DNA of 64,000 nucleotides from positions 1 to 64,000 of IMG/VR virus record IMGVR_UViG_3300028027_000057, one strand, 5' to 3'. The DNA comes from a virus. Each line of letters begins with the position of its first letter. Position 1 is the stretch's first letter. Below are positions 1 through 64,000 of the stretch, one piece after another. The translations under genes and the position numbers were made by a program. The notes beneath the pieces were generated by a model. That model had not been told where the DNA came from, did not search any database, and worked only from the letters and a program-made list of their open reading frames with translations.

Positions 1-1
1 T

Positions 2-241
2 GACGGATCATGGGACTATCGTAAGGTTATCTCATATACTAGGAACTCTAATGAGCCATTGATTGATCGACTTGATCTATTCGACAAGGCATACAATAGA
101 ACTCTAGTATCTGACTTTGAATCTCTTTCAGTATTCATGCAAGATATGGTCGAGGACTGTGATATTATGTCAGGCTTTAAGGAAGCTAGACTTCTTATAG
201 TAACAATGATTGAGGAACAAGAAAAGAAATCAAAGGGGTAG
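2..241 (+). CDS. 3' end of a hypothetical protein running in from the window edge
   Basis: The frame of ORF 59..241 is open back to position 2 (DGSWDYRKV...), so the true start lies outside the window. Confidence 0.6.
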   Translation, partial: DGSWDYRKVISYTRNSNEPLIDRLDLFDKAYNRTLVSDFESLSVFMQDMVEDCDIMSGFKEARLLIVTMIEEQEKKSKG

Positions 242-244
242 CCT

Positions 245-403
245 ATGATATTCGTTCAGTCTAATACATCTATTCGTACAGTAGAAGATCGTTACTTATT
301 CTGTAAGGTTCGATCCAATCAAGCTTGGACTAAAGATGGGTTCTGGACTTATCCGGGAACTCATGGTCAACTATCTTCCTTTAAACTGGAGTTCATTCTA
401 TGA
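245..403 (+). CDS. FKLEFI-family microprotein 1 (52 aa)
   Basis: Manual translation MIFVQSNTSIRTVEDRYLFCKVRSNQAWTKDGFWTYPGTHGQLSSFKLEFIL*; ATGA overlap with the next ORF. Confidence 0.8.
   Translation: MIFVQSNTSIRTVEDRYLFCKVRSNQAWTKDGFWTYPGTHGQLSSFKLEFIL
380..403 (+). repeat. Cassette-junction repeat copy 1 (TTTAAACTGGAGTTCATTCTATGA)
   Basis: Near-identical copies at 538, 699, 1569 and 3416; contains GGAG SD and ATGA stop/start. Confidence 0.9.
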
Positions 404-561
404 TTAAATTCACACAGATTAAACCTCGCCTTGCATATAGTAAAAAATTCTATCATCAAATTGTATTATGGGATGGATCAACTTACTATAGATCATTAAA
501 CGAGGGACACTTTAGAGAAAAGGAAAGTCTATCTGACTTTAAACTGGAGTTCATACTATGA
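400..561 (+). CDS. FKLEFI-family microprotein 2 (53 aa)
   Basis: MIKFTQIKPRLAYSKKFYHQIVLWDGSTYYRSLNEGHFREKESLSDFKLEFIL*; GGAG SD in the upstream repeat. Confidence 0.8.
   Translation: MIKFTQIKPRLAYSKKFYHQIVLWDGSTYYRSLNEGHFREKESLSDFKLEFIL
538..561 (+). repeat. Cassette-junction repeat copy 2 (TTTAAACTGGAGTTCATACTATGA)
   Basis: 1 mismatch to copy 1. Confidence 0.9.
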
Positions 562-722
562 CTATTAAGTTTGTTCAAAGCGGACTCTCTCAACCAGGTG
601 ACTATCTTAGAATGTTATTCTGTACTGTCAAGAAAGGTAAAGCATTTGAAATACAAGGATCACACTGGAACTACCCAGCCCCTGATTATTTCACTGACTT
701 CAATCTGGAGTTCATAAGATGA
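558..722 (+). CDS. FKLEFI-family microprotein 3 (54 aa)
   Basis: MTIKFVQSGLSQPGDYLRMLFCTVKKGKAFEIQGSHWNYPAPDYFTDFNLEFIR*. Confidence 0.8.
   Translation: MTIKFVQSGLSQPGDYLRMLFCTVKKGKAFEIQGSHWNYPAPDYFTDFNLEFIR
699..722 (+). repeat. Cassette-junction repeat copy 3 (TTCAATCTGGAGTTCATAAGATGA)
   Basis: Degenerate copy; provides the SD and ATG of the ATP-grasp gene. Confidence 0.85.
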
Positions 723-1453
723 AAACATTTATATCATATTCAAACAAATCCTCTCTAACCGGCAAAGCATTGAGAGAATCCCTAACAGCTAGACGTAAAC
801 GAACCAACAAGCGTGCCAAGTGTGACCTACTTGTACGATGGGGTAGTACAGAAGACTTCCCTAATCTACAAGCGAAGCTAGAACTCAATAGCTTAGCATC
901 AGTACGACGTGCTTCCAATAAGCTAGAAATGATTCGTGTCTTATCCGCAGCGGGTGTTACAATTCCATCATTCAATACAACAGTAGAAGATATAGATGAG
1001 TGCAAAGATAGCAGCGGTAATCTGTATATCCGAAGCAAGCTAGGGGTTGTAAGATACGGTAATGACTTCAATCCTTTAGCTGATCTATACTATACTGAAC
1101 CTATTGAATTGAAACGGCGAGAGTATAGAGTACACGTATTCCGTGGGAAGATCATAGGAATCTATGAGAAGGTTCCCCTAGTAGAGGGGGCGGCAAATCG
1201 CCCTAAGCTTTTCAAATCTAATACCTGCAAGTTCGTCAGATCAGACCCCTTAATTAGTCGTGTCGACCAAGAAGCCCAGTCTCTTTGTATTGCCGCCGTA
1301 AATGCCCTAGGATTAGACTTCGGGGGGGTAGACTTAGTGCGATGTAGGGACAAATCATTCGTCGTCCTAGAAGTTAACTCAAGCCCCGGCCTTAACTCAC
1401 AAATGCTAGAGAGGTATACTAATGAAATCAATCAATGTTTGTCAGTTACTTAG
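719..1453 (+). CDS. RimK-like ATP-grasp ligase
   Basis: EYRVHVF, LGLDFGGVDL and LEVNSSPGL motifs of RimK/phage ATP-grasp enzymes. Confidence 0.85.
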   Translation: MKTFISYSNKSSLTGKALRESLTARRKRTNKRAKCDLLVRWGSTEDFPNLQAKLELNSLASVRRASNKLEMIRVLSAAGVTIPSFNTTVEDIDECKDSSGNLYIRSKLGVVRYGNDFNPLADLYYTEPIELKRREYRVHVFRGKIIGIYEKVPLVEGAANRPKLFKSNTCKFVRSDPLISRVDQEAQSLCIAAVNALGLDFGGVDLVRCRDKSFVVLEVNSSPGLNSQMLERYTNEINQCLSVT

Positions 1454-1592
1454 AGGTTCAAGTAACCACGGCTGGGACTTTCACTTCATGGTTAAAGAGA
1501 TACATCACACTAAGTTACAATATAAAACAAAACATTCTTCTAATATGTCTCCAGAACCTAATAATCAATTCAAACTGGAGTTCATCCTATGA
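1422..1592 (+). CDS. FKLEFI-family microprotein 4 (56 aa)
   Basis: MKSINVCQLLRGSSNHGWDFHFMVKEIHHTKLQYKTKHSSNMSPEPNNQFKLEFIL*; GAGGT SD at 1411-1415. Confidence 0.75.
   Translation: MKSINVCQLLRGSSNHGWDFHFMVKEIHHTKLQYKTKHSSNMSPEPNNQFKLEFIL
1569..1592 (+). repeat. Cassette-junction repeat copy 4 (TTCAAACTGGAGTTCATCCTATGA)
   Basis: 2 mismatches to copy 1. Confidence 0.9.
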
Positions 1593-1774
1593 TTATAGTA
1601 CAGCTTAATTCAAACCCATCGTCACAGAAGTTACTGTTTGCTAAACAAGAACTAAATACTAGATTCACTACAACAAAAGGTAAATGGTCTTATCCTGATA
1701 CACATTACTTCACAAGCTTCAAGCTTGAATTTATAACAACTACTCCATATATATTCGACGACATTCCATTCTAG
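1589..1774 (+). CDS. FKLEFI-family microprotein 5 with SSB-tail-like DDIPF end (61 aa)
   Basis: LLFA, WSYP and FKLEFI motifs shared with paralogs 1 and 3; C-terminus YIFDDIPF. Confidence 0.8.
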   Translation: MIIVQLNSNPSSQKLLFAKQELNTRFTTTKGKWSYPDTHYFTSFKLEFITTTPYIFDDIPF

Positions 1775-1782
1775 GAGAAACT

Positions 1783-2181
1783 ATGTCTAGTACCATGATG
1801 ATAGGACTTATGCTAACCCATGTCCTAACAGACTGGATACTACAAGACAGAGAGACAGCCAAGAACAAGTCTAGCAACTGGCGATATCTTCTACCTCATC
1901 TATTCATTATCTACATAGGTCTATTAATCTGGGGGTATAGCAACGGACTTTATTTCCGTAATAGCTTCGTCTTCGCTTTACTTAATGTAATACTTCATGG
2001 TATCATAGACAAGTATCTATGGACTATCTACAAGTATGCAGTAGTTAAAAGATTTCCAGAGGTTAAGAAAGGTATGCCCTTTGAATACTGGGAAGACAAT
2101 TGGTTCTATAACTTCATAGCGATCGACCAGCTACTACATGGTATCTGTTACGTTCTAATCTTCAATCTAGTTACAAGGTAG
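1783..2181 (+). CDS. DUF3307-like membrane protein
   Basis: Hydrophobic segments with H..DW.LQ, H.IID and DQLLH motifs; AGGAG SD. Confidence 0.7.
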   Translation: MSSTMMIGLMLTHVLTDWILQDRETAKNKSSNWRYLLPHLFIIYIGLLIWGYSNGLYFRNSFVFALLNVILHGIIDKYLWTIYKYAVVKRFPEVKKGMPFEYWEDNWFYNFIAIDQLLHGICYVLIFNLVTR

Positions 2182-2361
2182 GTACATCATCTTAGTATTA
2201 ATACTAGCAGTCTCGGTAATTGGTATCAAGTTACTCGGCCCAAGTCTAGCCGGTAACATATTCCTCAAGGGAATACTTGTTGTACTTGAGTTCGTACTAT
2301 CGGCAGTAGCTACATTTATTTTCCCAGCGTTTGTTATATTTCTTTTTATGTGGGGTAGGTA

Positions 2362-2541
2362 ATGACAATAGTTATTAAACAGTGGATTGAGAATAGAAAA
2401 GGTTCTTTTTACTTATGTTCTGATAAGCAAATTAAATTCATAGATTCAGATAGGATGACTTGGTACAATGGAAACTATCTAGCAAAGATAGAATACTACG
2501 ATGATGTTTCAACAACCTTCTCGTTAGCATTTATAACTTAG
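2362..2541 (+). CDS. FKLEFI-family microprotein 6, divergent (59 aa)
   Basis: MTIVIKQWIENRKGSFYLCSDKQIKFIDSDRMTWYNGNYLAKIEYYDDVSTTFSLAFIT*; same hydrophobic-strand-Q start and FxLxFI end. Confidence 0.6.
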   Translation: MTIVIKQWIENRKGSFYLCSDKQIKFIDSDRMTWYNGNYLAKIEYYDDVSTTFSLAFIT

Positions 2542-2548
2542 GAGTTAC

Positions 2549-2824
2549 ATGAACAAGAGAGATAAGATAGATTACCTTCTGTCTCTCATTAAGGAACAGA
2601 CCGATGAGTTCCTAGAGACTGAGTTAATATCTAGCATGAATCTAAGCGAAGAGGAACTAATCACTGCAGCTATGGAAGTCGTACTACGTCAGTCAGTAAT
2701 GACGATAGAGTATTCTATGCCTATAGGTAAAGTAGATAGAGACAACGTATCATTTGTAATAGATAAGAATATACAGATAGCATTAACATCTAGTATAGAG
2801 GAGACTGAAGATGACGAGGATTAA
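2549..2824 (+). CDS. Hypothetical acidic protein
   Basis: ORF with AGGAG SD. Confidence 0.6.
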   Translation: MNKRDKIDYLLSLIKEQTDEFLETELISSMNLSEEELITAAMEVVLRQSVMTIEYSMPIGKVDRDNVSFVIDKNIQIALTSSIEETEDDED

Positions 2825-3050
2825 GTATAGTCGTAAAGGTTCTGTATTAGTAACTGACTTTATTACTATAGGCCCTAACAGTGTAGTCCGTGGTGTTATA
2901 TTATCAGACTTTGTATATTACATATATACTTTTGATGCTGATGTAATGTATAGCGGACAGTCTTCTAATCTTCGTAATGCTAAGGCTAAAATCAAACAAC
3001 TTCTTTTATCATGTGGTGCTAAATTCAAAGAAGAGATACGAAATAGATAA
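2811..3050 (+). CDS. Hypothetical protein
   Basis: ORF with GAGGAG SD, overlapping the upstream gene. Confidence 0.55.
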   Translation: MTRIKYSRKGSVLVTDFITIGPNSVVRGVILSDFVYYIYTFDADVMYSGQSSNLRNAKAKIKQLLLSCGAKFKEEIRNR

Positions 3051-3078
3051 TTTTAGGTAGATATCTTAACAGCCCCAG

Positions 3079-3112
3079 AGTTGTTATACGTCGTCATCAA
3101 ATAGGTTGTCAA
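3079..3112 (-). promoter_or_regulatory. Candidate antisense promoter facing the microprotein array
   Basis: Minus strand TTGACA(3112-3107)-N18-TATAAC(3088-3083), overlapping the TAACAACT motif (3086-3079). Confidence 0.4.
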
Positions 3113-3199
3113 CAACTTTCTTCCAATATAATTCAAATACAGAACAATTACAAACAGTTATATACTTCGCACTAATCCCATTAACACTAGAGGTCATAT

Positions 3200-3457
3200 A
3201 TGAGCAAGCTACTTGTTATCTATCAGTATAATAACGCTCCATCTACTAGAAGAAATGGAGCAAACGCGGGGTGGGATGGAACTCTAGGACCTTGGCAATA
3301 CTTAACATTGAAAAGAACAGGCAATAAAATAAGAAAGTACGATACTGGATATGGTAGAACTGGTAGTAGCCCAACTACAATCAAAGATTGGGAAGATAAC
3401 TGCGTCAATACTGAGTTCAAACTGGAGTTCATATATGACACGAGTGGTGACTCATGA
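3200..3457 (+). CDS. FKLEFI-family microprotein 7 (85 aa)
   Basis: LVIYQ start, EFKLEFIY near the C-terminus; GAGGT SD. Confidence 0.75.
   Translation: MSKLLVIYQYNNAPSTRRNGANAGWDGTLGPWQYLTLKRTGNKIRKYDTGYGRTGSSPTTIKDWEDNCVNTEFKLEFIYDTSGDS
3416..3438 (+). repeat. Cassette-junction repeat copy 5 with 1-nt deletion (TTCAAACTGGAGTTCATATATGA)
   Basis: Identical core; TGA shifted out of frame. Confidence 0.85.
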
Positions 3458-4038
3458 TTAAGCAACGATACTCCCTATACTACAACGAAGCTATTATCGA
3501 CAAGGAATCTACTGACCTAATCAAACAATGGCATTACTCTAGATCATCTAGATCACAACAACAAAAACATGTATTCAAACTCGTAGACAATACTGACAAC
3601 TCATTAACAGGAGTAGCTATCTATGGTAACCCAATGTCTAGACACTTCAACAAGTTAGAGACAATAGAACTTAGACGACTATGTTTAATTGACGACACTC
3701 CAAAGAACACAGAGAGTTACTTCATTGCTCAAACTCTCCGTTGGTTAGGTAAGCACACTACATACAAACAAGTCGTATCATTCGCTGATCCTAATCATGG
3801 ACACGCCGGCACTATTTACAAAGCAAGCAACTTCCTATATGATGGGAGAGAGAAGAATGAGAACCCAAGGATCGTCCAGTATGGTGAGAAGCAAATCCAT
3901 CTACGTCAGATGTACCAGAAAACAGGAGGTAGTTATTCAGAGGATGCTAAACGTATTCAAGCCGCGGTTGCTTCAGGAGAAGCACAAGTAATAAAGCAAG
4001 AACAGAAACATAGATACTTATATAACTTAAGGGGATAA
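3454..4038 (+). CDS. Mom-like (GNAT) DNA modification protein
   Basis: HYS, ELRRL, NTES.FI and SFADP..GH.GTIYKASNF motifs typical of the Mu Mom-like family. Confidence 0.75.
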   Translation: MIKQRYSLYYNEAIIDKESTDLIKQWHYSRSSRSQQQKHVFKLVDNTDNSLTGVAIYGNPMSRHFNKLETIELRRLCLIDDTPKNTESYFIAQTLRWLGKHTTYKQVVSFADPNHGHAGTIYKASNFLYDGREKNENPRIVQYGEKQIHLRQMYQKTGGSYSEDAKRIQAAVASGEAQVIKQEQKHRYLYNLRG

Positions 4039-4039
4039 C

Positions 4040-4237
4040 ATGACAGTCTACATTAATGGTATTGTAAATTTAGAAGCAACTAATGAAGCAAACTTAGAAG
4101 CAAGTAAGCGAGCAACTGCCGTAGCTAATCAACACTATGGTATACTGCTAACAGCATTAGAACTACTAAACGCTGGTAATAATAAAGAAGCAACGTCATT
4201 GATTAATAGTTACCTAGTTGAATCAGATGAAGTCTAG
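4040..4237 (+). CDS. Hypothetical protein
   Basis: ORF with SD, in a tightly packed operon. Confidence 0.5.
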   Translation: MTVYINGIVNLEATNEANLEASKRATAVANQHYGILLTALELLNAGNNKEATSLINSYLVESDEV

Positions 4238-4239
4238 CT

Positions 4240-4503
4240 ATGATCAAACCTATAACCCTAACGGATGTAGAAATTGAAAAGATGGTATCTAAACCTTATA
4301 CTGTGTTTAGCAATTGGGATCGTAACTGGTCTAATGATTATGGATATGATGACTGGGCTAATCCCCCTAGTTCTAAAAGAACTAAACATGAGTGGGTAAA
4401 GTCCAGCTATTTTTCAGCTAACGTATACTTTACTTGTAAGCTCTGCGGAGCTAAGCAAGAAAAAACAATAGGAGATTACTGTGAAGAAGCAACTAAGTTC
4501 TAG
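4240..4503 (+). CDS. Hypothetical protein with H..W/CxxC Zn-binding motif
   Basis: HEW...CKLCG...C. Confidence 0.5.
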   Translation: MIKPITLTDVEIEKMVSKPYTVFSNWDRNWSNDYGYDDWANPPSSKRTKHEWVKSSYFSANVYFTCKLCGAKQEKTIGDYCEEATKF

Positions 4504-4774
4504 TATCGGTGAGAGGATCAACCTCTTTGATGGATACCTTGACCCTAGCGTAGAGATGTTCAATGTCTTATTCTATGAGTGTCCCTTAACTGGATACAAC
4601 CCAGATGACCTAGTAACGATCGGACAGATGGTCAGTGGTAACCGCAGGGAGATACTTGTCGGAGAGGTCCTAGTCGAACACAAGATGTTCAGCAACCTAT
4701 TGTATGGAATGGACAGGGATGAGTTTAACAACCAAGAGTCTGAGATCGAAGACATCATGGGATACCCAGTATGA
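4481..4774 (+). CDS. Hypothetical protein
   Basis: GTG start with AGGAG SD. Confidence 0.5.
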   Translation: MKKQLSSSIGERINLFDGYLDPSVEMFNVLFYECPLTGYNPDDLVTIGQMVSGNRREILVGEVLVEHKMFSNLLYGMDRDEFNNQESEIEDIMGYPV

Positions 4775-4986
4775 GGTTTTACTTAGAGATCGAGACAGAA
4801 GGTAATACTATTACTGTAACACAGAAAATCAAGCGTGGATTTAGATGTAGAGAATCTAAGAATGAATTGGATATTTTGTCATTAGACTGGACAGGAACAC
4901 CCGTGCTTCCTACAGGAACACCATTGACCATGGAACTAATAGACGCAGCGATCGCAGCTTTAGAACAACCAACACGGAGACGATAA
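4771..4986 (+). CDS. Hypothetical protein
   Basis: ATGA-coupled ORF. Confidence 0.5.
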   Translation: MRFYLEIETEGNTITVTQKIKRGFRCRESKNELDILSLDWTGTPVLPTGTPLTMELIDAAIAALEQPTRRR

Positions 4987-5115
4987 ATGAAACAAGTCAT
5001 AACTTTTCTCTTGCTTTTTTTAGTATCTTGTGGTAGTCTAGAATATACTCCAGCTGATCCTTCAGACTTGGGGTCATTTAATCCTAACGAAGGTAACCAC
5101 GGGAGACTACGCTAA
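4987..5115 (+). CDS. Small putative lipoprotein (42 aa)
   Basis: MKQVITFLLLFLVSCGS...: basic N-terminus, hydrophobic core, lipobox LVSC. Confidence 0.55.
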   Translation: MKQVITFLLLFLVSCGSLEYTPADPSDLGSFNPNEGNHGRLR

Positions 5116-5495
5116 TGAAAAAGGAACTCATTGTATTCATTGCAACAAACGAAGAAGGCGAAGCTATCAGAGTTAGCCGAGTAGACGACGGATCAAATCG
5201 ATTCATGTTACTGACCCTAGGTGTTAATCGTATGGTAGTAGACGTAGCAGAGTTAATGGATGGGATCGGAGCTATCGGACATTACTCAACACTCTTCGAT
5301 CAAGAAGAACTTATGAAAGCAATGCGTGCTAAGACTCAGTCAAGTCCACAACCTCCAGTAACTAATCCTATTCAAAAGGAAGAAGAGATTGTATTCGATG
5401 TGGCCATGTCATCAGGACCTTCAGCCAGTGAGCTAGCATTAGAAGCACAGACCAAGCACATGCAAGGTGGGACTCTAGTATTAAAAGAAGAATAA
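5115..5495 (+). CDS. Hypothetical protein
   Basis: TAATG-coupled ORF with GGAG SD. Confidence 0.55.
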   Translation: MKKELIVFIATNEEGEAIRVSRVDDGSNRFMLLTLGVNRMVVDVAELMDGIGAIGHYSTLFDQEELMKAMRAKTQSSPQPPVTNPIQKEEEIVFDVAMSSGPSASELALEAQTKHMQGGTLVLKEE

Positions 5496-5519
5496 ACAAT
5501 AACAATTGGAAAATGCAAC

Positions 5520-5738
5520 GTGGATATTTTTTGTATTGCAATTCTCATAGGACTTGTGGTAAGATTAGTATGTAAGTTCGGCATATATCTGTATTTAAGG
5601 ACAAACAAATCTGAAGAAGAGATACGTAGTAAGAAAGGATTTCAAACTCTAATCTTTATGTATGTCTTCAATAAGATTCTATTGCTTATACATATAACAA
5701 TATATGCTGCTCTTGCTGTACGTACTTATCTATTATAA
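5520..5738 (+). CDS. Small 2-TM membrane protein
   Basis: Two hydrophobic segments. Confidence 0.5.
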   Translation: MDIFCIAILIGLVVRLVCKFGIYLYLRTNKSEEEIRSKKGFQTLIFMYVFNKILLLIHITIYAALAVRTYLL

Positions 5739-5749
5739 TCAGGAGAACA

Positions 5750-7600
5750 ATGAACAAGTCGAATCGTTTATTAGCAGAACTCGTAGCCTACCGAACATAT
5801 GCAAAATATCTATCACACGCTAATCGACGAGAGGCTTTAGCTGAGACTATCAATCGTAACATGACAATGCACCTTGATAAGTTCCCAACCCTAAGCCGAG
5901 ACATTATTAAAGCATATAAACAGGTACATGACCTAAAGGTTATGCCATCTATGCGATCTCTTCAGTTCGGCGGAGAAGCAATCACTAAGAACAACGTAAG
6001 GTTATTCAATTGTAGCTTTGCTCACATCAAATACGTCAGAGTCTTCGCTGAAGCCCTGTATTTACTTCTATCCGGTACAGGATTCGGCTTCTCTGTACAG
6101 CAACGCCACATTTCACAGCTACCTAGCATCAAACTCCCTAAAGAAGAGGGAACATACGTAGTTCATGACAGTATTGAGGGGTGGGCTGAGGCATTGAACC
6201 GATTAATGGAGGCATACTTCTATGGAGCCATCCGTCCATTGTTCGATCTTAGTCTTGTTCGCCAAAAAGGCAGCTATCTTGTAACGACAGGGGCAAAAGC
6301 GCCCGGTCCAGAGCCACTTCGTCAGATGTTGGTCAAAGTAGAGGCAATACTAAAGACTTGTATCGGCAGAAAGATGACTGACCTAGAGACTCATGATGTA
6401 CTTTGTCTAATTGCAGACTGTGTGCTAGCTGGAGGTATCCGTAGGGCAGCACTTATTAGTCTCTTCGACCGAGATAGCAAGCTAATGTTAACTTCCAAGC
6501 ATGGAAACTGGTGGGAGAAGCATCCTCATCGTGCACGGGCTAACAATTCAGCAGTTTTGATACGTGGACAAGTTAGTATGGAAGAATTCTACCATGTATA
6601 CGACCAATGTATCGCATCTAACGCGGGAGAACCTGGATTCTTCTGGACAAATGATCCAGAGTGGGGAACAAACCCATGTGCAGAGATTGCATTGCAGTCT
6701 AACCAGTTCTGTAACCTAACTACTACAAACTTAACGGGAATTAAGAATGACAAAGACTTCGAGAACCGCATCTACGCAGCGAGCTTCCTCGGAACGCTCC
6801 AAGCCACGTACACGGACTTCCCATACCTCAGTGAAAGGTGGAAGCAAGTCACAGAAGAAGAAGCCCTTATCGGATGCAGCTTTACTGGAATTGCTGACTC
6901 AAGCTTATTGTCTGGCGAAAGCCTCAGAGACGCTGCAAGAACAGTTCTCGACATTAATGCTAAGTATTCAAAAAAACTCGGGATCAACCCGGCAGCAAGG
7001 GCTACTGCTATTAAGCCTGAAGGAACTGCATCATGCGTTCTTGGATCAAGTAGTGGAATCCACGCAAGGCATGATCAATTTTATCTCCGTAGAGTAAGGA
7101 TGAATCGAGACGATGAACTAGCTAAGTATCTAATGCGAGTTTGTCCTGAGCTTGTAGAAGCTGATCTATTCTCACAGACAGGAGTTGTAGTAACCATCCC
7201 ACAGGAATCTCCTGCCGGCGCTGTGTTACGTAACAACGAGTCAGCTATAGAACTATTCGAGAGAGTGAAACTATACTACGAGAACTGGGTAGTGCCGGGA
7301 CATAGGTCAGGAGCTAACACACACAACGTAAGTTGTACAATTAACTATCGTCCAGAAGAAACCGAGCTACTTAAGATCAAGCTATGGCAAGATAGAGAAT
7401 CATATGCAGCGGTTGCATTGTTACCAGCAAGCGATACTATTTACCAACAAGCGCCGTTTGAAGGATGCGACGAAGCGACCTTCAAGAAGTTCGATGCAAT
7501 GGTAAAAGATATTGACTTGACAAAGGTAATGGAGATGGAAGATAATACAAACCGAGCAGAGCAGCTCAGTTGTGCAGGCGGATTATGTGAAATTTTATAA
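5750..7600 (+). CDS. nrdJ: Class II (adenosylcobalamin-dependent) ribonucleotide reductase
   Basis: FNC, GTGFGF, AGGIRRAA, TNPCAEI, KPEGT and C-terminal CAGGLC; no beta subunit nearby. Confidence 0.9.
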   Translation: MNKSNRLLAELVAYRTYAKYLSHANRREALAETINRNMTMHLDKFPTLSRDIIKAYKQVHDLKVMPSMRSLQFGGEAITKNNVRLFNCSFAHIKYVRVFAEALYLLLSGTGFGFSVQQRHISQLPSIKLPKEEGTYVVHDSIEGWAEALNRLMEAYFYGAIRPLFDLSLVRQKGSYLVTTGAKAPGPEPLRQMLVKVEAILKTCIGRKMTDLETHDVLCLIADCVLAGGIRRAALISLFDRDSKLMLTSKHGNWWEKHPHRARANNSAVLIRGQVSMEEFYHVYDQCIASNAGEPGFFWTNDPEWGTNPCAEIALQSNQFCNLTTTNLTGIKNDKDFENRIYAASFLGTLQATYTDFPYLSERWKQVTEEEALIGCSFTGIADSSLLSGESLRDAARTVLDINAKYSKKLGINPAARATAIKPEGTASCVLGSSSGIHARHDQFYLRRVRMNRDDELAKYLMRVCPELVEADLFSQTGVVVTIPQESPAGAVLRNNESAIELFERVKLYYENWVVPGHRSGANTHNVSCTINYRPEETELLKIKLWQDRESYAAVALLPASDTIYQQAPFEGCDEATFKKFDAMVKDIDLTKVMEMEDNTNRAEQLSCAGGLCEIL

Positions 7601-7608
7601 GGAGCATC

Positions 7609-8070
7609 ATGAATATATTTGTAACGTCTCCATGTCCAACAGAGTCAGCTAAGTTTCTAGACAATAAACGCAAGGTTAAAATGGCGCTAGAGTCTACTCA
7701 GATGTTAGCAACTGCATTAAATGTTCATGGAATTCACACAGGATATAAGACTGCACATCTTAATCATCCCTGTTCAATCTGGGCTAGACAGTCTAAACAA
7801 AACTGGATATGGTTGTGGGAACATGCAGTCGCTCTATGTTCAGAATATAATCGTATATATGGAAAAGAACATGCTTGTGTTAAAATGTTATACAATATGA
7901 TAGGTAATGAAGACCTATTACCAAACATTGGATTACTACCATTTAGTAATTGCGCTAGATCAAAAGAAAAAGGTATTGACTATACGGGAGTAGATGATAT
8001 ATATTTAGCTTATAAACTTTATCTCAATGATCGTTGGGATCAAGATAAACGCGAACCGGCATGGTCATAA
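7609..8070 (+). CDS. Pyrimidine-dimer DNA glycosylase (DenV/Pyr_excise-like)
   Basis: MNIF..., LD.KR..KM.LES.QML and H.NHPC.IW motifs. Confidence 0.7.
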   Translation: MNIFVTSPCPTESAKFLDNKRKVKMALESTQMLATALNVHGIHTGYKTAHLNHPCSIWARQSKQNWIWLWEHAVALCSEYNRIYGKEHACVKMLYNMIGNEDLLPNIGLLPFSNCARSKEKGIDYTGVDDIYLAYKLYLNDRWDQDKREPAWS

Positions 8071-8396
8071 TGAAAAGTAATAAGATGCACGTCAACGGTA
8101 AAGAAGAGGTATGGACTGACTCTCAAATGAGAGAGTGGTATGAAGATCATTGTATTGCTCTTACACAGCAGCTCTATAATAGAAACGCTACTGTTCGTAA
8201 GTTAGTAAAAGATTACAAAATTCTACAACAAGCTCACGAATATTTACAGCAAGCCTACACTAATGAGATGCTTAAGACCGCAGAGTTACAGCAAGCATAT
8301 ACTAACGAGATGCTTTGGAATGGAGAGTTATCTGAGGCACTTAAAAAGCAAAACCAAATCGTATCATTGCTAAAGGATAAAGATGAAAAGATCTGA
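8061..8396 (+). CDS. Coiled-coil hypothetical protein with internal duplication
   Basis: LQQAYTNEML occurs twice. Confidence 0.55.
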   Translation: MVIMKSNKMHVNGKEEVWTDSQMREWYEDHCIALTQQLYNRNATVRKLVKDYKILQQAHEYLQQAYTNEMLKTAELQQAYTNEMLWNGELSEALKKQNQIVSLLKDKDEKI

Positions 8397-8583
8397 AGCA
8401 CTAGAAGAAATACGCAAGGTACTTGCTATGAATGGCAAGGACAATGGAATGGGAGAACTTGAAGAAGCGGTGCTTCATACTGTAGAAAGTATTGGTATGC
8501 TTCCTCCTCCAGACTATACAGAAACTTATTATTCTGGAGATGAAGCGGGCGGATATCATCCTAACTTCTGGGAGGAAGAATAA
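8383..8583 (+). CDS. Hypothetical protein
   Basis: ORF with AAGGA SD. Confidence 0.5.
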   Translation: MKRSEALEEIRKVLAMNGKDNGMGELEEAVLHTVESIGMLPPPDYTETYYSGDEAGGYHPNFWEEE

Positions 8584-8584
8584 T

Positions 8585-9211
8585 ATGAAGATTACATGCA
8601 TATCGGATACGCATCAACATCATAAGAAGATCAAGATGCCTAGTACTGATATGATTATATGCGCCGGAGACTTTACATATCACGGAGAACTAGAAGAAGT
8701 ACAGAAGTTCCTTAAATGGTATGGACAACAGAAAGCCAAACATAAGATTCTAGTATGTGGTAATCACGAGAAATGGATTAGCCAACAAGGTGATCTACTT
8801 AAGTTACTATGTGAGAACGAAGGTATCAAACTACTACATAACTCATATACTACAATCGAAGGACTTACAATCTGGGGGTCTCCTTACTCTAAGAAGTTTG
8901 GAGCATGGGCATACGGACTAGACGAGACAGACCTAGCCAACCTATACGATACTATCTTACCCACTACTGACATAGTAGTAACACATGGACCGGCTTACGA
9001 TAGACTGGACTGGTGTCCGAATGGTAAGGTAGGAAGCACAGCATTGGCTCACCGACTAGACGAGCTTAGTAATTTAAAGCTACATATCACTGGACATATA
9101 CATGAAAGTCGTGGTACTCTATTACGGAACGGGGTGTTAACAGTTAACGCTTCTATTTGTGGTATACCATATTCAGATGTGATTTACAATCCAATCACGG
9201 TGGAGTTATAA
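8585..9211 (+). CDS. Metallophosphoesterase (MPPED-like)
   Basis: SDTH, AGD, GNHE, THGP and GHIHE; likely start ATG 8585 after GGAGG. Confidence 0.85.
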   Translation: MKITCISDTHQHHKKIKMPSTDMIICAGDFTYHGELEEVQKFLKWYGQQKAKHKILVCGNHEKWISQQGDLLKLLCENEGIKLLHNSYTTIEGLTIWGSPYSKKFGAWAYGLDETDLANLYDTILPTTDIVVTHGPAYDRLDWCPNGKVGSTALAHRLDELSNLKLHITGHIHESRGTLLRNGVLTVNASICGIPYSDVIYNPITVEL

Positions 9212-9549
9212 TGCTAAGACTATTATCTATACTTGTAGTATTCCTAATTTTAATACAATATGTTAAAGCTGAGACTAGATTTCCAACGGATAAGGTACAA
9301 CACATAGAAGGAAAGAGACTATATGTATTATATTGCACTCGCTGTCATAACGCTAATCCTAGCAACGCTGGCTCTATCGGTCCAGAGTTATACACAACTC
9401 CAAGTAATGTCTTCAGAACGAAAGTGCCAGAAGGAAAATATCCGAGCGGGTATACACCCAAGAGACGTACGAAGATCATGCCGAAGTTTCCGCAGTTAAA
9501 AGATAAAACTGATTTGATATATAACTATATCAGGAGCACAAAGAAATGA
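9211..9549 (+). CDS. Secreted monoheme c-type cytochrome
   Basis: Signal peptide, G..LY...CTRCH heme motif, GPEL and distal MP axial Met; GGAG SD before ATG 9211. Confidence 0.8.
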   Translation: MLRLLSILVVFLILIQYVKAETRFPTDKVQHIEGKRLYVLYCTRCHNANPSNAGSIGPELYTTPSNVFRTKVPEGKYPSGYTPKRRTKIMPKFPQLKDKTDLIYNYIRSTKK

Positions 9550-9656
9550 GTGAGACAGTAGGATCAGTATGTTGTAAAGAAGAATGTATAGGAACTGAAT
9601 ACGAATGTGCTTGCCAAACTTGCGTAGCTCGTGATAAAGTAAAGCAAGAGGAGTAA
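9546..9656 (+). CDS. Cys-rich microprotein (36 aa, 6 Cys)
   Basis: MSETVGSVCCKEECIGTEYECACQTCVARDKVKQEE*; ATGA-coupled to the cytochrome c gene. Confidence 0.5.
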   Translation: MSETVGSVCCKEECIGTEYECACQTCVARDKVKQEE

Positions 9657-9658
9657 GT

Positions 9659-10036
9659 ATGACACAATTCCATCATGTTCGTAAGTATACCCTAACTAGT
9701 TTTTATACTGTCATGGAGATTGAAGAAATAAATCCCCGCGGTGGGAAAACGATAGCCATGGAAGATATCGAACCTTGGTTGTTAAATCAATTAACAGTGG
9801 GAGACTTCTTCACTAGACGAGTCGGAGTAGCTCGTTGTTCAGACGAAGAGAACTATAATAAGAAGACCGGCAGAGAACTAGCTGAGTCTAGAATGAAACC
9901 AGTAGTACTTACTGTCCTAGCTAAGAATGACTTCGGATCAATTGTAGTGGCGGCACTTAAAGACGATAAAGGAAATGTATACGGACTAGAGCTTAAGAAA
10001 GGCGCTAAGTCAGTACATTTTGTAGCTTATGAATAA
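9659..10036 (+). CDS. Conserved-looking phage hypothetical protein
   Basis: ARCS.EENYNKKTGRELA motif; GAGGAG SD. Confidence 0.55.
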   Translation: MTQFHHVRKYTLTSFYTVMEIEEINPRGGKTIAMEDIEPWLLNQLTVGDFFTRRVGVARCSDEENYNKKTGRELAESRMKPVVLTVLAKNDFGSIVVAALKDDKGNVYGLELKKGAKSVHFVAYE

Positions 10037-10052
10037 CATAGTAGGTAATTAA

Positions 10053-10316
10053 ATGACTGGAACACAACTAATTGAATTCATCCTATCTAATAATCTACAA
10101 TTAGAGGAACTTAAACTAGAATACTTTTCTCATGAAAGAAAGCTAAAGTTCTGCGGTGGGTGTCAAAGTAATGTATCTCTATCTGATTACCATCAAGGTA
10201 CGTCAGGGGCAGATGAAAGCACGTCATCACATTACCGCTTTATTTGTAAAGCTTGTTTCAATAAAAAGAGTTATCACAAACGATATAAAACTGTAGAAGA
10301 AACGGGGCTATTCTAA
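10053..10316 (+). CDS. Zn-finger hypothetical protein
   Basis: CGGC...CKAC. Confidence 0.5.
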   Translation: MTGTQLIEFILSNNLQLEELKLEYFSHERKLKFCGGCQSNVSLSDYHQGTSGADESTSSHYRFICKACFNKKSYHKRYKTVEETGLF

Positions 10317-10960
10317 TGAGTTACTATGACAAGTATGGAAGAATCCATCACAAGTATTGCATCAACGGAGAACCTAGCTCAAACAATGGGTGGATTTATA
10401 CTGCGTATGCAGCTAAGCTCGGTCTTGCGGTCGATAAAGAAAAATTGTCTAAATGTTTTAATGAGTGTCTTGTTATAGGATTGGGAAAGGACGGACACAC
10501 ACATCATCTCATGCGATCCCCTGGCAAACCGCTTCCCCCTATCAGTCGGGACGAGATACTGGGGATGGCGGAGTTGGGACTGTTGCAACCGAAGCATTTG
10601 GACGGATGGAACTTCAGTCCGTATCCTATTCCTAGATTCAATCCTATCAAACTAGCTCAGCAATTATGGGACCTTAGGCCTAGCTTAAACAGACATCGCA
10701 ATTACTTCTGGCAGAATAATCTAGATCAGATGTATCGCTTTGCATTTTCAGTCCCACTGTCAGATAGACATTTCATTCTACAACAATTTGGTAAGTTTAA
10801 TCTTATATACTGGGCGATTGCAAAAATAGACTCTATGATTGGTAAACCTAGTGGGATTGGATACTTGAAGTACGGGAAGAGTTTAGAAGGTATGCAAGAA
10901 GAGTTCCCTGAAGATCATCCCCTAAGAAAAAGTTTGACAACAGAACATTCAGTATGTTAA
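10316..10960 (+). CDS. Hypothetical protein
   Basis: 214-aa ORF, TAATG-coupled. Confidence 0.6.
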   Translation: MSYYDKYGRIHHKYCINGEPSSNNGWIYTAYAAKLGLAVDKEKLSKCFNECLVIGLGKDGHTHHLMRSPGKPLPPISRDEILGMAELGLLQPKHLDGWNFSPYPIPRFNPIKLAQQLWDLRPSLNRHRNYFWQNNLDQMYRFAFSVPLSDRHFILQQFGKFNLIYWAIAKIDSMIGKPSGIGYLKYGKSLEGMQEEFPEDHPLRKSLTTEHSVC

Positions 10961-10963
10961 TAT
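10934..10963 (+). promoter_or_regulatory. Sigma70-type promoter
   Basis: TTGACA-N18-TAATAT with extended TG. Confidence 0.55.
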
Positions 10964-10979
10964 TTATTTAGGAGATTGT

Positions 10980-11348
10980 ATGTCTGAAGAACTAAGCACG
11001 GAAGTTTGTGCGCTTACTGTCTGGGAAAACATGGAAGCTGGAGTTGTACGAGAAGAATTCCTAGCTAAAATACCCGAAGAGTTTAGAGATCAATACGAGG
11101 ATATTGCAGTTAAGCTAGAAGATAACTTCTCTGAGATGTTAGCTGCGATTGAAAAACGAGTACAGGAAGTAATAGACTCAGTACTCCGTAGAGGAGACGC
11201 GACTGATCTCAGGAAGAAAGTAGGGCTATACTTGAAAGAGAATGATAACGAGCTAAACCAATTCGTATTTCCTACAGTATTAGGTAAACATGAAGTAGTA
11301 GTTAAAATGATTATGAGAGAGATCAAACCACACGCAAATCACATATAG
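10980..11348 (+). CDS. Hypothetical protein resembling the C-terminal helical domain of Rnl1-like RNA ligases
   Basis: VWE.ME.G...FLAKIPEEF pattern; no ligase catalytic motifs. Confidence 0.4.
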   Translation: MSEELSTEVCALTVWENMEAGVVREEFLAKIPEEFRDQYEDIAVKLEDNFSEMLAAIEKRVQEVIDSVLRRGDATDLRKKVGLYLKENDNELNQFVFPTVLGKHEVVVKMIMREIKPHANHI

Positions 11349-11356
11349 GAGTTACA

Positions 11357-11551
11357 ATGGAATTAATCATGACGATAGCAATACTCTGTCAGGTATCAGC
11401 TGGAAAGGAAGTACCATTGTTAGGTTACCTACATAACAAGATAGATAAGGATCAATTACAATGTCAGCAATCATATATCCATTGTGTCAATACTAAGTCA
11501 ACAACCAAACCAGAGTCATTAGAACGATGTATCCTAGAGAGAAAGATATAA
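11357..11551 (+). CDS. Small secreted Cys-containing protein
   Basis: Hydrophobic N-terminus, 4 Cys; AGGAG SD. Confidence 0.5.
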   Translation: MELIMTIAILCQVSAGKEVPLLGYLHNKIDKDQLQCQQSYIHCVNTKSTTKPESLERCILERKI

Positions 11552-11590
11552 TATAAATACGGCAGTTTGGTAGAGTCATTGGAAACTATC

Positions 11591-11621
11591 TGACAGCCCG
11601 GAAAGACGGGCATTTTTTTTT
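11591..11621 (+). terminator. TGACA-GCCCG/GAAAGA/CGGGC hairpin plus U-tract
   Basis: 5-bp GC stem followed by A and T9; covarying copy at 17103. Confidence 0.7.
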
Positions 11622-11622
11622 C

Positions 11623-11651
11623 TTGACAACATTATAAACTTAATGTATACT
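11623..11651 (+). promoter_or_regulatory. Sigma70-type promoter
   Basis: TTGACA-N17-TATACT. Confidence 0.75.
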
Positions 11652-11668
11652 TCTTTCAAGGAGAACAT

Positions 11669-12322
11669 ATGAGTTCAAAGCATAGAAAATCAATTCACTT
11701 TACATCAGACTGGCACATAGGACACGCAAACTCTATTAACTTTGACGATAGACCATTTAAAGACCTAGATCATATGCACAGAGTTTTGATTAATAACTAC
11801 AATGCACAAGTTCCAGTAGATGGACTTTGTTATTTCCTAGGAGATATTGGACTTTCTTCCAGTGAAACAGTAGAAAAAGTATTGTCTAAGCTCAATGGAA
11901 CTAAAGTTCTAGTATTAGGGAACCACGATAAGAAGTTTAATGCTATGTACCAACTAGGGTTTGACGTTGTGTTGAACGGAGCTACCATTTACATCTCCGG
12001 AGAACGAGTAACAATGACACACTGTCCTTTACGTGGAGTGTTCCGTGAAAACACAGAACATATGAATAGTGCTTACTCTTCAAAGGATTTTGCAGAAGGA
12101 CTTAAAGATGAGAACTGGCACGGTGAGCATAAGCAGATTGCTTTTTCTTGTGAAGACGAGGGGCAATTTCACCTTCACGGACATATCCACTCTGGACCAG
12201 CGAATACTAAAAAACGAATAGATGGTCGCCAATTGGACGTAGGTGCTCCGGGTAATAAATATCGTCCACTCAGTATATCAGAAATAGAATCTTGGATCGC
12301 AACTACTAAACAAGGGGAATAA
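11669..12322 (+). CDS. Calcineurin-like metallophosphoesterase
   Basis: SDWH.GH, LGD, GNHD, H.P and HGHIH. Confidence 0.85.
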   Translation: MSSKHRKSIHFTSDWHIGHANSINFDDRPFKDLDHMHRVLINNYNAQVPVDGLCYFLGDIGLSSSETVEKVLSKLNGTKVLVLGNHDKKFNAMYQLGFDVVLNGATIYISGERVTMTHCPLRGVFRENTEHMNSAYSSKDFAEGLKDENWHGEHKQIAFSCEDEGQFHLHGHIHSGPANTKKRIDGRQLDVGAPGNKYRPLSISEIESWIATTKQGE

Positions 12323-12474
12323 ATGAACATCGAAAGCAACGTCAACCTACTACTAGATCAATTAGATAAAGCAGTAGAAGAAGAAGATACAGTAACAGTC
12401 TTTAAAATCGGACAAGCTATTGAAGCATTGCTAGAACAATTAACTACAGACACAATCCAAGTCAGGACTTTACA

Positions 12475-12741
12475 ATGAGCGAAGCAGAGCTAGAAATAGC
12501 CCGCAACCTAGGAGCTAGTAGCTTTCTAGTGTATAGTTTTATAAAGAACTTCCCCGATGGTTCAGCTACTGATATAGAAGTCAGTACTGGACTATCGAGA
12601 GGATGCATAGATCAGACTTTAAAAAAACTAAGCGACACTAATATTCTCAACAAGAGAAAGAGTAACTATGGTAGTCCTAGAGTTTATTTATACACAACAA
12701 ATAAAGGCTTGACAAACGATGAGCAAACGAACTATAATTAA
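12475..12741 (+). CDS. Winged-HTH DNA-binding protein
   Basis: S.TDIEVSTGLSRG.I...LKKL helix-turn-helix pattern with wing. Confidence 0.6.
   Translation: MSEAELEIARNLGASSFLVYSFIKNFPDGSATDIEVSTGLSRGCIDQTLKKLSDTNILNKRKSNYGSPRVYLYTTNKGLTNDEQTNYN
12709..12738 (+). promoter_or_regulatory. Sigma70-type promoter
   Basis: TTGACA-N18-TATAAT inside the 3' end of the HTH gene. Confidence 0.6.
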
Positions 12742-12859
12742 AGTACCAGCTCCTAAGATCAGGAGACCAGTGGCTAATAAGCCTAACGTAACAATGAAGT
12801 CTAAGAAAGACTATAGAAGGAAACCAAAACATGCGAACGATGACGGAAAAGATGCGTAG
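12719..12859 (+). CDS. Small basic protein, ArfA-like motif (46 aa)
   Basis: MSKRTIIKVPAPKIRRPVANKPNVTMKSKKDYRRKPKHANDDGKDA*. Confidence 0.4.
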   Translation: MSKRTIIKVPAPKIRRPVANKPNVTMKSKKDYRRKPKHANDDGKDA

Positions 12860-13106
12860 GAGTCGTTCCTATAAAAAGAACAAAGAAGTAACATTCTCTC
12901 TGAACTTTACAAAGTACGGAGAGTATAAGTGTGAGTGTTGCAGCAGAGCCCCTCTTTATAGAAATAAGTCAGGAGAGTCACACTCTTTTGCAAACACCGC
13001 GACTGTAGACCATATCTTAGATTTATCTAAAGGTGGATCAAACGACATTAGTAATTTGCGAGTTCTTTGTTTTGAATGCAACAATGACAAATCGAATAAG
13101 GTATAA
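12831..13106 (+). CDS. HNH endonuclease
   Basis: CECC...ATVDHI...GG.N...NL..LC..CN..K. Confidence 0.85.
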   Translation: MRTMTEKMRRSRSYKKNKEVTFSLNFTKYGEYKCECCSRAPLYRNKSGESHSFANTATVDHILDLSKGGSNDISNLRVLCFECNNDKSNKV

Positions 13107-13829
13107 ATGAGATTACTTAATTTATTATTAGCAACGACTATCTTCTTTCTTTTAATAAATATTAAAGTATCTCAAACTCCAGTCAGAGAAAAGGTATTCA
13201 TCCCTTATGTAGAAAGTCTATGTGTTGCTCTAAAAGAAAGAGGACATTCCTGTAGATTAATAGAAACAGTATCTATTAGAAAAGCAGTGCTATCTAAGAA
13301 ACTAGCAGGGCTTTATCACCCACTAGCACACGACATACTAATCAGTACTGAAGTGTGGGATAGGTCAAGCGATGAAGTAAGAGAGCAGTTAGTATATCAT
13401 GAACTAGGTCACGCGCTAGGGTTAGACCATATAGAGTATGGAATTATGCAGTCCGGTGGATTTATTAACGATACATTTTATAAAAGATACAGAGATATGT
13501 TTATTGAAGAAATGCTAGGAGAACTAGCATTAACACCTAAGGAGAAGCTAGTGACAAAAGCAGATGTGCTAAATAACAAACATGCTGTAGTGCGATTTAC
13601 TGCAACATGGTGTCCTCCTTGTAAAGCTCTAGCTCCAATCTTTGATGAAGTCGCGGCTGCAAATCCAGACGTTGTAACGTATGTTATAGACGTAGATCAG
13701 AACATGGACCTAGCTAGGGATATGGGAGTCAGAGGATTGCCGACGATGATTCAAATCAAGGATAATGCAGTGTCGACATCTCTTGTTGGCTTGCAGTCTA
13801 AAACTGAAGTAGAGAAGCTATTCAAATGA
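13107..13829 (+). CDS. Signal peptide + metzincin Zn-protease fused to thioredoxin
   Basis: HELGHALGLDH with GIM Met-turn; C-terminal WCPPC and GLPT thioredoxin motifs; internal SD+GTG at 13551. Confidence 0.8.
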   Translation: MRLLNLLLATTIFFLLINIKVSQTPVREKVFIPYVESLCVALKERGHSCRLIETVSIRKAVLSKKLAGLYHPLAHDILISTEVWDRSSDEVREQLVYHELGHALGLDHIEYGIMQSGGFINDTFYKRYRDMFIEEMLGELALTPKEKLVTKADVLNNKHAVVRFTATWCPPCKALAPIFDEVAAANPDVVTYVIDVDQNMDLARDMGVRGLPTMIQIKDNAVSTSLVGLQSKTEVEKLFK

Positions 13830-13958
13830 AAACAGAACGCCAGATGTACGAAGAATACCTAGACGCACAATACAAACGACTGAACGAATTAATTGAAGAA
13901 AGAGCTAAGGTTGAGAAAGATATTGACAATGTAACGACATTAATGTTAAAGTGTCCTT

Positions 13959-14144
13959 ATGTTGTACCACAAGACGATTAATTCATTCTTTGTTTCTATT
14001 GTTCGGATCAAGTATCAGAACGATAATTATGTTAAATGTCATCTAAGATATTTTAACAAAGGGTCTAACCGACTTATAACAGAAGAACGTAATGTTAAAA
14101 TTATGAAGTCTGCTATGAAACACTGGGAAGTATATGACAATTAG
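13959..14144 (+). CDS. Hypothetical protein
   Basis: ORF track. Confidence 0.4.
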   Translation: MLYHKTINSFFVSIVRIKYQNDNYVKCHLRYFNKGSNRLITEERNVKIMKSAMKHWEVYDN

Positions 14145-15183
14145 ATTATCACATTCAGCTCGCGGTAAACACGATCACTGTGCAATGATGTACAAGCTAC
14201 ACTATCAAGACAAGATTCGCCCTTTAGGTTCTACCTCTGCCCTGCTATTCGGGTCAGCCGTAGATAAAGCGTGCGAAGATTATATGCTAAACAGGAATCA
14301 GCTTAGAGCTAGACAAATATTTAAAGACGAATGGAAAAAAGTCCAAGAAGGATTTGAGGAAGAAAATGGAACAATTAGCCCGGTCGACTATCATTCTAAT
14401 GACTTTGATGCTGAGTTGCTCCTTCAACCCGATAACGAACTTATTCTTAAAGATACAGTATATAAGACAGTATCCGATCTTTTCAAAGCCGGAGAAGAAA
14501 AAGAACGAATAAGATATTGTAACTGGGTTAGCATGTACCGCAAAGGAACGATGCTTGTAAACAAGTTCATAGAGTGGGTTGACCACAACGTAGAAGAAGT
14601 ACTCGGTGCTCAAGTTGCGATCGAGCTAGAAGATGAGGACGGAAACCAAGTAACAGGATTTGCCGACTTTGTAATTAAAATCCATGGATACGATAAACCT
14701 ATTCTAGTAGACTTAAAAACCGCAGGCAGATACTACGAACGCGGGTCGGTCAAAGAGTCAGAGCAGCTTGCCTTATACTTCCTATATCTAAAGAATACTA
14801 AGTATCCAGATATGGAGAGGGCTGCCTTTCTAGTATTGAATAAGATGATTAAGAAGAACCGCACTAAGACCTGTAAGAAGTGTGGAACTGTTACAACAGG
14901 ACGAGAGAAGACTTGTGCAGTCGGGACTGGCAAAAGCCGATGTCACGGAGAGTTCGATGAAGTAATAGACCCAGAGGTTAATCTTCAGTATATTCATGAC
15001 GAGATTCCTCAGGACTTTATCGACGCGACAATCGAAAAGTTTAACCTAACACTAGAGGGAATTAAGTCAGGCGAGTTCCAAAAGAACCTAGCTGGATGCG
15101 ATAGATATTACGGAAGAGAATGTCCATATAAGAAATACTGTGAGTCTGGTTGTATGACCGGACTTTATAAAAAGGAAGCATAA
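14134..15183 (+). CDS. PD-(D/E)XK exonuclease, Cas4/RecB-like
   Basis: LSHS..C, GFAD, VDLKT, QLALY and C-terminal Cys cluster. Confidence 0.8.
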   Translation: MTIRLSHSARGKHDHCAMMYKLHYQDKIRPLGSTSALLFGSAVDKACEDYMLNRNQLRARQIFKDEWKKVQEGFEEENGTISPVDYHSNDFDAELLLQPDNELILKDTVYKTVSDLFKAGEEKERIRYCNWVSMYRKGTMLVNKFIEWVDHNVEEVLGAQVAIELEDEDGNQVTGFADFVIKIHGYDKPILVDLKTAGRYYERGSVKESEQLALYFLYLKNTKYPDMERAAFLVLNKMIKKNRTKTCKKCGTVTTGREKTCAVGTGKSRCHGEFDEVIDPEVNLQYIHDEIPQDFIDATIEKFNLTLEGIKSGEFQKNLAGCDRYYGRECPYKKYCESGCMTGLYKKEA

Positions 15184-15509
15184 TGAGTGAGAAATTAATT
15201 AGAGACAAGATTCCAACCTTAGCTTTACTAGAAGGCAGGACTTTAAGTATTAGAAGCGCAAAGCGAGATGAGATAGAATTTCTATTTAAGACTAAAATTA
15301 TAGAAGAAGCCACGGAAGTGTTCAATGCTTCTAATCGTAATGATCTAGTAGAAGAACTTGCAGATTTACAGCAGGTCATTAAAGATATGATAACTCAACT
15401 TAATTTAGGCGAACATACTACAACTACTGTACGACTAGCTAAAGAGCAAGCTAGAGGATCGTTCAGTCAGTCTATAGTGTTAATAACAAAGGAAGAAGTC
15501 AATGGCTAA
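15183..15509 (+). CDS. MazG/HisE-like NTP pyrophosphohydrolase
   Basis: KLIRDKIP, KIIEEA.E and EELADL. Confidence 0.8.
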   Translation: MSEKLIRDKIPTLALLEGRTLSIRSAKRDEIEFLFKTKIIEEATEVFNASNRNDLVEELADLQQVIKDMITQLNLGEHTTTTVRLAKEQARGSFSQSIVLITKEEVNG

Positions 15510-15750
15510 GAAAATGAACGTACAGTCTCAAGATGATTTCGAGGCCGAATTGAAAGGAGAGCCTGAGAATTTCGATGCAGTTGCTATATCCATTATCAAA
15601 TATAGTAACCATCAGTATAAGGTTGTCAGTATTCCTATTGATTCCAAGACTTTGAAAGTTGGAGAACTAGAAGTGCTACACGAGGTCACTAACCGACCAG
15701 AGGCAGTAGAGCAGTTTAAAATTGCCGTTGTAAGAAATCAGATAATTTAG
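15502..15750 (+). CDS. Hypothetical protein
   Basis: ORF with SD. Confidence 0.55.
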   Translation: MAKKMNVQSQDDFEAELKGEPENFDAVAISIIKYSNHQYKVVSIPIDSKTLKVGELEVLHEVTNRPEAVEQFKIAVVRNQII

Positions 15751-15751
15751 C

Positions 15752-15780
15752 TTGACAACCTAGACTATTTTAAGTAATAT
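15752..15780 (+). promoter_or_regulatory. Sigma70-type promoter
   Basis: TTGACA-N17-TAATAT upstream of erf. Confidence 0.7.
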
Positions 15781-15797
15781 ATAAAAAAGGAGATCAC

Positions 15798-16337
15798 ATG
15801 ATCAAATCAGACACGATCCAAAAAGTAGCAGCAGCTCTAGTTAAAGCCCAGAGCGAAATGGGAAATGCAAGCAAAGGCTCAGCCAACCCATTCTTCAAAT
15901 CTAAATATGCCGATCTTAATGCAATTAGAGAAGCTTGTCTTCCTTCGTTGTTCGCAAATGGATTGTCAGTAATGCAACCGACTGTTGTATTAGATGGTAA
16001 GAGTTATATTGAAACTTTGATTATTCATGAATCAGGTGAATACATCGGCGGTCATACAGAGATCGTATACGCTAAACAGAATGATGCTCAAAACTTTGGA
16101 GCAGGTACAACTTACGCTAGACGTTTTGGATTACAAGCATTACTTTGTATTGGCGCTGAGGATTCTGATGGTGAAGAAGCAGTTGGTAGGAACACAAAAC
16201 CAAACGTGACTAAACCAACTGTGACAACAGTTACAGTATCTGCTGCAACAGAAACAGCTCCTACCACTAAAAAAGGGTTCGGAGTTAAGACAGAGACAAC
16301 TAAAGTAGCAACCCCAACAACAGACGAATGGTCGTAG
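15798..16337 (+). CDS. erf: ERF-family ssDNA annealing protein
   Basis: NPFFKSKYADL and GA..TYARRF.L.A...I...D.DG. Confidence 0.9.
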   Translation: MIKSDTIQKVAAALVKAQSEMGNASKGSANPFFKSKYADLNAIREACLPSLFANGLSVMQPTVVLDGKSYIETLIIHESGEYIGGHTEIVYAKQNDAQNFGAGTTYARRFGLQALLCIGAEDSDGEEAVGRNTKPNVTKPTVTTVTVSAATETAPTTKKGFGVKTETTKVATPTTDEWS

Positions 16338-16355
16338 TAACGACTAGGAGCTAAT

Positions 16356-16790
16356 ATGAATGAAGAAACAGAAGTATCGAATGAAGAAGCTAAGGTCGAA
16401 ATTGACACTAGACAAATCGAATTAGATATGGTAGCTGCGGCTGAAGCTAGAGCACAAGACCCTAGTGAAATGGCAGCAATGATGTTTCAAATGTATGTGC
16501 CGCATTTTAAAGCTGGACTAGCTAAGCTATCAACCAGAGGATTACGCCGTGTTCTACAAAACGCAGTATTGTATCCATTAGAACAGGACGAGATTAAAAC
16601 ATCTAGTGAGTTTGAGAAACAGATGGTTCAACTAGTATCATCATTACTAGAAGCCAAGTTTATCATGATTATGGATACATACAAGAATAATGCAGAACAA
16701 CTATATGAAGCATCACAAACTGAGCTAACAGTAGATGAGACTGCAGGTATTCAAGAGTTAATCAACAACGAGGAGAAAGCAAATGGCTAA
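16356..16790 (+). CDS. Hypothetical protein
   Basis: AGGAG SD. Confidence 0.6.
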   Translation: MNEETEVSNEEAKVEIDTRQIELDMVAAAEARAQDPSEMAAMMFQMYVPHFKAGLAKLSTRGLRRVLQNAVLYPLEQDEIKTSSEFEKQMVQLVSSLLEAKFIMIMDTYKNNAEQLYEASQTELTVDETAGIQELINNEEKANG

Positions 16791-17064
16791 ATGGAATCGT
16801 CAGCAAATTGGTAAGATCGTAAAGAAGTCAGAAGACAAACTCCGTTACCCCGGCGTTAAAGAATTCTCACTTAAGATCGAGCAAGATATTACACTCAAGG
16901 CAGGAACTTATCTTAATCTAGAAAACAAGGCATATAAGCTTGCCAGTCTAGAAGCATCTAAAGATAAAATGTCTGGAGAGAATTACGAGAAAGCTATCGA
17001 GCGTATTCAAAAGATGCCTGACTTTGTTTTCTTTGAAGTAATTAAATTAGATAAAGAATCATAG
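16783..17064 (+). CDS. Hypothetical protein
   Basis: GAGGAG SD. Confidence 0.6.
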   Translation: MAKWNRQQIGKIVKKSEDKLRYPGVKEFSLKIEQDITLKAGTYLNLENKAYKLASLEASKDKMSGENYEKAIERIQKMPDFVFFEVIKLDKES

Positions 17065-17128
17065 TCCTCCTCCTTCTATGATTACATGGTGTGAATAACA
17101 CCTGACAGCCGGGAAAGACCGGCATTTT
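17057..17128 (+). ncRNA. Candidate three-hairpin structured RNA/terminator
   Basis: AATCATAG-[TCCTCCTCCTT]-CTATGATT; GGTGT-[GAATA]-ACACC; TGACA-GCCGG-[GAAAGA]-CCGGC-ATTTT. Confidence 0.55.
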
Positions 17129-17141
17129 CAATAGGACATTC

Positions 17142-17345
17142 ATGACAAGACAAGAAGCTAATCGCAAGATTCTAGAACTATTAACCAAAGAAGTAGAAGC
17201 ACATCCTGACCTACGATTCAATCAGATTATTGTAAACAAGAATCTAACAAAAACAGAATCAGGATCATACTATCAACAAACACACAATACTGTTGACTAC
17301 TACGAAGAACCTGTGGTAACATTGCAACGGGCGACGAAGGAGTAA
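17142..17345 (+). CDS. Hypothetical protein (PDLRF.Q motif)
   Basis: ORF with AGGA SD. Confidence 0.55.
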   Translation: MTRQEANRKILELLTKEVEAHPDLRFNQIIVNKNLTKTESGSYYQQTHNTVDYYEEPVVTLQRATKE

Positions 17346-17348
17346 GAC

Positions 17349-19292
17349 ATGAATAAGGGGGAAACATTGTTTGTAAATCTAAGATCGGGTTTGAATTCAA
17401 AACCACAGCTAATCAGTATAAAAGAAGACATTAATAAATATATCACATCTAGAGATAAAGACTGGTATGTATCGCTCTATAAATACAACGAGACACATAA
17501 AGCAATCCTCGATGCTAAAGGCACTCTAGCTGGCGTTAAAGACACTCAGACTAACACCCTATACTTTGACTTCGACTCCAAGGATAGCCTCGATAAAGCC
17601 CAAACAGACGCTATTGAAGTGGCAAATCGTCTAGTGACCCGTGGCTTTGAAGAGGACGAGATTGGATGTTACTTTACCGGAGGCAAAGGCTTCAGTGTAG
17701 AAGTAGAGATGAACGAGTATGTCAACCCAGACAAGTTTAAAGCTATTGTATTTGACGTAGCCGGTGATCTTCCTACGTTCGATCAAGTAGTGAATGACCC
17801 GAATCGTATTGTCCGTGTAGAGAATACTAAACATCAGAACTCAGGACTATACAAGATTCCCTTGACCCCAGATGAACTAGTAAATTTAAGTATTGCAGAG
17901 ATTAAACTATTAGCCAAGAATCCTAGAGCTAATCGCCTATTAAAAGTCGCCAAGGTTCCACAGAATATCAAGGATGTAGAACCTATGAAAGAGAAGACTG
18001 TAGAGCAGATTGGACGTGAGCTAACATTCGATATCTCTAGTATTGATATGAAGTCTAGACCTAAGGGAATTGATGAAGCCCGCTTTCTTTTACTTCACGG
18101 ATTCTTTCGTGGTGGAGAACGCAACCATTCTATGCTTTGTCTAGCCTCTACGTTACATAACTTGAATTATCCACTAGAAGTAACTCGTGGTATGCTTAAT
18201 GGCTCAGCCGAGCTACAAGCAAGTCGCACTGGTGACGATATGTTTCCAGAAAGAGAAGTAGACCTTATCATTAATCAAGTATATGGTCCAAATTGGAAGG
18301 GCGGACAGTTCACAACGCGCGACCCTAACAATTGGCTTGCACAATACTGTAAGAAGATGGGACTTAACGTCAAGGAAGAAGAAGGTCCGGCAACTTTAGA
18401 CGGAATTAGTGCAGGTTTCACACATTATCTCATGAATATCGAGAAGAATACTGTAAAAACTGGTATTGACGAGCTAGACAAGGCTATGCCTATCACAGTC
18501 GGTTCAAATATTGGGGTTGTAGCAGCAGCCGGCGCTGGTAAAACAGCTCTAGCATTGAAAATCCTACGTTACAACAGCGAAAAAGGTATCCCGACAGTAT
18601 TTGCTTCCCTAGATATGCACAGAAACCGTCTATTCGAGAAGGTTATCTATAATATTACTGGACTTAGCAGAGAAGACGTATACGCTAAGTTCAAAGAAGG
18701 CAAGGGCAAAGAACTTACTGACCTAGTTAAGAAGCATTACGGTAACGTATGGTTCTACGATCGCAGCGCGGCAACTGTAGAGGACGTTCGTAATTATGTT
18801 CTACAAGTTGAGCAGACTTCTGGACAAAAAGTCAAGATGGTTATGTTCGATTACTTCGAGCGTATTAGTAGTGCGGTTTCGGACGACACAGCTTCTAGTA
18901 AAATCGTTGCGGGTCAGATTCAGGACTTAGTAAATGACCTAGACGTTGCCGCAATCACTCTAGTTCAGCCAAACAAGTTCAGTCTCGGTGGAGGCCCCGA
19001 CACCGAAATCAAATCATACACTGCGATCAAAGGATCAAGCTTCTTGTATCAATCATTCCGAGGAATTATTAGTCTCAGTCGCCCGTTTTACACGCCGGAG
19101 ACAAAAGAGATTGATAAGTATATGGTAATTAATATCCTTAAGAACGATTTAGGTGCTCAAGATAGATTCGAGATGGGTTGGGTTGGTAAAACTGGTGAAA
19201 TCTACACGTTAGAAGATCACGAGCGGACTGAACTTAAAGAGCTTATGAAGCTTAAGAACGCAACAAAAGAATCCAAGGATGGATGGGAATAA
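17349..19292 (+). CDS. AEP primase-PriCT-SF4 (DnaB-like) helicase fusion
   Basis: LYFDFD, YFTGGKGF, RVENTKH and GGERN; Walker A AAAGAGKT; FDYFE. Confidence 0.85.
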   Translation: MNKGETLFVNLRSGLNSKPQLISIKEDINKYITSRDKDWYVSLYKYNETHKAILDAKGTLAGVKDTQTNTLYFDFDSKDSLDKAQTDAIEVANRLVTRGFEEDEIGCYFTGGKGFSVEVEMNEYVNPDKFKAIVFDVAGDLPTFDQVVNDPNRIVRVENTKHQNSGLYKIPLTPDELVNLSIAEIKLLAKNPRANRLLKVAKVPQNIKDVEPMKEKTVEQIGRELTFDISSIDMKSRPKGIDEARFLLLHGFFRGGERNHSMLCLASTLHNLNYPLEVTRGMLNGSAELQASRTGDDMFPEREVDLIINQVYGPNWKGGQFTTRDPNNWLAQYCKKMGLNVKEEEGPATLDGISAGFTHYLMNIEKNTVKTGIDELDKAMPITVGSNIGVVAAAGAGKTALALKILRYNSEKGIPTVFASLDMHRNRLFEKVIYNITGLSREDVYAKFKEGKGKELTDLVKKHYGNVWFYDRSAATVEDVRNYVLQVEQTSGQKVKMVMFDYFERISSAVSDDTASSKIVAGQIQDLVNDLDVAAITLVQPNKFSLGGGPDTEIKSYTAIKGSSFLYQSFRGIISLSRPFYTPETKEIDKYMVINILKNDLGAQDRFEMGWVGKTGEIYTLEDHERTELKELMKLKNATKESKDGWE

Positions 19293-19300
19293 ATCATATT

Positions 19301-19406
19301 ACCCGGTGCTTTTCACCTAAGGCAGTATAGTTAACGCGACCGTGTAGCGAAGAGTGTGTACAGCTCAAGCCGGTGACCTGTGGGGGAGAGACCCCACTCC
19401 TTTTTT
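19301..19406 (+). ncRNA. Candidate structured intergenic RNA ending in a terminator
   Basis: GC-rich intergenic stretch with hairpins GGTG/CACC, GAG-TGT/ACA-G-CTC and TGAC-CT-GTGGGG-[GAGAGA]-CCCCAC, then T6. Confidence 0.45.
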
Positions 19407-19407
19407 C

Positions 19408-19436
19408 TTGACAACCCCGCCATATTTCTGTATACT
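19408..19436 (+). promoter_or_regulatory. Sigma70-type promoter
   Basis: TTGACA-N17-TATACT. Confidence 0.75.
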
Positions 19437-19453
19437 ACATTCAGGAGAATTAT

Positions 19454-19612
19454 ATGAATAAACTAATTGAATATCAAGGCGACATGTACACCCCAGAAGA
19501 ACTAGCAAAGAAGCTTGGAGTTTCAGACTTCGAGATCATCGCAAATGAAATGAAAGATTCTTGGTTCGGTCATGCCATGGCTAAACTAGAAGAGCTTGAC
19601 GAGGAAGAGTAA
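19454..19612 (+). CDS. Small HTH-like protein (52 aa)
   Basis: YTPEELAKKLGVS; AGGAG SD. Confidence 0.5.
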   Translation: MNKLIEYQGDMYTPEELAKKLGVSDFEIIANEMKDSWFGHAMAKLEELDEEE

Positions 19613-19729
19613 TGAGTAACTACATATACCTATTAGAATTTCGTAGGTATATAGCAGAGTGTGTCTACTTTGAAAGACCGATTGAATTCGACATAGCAAA
19701 GCATCTATTGTATAGATATAGAGGAATAA

Positions 19730-22024
19730 ATGTATAGCTCAAAACTCATATATGGCAAGAATCCTTTAGAACGTATTGTATCAATCGAAGTGTCAGACGA
19801 CACCGCTACTCTGTTCAGAGAGCTAGAGGATGGCTCACTTGACATTAAAAAAGTATCCAATAGATTCTGGATTCTAGCAACTCGTCCTTTTGGATCGGGC
19901 TGGAATAAACTAGAAGGCGAACAAGCTTATAAATTCGGTAAGCAGTATACTAAATTCACAGACTTCCTAAACGACAAGAAAGCACTACCATACAAAGAAA
20001 TCTATAGTATTGGAAATACAGTCGAAGCTCTACAAATCAAAGATGGCTACACATACTACAAAGGTCTACGTCATGACCAAGTATCTATCCTATCTTTCGA
20101 TATCGAGACAACAGGACTAGAACACAACGCTGAGTCTAAAGTCATTCTAATATCTAATACATTCCGCAAGCTTGGAAAAGTAACTCGCCGGCTATTTTCT
20201 TGTGACGATTATACCAACTGTGCTGAGATGATTGACGATTGGGCTGACTGGGTTAGAGACATGGACCCTAGTATTATGTGTGGACATAACGTCTACGCTT
20301 ACGATTTGCCCTATCTTAATTTTTGTCACACTCGTTATTCAGAAAAAGGAATAAAGCTAGGTAGACTAGACAAGGAAGTATTCTTCAACAAATGGGAATC
20401 TAAATATAGAGTAGACGGAAGTCGCGAGCTTCATTATCATAAAGCACAAGTATACGGAAGAGAACTAGTAGATACTATGTTTCTAGCCTATAAGTATGAC
20501 TCCGTAGAGAAGAAATATGAATCATACGGATTGAAGCCTATTATCGCAATCGAGAACTTAGAAAAGCCCGGGCGAGTATTTTACGATGCTTCACAAATCA
20601 GAGTCAATTATAAAGACCCAGAAGAGTTTGCTAAGATCAAGGCTTATGCTGAGGACGATGCAGACGATGCCCTAGCTCTATACGATCTAATGGTGCCAGC
20701 TCAATTCTACTTAACTCAGTCTATTCCTAAGCCATTCCAGCTTGTTATTGAATCAGCGACAGGTTCACAGATCAATTCGCTTCTAGTAAGAGCATATCTA
20801 CAGGACAAACAATCCGTAGCTAAAGCTAATGACTTGTCGGAAGAAACTGTAGAAGGCGGGATCAGTTTTGCAGTGCCGGGGATTTACAAGAACGTATACA
20901 AGATCGATATCAAATCATGCTATCCATCTCAGATTCTACGATTTAAGCTATACGACGAAGCCAAGGACCCACAGGCATATTACTATAAGTTAGTGGAACA
21001 TTTTACATTACAACGGTTTGAGTACAAAGAAAAACATAGGACAACCAATGACATTTTCTACAAGAACCTTGATGCTATGGCTAAAATCTTCATCAACTCA
21101 AGCTACGGCGTTGCAAACACTAGCGGTCTTAATTATAATTCTGCGAATGTTGCCAGAAAGATTACCTCAGAATCTCGTTCCATTATTGATATGTCTTTGC
21201 GCTGGGCTTCTGGGCTTAATTACAATGATTGGGCTACGCGCTTTTATGAGGCGACTGGTGAAAAGGAAGAAGACCGCGTCTATCTCTCGCTCCCAGAAAC
21301 AGAACTACCAACAATATATCAACACGACTTCATCATCGGACCGAGCGATACAGATTCTATCTCATTCTGCAAAAGAGACATGTCGCCCTTCTCACCACAA
21401 GAGCTAAAAACCCTGCTAGACGAGGTTAATGAGCAGTCCCCTGACAAAGTACTATGGGAAGACGACGGCTACTATAAAACGATTATAGCGCTCAAAGCTA
21501 AGAACTATGTTCTATACGATGGTAAGAAACTTAAGATCAAGGGTAGTGCGCTCAAAGGCTCAACTCGTCCTGAAGCGATTAAAGAATTCATCAAGAAGAC
21601 GATCGACACTATGGTGTATACTGAAAACGTAGAAGATATTCACCCATCCCTACAATCTGTGTATTCTCAGTATGTTCAGGAAGCAATGAACGTAGAAAAC
21701 ATTAAGCGCTGGTCGGCAAGGAAAACTCTGTCTAGTACGATGTTAGAATCACAGCGGGCGAATGAGACGAAAGTAATCGACGCTATTAAAGGATCGGACT
21801 ATAGAGAAGGTGATCGTTTCTTCGTCTATAAGAAGCCAGATGAAACTCTATGTCTAGCTGAGAACTTTGACGGAGTGTACGACAAGTCGCATTTGCTGAA
21901 GAATATCTGGAATACAATTGAGATATTTGACATGGTATTGCCAGTTAAAACTCTATTCACTAACTTCAGTCTCAAAAAGAATTATAAATTGCTTGACAAA
22001 CCAAATGAACCTAAAGTAGGATAG
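19730..22024 (+). CDS. Family B DNA polymerase with 3'-5' exonuclease
   Basis: FDIET, GHN...YD, YAEDD; DIKSCYPS, K..INS.YG, DTDS and KNY. Confidence 0.95.
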   Translation: MYSSKLIYGKNPLERIVSIEVSDDTATLFRELEDGSLDIKKVSNRFWILATRPFGSGWNKLEGEQAYKFGKQYTKFTDFLNDKKALPYKEIYSIGNTVEALQIKDGYTYYKGLRHDQVSILSFDIETTGLEHNAESKVILISNTFRKLGKVTRRLFSCDDYTNCAEMIDDWADWVRDMDPSIMCGHNVYAYDLPYLNFCHTRYSEKGIKLGRLDKEVFFNKWESKYRVDGSRELHYHKAQVYGRELVDTMFLAYKYDSVEKKYESYGLKPIIAIENLEKPGRVFYDASQIRVNYKDPEEFAKIKAYAEDDADDALALYDLMVPAQFYLTQSIPKPFQLVIESATGSQINSLLVRAYLQDKQSVAKANDLSEETVEGGISFAVPGIYKNVYKIDIKSCYPSQILRFKLYDEAKDPQAYYYKLVEHFTLQRFEYKEKHRTTNDIFYKNLDAMAKIFINSSYGVANTSGLNYNSANVARKITSESRSIIDMSLRWASGLNYNDWATRFYEATGEKEEDRVYLSLPETELPTIYQHDFIIGPSDTDSISFCKRDMSPFSPQELKTLLDEVNEQSPDKVLWEDDGYYKTIIALKAKNYVLYDGKKLKIKGSALKGSTRPEAIKEFIKKTIDTMVYTENVEDIHPSLQSVYSQYVQEAMNVENIKRWSARKTLSSTMLESQRANETKVIDAIKGSDYREGDRFFVYKKPDETLCLAENFDGVYDKSHLLKNIWNTIEIFDMVLPVKTLFTNFSLKKNYKLLDKPNEPKVG

Positions 22025-22287
22025 CTAAATGAAAAAGAAACTAGAATATACATTAGTAGGCTATGCATTAACATCTATTAACCTAGTATTAATAGGAACC
22101 AAATATAATTCAATCGGACTATTATTTGGACTAGCTGCGATTGTCTTCTTTGTCAAAGCAATCAGGATAAAAGAATGAGTGAATATGAGAAATGGCGAAT
22201 AGTATTATCTATCTTTCAAATTATAGTGACTCTCGGCTCTCCTTTTGTTTTGATATATGTGAATAATAAACTGAATAAGGAATAACA

Positions 22288-23268
22288 ATGGGTCACCTAG
22301 TTTTAAAAGCAAAAACTCATCTAGACAATTTAGAAGTTGGTGGCAAGATTGAAGAATCAGATTTCTCAACCCTTACTGAGAAAGGTAATTTTTGTCAGTT
22401 TGAATATGTAGAGGACGAAGATGTTGCCCATGGTGAGATTGCTAAGCCGGGAATCTTTAGCCTAGCTAAAACTATGGCTGGACTTAAACTAGAAAAGACT
22501 GAGTTCACAAAAGACGACGTACTTAAAGACTTCGTAAATACTAAAGAAGTAACAGACAAGATCGAGAAGTTCTTTGCTGCAATTCCTAAGTATGAGAAAT
22601 ACGGAATCTTTGCAAAACGCGGGGCGCTCCTGTTTGGACCTCCCGGCACTGGAAAGACTACAATCATTGCGGAGACTTGCCGTAAACATCAGACAGATGG
22701 GGACACATTCGTGTTACTATGGCATACTGACAAGATTGAAGCTGGTGACGTTAAAGACTTCATTAAGCATCTTCAGTATGAGGGTGTCACAAAGATGATT
22801 TTAGTGGCAGAGGATATCGGAGGAATTGAGATCGATCAAGCCCGAATTCGCTCCGAGTCAGCACTATTGAGTCTACTCGATAACCAAGAATCAACCTTTA
22901 AGTTCCCCACCTATATTCTAGCTACAACAAACTACCCTGAGAACTTCATGGGTAACTTGACTAATAGACCTAATCGATTTGACGATAAGATCAGAGTAGG
23001 CTATCCTAAAGGCACAGCTAGAGCACAGCTACTTAAATTCTACGATAAAGAGAATTTACTTGACGAAGAGGCACTAACTCTGATAGCATCTAAAAAGTGC
23101 GATGAGTTTAGTCCTGCTCATTTAAGAGAAGTGATTATTCGCAGTGCGATCTATGATCAAAACCCGGCTGAAACTATTAAGGCTATGATCAAAGAAATCG
23201 CAGATTATGCACAAGCCTTCCAAGAGAAGGGAAATCAAAGATACGGACTTGTAACCTTCGAGGATTAA
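22288..23268 (+). CDS. AAA+ ATPase
   Basis: GPPGTGKT, LVAEDI, ATTN and RPNRFD. Confidence 0.9.
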   Translation: MGHLVLKAKTHLDNLEVGGKIEESDFSTLTEKGNFCQFEYVEDEDVAHGEIAKPGIFSLAKTMAGLKLEKTEFTKDDVLKDFVNTKEVTDKIEKFFAAIPKYEKYGIFAKRGALLFGPPGTGKTTIIAETCRKHQTDGDTFVLLWHTDKIEAGDVKDFIKHLQYEGVTKMILVAEDIGGIEIDQARIRSESALLSLLDNQESTFKFPTYILATTNYPENFMGNLTNRPNRFDDKIRVGYPKGTARAQLLKFYDKENLLDEEALTLIASKKCDEFSPAHLREVIIRSAIYDQNPAETIKAMIKEIADYAQAFQEKGNQRYGLVTFED

Positions 23269-23546
23269 TGTTTAACTGTCGTGTTTGCAACAATTCCAAG
23301 TTAGAGCTTTCTGAAATGAAAAAAGAACGTAGATTGGTAGAAAGCAAAAGAGGAATCTGTAAGGCCTGCGCGACTGAATACGAGAAGCTAAGACTGGCTA
23401 GATCAAAAGCTGATTATCAACCAGAAAAGCACCTAACTTGTAATGATTGTGATAGAGTTTTTAGTAATCGAAATACTGGACCTAATCGAATTTTATTAAG
23501 GGTTCATTGTCCATTTTGTAAAAGCGAAGAAATAGAGAGGTATTAA
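23268..23546 (+). CDS. Double Zn-finger protein
   Basis: Four CxxC pairs. Confidence 0.6.
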   Translation: MFNCRVCNNSKLELSEMKKERRLVESKRGICKACATEYEKLRLARSKADYQPEKHLTCNDCDRVFSNRNTGPNRILLRVHCPFCKSEEIERY

Positions 23547-23667
23547 TGGCTACTATATTAACAATTATCTGCATAAAAGCAGAAAAACAATTCCTGATAC
23601 CGCCCGCAGTTTTTGTAGGATTTGCCCTAGATTTTATTATTATATATCAATTACTAAAGAAGTAAAT

Positions 23668-23922
23668 ATGAGTAAAGTCCTAGATTTTAAGATTCACAAG
23701 AAGATTAAATATCTAGAAAAAGATATCAAGAATAAACGCGAGATAGCCTTAGCTTTAAAAACATCAATTAAAAGCTTGACAACATACGATAACTATAGTA
23801 GTATCAATCGTATTGTATATGACTTACATGTATTGTATTCAGATATTAAACGAGAGCAACATAAGAATCTCGAAACATTAGAAAGGTTAAAGCATGAAAA
23901 AGAATCCATGGTTGAAGACTGA
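23668..23922 (+). CDS. Hypothetical protein
   Basis: ORF track. Confidence 0.5.
   Translation: MSKVLDFKIHKKIKYLEKDIKNKREIALALKTSIKSLTTYDNYSSINRIVYDLHVLYSDIKREQHKNLETLERLKHEKESMVED
23776..23804 (+). promoter_or_regulatory. Sigma70-type promoter inside a CDS
   Basis: TTGACA-N17-TAGTAT. Confidence 0.45.
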
Positions 23923-24685
23923 GATATCGTTTGTGTTAAAACAACATAAGAAAGGCTTATCGCGTAAACAAATCGCTAAGTTATTTAATGAGAGATATGA
24001 CACTAATCGTAGCCAAGATTCAATTAAACATTGTATCGACACTCACGGATTAGATATTGAAAAAGATATAAAACGCGTTTTGATTATTGATATTGAGACA
24101 AGGAGTCTCGTAGTCAAAACATGGGGACTGTTTGACCAGAATATAGGACTTAATCAGGTCGTAGAAGATGGCGGAATACTGAGCTGGTCGGCTAAATGGA
24201 TCGGGGAAGACACAGTTCTATACAAAGACGTTAAGGGTGATAAGTCAAAAGAGAAAGAGTTACTAGCTCCACTCTGGAAGTTAATGGACGACGCTGATAT
24301 TTTAATTGGTCAAAATTCTAACTCATTCGATATTAAAAAACTTAATGCTAAATTTCTAGAATATAACCTAGGTTGCCCTAGTGAGTATAAGAAAATCGAT
24401 ACATTGAGAATGGCTAGAAAGCATTACGGGTTCCTCAGTAATAAACTAGAATATTTATCCAAGAAATTATGTACTATTAAAAAGCTAGCTCATAGTAAAT
24501 TCCCGGGGTTCTCTTTATGGGATCAGTGTGAGAAAGGTAATAAAGAAGCTTGGAAAGAAATGAAGATATATAACATGGCAGACGTTTCAGCAACGGAAGA
24601 ACTATTTTTAAAGCTATCAGAATTTGATAAAACAGTCCCAACAACTGACGCTTTGCGGGCATACAAAGCCGCTAAAAAGAAGTAA
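23894..24685 (+). CDS. HTH + DnaQ/RNase H-like 3'-5' exonuclease
   Basis: N-terminal W...E...GLSRKQIA; IIDIET, GQN..SFD and YN.ADV. Confidence 0.8.
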   Translation: MKKNPWLKTEISFVLKQHKKGLSRKQIAKLFNERYDTNRSQDSIKHCIDTHGLDIEKDIKRVLIIDIETRSLVVKTWGLFDQNIGLNQVVEDGGILSWSAKWIGEDTVLYKDVKGDKSKEKELLAPLWKLMDDADILIGQNSNSFDIKKLNAKFLEYNLGCPSEYKKIDTLRMARKHYGFLSNKLEYLSKKLCTIKKLAHSKFPGFSLWDQCEKGNKEAWKEMKIYNMADVSATEELFLKLSEFDKTVPTTDALRAYKAAKKK

Positions 24686-24688
24686 CCT

Positions 24689-25027
24689 ATGTCTAGTATT
24701 GTAATCAATGTTAAAGGTCGGGACTGGACCTTTATACTAATGACCGATAAGCGATTTGATAAGGTACATAATAGTAGCGGTGAATCTGCCGCTGTTGCTA
24801 TGACAATGACTACTACATACGAATGTCACTTCCGTAAGTCAGACTGGGACCTCGTTGCAATTAGACACGAATTACTGCATGTGTTATATAACATGGGACT
24901 TAGTAGTTCAGCCGAGTTGACCCCAGAACAAGTTCAAGAAGTATGTGCAGAAATTGTTGCACATCACACGCCAGATATAGTATTATGGACAGATAGGATT
25001 TGTGAAAGATTTTTAGGGAGGGAATAG
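24689..25027 (+). CDS. Small HExxH metallopeptidase-like protein
   Basis: IRHELLH...E. Confidence 0.55.
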   Translation: MSSIVINVKGRDWTFILMTDKRFDKVHNSSGESAAVAMTMTTTYECHFRKSDWDLVAIRHELLHVLYNMGLSSSAELTPEQVQEVCAEIVAHHTPDIVLWTDRICERFLGRE

Positions 25028-25705
25028 ATGTCAATTATATGTTTAGCTGGAAAAGCTGGAAGCGGCAAAGATACATTCGCTGATGTTTTAGTCAAAAACT
25101 ACAACTATACTAGAATCGCATTAGCTGATCCATTACGTGAACTTTGTTCAAAAGTATTCCGTATAGATTACAATAGCTTCTTAGATCAAGATAAGAAAGA
25201 TAATTCTATTCCGGGAGGAAGAGTTATTCTAGATTTCCATCATATTGATAAGATACGAGAATACATTCTTAAGGAATGGGATTATGAATTAACCAATGAT
25301 CAACGTGACAACATCGAGGAATGGCATGGAGAAGAATTTAGAACGCCGAGGGATATTCTCAGATGTGTTGGTACTAGGCTACTGCGTGAGCACGTTAGTG
25401 ATACTATCTGGCTTGACTTGGCTATGTCTACGATACGAAAAACCGGAGGAAAGATTATTGTAACAGATTGTCGGTTTGAAAATGAACGAGAAATGTTTGC
25501 TAAATGTGGAGCACTCTTAGTATTAATTAAACGCAATGATGATGGTGACTCAACTCAACATGAGTTCAATCTAGGATCAGAAGACTCATATGATGTTATA
25601 TTTGATAACGCCGGCACGCTAAACGAGTTTCAGTCTAATGTCAATATGTGGTATAAGCTTAGGTCAAATGACCTAGAATTTTACAAGGTGTTTAAATATG
25701 AATAA
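25028..25705 (+). CDS. Deoxynucleoside monophosphate kinase
   Basis: GKAGSGKDT, ADPLR, R..L...G and TDCRFENE. Confidence 0.85.
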   Translation: MSIICLAGKAGSGKDTFADVLVKNYNYTRIALADPLRELCSKVFRIDYNSFLDQDKKDNSIPGGRVILDFHHIDKIREYILKEWDYELTNDQRDNIEEWHGEEFRTPRDILRCVGTRLLREHVSDTIWLDLAMSTIRKTGGKIIVTDCRFENEREMFAKCGALLVLIKRNDDGDSTQHEFNLGSEDSYDVIFDNAGTLNEFQSNVNMWYKLRSNDLEFYKVFKYE

Positions 25706-25837
25706 TTATAGTAATAATCTAAACGAACAGCTAGATAGGCTTATCGCACTAGGAACTGACTTGATAGTGAACGGAGAGTGCCCTTTCTGTGCCGTGCCTT
25801 GCAATGCCCCACATTGTCCATATACAAAGGAAGAGAA

Positions 25838-26260
25838 ATGAAAGTTAAAATAATGCCATTAGATTACGCACATATTCCTTCATACGCTAAAGAAGGGGAT
25901 GCAGGATTAGACCTAACTGCAATATCAAAAGAAGAAAATGGTCTTTATGTAGAATATGGAACTGGTTTAGCTATTGAAATACCGGAGGGTTATGTCGGAT
26001 TACTTTACCCTCGCAGCTCTATATCTAAGTATCATTTGGTGCTGGCAAACTCTGTAGGAGTTATTGATTCTAATTATCGTGGAGAAATCAAGCTGAGATT
26101 CAAGAAAACCGTTGACAACCTATACGAAAATCTATATAATGTTGGAGACAGGGTAGGTCAATTGATAATTATGCCTTATCCTAGTATTGAGTTAGAAGTA
26201 GTTACCGAGCTAAGTGATACAACCCGCGGACAATCAGGTTTTGGTTCGTCCGGTAAATAG
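25838..26260 (+). CDS. dut: Trimeric dUTPase
   Basis: AGLDL, PRSS, GVIDSNYRGEI and RGQSGFGSSG; likely start ATG 25838. Confidence 0.95.
   Translation: MKVKIMPLDYAHIPSYAKEGDAGLDLTAISKEENGLYVEYGTGLAIEIPEGYVGLLYPRSSISKYHLVLANSVGVIDSNYRGEIKLRFKKTVDNLYENLYNVGDRVGQLIIMPYPSIELEVVTELSDTTRGQSGFGSSGK
26112..26140 (+). promoter_or_regulatory. Perfect sigma70 consensus inside dut
   Basis: TTGACA-N17-TATAAT. Confidence 0.65.
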
Positions 26261-26266
26261 GAGTAT

Positions 26267-26539
26267 ATGGCAAGACCTTCAGATCGAGAATACGAACTTA
26301 AGCGTCAAATCAAAGAACTAAAGGAACAAAACCATAGATTAGAAGACGAGATCAAGAAACTAAAGAAAGGGTTAGAAAAGCTAGAAGTTAAAGACCCAGA
26401 CACTAAAAAGAAGCCCGGAAAGGTTATAGTTAAGCCTTGTCCAGACTGCGGAAAAGAAATAAGAGTAACAGATTTACCACATGCCAAGATGGAATTATGT
26501 AGCGCAGGGTGTGGATTTAGACAAGTGAGGAACAAATGA
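26267..26539 (+). CDS. Coiled-coil + Zn-ribbon protein
   Basis: Heptad N-terminus; CPDC...C..GC. Confidence 0.6.
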   Translation: MARPSDREYELKRQIKELKEQNHRLEDEIKKLKKGLEKLEVKDPDTKKKPGKVIVKPCPDCGKEIRVTDLPHAKMELCSAGCGFRQVRNK

Positions 26540-26736
26540 AAACTGGAATAATTGTATTTATATTAATAATGATGGTTGTATTTGCAACCGCTACTGTAAT
26601 ATCAATAGCTGCATCATATGCACGATGGTGTCATTATTCCTTTGGAGAACCTACTGGACTAATAATTTTTATGGCTCCATTTATATTAGTTATTTCAGTA
26701 GTGTTTGGAATAGTTACGGAAAAAATGGATAAATAA
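26536..26736 (+). CDS. Small 2-TM membrane protein
   Basis: Two hydrophobic helices. Confidence 0.55.
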   Translation: MKTGIIVFILIMMVVFATATVISIAASYARWCHYSFGEPTGLIIFMAPFILVISVVFGIVTEKMDK

Positions 26737-27194
26737 TGGCTGAGTTCGATGAAAATAAATCAAGTAGGGTAGTTGCCAAGAAAGCTAAGGGCAAACAAAC
26801 GCTATCTACATTTATCAAAGGCTTACTACGACGTGGCTCATTCCACTGGAGAGCACGTACAGAGGCTATGACTGCTGCCAGAGTTGAGCGTGGGAAGTAC
26901 AAGTGTGCTACCTGCGAAGACTTATTTGGACCAAAAGAAGTCGCACTAGACCATATCCAACCAGTGGTAGACCCTAAGGCTGGATTTACAACGTGGGATG
27001 ATTATATCGCTCGGTTGTTTTGTGCAGCAGAAGGGTTCCAAGTGATCTGCAATTCATGTCATGACGCAAAGACCCTGATAGAAGATCAGATGCGAGAACA
27101 TTACAAAGCAGAGAAAGAGAACGCACCGGACTTTACATCAGACAAGAAATATACAAAGAAGAAAAAGCTTGACAAACAAGCAAAGGTAGAGTAA
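26736..27194 (+). CDS. HNH endonuclease-like protein
   Basis: CATC...LDHI.P...QVIC..CH..KT. Confidence 0.75.
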   Translation: MAEFDENKSSRVVAKKAKGKQTLSTFIKGLLRRGSFHWRARTEAMTAARVERGKYKCATCEDLFGPKEVALDHIQPVVDPKAGFTTWDDYIARLFCAAEGFQVICNSCHDAKTLIEDQMREHYKAEKENAPDFTSDKKYTKKKKLDKQAKVE

Positions 27195-27195
27195 C

Positions 27196-27456
27196 ATGGA
27201 AATACTAGCAGCGGTTATCGGAGCAATTGGCGGACTATTTTTATTCAGTCAAGTTGCAAAATATAACACAAACAAGAAACAAGCAGAGTTAGAAAGTGCC
27301 GTGAAGGAAATTAAAGCCAGAGCGGACGATTTAACTAAAGCTAACGCTGTTAAAGACAAAGAAACACAGGATAAGATTAATGCTATCACTGATGAACAAA
27401 CTAAAGCTATTGACGTTAACGACCTTGTTAATTGGTTTAACGACCGCAAACACTAA
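27196..27456 (+). CDS. N-terminal TM + coiled-coil protein (i-spanin-like)
   Basis: TM helix then alpha-helical region; overlaps the next gene. Confidence 0.45.
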   Translation: MEILAAVIGAIGGLFLFSQVAKYNTNKKQAELESAVKEIKARADDLTKANAVKDKETQDKINAITDEQTKAIDVNDLVNWFNDRKH

Positions 27457-27781
27457 GGCAGAAGATGCTATTTATCTCCAAAAAGACAAGCCGGCTCCTT
27501 TTACTGGAATACTTTTCCCTGAGCAACAAGCTAGACAACTTCGCAACGATCTCCTTGAGGCAAGCAAGGTCTCTTTACAACTCGAGAATGAGAGATTCAA
27601 GATCACAAATCTACACTCTATTATTCAACTCAAAGATCAAGAAATTGAACTATATGCGAAACAAAATCAACGACTAGTCAAACAAGAACAAACGTCACAA
27701 ACAATGCAGTATGTCTGGTTCGGACTAGGAATTCTAGCGACTGGCGCTGCGGTATATGGCGCGGGGGCTTTGTCTAGATAA
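27392..27781 (+). CDS. Signal peptide + coiled coil + C-terminal TM protein (spanin-like?)
   Basis: MNKLKLLTLTTLLIG...; C-terminal WFGLGILATGAAVYG. Confidence 0.5.
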   Translation: MNKLKLLTLTTLLIGLTTANTKAEDAIYLQKDKPAPFTGILFPEQQARQLRNDLLEASKVSLQLENERFKITNLHSIIQLKDQEIELYAKQNQRLVKQEQTSQTMQYVWFGLGILATGAAVYGAGALSR

Positions 27782-28458
27782 TGAAAATCCTCCCATCTCA
27801 GCTAACATACGAACAGCTTATGTCTGTCCTAGGCGGGGATGATAGCGATGCAGACGAGCAAGTACTAGAGTCCTACAATGATGTGGTGCCTTTCCTAACA
27901 AATTACAATATAACTCCCGGTGATACTCCCGTATCTAAAAAACTCCTATATAAGCTATATCAAACCTATTCTACTGAACCTATGGACAAGCTAGCCTTTG
28001 CTAGACAAGTAGGAGAGTTTGTAGAACCTAAAGGAATGTTCTATTATCTAAACATGGATAATTTTGCAATATCTAAACACATATATATGGGACAAAATAA
28101 AATAGACAAGACAAAAAGCCTGACCTACCAAACCCATTATAATTGGTTCATTAAAGAAATAAATATGCAGCGCGGGTTAAAATGGCTAGAGGGATTTGTA
28201 TTATTCTACATATACAAAGACTTCTGTAAATCACGTAGAGTTAATCCAAAGCTAGGTTATAATAGCTTCCATAGATTCCTAAAGCTTCATTTTCAATTTA
28301 GACGAAAGAATGAGAACCGCAGCTTGTGGTTTAGAGTTGACGATAATATTTTTAATTTATTAACAGAACTAGAGAAGGATGTTTTACGTGACGCAAGAAA
28401 AAAAGAAACGGGGCGGAGTAAGAAAGAAGTCAAGCGGGACAGCGAAAAAACCACGTAG
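27781..28458 (+). CDS. Hypothetical protein, possibly tandem winged-helix DNA-binding domains
   Basis: Two LY..Y..F-type repeats; basic tail. Confidence 0.5.
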   Translation: MKILPSQLTYEQLMSVLGGDDSDADEQVLESYNDVVPFLTNYNITPGDTPVSKKLLYKLYQTYSTEPMDKLAFARQVGEFVEPKGMFYYLNMDNFAISKHIYMGQNKIDKTKSLTYQTHYNWFIKEINMQRGLKWLEGFVLFYIYKDFCKSRRVNPKLGYNSFHRFLKLHFQFRRKNENRSLWFRVDDNIFNLLTELEKDVLRDARKKETGRSKKEVKRDSEKTT

Positions 28459-28801
28459 ATCGGATTTTGACTATCCCTATCTAGAACCATCCGTTGCGCT
28501 ATTAAAACGCAGAGACGAGGTTATAGACGTTGCTAGCTATGCAAACCAGTTAACTCCAGACGAGAAAGCATGGATGAATCAATTCATGAAAGAGTATAAT
28601 GATGCAGACACAGCAACTGCGGTATTTCATACTGACGCTAAAACTCGTAAGATTTGTAATGATAGGAATAATGCTAGAAACCGTTGTTGGTATACTGAAG
28701 AAGCTGCGGCGAATAGATTGAATTTAGTGGAGTCGGACTATGAAATGGAACGATTAATTTATTCTACTGACCCATCAACTTCCGAAGACGAGCCATCTTA
28801 G
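28379..28801 (+). CDS. Hypothetical protein, last gene of the + strand arm
   Basis: ORF track; converges on the - strand arm. Confidence 0.55.
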   Translation: MFYVTQEKKKRGGVRKKSSGTAKKPRRSDFDYPYLEPSVALLKRRDEVIDVASYANQLTPDEKAWMNQFMKEYNDADTATAVFHTDAKTRKICNDRNNARNRCWYTEEAAANRLNLVESDYEMERLIYSTDPSTSEDEPS

Positions 28802-29603
28802 CAGGGGATTTATTATATGATTTACGCGCTTTGTCTTCTACTAATAACTGTTTCTCTTCTTCTGCTGACTCTCCAACGTCGTCGGCCTCAGAAAGTCCGG
28901 GTACGGCGGCAGAGGCATCCTGTGACAACAAAGCAGCGGCGACACCTAAGACGGGCATACCCTTTAAAAGACGAGGAAGGTTAGCCTGAGCTACTGTAGC
29001 CCCTCGTTTTAATCCATGGTGACCTTTAAGTAATAATTCTTTTAGGTCATTAATGTCTGCAGATTTTACTAGTTCTCTCATCTTTTTAGGATCAAGAATT
29101 CTTCCCATATCATCAACTAGATCAGTTGACAAACTCTTAAGTTTCTTATTAGTTTTAGGTCCGGGTAATAATTCGTCAGTATCTCCATAATCTTTATTAG
29201 CAAAATCTCTAGCATGGAGGTTTTCATGTAATACAGTAGACGCAAAATCCTCAGTTGTTCCTTTAGGGTTTAAAGTTATCTTACCTCTAGAAGGATCGAA
29301 CACTCCAAAGTCTTTCATACTAGGATCAATCTGTATAATCTTTTTAACGTCGGGAGTGAATTGATTAGTTAGTTCATGAGCAAAATCAGTCATCTGGGCA
29401 CTAGAACTTCCTTTATTAGGAATCTTACCTTTAAACTGTTCCAATGCTGCACTACCTAGTGCTTGTTCTTGTAGGTTATTAGCACGATATGAATCATCAA
29501 TAAAGTTACCTGATCTCTTCATATAAGGATCAAGATCGAATTCGCCTTTCTCTGCGTTCTTACGAATAGCGTCTAGAATGAGTTTTCTTTGTGCTTCGTC
29601 CAC
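28764..29603 (-). CDS. Putative virion protein with HExxH motif
   Basis: G.F...I.LNP...TVLHENLH; last gene of the late arm. Confidence 0.55.
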   Translation of the reverse strand: MDEAQRKLILDAIRKNAEKGEFDLDPYMKRSGNFIDDSYRANNLQEQALGSAALEQFKGKIPNKGSSSAQMTDFAHELTNQFTPDVKKIIQIDPSMKDFGVFDPSRGKITLNPKGTTEDFASTVLHENLHARDFANKDYGDTDELLPGPKTNKKLKSLSTDLVDDMGRILDPKKMRELVKSADINDLKELLLKGHHGLKRGATVAQANLPRLLKGMPVLGVAAALLSQDASAAVPGLSEADDVGESAEEEKQLLVEDKARKSYNKSPAKMARLRKLMGQ

Positions 29604-30004
29604 TATTCAGCCTTAGGGGGTTCAATATTGTCATTGATAGACCCGAGTTTGTCGATAAGTGATTTAAAGATTGGACTACCATTAATTGTATTTAGATTTT
29701 CAAGAAGACTTGCCATTTCTACAACAGCGATAAGACCAGAACATATTTTAGAGATTGGGAGGAATCCATCTAGCATATACGTTTCAGCTAGGAATCCTAA
29801 TAGTATTGCTGCGTTATAGACAAAGCATTTTGTTACAGTGCGTCTTAATCCAGCCGAAGTAATCTGCTGGCCCTTCTTTTTTGCTGCCCAGATTCCTGTA
29901 ATCAGGTCAAAGAATATAAGTAAACCAGTTACTAATATAACAGCTTTAATAGGAGCAAATACAGCAAGTGTTGAAACTACAATACCAACTAACCAGTCTT
30001 TCAT
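29603..30004 (-). CDS. Holin (phage holin family 4-like)
   Basis: TM helices; D.ITG..AA...G..I.S.GLRR...K and E..S..EN. Confidence 0.75.
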   Translation of the reverse strand: MKDWLVGIVVSTLAVFAPIKAVILVTGLLIFFDLITGIWAAKKKGQQITSAGLRRTVTKCFVYNAAILLGFLAETYMLDGFLPISKICSGLIAVVEMASLLENLNTINGSPIFKSLIDKLGSINDNIEPPKAE

Positions 30005-30013
30005 TACATTCCC

Positions 30014-32053
30014 TTATTCCTCTTCGTCTTTTAAGTCATCGGCATTTATAAATAGTTTAGCATTTGGATTTTGCATAATTGTAAAGATAGCGGCATTCTT
30101 TTTAGGAGAGTTACCACTTGCGATTGCTTCGGTTAAAGCTTTGCCCATGGAACTTAAACCCGGCGTTGTTTCTAGCTGAGAAGCCAAGTTTTTGAGATAT
30201 TGTTCTGGAGCTTTAAATATTTTACGTGAAACATCAACACCAGATGTAATCTGAGGTGCTAATGATTTAGAAAGTTTACCAGCGTGATAAGCAATAGAAG
30301 TAGGAGCTTTACCGATAACCCATTCCTTAATGTCAGGAACAAGTGATCTACCTTGAGTAGTAGCACGAGAAGAACTACGTAACACTGAATCATCCGACGC
30401 GCTTAATACGAGTTTACGGACTTGTTCAGCATCTGGTATAACTTTCTGTATATTAGGATTTTCAGCGGCACGGCTAACTTCTTTCTTCTGGAAATCACCT
30501 AGAGCTTCCATGAACTTAACAAACGAAGTCCTAGAGGGCTGAGACGCAGCGTCATCGCGCTGAACGTTCTTAATCATGTCATCAATACTTCCATATAACT
30601 TATTCTCAGCATCATTCAACTTGCCGTAGAACTTATTAGTAACTTCTACAGGGCGGTCTCTTGAAACAACTTGCTCAAGTACATTACGGAAGTTCTCAAA
30701 TCTTTCAGCAGCAAACCTGTATTCAGGCACTTCTTTCTTCAACGATTGTGAAATACTAGAACGAAAACGCATAAGCTCTGAAAGAGTAGAAGCATCTTGT
30801 GGGGTTTTATTTGTAGCAGATTTGAATACACCAATACTAGCATCAATATCATCAATAAGAGTTTTAAGCTCTAGTGGGTTTAATTGTTGTTGTCTATTTA
30901 GTATTTTATCATACGCAGCGGCGCTTCGTCTAGAAGTTCCTAGCTCTGGAATAGTCTCAGCAAGTTCGGCAATACGAGCCCCAGCTGCTTCAATGTCAGG
31001 ACTGATATTTACAAGTCTACCTGACTCAGTAGCTGTTTTTAAACTATTTCCAACTTCCTGACCTAATTTACCGTCGGCTTCTCCTAACTGACCAAGGACA
31101 GAGTTAACTGCCTTTTCATCCCTTAACGCAAATGCCTCAGGTCCAGCTTTAATATCTTGAGCATGAGAACGGGGATGAATTCCTAGTTCCTGTCCATACT
31201 CTTTATATGCTTTTGCAATTTGACGTAATCTAGGCTGACTTTCATCAGTAAAAGCGCCTGAAATTTTATTACCTACAGATTCAATTTTTTTACTAACACT
31301 AGGAATAGCTATATCTGAAACAGCTTGAACGCCTAACATAGCAGGCAATCCGAAAGCCATACCACCGGCAACATCTGCAGCAACGCCCATTGGATTAGCG
31401 TTCTCACCAATTAACTGTTCTTTAGAAGTAGCAGCTAATTCTGGTATCATAAGAGGAAGAGATTGTGCGTATGATTTTCCACCACGAGCTAATAATTCTA
31501 AGGCAGCTTTTGACTTCCCAGAATCTTTAGCAATGTCAGTAATTGATTTAATATTCTTAGCACCAGTTCCGACCCCAAGAGTAGAACCTAATATCGAACC
31601 GCCAGTCATACCACCGGCTAATTGACCGGCTATGTTAGCAACAGGAGAACGAGCTTCTGACTCTTCCTGTGCTTTTTCTGAAGCTTGTTGATAGCCTCTA
31701 TACTTCTGTAGAAATGATTCTTCAGGAACTTGAAAGCCCTGTTCTTTAAGTTGAGCATCGACTGCGGCAGGACCAATCCCGAGTTTACCTAAACCAGTTT
31801 CAATTCCAGCTCCAATCATACCACCAAGCTCATCCATAGTTCCCATAGATAAACCTTGAGCAGCCCCAACAGAAAAGTCTTCAGCTGTTTCTAAAGCTGG
31901 AGATACCATTTCAGAAGCAGATTGTCCCATACGTTGTAAAAACGAAGGACGTTCTTCTATTGGTGCGGCAGAACTTGAAGCGGCTGCTTCAAACTCGTCG
32001 TCAAAAGTAGATTGAGGTGCTTCATCGAATTCGTCATCAAATGAATTGGCCAT
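30014..32053 (-). CDS. Internal virion/ejection-like protein (679 aa)
   Basis: Acidic FDDEF N-terminal repeat, Gly/Ala-rich membrane-like stretches, helical; position after tail genes. Confidence 0.5.
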   Translation of the reverse strand: MANSFDDEFDEAPQSTFDDEFEAAASSSAAPIEERPSFLQRMGQSASEMVSPALETAEDFSVGAAQGLSMGTMDELGGMIGAGIETGLGKLGIGPAAVDAQLKEQGFQVPEESFLQKYRGYQQASEKAQEESEARSPVANIAGQLAGGMTGGSILGSTLGVGTGAKNIKSITDIAKDSGKSKAALELLARGGKSYAQSLPLMIPELAATSKEQLIGENANPMGVAADVAGGMAFGLPAMLGVQAVSDIAIPSVSKKIESVGNKISGAFTDESQPRLRQIAKAYKEYGQELGIHPRSHAQDIKAGPEAFALRDEKAVNSVLGQLGEADGKLGQEVGNSLKTATESGRLVNISPDIEAAGARIAELAETIPELGTSRRSAAAYDKILNRQQQLNPLELKTLIDDIDASIGVFKSATNKTPQDASTLSELMRFRSSISQSLKKEVPEYRFAAERFENFRNVLEQVVSRDRPVEVTNKFYGKLNDAENKLYGSIDDMIKNVQRDDAASQPSRTSFVKFMEALGDFQKKEVSRAAENPNIQKVIPDAEQVRKLVLSASDDSVLRSSSRATTQGRSLVPDIKEWVIGKAPTSIAYHAGKLSKSLAPQITSGVDVSRKIFKAPEQYLKNLASQLETTPGLSSMGKALTEAIASGNSPKKNAAIFTIMQNPNAKLFINADDLKDEEE

Positions 32054-33846
32054 TATTTTACAATCTCGTATTTAGTTTTATCAATATTAGCAGCACTAGA
32101 AGCAGGCATGTCTTTAGTAAGGCCGTCTTTAATTCTGCGAACTTTTACAATTTCAGTTGTTAATCCCTGTGATTTTTGCGAGTTAGCTATCCCCACGTCG
32201 ACATCTCCATATATTGCTCGATTTAATATTTCAGGATCATATCCTTTTTCTTTACCAGCATTAACGGCATTTACCTTAGTTTTTTTAAATCTATTTTCTT
32301 GCGCTTTAGCTCCAGCTCGCATTATTTCCATAAATGAATCTCTAGTGTCCTGATCTAATAGATCGCCACCAGTAATCTGTTTTGTTCCAGATTTAATTTT
32401 GCCCCAAAGAGACATTGCTCCCTTTGATAACTGAACCTCACCCTCTCTAACTGTAGAAGATGGGTCTAATCCACTAATGAAAGAATATAGTAAACTCACA
32501 TCTTTAGCCCCGGGTGTTACGCCATTTTTTGCATCAGACATAATAGTATCTAGAGCTGAAATATTAGCTTGAGTCTTAGTAAAATCATCGTAATTTTTTT
32601 GTAGAGATTTATTATAGGTATCAATATGTTTATTTAATCCCTGTGTACTTTTATTATCGCTTAAAAATTCTCTTTGTAAGTTAGCAGCTTCTTTTCTAGC
32701 TTTTCCAGCTTCGATTGTGCTAAGTAAATTACCAATATTAACGCCTGAATTTTTTAAAGCCTGAGCAGACATAACCTGTCCGGGCTTAATAAGACCAGCT
32801 TTAGCAGCTAATTCAGCAGTAAGTTTAGATACTTCAGAGTTAGGATCGCGCATTTTAGCGTCATCACTTAGTTCTTCTTGAGCAGCTTTTAACTTCTGTT
32901 CAGAACTCTTTGTTTCCATCAAACCTTTAATATCAGATACTGGTTTTCCAGCTGTCTTCTCTAAAGCGTCTACTCCACTATAATCAGCCTTAACTTGTGA
33001 TCCAGCGCCAAGACTAGCAATAGCTGCACCAGCTTGATTTCCTGATCTTAGTAAATGATTATAGAAATCATTCTGATTAGATGATTGTTGTGCTTCTCTC
33101 ATAAGAGAAGAATAATCAGGTTGCTCAGATACAGGAGCTATCTCTTCTGTAGGTTCCTGTGGAAGCCCAGCCATTCCTTTATCAAATGTATTTTCTAGAG
33201 CTTTAAAGTCTAAACTGTCAGATTTAGGAGCTGCAATAGCAGAAGATGCCGCGCGTTTTACCGGAGTAATCATATCGGGCGCAGTAGGAGGAACTTCTTG
33301 TTTAGCGTTTGGCGCAAATGGAATTTGAGGAGATTCTTCTCCGCCCATCATACCATAGCCAAGTCCACCAAGACCTAGTGCAGCGGCAACGCCTTTCAAT
33401 CTAGGGTCCATTCTATCTATATTTACAGAACCCTGTAACTTAGAAGCTGTATCGGCTAAACTAGCAGGAGCAGCTTGGGAAGCTTTTATTCCATCAGGAG
33501 CAGGGACTTTATACTGAGCAGCTGGGGCATCATCATATGATAGACCAAGATTGGCATTATTGATATTACGTTCAGCATCAACGTAAGGAGCATTCAAAGC
33601 TCCCTTTTGTAGTTCTGCTGTTTTAGTAGCAGTTGCAATATCATCAGACGCACTTTGTAATGCATCTAGATTCTTACCGCTTCCCATAGGAACAGCAGCA
33701 TCAGCAGCTTCTCTTTGTAAATTAGCCATAGTGGCAGCTTCTGAAACTTCCTCTCCGGTCGTACCTGCTTTTTTTCCTAAAGCCTCTAAAACTTCATCAG
33801 TTGATTTACCCATTTTCTGAGCTAGAATCTGTAATATATTTGCCAT
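32053..33846 (-). CDS. Internal virion/ejection-like protein (597 aa)
   Basis: Ala-rich helical; D..L.Y.F...LDP.S.VREGE motif recalled from phage ejection proteins. Confidence 0.55.
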   Translation of the reverse strand: MANILQILAQKMGKSTDEVLEALGKKAGTTGEEVSEAATMANLQREAADAAVPMGSGKNLDALQSASDDIATATKTAELQKGALNAPYVDAERNINNANLGLSYDDAPAAQYKVPAPDGIKASQAAPASLADTASKLQGSVNIDRMDPRLKGVAAALGLGGLGYGMMGGEESPQIPFAPNAKQEVPPTAPDMITPVKRAASSAIAAPKSDSLDFKALENTFDKGMAGLPQEPTEEIAPVSEQPDYSSLMREAQQSSNQNDFYNHLLRSGNQAGAAIASLGAGSQVKADYSGVDALEKTAGKPVSDIKGLMETKSSEQKLKAAQEELSDDAKMRDPNSEVSKLTAELAAKAGLIKPGQVMSAQALKNSGVNIGNLLSTIEAGKARKEAANLQREFLSDNKSTQGLNKHIDTYNKSLQKNYDDFTKTQANISALDTIMSDAKNGVTPGAKDVSLLYSFISGLDPSSTVREGEVQLSKGAMSLWGKIKSGTKQITGGDLLDQDTRDSFMEIMRAGAKAQENRFKKTKVNAVNAGKEKGYDPEILNRAIYGDVDVGIANSQKSQGLTTEIVKVRRIKDGLTKDMPASSAANIDKTKYEIVK

Positions 33847-33849
33847 GTA

Positions 33850-34230
33850 CTACCTGCCTAGGTATTTTTTCATTGTTGCAGCAATTGCTTTTTTCTTCAT
33901 TTCTAAATCTACTAGATTTTGTTCAGAACTTTGTACCGCTTTTTGTGCAGCCGGTTGCATATCTTCATCTGGATCATATACGTCATTTAATTCGTCAAGT
34001 TTCATTTCGCCAGAATCATCAATCTCGTGCTCAACTTCTGGTTCATCCATCTCATGACTAACTGCTTTCTTAATCCCAGCTTTAATTTGAGCTGGAACAG
34101 AATAAGGCTTCTCTGGATTTTCAACGCTATATTTTAAATCATCGTCAATATCCTCACCTTGTACTTCTGCTGCGCTAACAGAATTAGGACGACTTAACAT
34201 TTCTAAGAATTTCTTTTTATCAATAGCCAT
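33850..34230 (-). CDS. Acidic hypothetical protein
   Basis: ORF in the late operon. Confidence 0.55.
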   Translation of the reverse strand: MAIDKKKFLEMLSRPNSVSAAEVQGEDIDDDLKYSVENPEKPYSVPAQIKAGIKKAVSHEMDEPEVEHEIDDSGEMKLDELNDVYDPDEDMQPAAQKAVQSSEQNLVDLEMKKKAIAATMKKYLGR

Positions 34231-34231
34231 A

Positions 34232-35230
34232 TTATGCCTTTTTTAATCCCTTAAGTGCTTCAGTTAGTTTATCATTATCTTGTTTTTGTCCATATGCAGC
34301 AACTCCCGATCCAACTGCTGATCCCATTGCTCCATAAGAAGCAGCCGTATTCTGAGCTTGTTGTCCGTAGTAATTAGCTTGTCCTGTCAGAGCATTAGCT
34401 TTGGCAGAAGCTAATCCTAGCTTATCTTGGAAGTAATCACGCTGAGCTTGACTTTGTCTCTGAGTTTCAGCGTTTTTCATTGCATTATTAGCATCGGCAA
34501 TACGTTGTTGTTCTTGTAGATTAGATTGTTGAGCTGAGTTTAAAGCACCAACATTCTGTCTTTGTCTTTCAATTGAATTCTGAGCAAGGAACTTATTGCG
34601 TTCATCTTTAGCTCTAGCAATTTCAGAAGCTTGGTTGTAATCAGTATTTCTCATTTCACCAGCCATACGACCATACTGTTCAATAGCATTTCTACGAGCA
34701 CTACTAGCATTAGCCATAAGTGAATCGCTTTGCTGAGAAGCTAGTTCTGCTGCTTGTTGTCCAGCACCAAGCTGAGCTATAAGAGATGCACCTGATCCGC
34801 CCATACCTTGAGCTTGCATCTGTTGTAGTATTTGTTGACGTTTAGCTTCAGCGTCGCGCTGTGTAGCTTGTCTAACTTGATTTAAAGCGGCTCTATCTTC
34901 TGCTCCCATCCCGACTTTACCGAGATTACCTAAAAGACCTAGGGCTTTCATTTGTGCTGTTTTAGAATCAGGAGAAAGGATTAGATTACCCATCTCAGAT
35001 TCAGCCACATTAATCTCTTCTTCAAGGTCTGGAGTGTATATACCAGCTTTCTGAAATTCTTGTAAGATTAGAGCTTTAGATAAATCAGGAGGAGTGCCGG
35101 CTTTCTCTAGCTCAGCCATCGCTTGTTTCATTGCTTTTTTCTGAGACTCTTTATCTCCCTTAGCCATGTAGTTACCTACAAGACCTCCAACTATCGGGGC
35201 AGCAACAGCTGCGGCGGCTAACCAAGGCAT
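34232..35230 (-). CDS. DNA ejection/pilot-like protein (332 aa)
   Basis: MPWLAAAAVAAPIVGGLVG N-terminus; Q/A-rich coiled coil; Gly-rich C-terminus. Confidence 0.6.
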   Translation of the reverse strand: MPWLAAAAVAAPIVGGLVGNYMAKGDKESQKKAMKQAMAELEKAGTPPDLSKALILQEFQKAGIYTPDLEEEINVAESEMGNLILSPDSKTAQMKALGLLGNLGKVGMGAEDRAALNQVRQATQRDAEAKRQQILQQMQAQGMGGSGASLIAQLGAGQQAAELASQQSDSLMANASSARRNAIEQYGRMAGEMRNTDYNQASEIARAKDERNKFLAQNSIERQRQNVGALNSAQQSNLQEQQRIADANNAMKNAETQRQSQAQRDYFQDKLGLASAKANALTGQANYYGQQAQNTAASYGAMGSAVGSGVAAYGQKQDNDKLTEALKGLKKA

Positions 35231-35622
35231 ATATTCTCCTGTCTAAATACTATATAAGTTGTTATTTTATCGTCCTTTGTGATAGTTCCAATCGAAGAAA
35301 GGAACTTTATAGCTTTTTTATTGCTAGAATGTATATAAGCCATGAATATATCAGGCATAAGTCTTTTTAAATCTGCAATAAACAAAGCTTTTCCTGCTTT
35401 ATTCCTAAATTCAGGCTTAATAAAGAACCCGGCTAATCTGATAATAAGATCATCTCGGTTAATTGCAATATAGCCATATTCAGTATTATGGAGTTCTAAG
35501 TCTTTAATCCCATTCCAAGAATCTTCTACACATTGCTCAACCGACCAATTACTATTTCCATGATATATAGAAACAAATTCATTATCCAGTGAGTATAAGT
35601 TAAGAAGGTCTAGTTTTGTCAC
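35218..35622 (-). CDS. GNAT-fold protein of the virion module
   Basis: FFIKPEFR..G and N.KAIKFL. Confidence 0.55.
   Translation of the reverse strand: MTKLDLLNLYSLDNEFVSIYHGNSNWSVEQCVEDSWNGIKDLELHNTEYGYIAINRDDLIIRLAGFFIKPEFRNKAGKALFIADLKRLMPDIFMAYIHSSNKKAIKFLSSIGTITKDDKITTYIVFRQENICLG
35257..35264 (-). promoter_or_regulatory. TAACAACT candidate late-promoter motif
   Basis: About 26 nt upstream of ATG 35230; recurs at 38182, 45216, 54774, 56598 and 57964. Confidence 0.6.
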
Positions 35623-38162
35623 TAGTTACCTTGTTCTCTTTTAATCGCGGCATTATAATACCTAAGAAGTTCATTCATCATTATGCCTCCCTCTACTTTA
35701 CCTTTGTTTCCAATTGCACTAGTAGCAGCTATCTGAGGCTGACTCAACATTTGATTAAGGATATCTTGACTAGATTTATTAGCAAATGACCCAATTTGGA
35801 CTCTTTGACCAGTTGCATTGTCTAAAGTGCCCAATTCCCAAGGCTGCCAGTTCCCCGTCTTTCCGCCGTATAGAGCAGTAGAAACTGACTTACTTACATT
35901 AGTAATACCTTTTCCAACTTCATTACCAACGTTCTTATATAGGTTCTTAACTGCATCTGCTCCAGATAACTTAGCAAAAGCTTGATCCAAACGTCCAGTT
36001 TGAGTGAGGTCTCTCAACCCTCCAGCCATGTTCATTCCCTCTTTAGTAAGTTCTCCGAGTCCTTTCGCTTTAAGGTCTTGATATCCAGTTAATAGTTTTC
36101 CAATTTGCTGCCCAGCGGCGCTATTACCAATCTTATTATTCATTAATGCTTTTAATATAGCGTTTTCGCCTTGTAATCCCATATTCATTGCCCCAGATAC
36201 AGCTTGAACTCCCCCTTCTGCCATTCTAGCAGTAGAGTCTCCACCAGTTAAAAGGTCGCCACCAAGAGCCCCTCCGACTATATAATTTGGGTCTGTCAAA
36301 TTACTAAGAGCAGTCCCTGCTGTTTGTGATATCCCACCGATAGTTTGTTGTAAAGGATTTAGCCCAAGTTGCTGCAATTTAGCGACATAAGCTGGGTCTT
36401 TCATTTTCTCGGCTTCAGTTTTAGCAATATAATCTTTTAAACTAGCAACGTCGAAGCTATTCTTACCAGCTTGAAACTGATCTTGTCCAGCTCCAAACTC
36501 TACATCCGGTCCAACTTTCCCAGAGAGTCTATCCATTGCAGATATGATGCCTTCCTGTCCGCCTGTAGCAGCCGCACGACGGTCAATACCTTGAGCCGCT
36601 ATACTCTTAAGTCTTTCACCTAAAAGAGCGTTAGGATCAAGCCCAGCGGCTTGAGCGCGTTGTACAAGTCCACCTTGTCCAACTAGATCGTCTGCCTCTT
36701 GAGGAGAAAGGTATCCAGAATCCATCGCACTTTGTAATGCAACACCCATACGAGTCGTAGGGTCCATACCGGCAACTCTAGGATCAGTTCCAGATAACAT
36801 ACCTTGTAATGATTCAAAGTCTTTTTGTCTTCCAGTTTCAGAACCTTGTAATGCTCTCACCTGTTCGTCAACTTGACTGGAAATGACTCCACGTTTATCT
36901 GCAATTTGCTTTTGAGTCTCTTGACCAAACTGTTTAGCCTTTCCGACTAAGTCTTGAGCCTGTGCGCCAGCTAATTTATTAGCCGAGGAAACACTCTGCT
37001 CTGAACCACGAACTGATTTAGCTGCTTTTGATAGGAGAGATGTTTTATCTTGTCCTAAAATAGCTTCATCTAATCCACGTTGACCCTGAGTATAGTCCCG
37101 ACCACCGACAAATTGCTTCAATAATTCTTGACGACCTCCAGTAGATCGAGCTAATCCACCGAGTTGTTCAGTTTGTTGTGCTTTTCCTAGGAGAGTTTGG
37201 AAATCACCAAGCTCTTTAGGTCCAGTATATGCCCCACTTTGGAGAGTAGTAAAGTCTTTGATCTCTGATTCAGTCGGAGCATTCTCAGCCATGAGCCTTT
37301 CAGTTTCAGACTTCATATACTGAGATTTCTCAGCACTAGTCATCTCGCCATACTGAGTTTCAAGCTTAGCTAAGTTGTCTGCTGCTTGTTTTTGAGAGTA
37401 AGCAGACGCTGCTTGTAACGCTGCCTCTACTCCACCCAATGATTGAATAGAAGCATTGTATGCTCTACCGGCTCCGTAGTTTGCCATATTGTTTATTACA
37501 GCAGAATCTATCCTGCTTCCAGCGCCCATGCCGTCAAAACTAAAGTTCCAATACCCAGCGTTAGGGTCTGTTTTTCTTTGTTCTAGAATATCAGCAACTC
37601 GTTTTTGTTCAGCGGCATTTAACCCAGCTAGGTTAGCTCTATCCGAGGCTAATTTATCCTGTACCAATTTCAGTTGTGCAGCTTGTTGTGCTTTCTGTTT
37701 ATCAGCTTCAGCTTGTTGAGCAGTTTTATTCTGCTCATACTGAGACTGTAATCCACCGCTTACTTTAAATTTAGATTCATCTGGTTTATATGTAGAAGCA
37801 TCAAATCTACCTAAAACGCTAGCTCTTTTTGCAGCATTAGCTTGGGTATCTACTCTAGCTTTATCTGCGTCAGTTTGAAATGTAGCTTGAGATTGTCTAA
37901 CGCCGGACTGTAGATTCTGTCCAGCTTGAGTTACTCCACCAGCAACTGACTGTCCAAGTTGATTACCTTGGTTAGCTTGCATAATACGATTAAGATTAGT
38001 GAAGCCAGTCCCTTTCTTTTGGGGCTGTTTTTGTTGAACTTGATTAAGTGGGATAGTAGTATTGACTCCAGCCGGAGGAGTTGACTGAACTGAAACAGGT
38101 CCAACTGGTTCAACTGGACCGGTTACTACTTTTTTCTTTTCATCTTCTGGGAGTAATGACAT
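35622..38162 (-). CDS. Q/A/G-rich internal virion protein (846 aa)
   Basis: GTGFTNL....AN motif; coiled coils. Confidence 0.55.
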   Translation of the reverse strand: MSLLPEDEKKKVVTGPVEPVGPVSVQSTPPAGVNTTIPLNQVQQKQPQKKGTGFTNLNRIMQANQGNQLGQSVAGGVTQAGQNLQSGVRQSQATFQTDADKARVDTQANAAKRASVLGRFDASTYKPDESKFKVSGGLQSQYEQNKTAQQAEADKQKAQQAAQLKLVQDKLASDRANLAGLNAAEQKRVADILEQRKTDPNAGYWNFSFDGMGAGSRIDSAVINNMANYGAGRAYNASIQSLGGVEAALQAASAYSQKQAADNLAKLETQYGEMTSAEKSQYMKSETERLMAENAPTESEIKDFTTLQSGAYTGPKELGDFQTLLGKAQQTEQLGGLARSTGGRQELLKQFVGGRDYTQGQRGLDEAILGQDKTSLLSKAAKSVRGSEQSVSSANKLAGAQAQDLVGKAKQFGQETQKQIADKRGVISSQVDEQVRALQGSETGRQKDFESLQGMLSGTDPRVAGMDPTTRMGVALQSAMDSGYLSPQEADDLVGQGGLVQRAQAAGLDPNALLGERLKSIAAQGIDRRAAATGGQEGIISAMDRLSGKVGPDVEFGAGQDQFQAGKNSFDVASLKDYIAKTEAEKMKDPAYVAKLQQLGLNPLQQTIGGISQTAGTALSNLTDPNYIVGGALGGDLLTGGDSTARMAEGGVQAVSGAMNMGLQGENAILKALMNNKIGNSAAGQQIGKLLTGYQDLKAKGLGELTKEGMNMAGGLRDLTQTGRLDQAFAKLSGADAVKNLYKNVGNEVGKGITNVSKSVSTALYGGKTGNWQPWELGTLDNATGQRVQIGSFANKSSQDILNQMLSQPQIAATSAIGNKGKVEGGIMMNELLRYYNAAIKREQGN

Positions 38163-38181
38163 TTGTACCTCTAGTACGAAT

Positions 38182-38189
38182 AGTTGTTA
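38182..38189 (-). promoter_or_regulatory. TAACAACT candidate late-promoter motif
   Basis: 19 nt upstream of ATG 38162; overlaps the upstream stop codon. Confidence 0.6.
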
Positions 38190-38603
38190 ACCTAAGTATG
38201 CAACTATTCTAATCCTATATCTTTGATTTGCTTGTAACCCTGTAATATTATTAATAACAAGAGATGTATTATTCTGCGTAAAGCTAACAAACGGCTGTCC
38301 CGTAGGATAAATCGCTGTATTTACTTGATTAGCAGCGTAAATTACCTGACATCCAATAACTTGTCCCTGTTTGTCCAAGTTAAAGCTTGTAGTTGAAGTC
38401 GGGTTTCCAGAAGCATCTACTGTAATATCTAAGTCCTTAACCGAACAATAGACATTATCTCGAAGTCCTAATCTACCCGCAACGGCAAAGTACAAAGCAT
38501 TAAACCCATCGTTGATAGGAAATGCAAGCTGTTCAACAAGTTGTTTATTATCATCGTTAAAGTCGCTAGTAATAATACGTTTGTATGTTGCTAATTTAGT
38601 CAT
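38187..38603 (-). CDS. Tail-associated structural protein
   Basis: Directly follows the large tail gene; beta-rich C-terminus. Confidence 0.45.
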   Translation of the reverse strand: MTKLATYKRIITSDFNDDNKQLVEQLAFPINDGFNALYFAVAGRLGLRDNVYCSVKDLDITVDASGNPTSTTSFNLDKQGQVIGCQVIYAANQVNTAIYPTGQPFVSFTQNNTSLVINNITGLQANQRYRIRIVAYLG

Positions 38604-41600
38604 TATCTGTAACCTCTAGTAGACTGACCAATCTCGCCGGTCAAAGTACATCCAGTTATCTTAAAATCTTCTCTAGCGATCTTATGTGAAAAACGAATTA
38701 ACATATAACGACATCTTTGACATTGTCTTGGTATATAAGTACGGAACGGAGCCGAGTTGCCCATCCCACCAAAGAACCCTGTTCCAAAGTTGCTATGTCC
38801 AAAAATACCATTACCTTCTAAAGTGAATGTAACTGGTATAAATTCTGGCAATAAATCTGTTGCAAATGATAAAGTCCCGCCGCTAAATGTTCTTGTTTCA
38901 AACATCATAGTAGCTTCTCTAAGATGCTTTAACATCAAAGGATCGCCCATTGTAACAGGAGAATAAGTAATGATTGATTCAAATGCTTTAAATATAGTAA
39001 TCCCGCCAACCAAATACTGGAGAGATAAGTTTAAAGTAACTTGTTTTGTAATAGTATTGATAGCAGTAATTACAGTTTCTTGTGTAGTATTATTATCAAT
39101 AATCTTATAGTTATTAAATGAAACCCCAGTATCGCTATTCAATGTTACACAAACATAGTTATAACAAGCTTTAATATCTTCAAAGTTTGTATCTAATGTC
39201 TGGAAGTTACCAGCAGTTCCCGCTACCTTAACTGTAGTTGGAATAGAGAATGTATTAGCATCAATAACAGTAACCAAATGAGTTCCATTAATTGAAGGAA
39301 CTGAGTTACTACTATCTATCAATATAACACGATTAGTTAATAACCCATGTCCAACAGAGGTTATAATAGTAACAGGAGCATCAGTATTTGCACTAATAAC
39401 CCCAGTCTTATTACCAATCTTACTAGCGAACTGAGTATATGTCACCCCAGTATCAGAATCTAGCTTAGTAGCAAGACCTTCTAACTGAACCCTGGGACTT
39501 GCTCCTGTAACTAACTGAAGTGTTGCTAGATAGTTAGTGTAAGTAACACCGCTGTCACTATCTAGTTTGTTCAATAGGGTATTAAATTGATCAGTTGTAA
39601 TCGTTTGATCTTGAATTAAACAATCCCCAACCGCTAAACCAGTAACGCTAGCTAGTAATAGCTTATTACCGATTAATTTATTTGGTGAGATCACAGAAGT
39701 AATTTCTCTATCTGCGTAATCCAATCTACTAAATGTTTTTCTTTCTTGTTCAATATAAGGAACATCAGTAGCAGCTAGATATAGTTTATCATCCGAAGGG
39801 TTGATAGTTCCAGCGTTGTGTGCTAAGTCTAATGTAGTCCAGCTATTAGTAAGAGTTGAGTATCTATACGCAATAGTTGCGGTTTCATCAGACTCTACAC
39901 TAACTGTGTATGCTGTATACGAATTATCGGACTCATATCCAATACCCCATGTTGCAGTTTTAAAACTAGGGTAGTTAGATGATTGAGTTCTTAATATAAT
40001 ATTATCAATACTTCTAGAGATAATTGAAGCCCCGCCTTCTGTCAAACTTTGAATCCCTTGAGTTGTCCAAGCATAGATTACATTGTTACAAACAGTGGCG
40101 CTATCTGGAGCCAGAAGGTTAAATGAAATATCAAATAACTCAAGCTGGAAAGGAGCAACCTCACCAGAAATACGATATAGACCATCTTCTTTAAATACAA
40201 AAAGAGAGTTACGTAATGTAATAACACGAAGGATTGCTTTATCAGCTGACCCTACATCGAAATAATTAACTAGAGGAACAGCTTCAGGTTGTTGAAATTT
40301 AGAGTAATATACTCTATTTATCTTTTCTTCATTCTCTGAAAATACAGAATTAGCCGATTTAATAAAAGAACCAGCAGTTCCAGCTGTTGCAATATAAGCA
40401 TGGTCTAGGGTAAATGTATTAAGCCCAGTGACGGTTACTTGTTGTAATCCATCAATAACTGGAAAAGTATTACTAGCGGTAATTACAATCAGATCACCCG
40501 AAGTTAATCCGTGTGCAGCTGAAGTAGTTACACTTGGAGTTAATCCAGTACCAGTTGAAGAGATATATGTTTCAGGTCCAATATCTGGGTTAAATGAAAT
40601 ACCAGTGGCATCATTATTTCCCACAACATAGAACTTCTCAGTAGCTTCTAAGCTTCTTGATTCAAGAGACATTTTGCCCGGAACGTCAAAAGTAGAAGAG
40701 ATATAATAAGCATAGATCGTCTCTTCTGGGTTCTTATTGATAACTCGAACAAAACTTCTAGCGGTTTCATCGACCGCGCGAGAAGGAGAAACCAGAGGAG
40801 AAAGCAATACTTCTAATGCCCCAAGCTGAGTTGTAGATACTAGAAATCCAGCATTAACTACGTTTTCAGAAGCAGCAGTACATCTACCAAATTGTTTATT
40901 AGTGACAGTCAGAGTTGCAACATTAGCTGCAACTAAGAAATCTCCAGTTATCTCTAATTGAGCTTGTATTAAAGCTGCCATTTGAGTTGGAGTTTCAGTC
41001 CCAGCTACAATAACTTTAAGCGCAGCGTACCCAGAAAAAGCAGGATCAGTGGATGTTCCAGAACTAAACCAAACGTAATATCTACGTTGATCGTTTGTTG
41101 AATTGATTTTAAATGAATCAGAAACCCCAGAGCTTAAATAACTAGCTCCAGCAACTGCTGTTACTGAAGTTATCTGTGGTCTAACTGCTTCTCCTACACC
41201 AGATATTGTTGTAGTAAAAGGAGTGAATCCACTAGTTTGAGCCGAAGCAGGAGTTACATACCCCACGTTTAAATTTTGGATTGTAAGTTTTGCAGTTGCT
41301 CTAGTTATAATGAAATCTCGAATATATGTAACGATCTTATTATATGTAGCAATTGCAACTTCCGTTGCAGTATTAGCAGTAGTAACAGCAACTTGAATTC
41401 CAGTTCTACCAGCAATAGCCGGATCAACACTAGCTCCAGTATTATACCATACGTAATAGTCAACGTCTGTTGAGCTGATAAACCAGTACTTGCCGCCCAG
41501 AGTAGTTCCAGCAATAGCCGTAACTTCTACTGTTTGTTGAGCACCTAGAATAAACTTATATATGTTATCTACTGTGCCATTTGTAATAGTTACAGTTGGA

Positions 41601-43564
41601 ATAATACTATTATTATAATCAGCAATCATTTGAGTAACGCCGAGTAAGTTCAAGTCCATACGTTGTCTAGTTCTAGTATTGGCATAGAACACGCTATTAC
41701 GGTATCTGGTAACGTCTTTAGCGAAAGGGGGCTGCTCATTAGCCGCGAGAATTCCTTCTCCGGTTGAAGCATTTGTGTATAGATTAGCCCCACGGAAAGC
41801 ATCCGGGGTAATGTCTTCAAAAACTATAAAGCCGCTAGAAGTTTCAGCAGTTGTAGGATAAGCTTCGTATACTAACTGCAATTCATCGGATGGAAATACA
41901 TCGTCAAAAGTAGAAGCGCCGGTAGCCTGTGCTACAGAAGACCTATATACTTGGAAGAAGTAACTGCTATTAATTCCTTCTGGAATTGTAATAGTAAGTT
42001 CAGTTGTAACCGTTGTTGTAATATCTAAATCTGAAACCGCAACTTGGTCAGCCACTGAAATAACAGCGGGCAACTCACTAGAAAGCGCTAGAATAATGTC
42101 AGAAACATATGTCTGCATAGCCACTAGATCATCATTGGTAGCAGGGATAGAAGGAACGTCAGGGGCTGTAATTGCTCTATATGTATTAGAATTAATAGTA
42201 GCAGATGCTAAAGTAACTCCGCCAACTGCGCTAGTATTAAATGTAACCCATGCGCCAGCTGTAGGGTCTATAGTTACTACTTCCTGAGCACCGTCTAATG
42301 TACCAGAAGCAGCGGCAATACCTTCTTGAGTAGTCGAGGTAGTAATAACACTAGCTGGACTTAAAGTATTTACAGTTCCAGCAATAACTTGATTTAGATT
42401 ACCGTCACTAGATGGGAATGTTAAAGTCAATCCAGTTCCAGAAGTTACAGAACCAGTTACTACAACATTTGACATACCAGCAACTAAACGTAATGCGGTT
42501 TGGATTGTAGTATCGACTGCGTTCCAAGCGATATCAGCAGTTTCATTTGCTCCGTATTTTAATCTAAAGTTACCAGATGAAGGAGTGACTGAGAAGGAAA
42601 CTTTTTGTATTTCACTCTGAGCAACAGGACTAAATCCAGCCAAGAATACTTTAGAACCCGGGATGAAATAGTTCCTAGCATCTCCAGCACTAAAGTTTAT
42701 AGTACAAATCCCACTACTTATAGTAGAACTAGAGATATTAAGAGGAGCAGTAACCGCTTGATTTGCGTATAAAATGTCGTTATCTAATTTTGTAGATAAA
42801 GCAATCATACTAGATTGAATTTGTGTAGCAGATGCAGTTAAGTTAACTCCCAGCGTTTCTAGGTAGTTCTTATTATCTATTCTAGCTGTCGTAAGTGGGC
42901 TATTTGCAAACCCATCAAGTACACCTAATACTCGCATATAATCTTGAGCAAGTAGATCGATCATTGGATTACTGATAACTAGACGTTGAGAAGGTGAGCC
43001 CGGGATTAGATTATTATTCAAATCTTTATAAGCCCAAACAACTCTATAAGCAACAGCTGAATCTTGTGGGAACCATGCTGACTGTGAATTAACAGTATAT
43101 ACTACTTTACCAGTTAGATCAACTGCTTTAATAGCTCCAGCTGGAACAATAAAGTCTGGGCTAGTAGTAAAGTCATTAGCGCTTTTAGCTGAGATTTTCT
43201 TAATACCCTGTGATGTTGTAAAATATAAATTACCGTTAGATTCAACGAACTTCATACGAAGTCCCTCTACGGTCTCCGCAAAAGCTCCAGAAAAGCTTTG
43301 AAACTTGCCGCTACCATCTGAATCAAATTGAATAGTTTCGCCAAAATGACGCAAAATTCGATTACGATATGTAGTGAGTTGTTTTACTCTATCGCTAATA
43401 GTAGGGAGTTGATCACCGTATAATTTAATACCACGACGCTGTTCAATCATATTATCCCTACGGATAATTACATTGGACGCCTGTATAAGAGCACCATCTG
43501 GGCGATCTAGTTCGTTGCTTGACGTTTGAAGTCCGGAAGCTTTTAATATAACTGTGCTGGACAT
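38603..43564 (-). CDS. Giant tail nozzle/tubular protein B-like protein (1653 aa)
   Basis: N-terminal GL......P.GAL..A.NV...RRG; RVYYSK...PE, LFVFKED propeller-like motifs; position after the adaptor. Confidence 0.6.
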   Translation of the reverse strand: MSSTVILKASGLQTSSNELDRPDGALIQASNVIIRRDNMIEQRRGIKLYGDQLPTISDRVKQLTTYRNRILRHFGETIQFDSDGSGKFQSFSGAFAETVEGLRMKFVESNGNLYFTTSQGIKKISAKSANDFTTSPDFIVPAGAIKAVDLTGKVVYTVNSQSAWFPQDSAVAYRVVWAYKDLNNNLIPGSPSQRLVISNPMIDLLAQDYMRVLGVLDGFANSPLTTARIDNKNYLETLGVNLTASATQIQSSMIALSTKLDNDILYANQAVTAPLNISSSTISSGICTINFSAGDARNYFIPGSKVFLAGFSPVAQSEIQKVSFSVTPSSGNFRLKYGANETADIAWNAVDTTIQTALRLVAGMSNVVVTGSVTSGTGLTLTFPSSDGNLNQVIAGTVNTLSPASVITTSTTQEGIAAASGTLDGAQEVVTIDPTAGAWVTFNTSAVGGVTLASATINSNTYRAITAPDVPSIPATNDDLVAMQTYVSDIILALSSELPAVISVADQVAVSDLDITTTVTTELTITIPEGINSSYFFQVYRSSVAQATGASTFDDVFPSDELQLVYEAYPTTAETSSGFIVFEDITPDAFRGANLYTNASTGEGILAANEQPPFAKDVTRYRNSVFYANTRTRQRMDLNLLGVTQMIADYNNSIIPTVTITNGTVDNIYKFILGAQQTVEVTAIAGTTLGGKYWFISSTDVDYYVWYNTGASVDPAIAGRTGIQVAVTTANTATEVAIATYNKIVTYIRDFIITRATAKLTIQNLNVGYVTPASAQTSGFTPFTTTISGVGEAVRPQITSVTAVAGASYLSSGVSDSFKINSTNDQRRYYVWFSSGTSTDPAFSGYAALKVIVAGTETPTQMAALIQAQLEITGDFLVAANVATLTVTNKQFGRCTAASENVVNAGFLVSTTQLGALEVLLSPLVSPSRAVDETARSFVRVINKNPEETIYAYYISSTFDVPGKMSLESRSLEATEKFYVVGNNDATGISFNPDIGPETYISSTGTGLTPSVTTSAAHGLTSGDLIVITASNTFPVIDGLQQVTVTGLNTFTLDHAYIATAGTAGSFIKSANSVFSENEEKINRVYYSKFQQPEAVPLVNYFDVGSADKAILRVITLRNSLFVFKEDGLYRISGEVAPFQLELFDISFNLLAPDSATVCNNVIYAWTTQGIQSLTEGGASIISRSIDNIILRTQSSNYPSFKTATWGIGYESDNSYTAYTVSVESDETATIAYRYSTLTNSWTTLDLAHNAGTINPSDDKLYLAATDVPYIEQERKTFSRLDYADREITSVISPNKLIGNKLLLASVTGLAVGDCLIQDQTITTDQFNTLLNKLDSDSGVTYTNYLATLQLVTGASPRVQLEGLATKLDSDTGVTYTQFASKIGNKTGVISANTDAPVTIITSVGHGLLTNRVILIDSSNSVPSINGTHLVTVIDANTFSIPTTVKVAGTAGNFQTLDTNFEDIKACYNYVCVTLNSDTGVSFNNYKIIDNNTTQETVITAINTITKQVTLNLSLQYLVGGITIFKAFESIITYSPVTMGDPLMLKHLREATMMFETRTFSGGTLSFATDLLPEFIPVTFTLEGNGIFGHSNFGTGFFGGMGNSAPFRTYIPRQCQRCRYMLIRFSHKIAREDFKITGCTLTGEIGQSTRGYR

Positions 43565-43579
43565 TTAAATCCTTTATTA

Positions 43580-44785
43580 TTAACCGCGGCGACCAAATCG
43601 AATACGAGAAGATCGAAGTAATCCAGTCCTGTTTAGAACCTTCATTGGAGAACCTTCAACTCGACTATCTAGAATGGTAGCCTGTTTGCTTTCTAAATTA
43701 GCAATCTTAGTGTTTGCCGCTTGAAGTCCTTCTTTATCACCCAAAGACTCTAGAATTCTAGCACAAGTTCTTTCTGCTAGAAGATTATGTAAGTCAGTTG
43801 GAACTTGAGGGACAATACATTCATATTGAGAACAAATATAATCACCAACAACAAAGTCGGAAGGTAATTGAGATTCTGCTAAAGTTATAGAAGTCGGACT
43901 GACTGAGTTTGAAGCAAGTAATACATCAAATGCCAATGTAGAATGTCCGCCATCTGTTTGTAAAAGATCAACAAGTCCACCAGCCACAATACCAGAAGGC
44001 ATTGTTGTAGTATTAATAGTGATAGAAGCTTGAATAGCAAATCCAGCTACATTTGACGTAGAGAATACTAATCCTCTAGTTGAATATGCAACTGAGACAA
44101 TATTATTAGACACACTAGATGCTAGATTATGATCAGTTAATGTACCAATATAAGAAGATAGATTAGCAGCAGTTGCAGCACTATTAGCACCTATTGCAAA
44201 GTCAATACCAGCAGTTGTAACATGAGTTCCAATTACAATGGTATTACCAGAAGCAATCGTTGTATTATCTACTACAATTGTCTTAGTGAATGATGTACAA
44301 ATTGCAGCTTGATCATCGGTAACCAAAGAGTTAGGACGCAAGTAATAAGAGAATACTAGATTCCCCGTTGCATTTTGTGTAACTTCTGGAGTAATAACTA
44401 AGGTATTATTCTGTAAGTAATAGTGAATAGGAATCGGCGTTGTATTTGAATTGACTTCAAAGAACGATCTATCATCTGGATTGATCCTAGACATCTGAAC
44501 TAATTGTCCACTAAGGTCTCTATAAAACACATCACGCAACTTCATACCGATCGCTCGATTTGGAATTGGATATCGCGACTGCTTAGGAATCATAGGAACG
44601 TTCTGAGAGAACACTAAGTATTCTTCATGATATTGCAATATACTAGGAACCTGTTCTAGGAACATTTCCTCATTAGCAAATGCTAAAATATCATTGTCAG
44701 CGAACGTAACTTGGGCTATAGGAATAGCCATTTTACGTTTAACCGCTTCAATTAATGAATTTGAAGTATAGTAAGGCTTGGCCAT
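43580..44785 (-). CDS. Head-tail adaptor/tail tubular A-like protein
   Basis: N-terminal helical segment, Y.IP..A..LRDV and P.D.H..L; position. Confidence 0.55.
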   Translation of the reverse strand: MAKPYYTSNSLIEAVKRKMAIPIAQVTFADNDILAFANEEMFLEQVPSILQYHEEYLVFSQNVPMIPKQSRYPIPNRAIGMKLRDVFYRDLSGQLVQMSRINPDDRSFFEVNSNTTPIPIHYYLQNNTLVITPEVTQNATGNLVFSYYLRPNSLVTDDQAAICTSFTKTIVVDNTTIASGNTIVIGTHVTTAGIDFAIGANSAATAANLSSYIGTLTDHNLASSVSNNIVSVAYSTRGLVFSTSNVAGFAIQASITINTTTMPSGIVAGGLVDLLQTDGGHSTLAFDVLLASNSVSPTSITLAESQLPSDFVVGDYICSQYECIVPQVPTDLHNLLAERTCARILESLGDKEGLQAANTKIANLESKQATILDSRVEGSPMKVLNRTGLLRSSRIRFGRRG

Positions 44786-44798
44786 TATAAGCTCCTAA

Positions 44799-45191
44799 TT
44801 AAGCTTGTAGGCTCTTTTTCTTTTCCATAAGTTTCTTGATAAGATCATCGATTTCTTCTTCTGATTCACACTCAGCAAGCATATCTTCTGATCCGCCTGA
44901 CTCATGTTCATCATATTCTTCATCGTCACTTTCTGAATCTTCATGGGCTTGAGACTCTTCGTCGTCGCTAAACCTACCAAAAGGAGAGCTTTCGTCTTCT
45001 TCTTTAACGATCTCTTCTGCTTTCTTAAGTCCTTCTTTCAATCCAGACTTAGAGTCTGAAGCTACTGTGACTTTTTTTAAGCCAGAAAGGTGACCTTTAA
45101 GCATATCAGAAGCCATCCCGTTAGCCTCTTTAAGGGCTTTCATCTTAGCTTTTTGCTCCAAGGGGCTCATTTTTTTACTTTTCCCAAACAT
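44799..45191 (-). CDS. Hypothetical protein with basic N-terminus and acidic C-terminus
   Basis: AAGGA SD; preceded by TAACAACT. Confidence 0.6.
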   Translation of the reverse strand: MFGKSKKMSPLEQKAKMKALKEANGMASDMLKGHLSGLKKVTVASDSKSGLKEGLKKAEEIVKEEDESSPFGRFSDDEESQAHEDSESDDEEYDEHESGGSEDMLAECESEEEIDDLIKKLMEKKKSLQA

Positions 45192-45215
45192 AATACATCC
45201 TTTTTTTCTATAAAT

Positions 45216-45223
45216 AGTTGTTA
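45216..45223 (-). promoter_or_regulatory. TAACAACT candidate late-promoter motif
   Basis: 24 nt upstream of ATG 45191. Confidence 0.6.
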
Positions 45224-47815
45224 AATACTAAGCGTGGTTGCTCTAAATCTAATTAATCCACTAACAAAACCTGAATAATTTGCCGAAGTATATCTGACTT
45301 GACCCCCTGTTGTGATCGACAATGTTACCCCAGATTCATCCCCAACTGCACTAATTGTCATATCAAAAGACCCTGCCTTATTGATTCCAACTAGTTCAAA
45401 TGTTTCAAATAACCCTAAAGTAGCGTCAATTTCAACGCTTACAAGGGCACTAAATGACCTAACTGTGGTATTACTGAATGCAAACCCAGTAATGCTGGCA
45501 GCGGCTACTTGGTTATTAGCTACAGCAAAGCTAGTCTCTTCAATGTCTCCAGCAGAACCTACAGCCACTCCAGCCAATAACTCAGCTACAGTTATTTTTT
45601 TTCTAGCAGAAGTTGAAACGTCCCAAATCAAAAGCTCATCGGCGTTGTCAGGGGTAGCGGCTAAAGCAGTGGTGCCTGTAATGTCCACAGATAAGCTACG
45701 AGTAGCAGTGATGTCTCCACCGCCAGCTAAACCAGAGTCTGCGGCAGTGCTAATTGATACAGTAGAGTGATCTACGTGATCATTTGCTGCGTAGTTAAGT
45801 AAAGAGTCATGGTCTACTCCAGCAGGCAATACTGTTGCTGAAATAGAAGGAGTTCCATCTAAGTAAGAAAAATCAATAGACGAACTGTCGACAAGTATAG
45901 TCCCTACAGCATCCTGAGCTGCTTCATCAAAATCAGTAACTTGAGAAGCTGGAATTGCGATAGATGTGTTACTAGCAGCGGTTAAACGACCTTTAGAATC
46001 AACAGTAAATGTTCCAACTTGAGTTGCAGACCCGTAACCAGTAGGAGTTACAGCAGTATTTGCAAGCGTTGTAACAAATGAACCTGTTCCAGAACCAGTG
46101 ACATCTCCTGTTAGAGTTATCGTTTGGTCGCCAGTATTTGTTCCCGATAATGAACTAACTGGAGCTGGGATACCAGTGATACCACCCCAAGCTACAGAGG
46201 ACGCGGCTCCAGCTGAATAAACAGCGTACCCACCAGCATTATCTAAGTTTGTGTCGTCTTTAACAAAGTACATAAGACTAGTATCTGTCTGTAATACGGT
46301 GTCGCCATTTTGAACAGTTGCAGTAGTAAGAGCGAATCTAGCAGTTTGATCGGCAACAATAACTAAACGTTCAAGTGCCGCAGGAGGGATTTGATTAACT
46401 GGGATTAATGAGTTTGCATCTAAAGAAGCAACGCCATTAGCACTACCCTTAGCAGTGGTAAGAATCCTAGAGTTAATATCTGTTTGTAATCCCGAAACTG
46501 TAGTATCAACTTGAGACTTAGTGTAGTAACGAATGTCTCCTCTAGCGTCAGTATGGTATTGTAAATGATCGTCAGCAGAAAGTCCAGACAATAATCCGTG
46601 AGAAGAAGCTTCCCCTGCTGGAGTATATAACTGAGTTCCTCTGAAATCTACGTACTCAGCTCCAGTGTCTGTTGAACGGACTCTAGATTTTGTAGCGTTA
46701 GTGTAGCCAGTAGCTGTTTGGAAGATTACGCTACCCATTGGGACGAATTCTGCAAATGGCATTCCGCTAAGAGTAGAAATTTCTAAGTTAGCATTAGTTC
46801 TAGCAGCAGAAGAAGTGGTATATGAAGCAGTACCTTGAATAGCAACAATTGGATTGTCAATATCATTAGTTGCAAATAAATGCACTAATACGAAGTCAAG
46901 AGAAGGAACTTCAGTTAATTGCCAAGCTCCTCCAGTGAATTCGTTGAAAGCAAGTCTTCCATTTGCCCCAGTATATCCAGCTGTCCCACTGTAAATAACA
47001 GGGTAAGCATCGGCAGCTTTCTTGCGCCAAAGGGTTCCACTTCGGTAAAGGATTGGGATTTGTGATTGAGCTAGGGATTGATGAAGAATGTCTTCGTCTC
47101 TAATAGACCCAGAATCTGCTGTGAACTGAGCGTTGGAATTTACATCCCCTGTACCATCTACGCTAAAGCCTAATAGGGCTAATCCTGACAGGTATCTTGC
47201 GCCAAAAACAGTGTGGAGGTAAGCGTGAGTTACTCCATCCATTGTTATGCCGTGTCTCTCGTCTGCGAAATAAGTGTGAGAGCTAATACTTGCATTCCAG
47301 TATACAATTGCTACAAAAGCAAATTGTTCTATGATTGCAGAGCTAAATACAGTAGTGCTTTCTAAAACTCCAGACTGGTTATAATAAATGTAGTGATTTC
47401 CACTAGTATTTGGAATTACTAAAGTTTGAGCAGCTGATACAGTATATTTTGCACTCTTTACATAAAAATCAAAAGAAGTTACAGCTGGTTGAATTGTGAA
47501 AGTTCTAGTTCCATCCACAAATGAGATTTGAGAATCTGCTCTGTTCAAGAAGCCTGTCGGCTCATTCATATCAGATAGTGAAGTAGCCACTAAAGCAGCA
47601 TCATCTATACCTTGAGTAGCACTATCCTGAGCAGCAGTAATCTGATCCTGAACTGAGCTTGAAACACCAGAAAGATAATCTAGCTCTACATCAGATACCG
47701 CACTAGAGACAATATCTCCACTAGAATCAATTACTGGGACCGTAGATGCAGTTTGTGCAGGAAGGTTAATCCCACCCTGTAACTTTACCTTGCTCTTAAA
47801 CTTCTGGTCAGCCAT
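45221..47815 (-). CDS. Tail/head fibre-like protein (864 aa)
   Basis: GVASLD...P..Q.P, DDH.QY, TLTGDVTGSG and TVDSKGRLTAA fibre motifs. Confidence 0.65.
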   Translation of the reverse strand: MADQKFKSKVKLQGGINLPAQTASTVPVIDSSGDIVSSAVSDVELDYLSGVSSSVQDQITAAQDSATQGIDDAALVATSLSDMNEPTGFLNRADSQISFVDGTRTFTIQPAVTSFDFYVKSAKYTVSAAQTLVIPNTSGNHYIYYNQSGVLESTTVFSSAIIEQFAFVAIVYWNASISSHTYFADERHGITMDGVTHAYLHTVFGARYLSGLALLGFSVDGTGDVNSNAQFTADSGSIRDEDILHQSLAQSQIPILYRSGTLWRKKAADAYPVIYSGTAGYTGANGRLAFNEFTGGAWQLTEVPSLDFVLVHLFATNDIDNPIVAIQGTASYTTSSAARTNANLEISTLSGMPFAEFVPMGSVIFQTATGYTNATKSRVRSTDTGAEYVDFRGTQLYTPAGEASSHGLLSGLSADDHLQYHTDARGDIRYYTKSQVDTTVSGLQTDINSRILTTAKGSANGVASLDANSLIPVNQIPPAALERLVIVADQTARFALTTATVQNGDTVLQTDTSLMYFVKDDTNLDNAGGYAVYSAGAASSVAWGGITGIPAPVSSLSGTNTGDQTITLTGDVTGSGTGSFVTTLANTAVTPTGYGSATQVGTFTVDSKGRLTAASNTSIAIPASQVTDFDEAAQDAVGTILVDSSSIDFSYLDGTPSISATVLPAGVDHDSLLNYAANDHVDHSTVSISTAADSGLAGGGDITATRSLSVDITGTTALAATPDNADELLIWDVSTSARKKITVAELLAGVAVGSAGDIEETSFAVANNQVAAASITGFAFSNTTVRSFSALVSVEIDATLGLFETFELVGINKAGSFDMTISAVGDESGVTLSITTGGQVRYTSANYSGFVSGLIRFRATTLSI

Positions 47816-47824
47816 TTATTTCTC

Positions 47825-48514
47825 CTATGAAATAATTATTTTTCCGTTAAATCGTAAATCTGGAGTTTGTTCGACTATAATTGTTATGTCGCCTAATATA
47901 TTTAATTCGATCGGGGCTTCTATTTCTTCAAAAAGACCCAAAACTTCTTCGTATATCTGAACTGTAGGATTTGCACCCTTAAGATGATCATCAGCTAATA
48001 CGGTGATCTGATATTGTCCAGAATCTGACACCCAATCAGTAGATAGAAAGCTAGCTACGTGAGGAGGGGTTGCGCTTCCTGTTATTTGGAAGTCTATTTC
48101 GCCGGTGAGTTCGTTAGCCGAGATATCTACGCTACCATTCGTTGATATAAACGAAATAACAGAGGCTCCATCTATCACACCGTCTGGAGTGGAGAAGAAT
48201 ATACTCGCAGCATCAAAACTACTAGCTAGTAATCTGAAATGTAGCCCGTTTACTGGGTTAAACACTAGACATACTACTTCGAGTTGATCGTATCCGTAGA
48301 CATCGATCAACTCATTAACGTTGCCGGTCAAATCAGACAATGTAACCCAAGTTGTTTGGTTTACAATTCTAGCTCTAACGCGAACTACGTTAGCTGGACC
48401 AGCGCCTGCGGTGATAAAGCGAACTTTACCCTCGTCTTTAATCGTTCCAATCCCAAGAGACCCGGGTACTGTAACTGTTAGGTCTAAACCATATACTAAA
48501 TCAGTATCGGACAT
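47825..48514 (-). CDS. Structural protein
   Basis: Beta-rich; H..G.NP.VQ.Y C-terminal motif. Confidence 0.5.
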   Translation of the reverse strand: MSDTDLVYGLDLTVTVPGSLGIGTIKDEGKVRFITAGAGPANVVRVRARIVNQTTWVTLSDLTGNVNELIDVYGYDQLEVVCLVFNPVNGLHFRLLASSFDAASIFFSTPDGVIDGASVISFISTNGSVDISANELTGEIDFQITGSATPPHVASFLSTDWVSDSGQYQITVLADDHLKGANPTVQIYEEVLGLFEEIEAPIELNILGDITIIVEQTPDLRFNGKIIIS

Positions 48515-48524
48515 GTAAATCCTA

Positions 48525-48941
48525 TTATTTTAAACGTCTAGAAATCTTATATTTCAATACTTCTAACTCATCTGCAATGCCAGCTATTAAATTCTTCGTT
48601 CCCTCAGAAGCATCGCTCTTACAAAGCTGATTACACAGCTTACAAGCTTCTTCAGCTTGGGAAAGAAGGAACGCATAGTATTCCTTATTCTCTTTTACTC
48701 CACAACAAGGAGCAGAAGCTAGCTTTTGACACACAGCAGACATTACTGACTGTAATTTAAGCTGTTCTTCTTGACCTAACCCGATCATTCGCTCTGAAAT
48801 AGAGTCGAAATAACCTTCAGCTTGTCCATATACTGAGCCGAAGAACTCGTGATCTTGAAAGAATACGGTTCTAGCACACATAAGGTGAGCAGAGTGACTA
48901 AACATTTGCATTGCTCTGAATAACACTACTAATTGTAACAT
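48525..48941 (-). CDS. Dps/ferritin-like four-helix protein
   Basis: H.AH....F...HEFF...Y......D...ER, G..NL. Confidence 0.65.
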   Translation of the reverse strand: MLQLVVLFRAMQMFSHSAHLMCARTVFFQDHEFFGSVYGQAEGYFDSISERMIGLGQEEQLKLQSVMSAVCQKLASAPCCGVKENKEYYAFLLSQAEEACKLCNQLCKSDASEGTKNLIAGIADELEVLKYKISRRLK

Positions 48942-48955
48942 AAAACTCCTATTAT

Positions 48956-49441
48956 TTAAATAACTTTAAGTCTTGCTGCGTCTCTTTCTGCTTTAAATTC
49001 GACAGATAGAGCTTCCCCACGTTCCATAGCTCTGATTACAATATAATCCGTAGCAGCTAGATAAGCTAAAGCGGCAACTGACTCGGCTTCTGCCGCAAGT
49101 TGCGCTGTAATATCTTCTATCTCTACAGTATATTGAGCTGGGCTAACTAAAACAGTCTGAGTTTCATACACAGCTGGCGAAATAACGCCGTCTGGATCGA
49201 TTTCATACACAGCAGGGTCAACTTCGTCTCCGTATGAGTCGAAAGTAGCTTCAGATACTAAAACTTGAACAGGCCCGCGAACCTCTTCAGAGATAAGTAC
49301 TTCCTGTGAAGAGAAGATATCCTTATGACCGAATGTTCCCATGCCTTCGTGGGAAGCAAGCCAAGCTTGAGCCTCCTCCATAGTTGGGAAAGAGGCTTGG
49401 TTAGTTACTTGTGATTCTTTGATGATGCTTATTCGTATCAT
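48956..49441 (-). CDS. Tail fibre assembly-like protein
   Basis: Follows the fibre gene; C-terminal YLA.TDY.V.R..E.G......R..AR. Confidence 0.55.
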   Translation of the reverse strand: MIRISIIKESQVTNQASFPTMEEAQAWLASHEGMGTFGHKDIFSSQEVLISEEVRGPVQVLVSEATFDSYGDEVDPAVYEIDPDGVISPAVYETQTVLVSPAQYTVEIEDITAQLAAEAESVAALAYLAATDYIVIRAMERGEALSVEFKAERDAARLKVI

Positions 49442-49442
49442 A

Positions 49443-52400
49443 TTAGTTTATCCCTGAAATTTTAGCGATTGAAAAGTAGTTGTGTATTCCTGAGCTAGCA
49501 AATAGAGTAGTTGCTGATCCTCTAGGTTGATAGGTGGCAATTGACACAGTATCGCCTTTATTTAGATAAATAGTATCTGATACAGTTACGCCAAAGTTTG
49601 TAGTAATTGCTTGAGTTACAGTTCTAGTATTTGTAGTAACATTTCCATTTTTATAAATGTTAAGCTCTACTCCAGAAGTTGCAGCCCAAGCTACTGATGT
49701 ATAAAGTACACCAGCGTCCACTTTATAGTATCCAGACACCGGGCAAGTAAATACACCAGTTGCAGAATTTAGAGCATTATGAGTATCAAATGTTTTAGTT
49801 GCATCCCAAGTAACTACAGTAGCTGTATTATTTGGAATACTCTGCCCACTAGTCTGCACAGCTCTAGCAGCAACTCTGTCAATTCCAAGCCCAGTGAGAG
49901 CAGGATTCTTGCTTGCGTTTACTACGAGGTAGCCTGAAGTTTGCGATGTAATATCTTCAAATAAAAAGGCGTGAGATACAGTTGTAGTTTGTGAAATATT
50001 GCCAGCGTCTATATACAAAATACCAGTACTTTCGTTATAAGTGTTATATTTAACACCAATATCATCAGTCGTTCCAGCAACCCAGAAATCTAAATTCCCT
50101 GCCGTTACTTTTCCTGTACTCTTGTATAAATTCCTGCTAATCCCTTTCAATCCCTTTCCAATCTGTATTGCAATAGCCGCTGGCTGAGCATCTGTACTAG
50201 CAGCGTTATAAGCTCTAGTATAAATCAATATCCCATTTGCATTCATATTAGCTGTAGTTTGAGCAGGTGCTTGCAAAACCGTAGTTTGTGTACGAGTATT
50301 AGTATTAGCTGCGTATCTAAAAGTAATGAAAGTTCCTACTGGAGCATTTGCCAAAGTAGAAAGTGTATACTGAGTATCTGGTGCCCAAGTTAAAGCAGCC
50401 GTGTCTGTGCTGAAGGTTTCGGGAGCTGTGAGGATGGTATCAGAAGCTGCTGTTGCTAGGACTGAAACTACCTGTCTAGAACTGCTTCCTGCTCCACTTG
50501 AGTTAGATACATAAAAAGTAGACCCAGCACTTATAATACCAGCGTATGAACAACTTGCTCCTCCAGTAACTGCTCCATTCTCAAATTGACGAGCAACATC
50601 TACTCCGTCCAAGAAGATAGTAGCTTGTACTTGAGTTACTCCAACTTGAAGCATTGCACTAATAGTATAGTTACCAGTTTTTAATGCTGTATATACCCCA
50701 GTACTTGAGTTATAAGAAAAGATACCATTAGCAGTATTCCTATTTAAAGCTCCAGTAACTGTTGCACTTGTTCCAACCGTTTGAGTTATGTCCATAAAAC
50801 TATGCTGACTAACTGGCTGAGGCACGTTAACAAAAGGAGTAACATTGACCCCTGTTACGTTAGGCTTGCCTACTTTTGAGATTGTGAAGCGAGTATCCGA
50901 ACCTGTATTTCCACTGGGACTAGATACCTTGGCACTTATTACATCCCCTACAGTTAAGTACCCTGACCAACTAGCTGTAGCCTGTTTTAAAACAACCGAT
51001 GCCGTATTCAGTTGCTGATTGTCATAGGCTAAATAAGTACTACCATTAAGCATGATTTGAGCTGTTGTTTCCGTAACATTCGCTGAAGATTCTTCAGTAT
51101 AGCTTACGTTATAAATCCCACTCGCCTTAGCAATAAACTGCCCACCAAGCGTAGCACTATCAATGTACTCAATATCCGTTCCAATATTCTGTATAGTACT
51201 GGCAAATCTACGTGTTGTAGTAGCAGATGAACCAAAGCCATTAGCACCAGATAAGCGCACACAGCTATCGCTTTCGCTAAACTGGGGAAGGGTGTTAGAG
51301 ACTGACACTTGGATTTCTTGCTCTTGGAATGAGAGATTGAGGATATTGCTTGCATTAGCAGTCGGATTTACAGGAGAACTTAGTGCTACACGAATAACAT
51401 CACCAACATTAACAAACCCTGTCCAAGATGGATTGTATGTGTCATTAGTTCCTGTTGAAAATTCACCGGATAGAATTTCAGATGCAGCAGGAGTTACATT
51501 CAATACTGCTTGATTTTTTGTAATCGACATAAATGCAGTAGACGTAAAATAAAGCGTAGAACTTACAGAAAGCAAGCCTGCCTTTGTCATTGTTACATAC
51601 GTACCATTTGTTGCATTGTTTGTTACAGTGAAGGCATCTCCACGAATCTTAGCTTGCGTGTCAAACTTAATGATAAAGGTATCTGTTGAACCCCTAGAAC
51701 TAGCACCTTCAAAGCGTAGCTCAGAAGTTGGGATAGTGATCTTGCTGTTTGTGTTTACGGATACTTGTTTTAGTGAGCCTTCTTTTACAATTGTAATTAT
51801 AGCAGCAGATGATGTATTGTTTAAATTCAATAATCTTATTTTCTGTCCAACATCTAAAAATTCTGAAAAACTAACAACTCCACCTGCTCCTGTAGAGGGG
51901 TATATAGTTGTATAACTTCTTACTACTCCATCTACTTGTAATTGAATAGATGGACTTGCATTTCCTGCCGGAACTGCGTGTGCATGAGCTGTGTACACTC
52001 CAGATTTCTGTATTGTAAATTCTCCAGTAGCTCCATTGTAAGAAATAGCTGATCCTATAAACTTATTGGTAGTAGTAAATAAGAAGTTAGCAGCAGCTAG
52101 AGTAGTACCAGCAGACATGTTAATACTAGTATCAGCTTCCTGCACTAACCCACTCTGGGTTAGGGGAATGGCAACAGAGGAAGAGGCTGATAGACCAGCA
52201 CAGGGAACGGATGCGAAGAATGCTCCTGTTTCAGAAGCTAATAATATTACATCTCCATTTTGTTTAATTAATGGATTAATAGCATTTGTGGAATCATCTA
52301 AGCTTATTGATAAATAATTAACAGATGGTTCTATCAGTATTACTGCTTGTTTTTGAGTGTTACCTGTTCCAGCAGAACGTACCCATTTTCCAACAGGCTG

Positions 52401-54227
52401 AATACTTGGAATAATACCAGAACCAGCAGATGTATATCCATTTGGAAGAGAAAATCTGGCTTGTACTGAAGTAGGGGTTCCTGAAGTAAATTTACCTCTT
52501 ATTTCTACATTTTCTCCCACCTGTCTCCATTCAAATTCAATAGCACTTGGAGTACCGAATCCTTGAATTGTGGGAGTATACCCCTGCCAAGCGGTAAGGT
52601 TAGGCACTGTAACAGAAGTCTCCAAAAGACTTACATTAGCAAGCTCAATAACAACGTCATCTACATACGACTCAGGAAGACCAGCTTCTTGAAGTGCAGT
52701 AACTGTGTATGATAAACTGGCACAATTTGTTGGAATTACAAAGCTAAACGTCTTGCGATCAGGAAGTGCTGAGAACTTAGCCGTAATAGTGGCTGAAGCC
52801 GTAGCAGCTTGTGAGATTACAATAGTATTTGCAGCTGTATTGATTGAGCTAATTACTGTGGCAGTTGGAATACCAGCACCAGTAATAGTCATGCCCACTT
52901 TAAGCAAGTTAATATCTACGTTAGAGAAGCCAGAAATAGTCGTAGTAGCGTTTGTAACGGCTGTAGCAACTTGGTACTGGCTCGTTGAGATTGAGCTAGA
53001 AGCCATGATTACAGCAGAGTTTGTTTCGTCTGTAACTAGGAGAGTCAAGTTGCCTGAAGTGGCAGAAGAGCGCACTTGAAGCGACATTGCCATCAAGTCA
53101 CCACGGTATTTTCTGTCAACAGCAATTACTTGCTTGAATGACTGAGAAGAAGCAGCTTGGTGAATCAGACGAGCAGACTGAGTTCCATCAATTGGATTGG
53201 AAGTAGTAAGCGCAAGCCCAGTCTGGGTGAAGTTAGCTAAGATAGCTGAGTCAAAAGTCTGAGTTAAGAGCGCGTTTATGTTAGCAACGCCGCCGCCTGA
53301 ACCAACTGACACCAAAACAGCGTCAACAACTTGATACATAGCTTTAGTATCAGTAGCAAATACCATCTGACCATTACCAGCAGGAGGGGTAAATGATGCA
53401 GCATAGGTTACTAAGTTAGCAAGAGTGTCTTGTTTAACGTCAGAACGACTTGGAGTAACAATAGAAGGAGAGTTTAATACTGGAGAAGTGAGAGTCTTGG
53501 ATGACAATGTTTGAGAATCAGTCGTTCCTACGATAGCACCAGACACTCCGTGAGCTGATGTAGCCCCTGTGTGTGCTCCTAGAGCAGATGTGGTAGCCCG
53601 TGTGTCAATATCTGATTGTAGCTCGTTTAAAGCGGCTTGGACTTCAGTAGCAGCTAGGTTGCCTGAAGGGATAGAAGAGATAGCAGAGGCATCATGTGCA
53701 TCAATTGTATCTGTAATGTGAGCGCCGAGATCATTATAAGTGTTTTCGATCTCAACTTGGTGTTCAGCAAGCGCGGCTTGAACTTCCGTTGCAGCTAATC
53801 CAGAGATAGCAGATACTGAAATAGCAGAAGCATCGTGAGCATCTACTGTATCGTTAATATGGTCAGACAATCCAGTTGCGGTAGCTTTAGAATTTAGCTG
53901 ATCTTGAACGTTTGAAGTTACTGTAGAGATATATTGGAATTCTGTGTTAGAAACAGAGCCATCTGCGAGCTTAGAAGCGTCAATTGCAGCAGCTGCTTTA
54001 ATGTCAGCGTTCTCGATATTTGTGATTGTATTAGAATCAGCGTCTATTGTCTTATTTGTAAGGGTGGCGCTGTGAGATTCAGTAACTACCGGGGAAACAG
54101 ATGTACCATTATGGTAACCTAGCTTGCCTGTAGAGTCAATAACCTCTAATTCCCCTTTAGCGTCTGCCGTAGAAGAAGTCTTAGGAACGATTTTAAGCCC
54201 GAGTAAGAATTTTTTGATACCAAACAT
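49443..54227 (-). CDS. Large tail fibre/receptor-binding protein (1594 aa)
   Basis: N-terminal AHDASAIS...ATEVQAAL repeats; several C1q-like beta domains (G.F...SG.Y, YL..GD). Confidence 0.75.
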   Translation of the reverse strand: MFGIKKFLLGLKIVPKTSSTADAKGELEVIDSTGKLGYHNGTSVSPVVTESHSATLTNKTIDADSNTITNIENADIKAAAAIDASKLADGSVSNTEFQYISTVTSNVQDQLNSKATATGLSDHINDTVDAHDASAISVSAISGLAATEVQAALAEHQVEIENTYNDLGAHITDTIDAHDASAISSIPSGNLAATEVQAALNELQSDIDTRATTSALGAHTGATSAHGVSGAIVGTTDSQTLSSKTLTSPVLNSPSIVTPSRSDVKQDTLANLVTYAASFTPPAGNGQMVFATDTKAMYQVVDAVLVSVGSGGGVANINALLTQTFDSAILANFTQTGLALTTSNPIDGTQSARLIHQAASSQSFKQVIAVDRKYRGDLMAMSLQVRSSATSGNLTLLVTDETNSAVIMASSSISTSQYQVATAVTNATTTISGFSNVDINLLKVGMTITGAGIPTATVISSINTAANTIVISQAATASATITAKFSALPDRKTFSFVIPTNCASLSYTVTALQEAGLPESYVDDVVIELANVSLLETSVTVPNLTAWQGYTPTIQGFGTPSAIEFEWRQVGENVEIRGKFTSGTPTSVQARFSLPNGYTSAGSGIIPSIQPVGKWVRSAGTGNTQKQAVILIEPSVNYLSISLDDSTNAINPLIKQNGDVILLASETGAFFASVPCAGLSASSSVAIPLTQSGLVQEADTSINMSAGTTLAAANFLFTTTNKFIGSAISYNGATGEFTIQKSGVYTAHAHAVPAGNASPSIQLQVDGVVRSYTTIYPSTGAGGVVSFSEFLDVGQKIRLLNLNNTSSAAIITIVKEGSLKQVSVNTNSKITIPTSELRFEGASSRGSTDTFIIKFDTQAKIRGDAFTVTNNATNGTYVTMTKAGLLSVSSTLYFTSTAFMSITKNQAVLNVTPAASEILSGEFSTGTNDTYNPSWTGFVNVGDVIRVALSSPVNPTANASNILNLSFQEQEIQVSVSNTLPQFSESDSCVRLSGANGFGSSATTTRRFASTIQNIGTDIEYIDSATLGGQFIAKASGIYNVSYTEESSANVTETTAQIMLNGSTYLAYDNQQLNTASVVLKQATASWSGYLTVGDVISAKVSSPSGNTGSDTRFTISKVGKPNVTGVNVTPFVNVPQPVSQHSFMDITQTVGTSATVTGALNRNTANGIFSYNSSTGVYTALKTGNYTISAMLQVGVTQVQATIFLDGVDVARQFENGAVTGGASCSYAGIISAGSTFYVSNSSGAGSSSRQVVSVLATAASDTILTAPETFSTDTAALTWAPDTQYTLSTLANAPVGTFITFRYAANTNTRTQTTVLQAPAQTTANMNANGILIYTRAYNAASTDAQPAAIAIQIGKGLKGISRNLYKSTGKVTAGNLDFWVAGTTDDIGVKYNTYNESTGILYIDAGNISQTTTVSHAFLFEDITSQTSGYLVVNASKNPALTGLGIDRVAARAVQTSGQSIPNNTATVVTWDATKTFDTHNALNSATGVFTCPVSGYYKVDAGVLYTSVAWAATSGVELNIYKNGNVTTNTRTVTQAITTNFGVTVSDTIYLNKGDTVSIATYQPRGSATTLFASSGIHNYFSIAKISGIN

Positions 54228-54243
54228 TATTTATTCCTTGTAA

Positions 54244-54744
54244 TTAATCATTTAAAATTGAAATAGCTCTATAAGAAACAATTCCATCATGGTTGATTCC
54301 AGTTAGTGGACTTGTAGAGAATTGAATCTGGCCTAAGTCAGTGATACTGAAAGTAATTTGCCCTTCGCCTTGAAAAACGCGGACAATTTCCCATTTCTGA
54401 GTAGGAGGGTTAGATGCATTATAATTGATTTCTAATGTCCCAGCTTCTGTCAGTTCCTGACCATCTGAAGGTCCAGAATTGGCAGTTTTACGATAAACAG
54501 TGTAGTAAATAGTAGCGGCTCTAACGTCGGCACTTGGAAAACTTAGGTTATTTAAGTCCACGTTGGTAGCTGAGTTATTTGCGTCGATATCTTGTGCTTG
54601 TGGGGGAACATCATAAGTGGCGGAAACCGAGTTTATAGCGTCAGCTAGAGCCTCAATTGACTCGATTATAGCTGGTGCCCAGTTCGGACTTGAACCAGAT
54701 GTAGGGAGGACAATAGTCGTTCCCTTAATTGTGATTTTAGACAT
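54244..54744 (-). CDS. Structural protein, related to the C-terminal domain of 45221..47815
   Basis: L.F....VR......V and SIT..GQ..F/Y similarity. Confidence 0.5.
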   Translation of the reverse strand: MSKITIKGTTIVLPTSGSSPNWAPAIIESIEALADAINSVSATYDVPPQAQDIDANNSATNVDLNNLSFPSADVRAATIYYTVYRKTANSGPSDGQELTEAGTLEINYNASNPPTQKWEIVRVFQGEGQITFSITDLGQIQFSTSPLTGINHDGIVSYRAISILND

Positions 54745-54773
54745 CTATTCTCCTGAGGGATGAATCTGCATAT

Positions 54774-54781
54774 AGTTGTTA
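54774..54781 (-). promoter_or_regulatory. TAACAACT candidate late-promoter motif
   Basis: Just downstream of the capsid terminator, 29 nt upstream of ATG 54744. Confidence 0.65.
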
Positions 54782-54790
54782 ATCTCTGCT

Positions 54791-54824
54791 AAAATAAAAA
54801 AGCCCCACCAGAACGGCAGGGCTT
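54791..54824 (-). terminator. Rho-independent terminator after the major capsid gene
   Basis: Minus strand AGCCCTGCC-GTTCT-GGTGGGGCT followed by TTTTTATTTT. Confidence 0.85.
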
Positions 54825-54846
54825 CTTATTGTACTACTAGGAGGGA

Positions 54847-56088
54847 TTAAGCGTTATTAACTACACCAGTCAAGAGAACGTTTTTACCCGGAGCCATACA
54901 GAATAGGGCTTGATCGGTATAAAGACGTAACTCATAAGCAGCTGAGTTTTCAAGATCGCGGAAGAACTCGTCTCCGTAACCCGGACGTTTAAAGCTGATA
55001 TCAGAAGAACCAACTCTCATGAACTCTTCCATAGAAAGAGCATAAGCGTAGCCTTCTTTGATATAGATAGAAGGGATAATCTCAAGTTCGCCATTCTGAG
55101 AATGGAATTTTAGAGACTTAGCACCGTTCTGAAGCTGAGTTGCAGAGTAAGACTGATCGAACATACGAAGAGCAGCTTGATCTTGAAGAAGATCAGACCA
55201 TCCACGAGGGTTAACGAAAACAGTAAGCTTAGAATCCAAGCCTTTTTCTACAGCGCGTGAAGCAGCTTTAGAAAGCTTAGCGAAAGATAAAGCACCAGCA
55301 ACTGAATAACTGTTAGCTTTCCATAGGTTATATGTACCAGCATTGATGTTAAATAGAGTAGCTGTATTTTCTAGAATCTTGTGGATACCAGCAAATTCAT
55401 TACCGAAAGCACCTTTGTGATAGATAATATCGCCAGTAGTAACACCAGCAACTTGAGCTGAAGCTGTTACAGTAACTGTACGAGCGTCCATATCAACAGA
55501 AGCAATTGTAAACTCACCACGACTTACTGTACCAGCAGAGTCACGAACTTCAATTGGCATACCTTCGCCACCAGCCCAAATTCCAGGAGCCCATTCAGCT
55601 GTAGCAATAGTAATTACTTGACCAACAGCAGCTGAAGCAACAGCGCCGTAGCCTTTTTGGCCGTAAAGAAGGTGGATTTCAAGTTTTTTAGACATTGAAC
55701 GAAGCATGTTAGCAACAATATACTTTGTAGCATCCATGAAAGCGTTTTTTCCGCCAACAGAACGAGAAGCAGCAGTATAACCAAGAAGCGAACGCATAAC
55801 CATAGGGTTACCACGAACTTGAGCATCTTTAATTACACCAGCAACAGGTGGGTTCAAGTTGAAAGCATCATCATCAGAAGAAGCGAAAGTAACACCGTGC
55901 TCCATACCAAGAATTACTGGTTGGTGAAACAGGTTTCCGCCTTGTTTCTCTTTACCAATGAACTTAATCATGTTAACGAGTTTAAGACCTTCTGGGATAA
56001 GCTCTTGAAGTTTATCTGCATAGACTTCTTTGAAGAAACCATTGAGGTTACCAACGGTATCAGTTGAAAATTTATTTGCACTAGACAT
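54847..56088 (-). CDS. Major capsid protein
   Basis: 413 aa, FKEVY N-terminus, downstream of the scaffold, followed by a strong terminator. Confidence 0.75.
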   Translation of the reverse strand: MSSANKFSTDTVGNLNGFFKEVYADKLQELIPEGLKLVNMIKFIGKEKQGGNLFHQPVILGMEHGVTFASSDDDAFNLNPPVAGVIKDAQVRGNPMVMRSLLGYTAASRSVGGKNAFMDATKYIVANMLRSMSKKLEIHLLYGQKGYGAVASAAVGQVITIATAEWAPGIWAGGEGMPIEVRDSAGTVSRGEFTIASVDMDARTVTVTASAQVAGVTTGDIIYHKGAFGNEFAGIHKILENTATLFNINAGTYNLWKANSYSVAGALSFAKLSKAASRAVEKGLDSKLTVFVNPRGWSDLLQDQAALRMFDQSYSATQLQNGAKSLKFHSQNGELEIIPSIYIKEGYAYALSMEEFMRVGSSDISFKRPGYGDEFFRDLENSAAYELRLYTDQALFCMAPGKNVLLTGVVNNA

Positions 56089-56111
56089 TTGTTATTCCTT
56101 TTTTTATTTAA

Positions 56112-56450
56112 TTATTCTTGTACTTTGTACTTAGCGATAACACACAGATCAGTCTGTGATGTACCATCGATTTGTACAGAGATTTTGTTTGCAACTGCAA
56201 GCGAAGGAGCGCCTTCCAAAGGAACGATAGCTCCTGTAGAACGAACCAATACCTGAACAGAATGACACTTTGCAATTGGCTCACCAATGTCAAGTGTAAT
56301 TACTGTATCGGCGATTGTACCGTTAGCAATTGAAACGATTGATGGGGCGTCAGATGTAGCTGCTACTGCATTACACTCAACGACAATTTCTTGAACAGAA
56401 AGCTGCTTACCTAATACAGGAGAGCTTTTTGCTTGATACGAAATAGACAT
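56112..56450 (-). CDS. Head decoration-like protein
   Basis: Small beta-rich gene immediately before the MCP. Confidence 0.45.
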   Translation of the reverse strand: MSISYQAKSSPVLGKQLSVQEIVVECNAVAATSDAPSIVSIANGTIADTVITLDIGEPIAKCHSVQVLVRSTGAIVPLEGAPSLAVANKISVQIDGTSQTDLCVIAKYKVQE

Positions 56451-56597
56451 ATTAATTCCTTTTTTGTTGTTTTTTTATTGACAATCTACTATCTTGTCGC
56501 TTACCCTGTTTCGGTACTGCTTAATTCTCAGTTGGTTTACTTTGAATTTGAGCCGATCTACATCATTCCAGCTAAATACACATGATTTATCAACATC

Positions 56598-56605
56598 AGT
56601 TGTTA
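56598..56605 (-). promoter_or_regulatory. TAACAACT candidate late-promoter motif
   Basis: Start of a ~150-nt leader before the decoration/MCP genes. Confidence 0.55.
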
Positions 56606-56614
56606 AAATACACC

Positions 56615-56971
56615 CTACTCTTTAGTATTTTTATACTTTTCCAACAAATTTCGACCTTTTGCGGCTAATCTAGCTGCATCTTCTGCATTTTGAGGCACAG
56701 GTTCACCCCATGCTGCAGCAGAAAGAGCTAATCTAGTGGGTTCTCCCTTGTCGTCTTTCATTGGACCAGATGGATTAGTAAAGAATCGGGTCAAGAATGA
56801 TCCTTTCCTTCTCATTTTCTCTGGAGTATCAGCAGCTCCGGTAACTCCGGGCTTTAGATTAGAGCCAGTGGCTTTATTATACTTGGACCGACCGGAAGCA
56901 GTTAAGCCTCCGGCAGGGTCTTTGTCTTTTTTATTCATCACAACTGATTTTAATTTTTTAAACTTGCTCAC
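56615..56971 (-). CDS. Conserved basic phage protein (DUF6321-like)
   Basis: KDP.GGL...GR..YN..TG.NLK, SF..RF, GPMKD.KG.PTR..L. Confidence 0.55.
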   Translation of the reverse strand: MSKFKKLKSVVMNKKDKDPAGGLTASGRSKYNKATGSNLKPGVTGAADTPEKMRRKGSFLTRFFTNPSGPMKDDKGEPTRLALSAAAWGEPVPQNAEDAARLAAKGRNLLEKYKNTKE

Positions 56972-57898
56972 TTATACTCCGAAAAAGTCACGCATTGTTT
57001 GTTTTTTGTCAACCTTAGGCTCTTCTTTCTTCTGTTGTGCAGTATCTCTTAGACCAGCTTTAACTGGGATTGGAGGTTTAGCCCCGCCAGCAATTCTTTT
57101 CTTTCTCAACTTGTCAAGAGTTCCCTTACCTACGATCTGTTCGATCACTTCAGCAGGCATTACTTGGAACATATCCTGAATGTCCTTATGAATATCGTCA
57201 CGAACAATACCAATTACGTCAGAAGGTTGAACGTCAATACCGTTTTCCACTGCTAACATCATGTATTCAGTCATTTTCTTAACAACATACGGAGACTTAG
57301 GTAGGTCAGACGATTCGATTGCCTGAGAAAGCAATTGGTCATAACGTTCAAACTCACGTTCTTCCAATCTAGTAAGCTCTCTAGCTTCATTTTCAGACTT
57401 CTCGCGCTCTCTTTCAGCTTTTAACTCTTCGAGTTCACGTTGCATCTCTTCTTTTTCGATCTGTTCTGGAGACTTTTGTGACTGTTCGATCTCTTCTTGT
57501 AGGATTTCAGCGGCAAAACGTTTAATGTCCATGCCAATAGCTGGATTTTGCAATGCTTTTCTTGGATTTGTACGCAATTCTTGAATAAAAGCACCCACTT
57601 CACGCTCTAACTGGCTATATTCGTTAGCCTTATGATCAGCAAGCATGGCTTTTTGACGTTGTTTAGTCATCCACTCGCGTTGTTTATCATCGACTTCAAA
57701 ATCTAGGTCTTCTTCAATTTCTTTTCCATTGAATTTAAGCTGTAGTTTTTTGTACTTCTTGATTTCAGCCGGGGTGAGGGACTCTTCTTCCCCTTCTTCT
57801 CCGCCTTCTAAATTAGCTGATTCGGCTGGAATATTAGAAATCCCACCGCCTTCTCCGCCTTCACTTGATTCATTCATTAACCTATAACGTGTAAACAT
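56972..57898 (-). CDS. Capsid scaffolding protein
   Basis: Acidic coiled coil, K.NG.E.E motif, position before the MCP; ATG 57898 has an AAGGA SD. Confidence 0.7.
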   Translation of the reverse strand: MFTRYRLMNESSEGGEGGGISNIPAESANLEGGEEGEEESLTPAEIKKYKKLQLKFNGKEIEEDLDFEVDDKQREWMTKQRQKAMLADHKANEYSQLEREVGAFIQELRTNPRKALQNPAIGMDIKRFAAEILQEEIEQSQKSPEQIEKEEMQRELEELKAEREREKSENEARELTRLEEREFERYDQLLSQAIESSDLPKSPYVVKKMTEYMMLAVENGIDVQPSDVIGIVRDDIHKDIQDMFQVMPAEVIEQIVGKGTLDKLRKKRIAGGAKPPIPVKAGLRDTAQQKKEEPKVDKKQTMRDFFGV

Positions 57899-57963
57899 AT
57901 ATTTCCTTTGTCCCGCTTGTGTAGGGATTAAGTTAACCATCCATTATTGGGTAGGTTTCTATA

Positions 57964-57971
57964 AGTTGTTA
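57964..57971 (-). promoter_or_regulatory. TAACAACT candidate late-promoter motif
   Basis: Intergenic, 65 nt upstream of the scaffold ATG. Confidence 0.55.
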
Positions 57972-57978
57972 TTTTTTA

Positions 57979-58164
57979 TTAATCGACTGGAGACTCAGGG
58001 ACATCATCAGACCAGCCCCAATGACCGGCTGGTTTCTTCTTTTTCTTTTTAAAATGCTCAACTTGACGTAGGCGTTTTTCAGCTGCTTCTTTTGTCGTAG
58101 CTGTGCCCAAGTTCTTACCTTTTTTAGATAAGACCTTGTATAGTTTCCCAAATTTGCGGACCAT
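57979..58164 (-). CDS. Small basic phage protein
   Basis: Y.V.SKKGKNLGT..TK..A.KRL..VE.FK; GGAGG SD. Confidence 0.55.
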   Translation of the reverse strand: MVRKFGKLYKVLSKKGKNLGTATTKEAAEKRLRQVEHFKKKKKKPAGHWGWSDDVPESPVD

Positions 58165-58303
58165 ACTTAATTCCTCCTGCTATAACCCAGCTACTAGCTA
58201 GTATAATAGTTATAATTTTCATTCTTTTGTATTTTGTACGCATGGTTAAGAATTTACCCGCGTGATCTTCTTTTTTTTTAGGATTTCTAAGTCTAATTTT
58301 CAC
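58124..58303 (-). CDS. Small basic single-TM protein (59 aa)
   Basis: Manual translation from GTG: basic N-terminus then IITIILASSWVIAGGI; AAGGT SD. Confidence 0.4.
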   Translation of the reverse strand: MKIRLRNPKKKEDHAGKFLTMRTKYKRMKIITIILASSWVIAGGIKYGPQIWETIQGLI

Positions 58304-58330
58304 TTAATACCTTATGAACATATAAATCGC

Positions 58331-58879
58331 CTATTCGTCCAATTTCGTAATATCAAGGAATTCAACATCCTGTCTCAATCTCACAACACTATCGTATATA
58401 CCCAAGTGATTTACGTATATCTTTTTAGCAAATTTTGAACTCTGTCTTGTACAAGTGGTCTTTATTGCTAGAGTAAGGTCCCCGTCTATTGAGATGCTTG
58501 GAGGGAAGTCTGAAGCAGTAACAGCACACTTAAAAGAGCCGTCTGGTAGAATTGTGCCTGCTTTTGACACTACGAATGTCTCAGCCCAGTTAGAGTCAGT
58601 GGCAACCGTGTATATGTCAAAGGTGTGATTAGCTGATTGCATAACCTCAGTGTCTTTTTCTACATATGATTTTATATGAATCCCATCAAAATTGTCTTGT
58701 GCAAACTTTGCCCACACTTGTAGCTGGTAATCTTTGGATATACTGGCAATATGTGACTGAGTAAATAGCACTGAATTATAATCACAGTTTAAAGTAATTA
58801 CAAGTTTTCTACCCATTCTTAGCTTAAGAGGCTGAGTGTACTTGTTGTTAAGAGTGGACTTAATTCTTCTTGTTGCCAT
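58331..58879 (-). CDS. Structural-module hypothetical protein
   Basis: ORF track; TAATG-coupled. Confidence 0.55.
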   Translation of the reverse strand: MATRRIKSTLNNKYTQPLKLRMGRKLVITLNCDYNSVLFTQSHIASISKDYQLQVWAKFAQDNFDGIHIKSYVEKDTEVMQSANHTFDIYTVATDSNWAETFVVSKAGTILPDGSFKCAVTASDFPPSISIDGDLTLAIKTTCTRQSSKFAKKIYVNHLGIYDSVVRLRQDVEFLDITKLDE

Positions 58880-59496
58880 TATAATATCTTCTTTAAATAA
58901 AATATCGAGCCAATACGAATACTAACCGCTGCCGTTGTCTCAGACCTAATTTGAACAGCAATTGTGCCTTCAGTTGTTAAAGTCACAACTCCATTACCAT
59001 TTACAATAAAGTTTGTATTCGCAGTCTGAGCTGCTGCGGAACTAAAATTTGTAGTAGAGTTTAGCTGGTCATACTGGTAGTTTTTGGCAGTTCCCTCGGT
59101 GGCTTGTGTAACCATCCATTTTCCAAACGTATCACTAAGCGTTGCAGTCTCTGCCCCAACTCGCAAACCTATACCAGCAGCTGCTGACGTAGATTGGCAT
59201 ATCGCAAAGCAGTTAAACATGTAAGTTCCAGTGGTCAACGTCCCTGAAGTAAGTTCTGTCACGCTTGAGTATGTTACTGTATTTTTAGTTTGATTAGCCG
59301 TTCCAATTCTATAAGAGTATTCAACTCCAATAGAACCCCAGTCAGTAGTTAACGGTCCTGTTTTTAAAAATAATGAGTCTCCATTAGTGTTTATAGACAG
59401 CGATCCAATAGAAGCATCCACTCCAGAAACAGCAGGAGATGCGTCTACCTCAATGATCTCTATCTCATTAATCGTAATGGAACCCAAATTAGCCAT
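58879..59496 (-). CDS. Short fibre-like protein, N-terminus paralogous to 59496..61316
   Basis: EVD..P...GV.A.IGSL...L.LK.G...T.W shared. Confidence 0.55.
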   Translation of the reverse strand: MANLGSITINEIEIIEVDASPAVSGVDASIGSLSINTNGDSLFLKTGPLTTDWGSIGVEYSYRIGTANQTKNTVTYSSVTELTSGTLTTGTYMFNCFAICQSTSAAAGIGLRVGAETATLSDTFGKWMVTQATEGTAKNYQYDQLNSTTNFSSAAAQTANTNFIVNGNGVVTLTTEGTIAVQIRSETTAAVSIRIGSIFYLKKIL

Positions 59497-61316
59497 TATC
59501 TCATCCTATTAACTACAATTTTCCAAGTTATGTCACAAGAAGCAACGCCTGTTACTCTAATGTCAACAGATGATCCATTGACAATAGCAGCTATGTTGGC
59601 AGGACTTAGTGCGGCGTCTTCTGACGTATAGTCTGATTGTACTGTTGGAAGCGATACAGTTCCAGCATTATTTTTAATTCTTAAAGTTCTTTCGTAAGCA
59701 ACTGATTCATTGCTTCCATTTGTTCTAATTCCAGTCACGACAACTTTAACTAGTTCAACTGAGTTTGAAGCAGTGGCTACAGAAGCCAGTACAGCATTTA
59801 CTGCGCCAGAAGTTGTAGAGCTATTTGCACTAATATTGTATTTTACATTGTTTTCTTGTAAATGCAATAAGCTGTCTGGAGCATTGCTACCGATACCGAG
59901 TCTTGTATTTGCTTCGTCAAAAGCAGAACTAGCACCTAGCTTGATTTTGCCTTTTGTTGCATTGCTTGTAGAACTAAGAGACAAGTCATTAGCAGAAGCA
60001 CTTCCACCCACTAAACTTTGTCCACCAGAACGTCCTGCTAACAGAGCGTACTGAGCATGGTCATCGTCTGACAAACCAGAGATAGAGCCGTGATCCAAGC
60101 CAGCCTGAAGAACGTCAGCAGTTAGCAAGTTAGACACGCCATCGTAACTAAGATTTACGGTAGCTGTATCAGAAATAGCAGCCCCCATAGCGTCTTGAGC
60201 TGCCTCATTAAAGTTTGAAACCTGTGAAGCAGTGATATTGATAGAAGTGTTTGAAGCAGAGGTTATTTGGCCCTGAGCGTTAACAGCAAAAGAAGAAACC
60301 TGAGAAGCAGAGCCGTATGTAGACGCTGTAACACCACTGGCAGAGATAGCAATCGAAGGATTTCCTGAGACTCCATCTCCATTACTAACAGTGATTCCAG
60401 TTCCTGAAGCAATTGATCTTGCTGCAAAAGTGTCAGCAGCAGTCTGAACTACAATACCATTGCTGTTGAAAGCGGCAAGTGCAGTTAACGTTGCATCCAC
60501 TGGTTGTTTCTCAGAATCTAGTTCGTTAATAGCAGCCTGTACTGTTACAGACGACAAGCTACCAGCTGGTGTGTTAGAAACTTGAGCAGCAGAGTAATCT
60601 CCACTCTGAGCAGAAATAACACCAGAGCGACCAAAGACAGAAGTAACAGCTGAAGGAGAGATTTCAATGTAAGTAGAGCCTGACCATCTGTATGTTTTAT
60701 TATTGTCTATTGCAACGTAAATTACGCCATTTTCTCCAGTAACTGGAAATGAAGCCAAATCACTAAATTCTAAAACATCGTCCACAAAACTAGGCAACTG
60801 AGCAGCAGGAACTTTCCCTGTTGCGTCCAAAGTAGCTAATCCAGATGGCTGAGCTTTTTGTGCTGAAATTCTAGCGTCAGCAGCGGCGCTGAAGTCAGTA
60901 ACTTGAGAAGCAGCGATTGCAATACTAACGTTAGAAGCAGCAGTCAATCTACCTTTCGCGTCAACCGTAATACTTGGCACTGATCCTGCCAATCCGTAAG
61001 CTCCAGCAGTGACTGTAGTATCAATCAAGTCAGAGCTTATCTTATTTAAAGCATCGTCATAACTCATGCTAATATTTGATGAGTTCGCTACGATTCCACC
61101 AACTACATCTTGAATGTCTTCGGCAGTTACTGTAGAAATAATTGACCAAGCTGTGTCAGCTGAGCCACTTTTTACATACAAAAGCCCAGATGAACCAGAA
61201 TCAAATAGTGCCAGTGAACCAATAGGAGCAGCTACTCCTAGAATCGCCGATGGATCAGAATCCACCTCTAAAATTTGCTTGTTATTGACCGTTAATAGTC
61301 CCGTTATGTTAGCCAT
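59496..61316 (-). CDS. Fibre-like protein (606 aa)
   Basis: TVDAKGRLTAAS, GLATLD..GKVP..QLP, VTSVFGRSG, DDHAQY and RLGIG..P motifs. Confidence 0.65.
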   Translation of the reverse strand: MANITGLLTVNNKQILEVDSDPSAILGVAAPIGSLALFDSGSSGLLYVKSGSADTAWSIISTVTAEDIQDVVGGIVANSSNISMSYDDALNKISSDLIDTTVTAGAYGLAGSVPSITVDAKGRLTAASNVSIAIAASQVTDFSAAADARISAQKAQPSGLATLDATGKVPAAQLPSFVDDVLEFSDLASFPVTGENGVIYVAIDNNKTYRWSGSTYIEISPSAVTSVFGRSGVISAQSGDYSAAQVSNTPAGSLSSVTVQAAINELDSEKQPVDATLTALAAFNSNGIVVQTAADTFAARSIASGTGITVSNGDGVSGNPSIAISASGVTASTYGSASQVSSFAVNAQGQITSASNTSINITASQVSNFNEAAQDAMGAAISDTATVNLSYDGVSNLLTADVLQAGLDHGSISGLSDDDHAQYALLAGRSGGQSLVGGSASANDLSLSSTSNATKGKIKLGASSAFDEANTRLGIGSNAPDSLLHLQENNVKYNISANSSTTSGAVNAVLASVATASNSVELVKVVVTGIRTNGSNESVAYERTLRIKNNAGTVSLPTVQSDYTSEDAALSPANIAAIVNGSSVDIRVTGVASCDITWKIVVNRMR

Positions 61317-61317
61317 T

Positions 61318-61767
61318 TCATTCCCCCGAATGTTGTTCTATTTGTATAGACCCTTTCCACTTTGTTAAATTATTACTTAAACCCTTGACTTGCATTTTAA
61401 TCTGAGAACCTTCTGCCAAAAATCTAACAGAGAATCCCCTCTCTTGTACATCAGTAAAATCAGATTGTTGAATTGTAAGACCTGATACCAAGCTATTTTC
61501 TTTATAAAACATGGCTGTCTTTTTAAATCCAGCATATTTTCCAGTGTCCAATTCTTTTGCTATAACAGAGAACGTAAGCATAACTGCGCTATCCTCTACT
61601 GGACTATACGTATGGACTGTATTCCAATCATTGGAAGAGAATTGATTAGAGATTAGAACAAATCTTTGCAAAAACTCATTCAATCCATCTACAATTTCAT
61701 CAGCAAATTCTAAGCTCTGTAGCTTTTGTCTAAACCGCTGTCTTGCTCCATCAGATATATTAGACAT
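61318..61767 (-). CDS. Structural protein
   Basis: Beta domain resembling the C-terminus of the adjacent fibre. Confidence 0.45.
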   Translation of the reverse strand: MSNISDGARQRFRQKLQSLEFADEIVDGLNEFLQRFVLISNQFSSNDWNTVHTYSPVEDSAVMLTFSVIAKELDTGKYAGFKKTAMFYKENSLVSGLTIQQSDFTDVQERGFSVRFLAEGSQIKMQVKGLSNNLTKWKGSIQIEQHSGE

Positions 61768-62858
61768 TATTCTCCTAGAGTTATACCAACAGTTCCAACC
61801 CTAGCCTCACCAGATGCCATAATAGTAATTTTTACTACGTAGTGTGTTAAGTCTAATATAGATGAGGCGTTTACAGGAGAAATCTGATAGTACCCATTTA
61901 CGTCCGGTAAGATTCCAGACTCAGTAATACCAATAGAATTTCCATTCTTGTCATAAATAGTGTAACTTGCTGCACCTAAAACCCCATCGCTAATCATTTC
62001 TGAATCTTTGGTACACCATAGAGTTCCCTGAAGCTCATTTGAAGAGCTAATAGAGAATATGGCACGAGACTCGTACTGATGTCCTGCCGCAGAGTGCATA
62101 ATTGGCAAGTTATAAGTTAAGTTAACACCGTCAACAAGTATAGTTACTTTTGCAGCATAAAAATTATTGTCTAAGTCTAAAATAGAAGCAACAGGTAAGA
62201 TTTCAAAGAACCCTTCAGCGTCTGGAGCTATCCCAGATTCTGCCATCCCCGGAACTAAGCTGCCATTTCTGTCATAGATAACATAAGAAGCTAGTCCTAA
62301 TCTTAGTGGATTAGTAATTACGCCCTCACTGTCCGTTACCCAAAAAGTAGCAATTAATTGATTCAAGTCGTCTATATTAAATAGTCCACTGATTGAAGCG
62401 TTTAATGCACCAGTAACTCCCGGGCTTATTTGACTAAGGGTTACAATATTATTTTCTCTGTTTCCAACAGCATCTACTGCCCTAACTCCAACGTAATAAG
62501 TGTCAGCGGTCTGCAACAATGTACCATCTCCTAGAGAAAATACACTAGCTTGTAATTGGGTAGTAACCATGGATATGTTTACAGCATTGAATATACCAGA
62601 GGGTGTACCTGCCTTGACATATACTTCATATCTGATACTTCCAGACAAATCTGTAGCAGCTGCCCACTGAGCTTGTAATTGTCCCAAAGACCCAAGAGTT
62701 AGAAACCCAATTCCAGAAAACACTGGAGGAGTAGTATCTAGAATACAAGCCTGAGAGGTCGATTGAACCGTCCCCCCAGTGACCAAGTGATTTCCAAAAA
62801 CGGTTCCGAGGGAAGTACCTTGTGAGATAGTTCCACCAGAAAAAAGTAAATTAGACAT
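61767..62858 (-). CDS. FN3/Ig-like domain virion protein
   Basis: DTTPP.F.G, W.AATD, Y.VY and YY..VRAVDA.GN; duplicated C-terminal domain (LG.ASY.IYD..G). Confidence 0.65.
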   Translation of the reverse strand: MSNLLFSGGTISQGTSLGTVFGNHLVTGGTVQSTSQACILDTTPPVFSGIGFLTLGSLGQLQAQWAAATDLSGSIRYEVYVKAGTPSGIFNAVNISMVTTQLQASVFSLGDGTLLQTADTYYVGVRAVDAVGNRENNIVTLSQISPGVTGALNASISGLFNIDDLNQLIATFWVTDSEGVITNPLRLGLASYVIYDRNGSLVPGMAESGIAPDAEGFFEILPVASILDLDNNFYAAKVTILVDGVNLTYNLPIMHSAAGHQYESRAIFSISSSNELQGTLWCTKDSEMISDGVLGAASYTIYDKNGNSIGITESGILPDVNGYYQISPVNASSILDLTHYVVKITIMASGEARVGTVGITLGE

Positions 62859-64000
62859 TAACTATCCTTTATACTTGGACGCACATCCACTCCCGGAGGA
62901 CTTGTGAAGTTATAACGCACTAACGTACCGACAACATTTGGAATTGTACCAAGACTTAACCAAGTTACCCCACCATCTGTGGAATATTGAAAATTGCTTG
63001 GATTTGATGTAATACTTTGACTGATAAGTAAAGTACCACTTAAGTCATATGCTCTAAATCTTAAACTAGTAGGAACTGAAGTAGCATACGCAGACTTCAA
63101 TCTAAATCCAACTCTAGTAGGAACTAGTGTAGATGAGTCATCATAGCTATATTCCCAATTGTCAGACAACTCTTCATTTGCTTCATATACTACAGACAAA
63201 CCAGCAACTTGAACTGGAGACGATTTCCCAGTAGTCTGGACGTTAAATGTTATTTTAAACTGAATTTGCCCTGTAACAGAAAGCCCTGACAAGTCTTGAT
63301 AATGATCAACGTACGTCCATCCTCCTGAGATCGATCCAAATCCTGAAGTTCTGTAGAAAACATCAAGAGTACCAGATGTTTGTACTAATTCTTCAAGAAC
63401 AGTAAGGTTTTTAATCTGACCGTTAGGAATAGAAATTACTTTAGATACGATATAAGAATAATCGGTCAAGCAATCAGATCGCAAATCAAGAGCAATAAGA
63501 CCACGTTGACCTACTGTGGCAGCTGGTCCCATTACAATTTGCCATCCAGCTTGATTTGTAAAATTAGTAGGAGCTGCTGCAAACTCTAGCTGAGCATTAG
63601 CAGTAGGTACTATACCTTCGTAGTAAGAAACTCCCATCTGACCATAAATGGCATTAATTACGTTATTTTGCACTTTCTTGTTTACAACTTTAAGAGTATT
63701 GTAAATAAACAAAGCTTGGTCTAAAGAGTCTGACCAACTAGCATGAGTAGCAGTTGGAGCAATAATTTGGTTTGGAGTTCCTAATAAATTGGAAGTTGTT
63801 AAACTAGCCCAAGTAATTCCACCCTTAACCAACTCAGACATTAATCCTAAATACAAGTTTGTAGTAGTTGCAAGGAAAATACAAGAGTTTCCATTCAAAA
63901 GACTCCCATTAATAGGAGCATTGGTTGGAATTGCTTTGTTTTCGCAGTCAGTAACTAGCACAATACCAGCAAGAGCTGGCAAAATACCAGTTTTAAAAAG
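62858..64000 (-). CDS. Structural protein, probably starting beyond the window
   Basis: Beta-rich, FQYSTDGG.TW motif; frame open to the window edge. Confidence 0.55.
   Translation of the reverse strand, partial: LFKTGILPALAGIVLVTDCENKAIPTNAPINGSLLNGNSCIFLATTTNLYLGLMSELVKGGITWASLTTSNLLGTPNQIIAPTATHASWSDSLDQALFIYNTLKVVNKKVQNNVINAIYGQMGVSYYEGIVPTANAQLEFAAAPTNFTNQAGWQIVMGPAATVGQRGLIALDLRSDCLTDYSYIVSKVISIPNGQIKNLTVLEELVQTSGTLDVFYRTSGFGSISGGWTYVDHYQDLSGLSVTGQIQFKITFNVQTTGKSSPVQVAGLSVVYEANEELSDNWEYSYDDSSTLVPTRVGFRLKSAYATSVPTSLRFRAYDLSGTLLISQSITSNPSNFQYSTDGGVTWLSLGTIPNVVGTLVRYNFTSPPGVDVRPSIKDS

Follow-up and report, generated by a model that had tools for sequence, protein, structure and literature searches.

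A question raised by this region of an uncultured freshwater phage is what kind of genes make up an array of very small open reading frames (ORFs) with similar ends, dissimilar interiors, and a recurring DNA repeat, set among conserved genes. The stretch analysed (the window) covers 64,000 nucleotides and begins within the conserved gene that precedes the array (Table 1).

A family of small paralogs between conserved genes

Seven small plus-strand ORFs had been proposed from the DNA letters, and all seven were confirmed. These ORFs are real paralogs belonging to one small-protein family. The proposed N-terminal strand ending in Q and the C-terminal motif reappeared in the alignment as invariant positions Q5, F46, L48, F50, and I51 (ORF1 numbering). 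Pairwise identity among the seven was 76% over the C-terminal 7 columns, 36% over the N-terminal 6 columns, and 16% in between, supporting a single family whose end strands are conserved and whose interiors change fast. LF[CA] and W[TNS]YP, said to be common to three ORFs, were found in ORF1, ORF3, and ORF5. The description of the middles as mostly unrelated failed for these three, which are 32 to 45% identical overall.

Table 1. Features of the array region and its anchoring genes (window coordinates)
Feature	Coordinates	Strand	Basis or remark
Upstream anchor, class-II glutamine amidotransferase (GATase)-like, 3' end only	2..241	+	5' part beyond contig start
Cassette 1, 52 aa	245..403	+	Alignment; ortholog P0004; AF2 model pLDDT 76, five strands
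Junction 1: FKLEFIL codons, GGAG, ATGA	380..403	+	Repeat, codon, and overlap analysis
Cassette 2, 53 aa	400..561	+	Alignment; orthologs P0007, P0019
Junction 2	538..561	+	Repeat and overlap analysis
Cassette 3, 54 aa; 3' junction starts ATP-grasp gene	558..722	+	Orthologs P0006, P0031, P0032
Junction 3, into ATP-grasp gene	699..722	+	Repeat and overlap analysis
Anchor, RimK-like ATP-grasp ligase	719..1453	+	Pfam RimK 1.7e-8
Cassette 4, 56 aa; 32-nt overlap with ATP-grasp 3' end	1422..1592	+	Orthologs P0008, P0034
Junction 4	1569..1592	+	Repeat and overlap analysis
Cassette 5, 61 aa, C-terminal extension ending FDDIPF	1589..1774	+	Alignment; tail kept in orthologs
Anchor, DUF3307 membrane protein	1783..2181	+	Pfam 6e-12; 44-56% identical to relatives' counterparts
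Cassette 6, 59 aa, motif FSLAFI	2362..2541	+	Alignment; ortholog P0035
Conserved intergenic element GGTTGTCAACAACT	3104..3117	+	In 150-nt gap 5' of cassette 7
Cassette 7, 85 aa	3200..3457	+	Ortholog P0013; 35% identical to same-slot L012 5561-5764
Junction-like copy inside cassette 7	3416..3438	+	CTGGAG kept; ATG opens just 8-codon frame
Anchor, Mom-like DNA modification protein	3454..4038	+	Pfam Mom 6e-35; 68% identical to L012 6273-6854

Family proteins are about 55 residues long (range approximately 45 to 85), with an N-terminal h-x-h-x-Q motif and a C-terminal F-[KR]-L-[ER]-[FL]-[IV] motif. No match to the family was found in Pfam, PHROG, NCBIfam, or PDB. Among 1.84 billion representatives, a profile search returned 12 matches, 10 of them small-ORF relatives and 2 unrelated long proteins, with no fused form among the 12, and searches of the complete records of the four phages compared found no members outside the arrays. 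The family is rare, previously unnamed, lineage-specific, and multigene. Paralogs within the window are 17 to 45% identical, and each clusters with its own ortholog, with strong support for most. This grouping, and a 3-nt indel in strain X6 that leaves the reading frame intact, show conservation of every ORF as a gene.

Three syntenic relatives (L009, L010, and L012) keep the same order of anchors: class-II GATase, RimK-like ATP-grasp, DUF3307, a 90-aa gene, a 79-aa gene, and Mom. Anchors in these relatives are 33 to 77% identical to those of the window (RNR, 85 to 95%), the ATP-grasp being 55 to 62% identical to its three counterparts. The truncated product at the start of the window shares 43 to 51% identity with the C-terminal ends of L009 3331-4560 and L012 23-991, both of which match Pfam GATase_6. 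In a group of freshwater and subsurface phages, the family was shown to sit in an early or replication-side operon, where its members occupy fixed slots, alone or several in tandem, between anchors that include Amidoligase_2. The L012 gap at 5765-5907 contains an identical copy of element GGTTGTCAACAACT, which does not recur in the window.

An AF2 model of cassette 1 (pTM 0.50) predicts, at moderate confidence, a five-stranded all-beta mini-domain in which the conserved N- and C-terminal motifs form the first and last strands. Structure searches gave weak matches to Hfq, Sm, SH3, and Tudor small beta-barrels (Z 3 to 3.8) and no significant neighbor. Likeness to Hfq, Sm, and LSm barrels (Z about 3), together with the tight coupling of the genes and the conservation of the edge strands, would fit paralogs that serve as subunits of a single hetero-oligomer, such as an Sm/Hfq-like ring with end strands as interfaces and coupling that equalizes amounts. 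Such an assembly is very unlikely: the structural matches are below significance, and copy numbers of 5, 5, 7, and 19 among the four phages are ill-suited to a fixed stoichiometry.

A junction that encodes protein and starts the next gene

A 17-nt core, TTYAAMCTGGAGTTCAT, is exact at 380, 538, 1569, and 3416 and carries one mismatch at 699. Against these five matches, chance predicts 0.07, and no shuffle out of 100 gave five; elsewhere in the 75,088-bp phage record, the core was not found beyond this array region. The sequence-only reading had placed a 24-bp repeat at five ORF ends. The core is present in all five, but the full 24-mer with CTATGA occurs only at 380, 538, and 1569, as the copy at 699 ends AGATGA and that at 3416 ends TATATGA. 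ATGA stop/start overlaps lie at 400, 558, 719, 1589, and 3454. The last of these opens Mom, which starts 30 nt past the GGAG of the 3416 copy and has its own GGTG.

Codon choice set the junctions apart from the remainder of the genome. Every one of the five repeat copies carries CTG-GAG, which spells GGAG, despite the rarity of CTG (3% of Leu codons; GAG makes up 33% of Glu codons), and the two members whose motif is not directly followed by a gene start have other codons (CTT-GAA in ORF5 and TTA-GCA in ORF6). That the repeat combines motif, Shine-Dalgarno sequence, and overlapping start was upheld across four phages, where the 3' motif codons serve the next gene: its Shine-Dalgarno lies inside the cassette's 3' codons in 22 of 36 cases, and the cassette stop overlaps its start in 21 of 36. 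The usual codons in the C-terminal strand are CTG-GAG, giving GGAG 7 to 9 nt upstream of the stop-overlapping ATG, and a cassette therefore brings a translation-initiation region for whatever comes next.

Conservation is strongest exactly over the Shine-Dalgarno and start, the interiors evolve very fast (pN/pS about 1.3 against strain X4), and the family lacks a known domain, all as would be seen if the ORFs were translated spacers without protein function, whose 3' ends relay ribosome binding and start and whose motif is a nucleotide constraint. This explanation is highly improbable, since the motif is kept at the protein level by other codons where no gene follows, for example in ORF5 (AAG-CTT-GAA-TTT-ATA), ORF6, and several members of L012 and L009. 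The N-terminal strand and LF / W-x-YP are also conserved, where no ribosome-binding role exists. All orthologs keep open frames, the sole indel seen is a multiple of three, dN/dS between L009 and L010 is 0.25 to 0.7 and not 1, and AF2 yields a consistent five-strand model.

Cassette gain, loss, and divergence

The array had been proposed to expand and shuffle by recombination at the repeats. Membership does vary, with 7 cassettes in the window, 5 in each of two relatives, and 19 in L012, of which 7 were assigned solely from their motif, size, and position. The A3 profile, to which the relatives had not contributed, recovered 12 L012 ORFs with E<1, 8 of them with E<=0.1. Recent expansion was not borne out, as the window paralogs are old (17 to 45% identity) and each pairs with its own ortholog, and neither was recent reshuffling. 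In L012, cassette 8 shares 44% identity with cassette 10, two positions away, and the neighboring first and second cassettes of L009 are 36 to 40% identical; tandem duplication followed by divergence is probably one route to a change in copy number. Within a single sample (run X4), ORF7 is present in one strain and missing from another, where a contig links 3152 to 3457 via 21 other letters. Gain and loss of whole cassettes were shown to change copy number. Order was fixed in contigs of four runs, and no junction-to-junction recombinant was seen, the sole indel observed having different end points. The ERF and exonuclease genes invoked for recombination are present, at 15798-16337 and, as a PD-(D/E)XK nuclease, at 14134-15183.

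Sequence comparisons at two distances revealed how quickly the cassettes diverge. Between the near-identical L009 and L010, four cassettes are 78.5 to 90% identical in DNA and a fifth is 98%, versus 95 to 99% for flanking genes; pN is 0.114 in cassettes versus 0.0073 in flanks (16-fold), and pS is 0.233 versus 0.095. Between the window and strain X4, pooled pN/pS is 1.3 for cassettes versus 0.09 for the ATP-grasp gene (Fisher p 0.001), the latter being under purifying selection. For example, 9 nucleotide changes in cassette 4 produce 7 amino acid changes, and 14 of 15 differences in cassette 5 fall within 40 nt (1650-1689). The family varies far faster than adjoining genes at synonymous and nonsynonymous sites alike. 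Because alleles exceed the flanks so far at both site classes, the data point to selection of a diversifying or balancing kind, acting alongside recombination at the scale of cassettes. With the L009/L010 cassette dN/dS below 1, positive selection is not established, and relaxed constraint with recombination could give the same divergence numbers.

Dense patches of differences, as in ORF5 against X4 (14 of 40 nt) and at several places between L009 and L010, are also what a targeted mutator of the interiors, such as a diversity-generating retroelement, would leave. This source of variation is extremely unlikely and largely refuted. No reverse transcriptase is present in the record (88% complete), a search for a template repeat found none, changes hit all four bases and not adenines alone, and synonymous divergence is raised as well, as expected of old alleles.

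Known parallels and probable function

The assertion that no described system has this architecture was overstated. Repeat-mediated cassette shuffling is described for early regions of T4-type phages (PeSLs; Arbiol et al. 2010, PMC2839356). Like the array, these hyperplastic regions hold small, mostly function-unknown early genes between conserved genes (PMC2839356; PMC4122927), with a short repeated expression signal between genes and whole-ORF insertion, deletion, and replacement among relatives. The PeSL is a noncoding sigma-70 promoter plus terminator stem-loop acting on transcription, whereas the array repeat encodes a last strand, Shine-Dalgarno, and start and acts on translation. Array cassettes, unlike PeSL cassettes, all belong to one protein family. 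PeSL recombination was shown experimentally (mini-circles), whereas recombination at the array repeat is a proposal.

Citrobacter phage CVT22 (NC_027988) shares the tail-as-RBS design. In seven of its ORFs (63 to 81 aa), unrelated interiors are followed by an invariant LENE tail; the codons of that tail, YTG-GAG-AAY-GAA-TAA-TG, supply GGAG along with an overlapping start for the following gene. These ORFs are likewise interleaved with amidoligase and ATP-grasp genes. The two families have no detectable homology (hhalign probability 0.3%), and CVT22 differs in its N-terminal K-x-GD-L-V, acidic tail, host, and phage family (Zobellviridae). No published discussion of the LENE design was found, including in the title and abstract of the genome announcement (PMC4505115).

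Ordinary ATGA/TAATG coupling, with a Shine-Dalgarno in the upstream gene, is the mechanism at 21 to 22 of 36 array junctions. The difference is that in the array the Shine-Dalgarno-bearing codons also encode the protein motif that a multigene family conserves best, and so every copy inherits its junction, which reappears as a repeat in the DNA. Poxvirus K3L amplification and the MGFs of ASFV also involve tandem, fast-evolving paralogs whose number varies in close relatives, and such gene accordions of large DNA viruses are commonly interpreted as genes for host interaction in an arms race. These eukaryotic viruses have larger genes with their own promoters and no dual-use junction, and function is demonstrated for some; the array resembles them in copy-number variation but has the dual-use junction and an inferred function. 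The T4 internal-protein locus is polymorphic and encodes unrelated small proteins with a common short capsid-targeting sequence, an N-terminal signal that is cleaved, in late genes. In the array, both ends are conserved as modelled strands of one fold, and the neighbors are early or replication genes.

The close tie to amidoligase, GATase, and ATP-grasp genes means that the proteins may be substrates or tags of these enzymes instead of free-standing binders, with the C-terminal tail as recognition or ligation site and the variable body as cargo or target-binding part. Ligation to tails has parallels in RimK acting on ribosomal protein S6, tubulin-tyrosine ligase on tubulin, and Pup with PafA. 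In all four phages, the array begins right after the GATase and has members on both sides of the ATP-grasp gene, and many L012 members carry an acidic residue just past the strand (IYE, IYD, VYEE). Two unrelated phages with the same enzymes have adjoining small ORFs with a common tail and unrelated bodies, seven ending LENE in CVT22 and three ending GDTEEDI in Rhizobium phage RHph_N3_19, and protein modification has been predicted for phage ATP-grasp enzymes of the wider group to which this one belongs (PMC4431377). A substrate role is nonetheless unlikely. Phages DES1, LAMP, APT65, and FBPa8 share the ATP-grasp and GATase without nearby tailed small ORFs, and the ATP-grasp occurs in 314 phage records, while tblastn of the phage collection with cassette 3 found no family relative. 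L012 cassettes reach far past the enzymes, up to Mom, and the conservation of the CVT22 tail is also explained by its RBS role, the LENE stop being written YTGGAGAAYGAATAATG. The ATP-grasp scores far under RiPP maturase cutoffs (27 bits versus 425) and that of RimK itself, and most window members close with a hydrophobic FIL that does not resemble known RimK or Pup-type tails.

The reading we favor, at a probability of about 0.6, is a fast-varying multigene family with a predicted all-beta fold and conserved end strands, a junction inherited by each copy, and products that are probable host or defense binders. Position, size, and evolutionary rate suggest that the proteins probably bind host or defense factors, with specificity that would be carried by the quickly varying segments between the strands; the anti-defense or host-takeover repertoire first proposed is a candidate role. 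The FDDIPF tail of cassette 5, retained in P0002, P0003, and P0011, resembles the SSB C-terminal tip, and this DDIPF ending could address SSB-partner proteins. When a cassette is duplicated, inserted, or deleted, the downstream gene should stay expressed.

A rare family of small proteins with conserved ends

The sequence-only reading had described an array of seven small plus-strand ORFs (ORF1 to ORF7, or cassettes 1 to 7), and all seven are present as described. An alignment bears out the termini that they were said to share, with an invariant Gln closing the hydrophobic stretch at the N terminus and F-x-L-x-F-I invariant close to the C terminus, and the structural and architectural part of that reading proved largely correct. 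Compared pairwise, the seven cassettes are 76% identical over the C-terminal motif, 36% over the N-terminal segment, and 16% over the stretch between them. The 17-nt core of the repeat, TTYAAMCTGGAGTTCAT, occurs in five copies against 0.07 expected, a number reached in no shuffle, and is absent from the rest of the source record (IMG/VR, linear, 75,088 bp, 39% G+C, an estimated 88% complete), of which the window covers bases 1 to 64,000. The last 11 kb of that record carry only minus-strand genes for virion and lysis functions and contain no additional cassette. All five repeat copies write CTG-GAG, though CTG makes up 3% of Leu codons in the genome; ORF5 has CTT-GAA and ORF6 TTA-GCA at the motif, and no gene starts directly behind either. 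The repeat is conserved at the DNA level too, beyond the protein that it encodes.

None of the seven ORFs matched Pfam, PHROG, or NCBIfam at family threshold, members from related phages matched no curated family (Pfam, PHROG, NCBIfam, and PDB sequences tested), and the cassette-family profile (A3) found no match among PDB sequences. Searched with the family profile, 1.84 billion representative proteins gave 12 matches, two of them spurious long proteins and none a fused form of a cassette protein; the other ten are metagenome small ORFs, mostly close orthologs of single window paralogs, with a few more distant. Most window paralogs cluster in a tree with their respective orthologs under strong support and are 17 to 45% identical to one another, so the duplications behind them are old. 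In further searches, the exact 24-mer repeat had no match in viral contigs, the cassette proteins and the ATP-grasp protein as queries found no related loci in viral or metagenome contigs, tblastn of cassette 3 found no relative in GenBank phages, and blastn of window positions 1 to 4200 matched Mom alone. The cassette family is previously unnamed and rare.

In an AlphaFold model of ORF1 from 25 sequences (pLDDT 76, pTM 0.50), the first and last predicted strands correspond to the conserved termini of the family. An earlier AF2 model of ORF3 from 19 sequences was poor (pLDDT 62), with no significant Foldseek match; for both models Foldseek gave E values of at least 1 throughout. BFVD matches of the ORF1 model were weak too, and a search of the ESM Atlas gave no usable neighbor. 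A VIA search of the ORF1 model gave a weak best Z of 3.8 and a list rich in small beta-barrels (Hfq, Sm, SH3, Tudor, and BirA-C, Z about 3), none significant. That each protein is a small all-beta domain, which may form a small barrel, is taken as a lead only, and it is very improbable that the cassettes are subunits of one ring.

One lineage carries an additional feature. ORF5 ends in YIFDDIPF, resembling the bacterial SSB C-terminal tip, and this tail is retained in metagenome relatives just 48 to 80% identical (NDIPF in P0002, DEIPF in P0003, TDDIPF in P0011). The SSB-Ct hexapeptide is given as DDDIPF in PMC5872125. By sequence, cassette 5 qualifies as such a tip, with D-D-(D)-I-P-F at the extreme C terminus after an acidic or hydrophobic run. 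No other ORF of the record ends in this way, and no SSB gene was recognized among the scanned ORFs. A tail of this kind on one lineage points to a candidate binding partner that is open to direct test, among SSB-partner proteins such as ExoI, RecQ, PriA, and chi.

Coordinates of the cassettes, neighboring features, and tailed ORF sets in other phages
Genome	Position	Feature	Detail
Window	2-241	GATase gene	3' end
Window	245-403	ORF1	modeled strands at residues 2-6, 17-23, 26-29, 32-35, 43-47 (AlphaFold)
Window	400-561	ORF2
Window	558-722	ORF3
Window	1422-1592	ORF4
Window	1589-1774	ORF5	SSB-like tail at 1741-1774
Window	2362-2541	ORF6
Window	3200-3457	ORF7
Window	400, 558, 719, 1589	ATGA overlaps	GGAG 8 nt ahead of ATG
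Window	3454	ATGA overlap, Mom start	GGTG only
Window	2171-2361	Open frame, hydrophobic peptide of ~50 aa	between DUF3307 and cassette 6
Window	3104-3117	14-nt element GGTTGTCAACAACT	identical in L012
Window	3454-4038	Mom gene
Window	13107-13829	240-aa ORF	C-terminal thioredoxin domain (1e-19); weak N-terminal metallopeptidase-like match
L009	5726-6265	179-aa zincin-like metallopeptidase gene	MPTase-PolyVal (Pfam), 1e-6
L010	5952-6491	179-aa zincin-like metallopeptidase gene	MPTase-PolyVal (Pfam), 1e-6
L009, L010	10001-11850	RNR gene
L012	5561-5764	Cassette	counterpart of ORF7
L012	about 5850	14-nt element GGTTGTCAACAACT	identical in window
CVT22 (L007, NC_027988)	521-3685	seven ORFs, 63-81 aa	all end in LENE; around amidoligase and ATP-grasp genes
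RHph_N3_19 (L008)	2232-5507	three small ORFs	end in GDTEEDI; flank ATP-grasp and GATase genes
Slicky01 (L021)	8864-9468	three ORFs	end in [LIV]LE; after primase, about 2.6 kb downstream of ATP-grasp gene

Copy number and divergence in fixed slots

Relatives were fetched with the nearby ribonucleotide reductase (RNR) as the query, and 3 of the 10 IMG/VR loci obtained are syntenic with window positions 1 to 7600: L009 (RNR 95% identical to that of the window), L010 (94%), and L012 (85%; an 87-kb record rated complete). Their conserved genes, or anchors, run in the Pfam-based order Amidoligase_2, an 88-aa gene, class-II GATase, ATP-grasp, DUF3307, a gene for a hydrophobic peptide of ~50 aa, a 90-aa gene, and a 79- to 96-aa gene, with Mom at the end of the series in L012 and the window. 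Amidoligase_2 and the 88-aa gene fall before the start of the window contig, and the relatives' anchors are 33 to 77% identical to those of the window. No Mom counterpart turned up in the loci of L009 and L010. In these two, the slot from ATP-grasp to DUF3307 also contains a zincin-like metallopeptidase gene, which the window lacks.

Cassettes per slot in the window phage and its syntenic relatives
Slot	Window	L009	L010	L012
GATase to ATP-grasp	3	2	2	4
ATP-grasp to DUF3307	2	2	2	7
DUF3307 to 90-aa gene	1	1	1	4
90-aa to 79-aa gene	0	0	0	1
79-aa gene to Mom	1	-	-	3
Total	7	5	5	19

The turnover of cassette number between relatives that had been predicted is seen, with 5, 5, 7, and 19 copies at a constant anchor order; in L012 the A3 profile, built without the relatives' sequences, recovered 12 ORFs at E<1 (8 at E<=0.1), the other members being counted by motif, size, and position alone. 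Every member opens with h-x-h-x-Q and closes with F-[KR]-L-[ER]-[FL]-[IV]. Between phages, most cassettes lack recognizable orthologs; one exception is ORF7, 35% identical to an L012 cassette in the same slot. Some nearby cassettes are reciprocal best matches (L012 cassettes 8 and 10, 44%; the adjacent L009 cassettes 1 and 2, 36 to 40%), a pattern that fits local duplication. Searches of the whole records of the three relatives and of the seven nonsyntenic loci gave no member beyond the arrays.

The cassettes are also hot spots of divergence. The genes flanking them are 95 to 99% identical in DNA between L009 and L010, against 87.5, 78.5, 97.9, 79.7, and 89.9% for cassettes 1 to 5, where differences lie in patches and the ends are conserved. 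Pooled pN is 0.114 in cassettes and 0.0073 in flanking anchors (16-fold, P = 4e-41), and pooled pS is 0.233 and 0.095 (2.5-fold, P = 4e-6), the anchor values excluding RNR. The dN/dS ratio is 0.25 to 0.70 in cassettes 1, 2, 4, and 5 and 0.04 to 0.14 in anchors. An independent pair, the window phage and a close strain in sequencing run X4, has 9 nucleotide differences and 2 amino acid changes in the ATP-grasp gene, 9 and 7 in ORF4, and 15 and 8 in ORF5, where 14 of the 15 fall inside 40 nt; the pooled pN/pS ratio of the cassettes is 1.3, against 0.09 for the ATP-grasp gene (P = 0.001). Because synonymous divergence is raised too, these differences are read as old or exchanged alleles probably maintained by selection, not just as faster protein change. 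A diversity-generating retroelement is unlikely, with no RVT_1 reverse transcriptase in the record, no template repeat, and changes in all bases, and diversification of the cassettes by a targeted mutator is judged highly improbable. In the L009/L010 comparison, RNR has a dS of 0.43, and the array anchors a few kilobases upstream have 0.03 to 0.24, mostly <=0.13; these genomes are mosaic at the kilobase scale.

Close strains keep the window cassette order, as seen in contigs of four runs that cover lake, sediment, and subsurface samples. In one X4 strain, positions 3153 to 3456 are replaced by 21 nt, GGAGCTTAGATGCTACACTCA, removing ORF7 and half of the gap upstream of it, and Mom begins MLHSIKQ... 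with its own, new SD and start; a second X4 contig retains ORF7. The end points of this replacement lie outside the junction repeats, the cassette 3' ends that combine FKLEFI codons, GGAG, and the ATGA stop/start overlap. Copy number differs between phages and ORF7 is polymorphic; no gain, loss, or replacement with both ends in junction repeats was mapped. One metagenome ortholog of ORF2 (P0036) continues beyond FKLEFIL into unrelated residues, which hints at a different downstream context and possibly at a rearrangement. Loose ends at 1491 and 1527 in run X5 stem from a 37-nt local match.

Several features lie in or near the array. A position at the physical genome end was rejected, since the contig lacks terminal repeats and begins inside a gene. 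A decayed cassette at 3106 to 3203 was considered (N-strand-like FFQYNSN, an LTLEVIY tail, E = 0.055 with an enlarged profile) and rejected; this stretch is more likely regulatory sequence and a ribosome binding site, because the 14-nt element there is identical in the L012 gap. These are the only sizeable noncoding gaps of both arrays. The element has no further copies in the window and includes TCAACAACT, one base off TAACAACT, a proposed late-promoter motif. The frame for a hydrophobic peptide (...LLGPSLAGNIFLKGILVVLEF...) has no ATG, GTG, or TTG until its last four codons, and counterparts in L009, L010, and L012 begin with ATG (MFAVRFLGVSLAGN...); the window copy may start at ATC or ATT after AAGGTAGG at 2175, or its start may be lost. 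Further along the window lies an ORF with a thioredoxin domain.

The C-terminal motif as an initiation region

Across the four phages, 21 of 36 cassettes have a stop that overlaps the next start by 4 to 11 nt, and in 22 of 36 the next gene's GGAG, GAGG, or AGGA lies within the last codons of the cassette, mostly in the L-E of the motif. The cassettes thus show the overlap and the SD inside the upstream coding sequence that mark translationally coupled overlapping genes. The gene behind a junction is another cassette or an anchor: ATP-grasp in all four phages, and the zincin-like gene in L009 and L010. In L012 the overlap also leads into an 81-aa gene (the counterpart of the window 79-aa gene) and Mom, but with a weak SD, TAGAG or TTGAG. 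If the next start lies at a greater distance, the motif has other codons or residues (L-I, L-T), and the gene behind it has a separate SD after the cassette stop. This distribution of SD codons at close junctions and other codons or residues elsewhere indicates that the motif is constrained both as protein and as RNA. That the cassettes are pure translated spacers is hardly credible. Since each copy brings the initiation region for the next gene, gain or loss of a copy is harmless to downstream expression. The mechanism of translational coupling itself is textbook. Scanning positions 1 to 5000 gave 20 promoter-like sites (15.9 expected), with none located at junctions, and no plus-strand terminator.

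The array is embedded in a set of Amidoligase_2, class-II GATase, and RimK-like ATP-grasp genes that recurs in many phages (314 records by tblastn with ATP-grasp). In Citrobacter phage CVT22, LENE and the stop are written YTGGAGAAYGAATRA (YTG-GAG-AAY-GAA-TAA-TG), and most of these tails supply the following gene with its SD and with a start that overlaps or abuts the stop. Tailed small ORFs also occur in Rhizobium phage RHph_N3_19 and Pseudoalteromonas phage Slicky01, and four other phages with these enzymes had no such set. The tail-as-ribosome-binding-site design is therefore not unique to the window phage. Homology of the CVT22 family to the window family was rejected (hhalign probability, 0.3%). 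The tailed ORFs of RHph_N3_19 and Slicky01 open with a VGD-x-V or ML/DLV-type strand.

This gene context bears on the possibility that the cassettes are substrates or tags, possibly a tag library, for the amidoligase/GATase/ATP-grasp genes, a reading that we regard as unlikely. Phage ATP-grasp enzymes of the wider group are predicted to modify proteins (PMC4431377). The window ATP-grasp protein scored 27 and 23 bits as an MvdC/MvdD-type graspetide maturase, against cut-offs of 425 and 475, and its best family is RimK-like, also under cut-off. A graspetide precursor has a conserved leader and a short core with set Thr/Ser/Lys and Asp/Glu positions and does not fold independently. The A3 alignment is conserved at both ends and variable in the middle, with no fixed T/S/K...D/E pattern. 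The folded five-strand domain predicted by AF2 likewise argues against a RiPP precursor.

Proposed mechanism and biological meaning

We give a probability of about one in five to the reading in which the junction is the portable "plug" of a recombination-driven repertoire system. The plug would unite the SD and the ATGA overlap with the codons of the last beta-strand, and behind it would usually come the codons for the first strand of the following copy. Junctions would recombine through short homology, with help from the phage ERF and nuclease, so that binder cassettes could be inserted, deleted, or swapped ahead of any gene with expression intact, and the phage population would maintain a shuffled collection of small binders directed at host factors. 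Both this mechanism of recombination and the role of the cassettes are hypotheses. If true, the array would amount to an integrase-free phage equivalent of integron-like cassette arrays.

Conceptually, the array has a parallel in the multigene families and gene accordions of large DNA viruses. Among described systems, the closest is the modular shuffling of promoter/stem-loop (PeSL) cassettes in T4-type phages (PMC2839356), which is alike in its plastic early region and repeated expression signal. In those phages, relatives differ in that ORFs between PeSL repeats have been gained, lost, or replaced. The PeSL repeat, however, is noncoding and sits between ORFs, with a strong sigma-70-like early promoter and a terminator stem-loop, whereas the window repeat lies inside coding sequence. 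What is new is the combination of a previously unnamed family, strong turnover of copy number and alleles in fixed slots, and a motif that doubles as a portable initiation region. The built-in coupling device may explain the spread of the family through the operon. It also offers a searchable design principle, in which the most conserved motif is the next gene's ribosome binding site and each copy has its own coupling device.

Undiscovered functions in host takeover and counter-defense reside mainly in small early phage proteins, which are hard to annotate. With 5 to 19 copies among phages that retain the surrounding gene order, 16-fold higher nonsynonymous divergence than in neighboring genes, and conserved ends around a variable interior, the cassettes carry what appears to be an unusually strong signature of host interaction. 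CVT22, with its unrelated family of the same design, provides a cultured model for testing the function of such proteins and their possible link to the poorly understood phage amidoligase/ATP-grasp/GATase genes.
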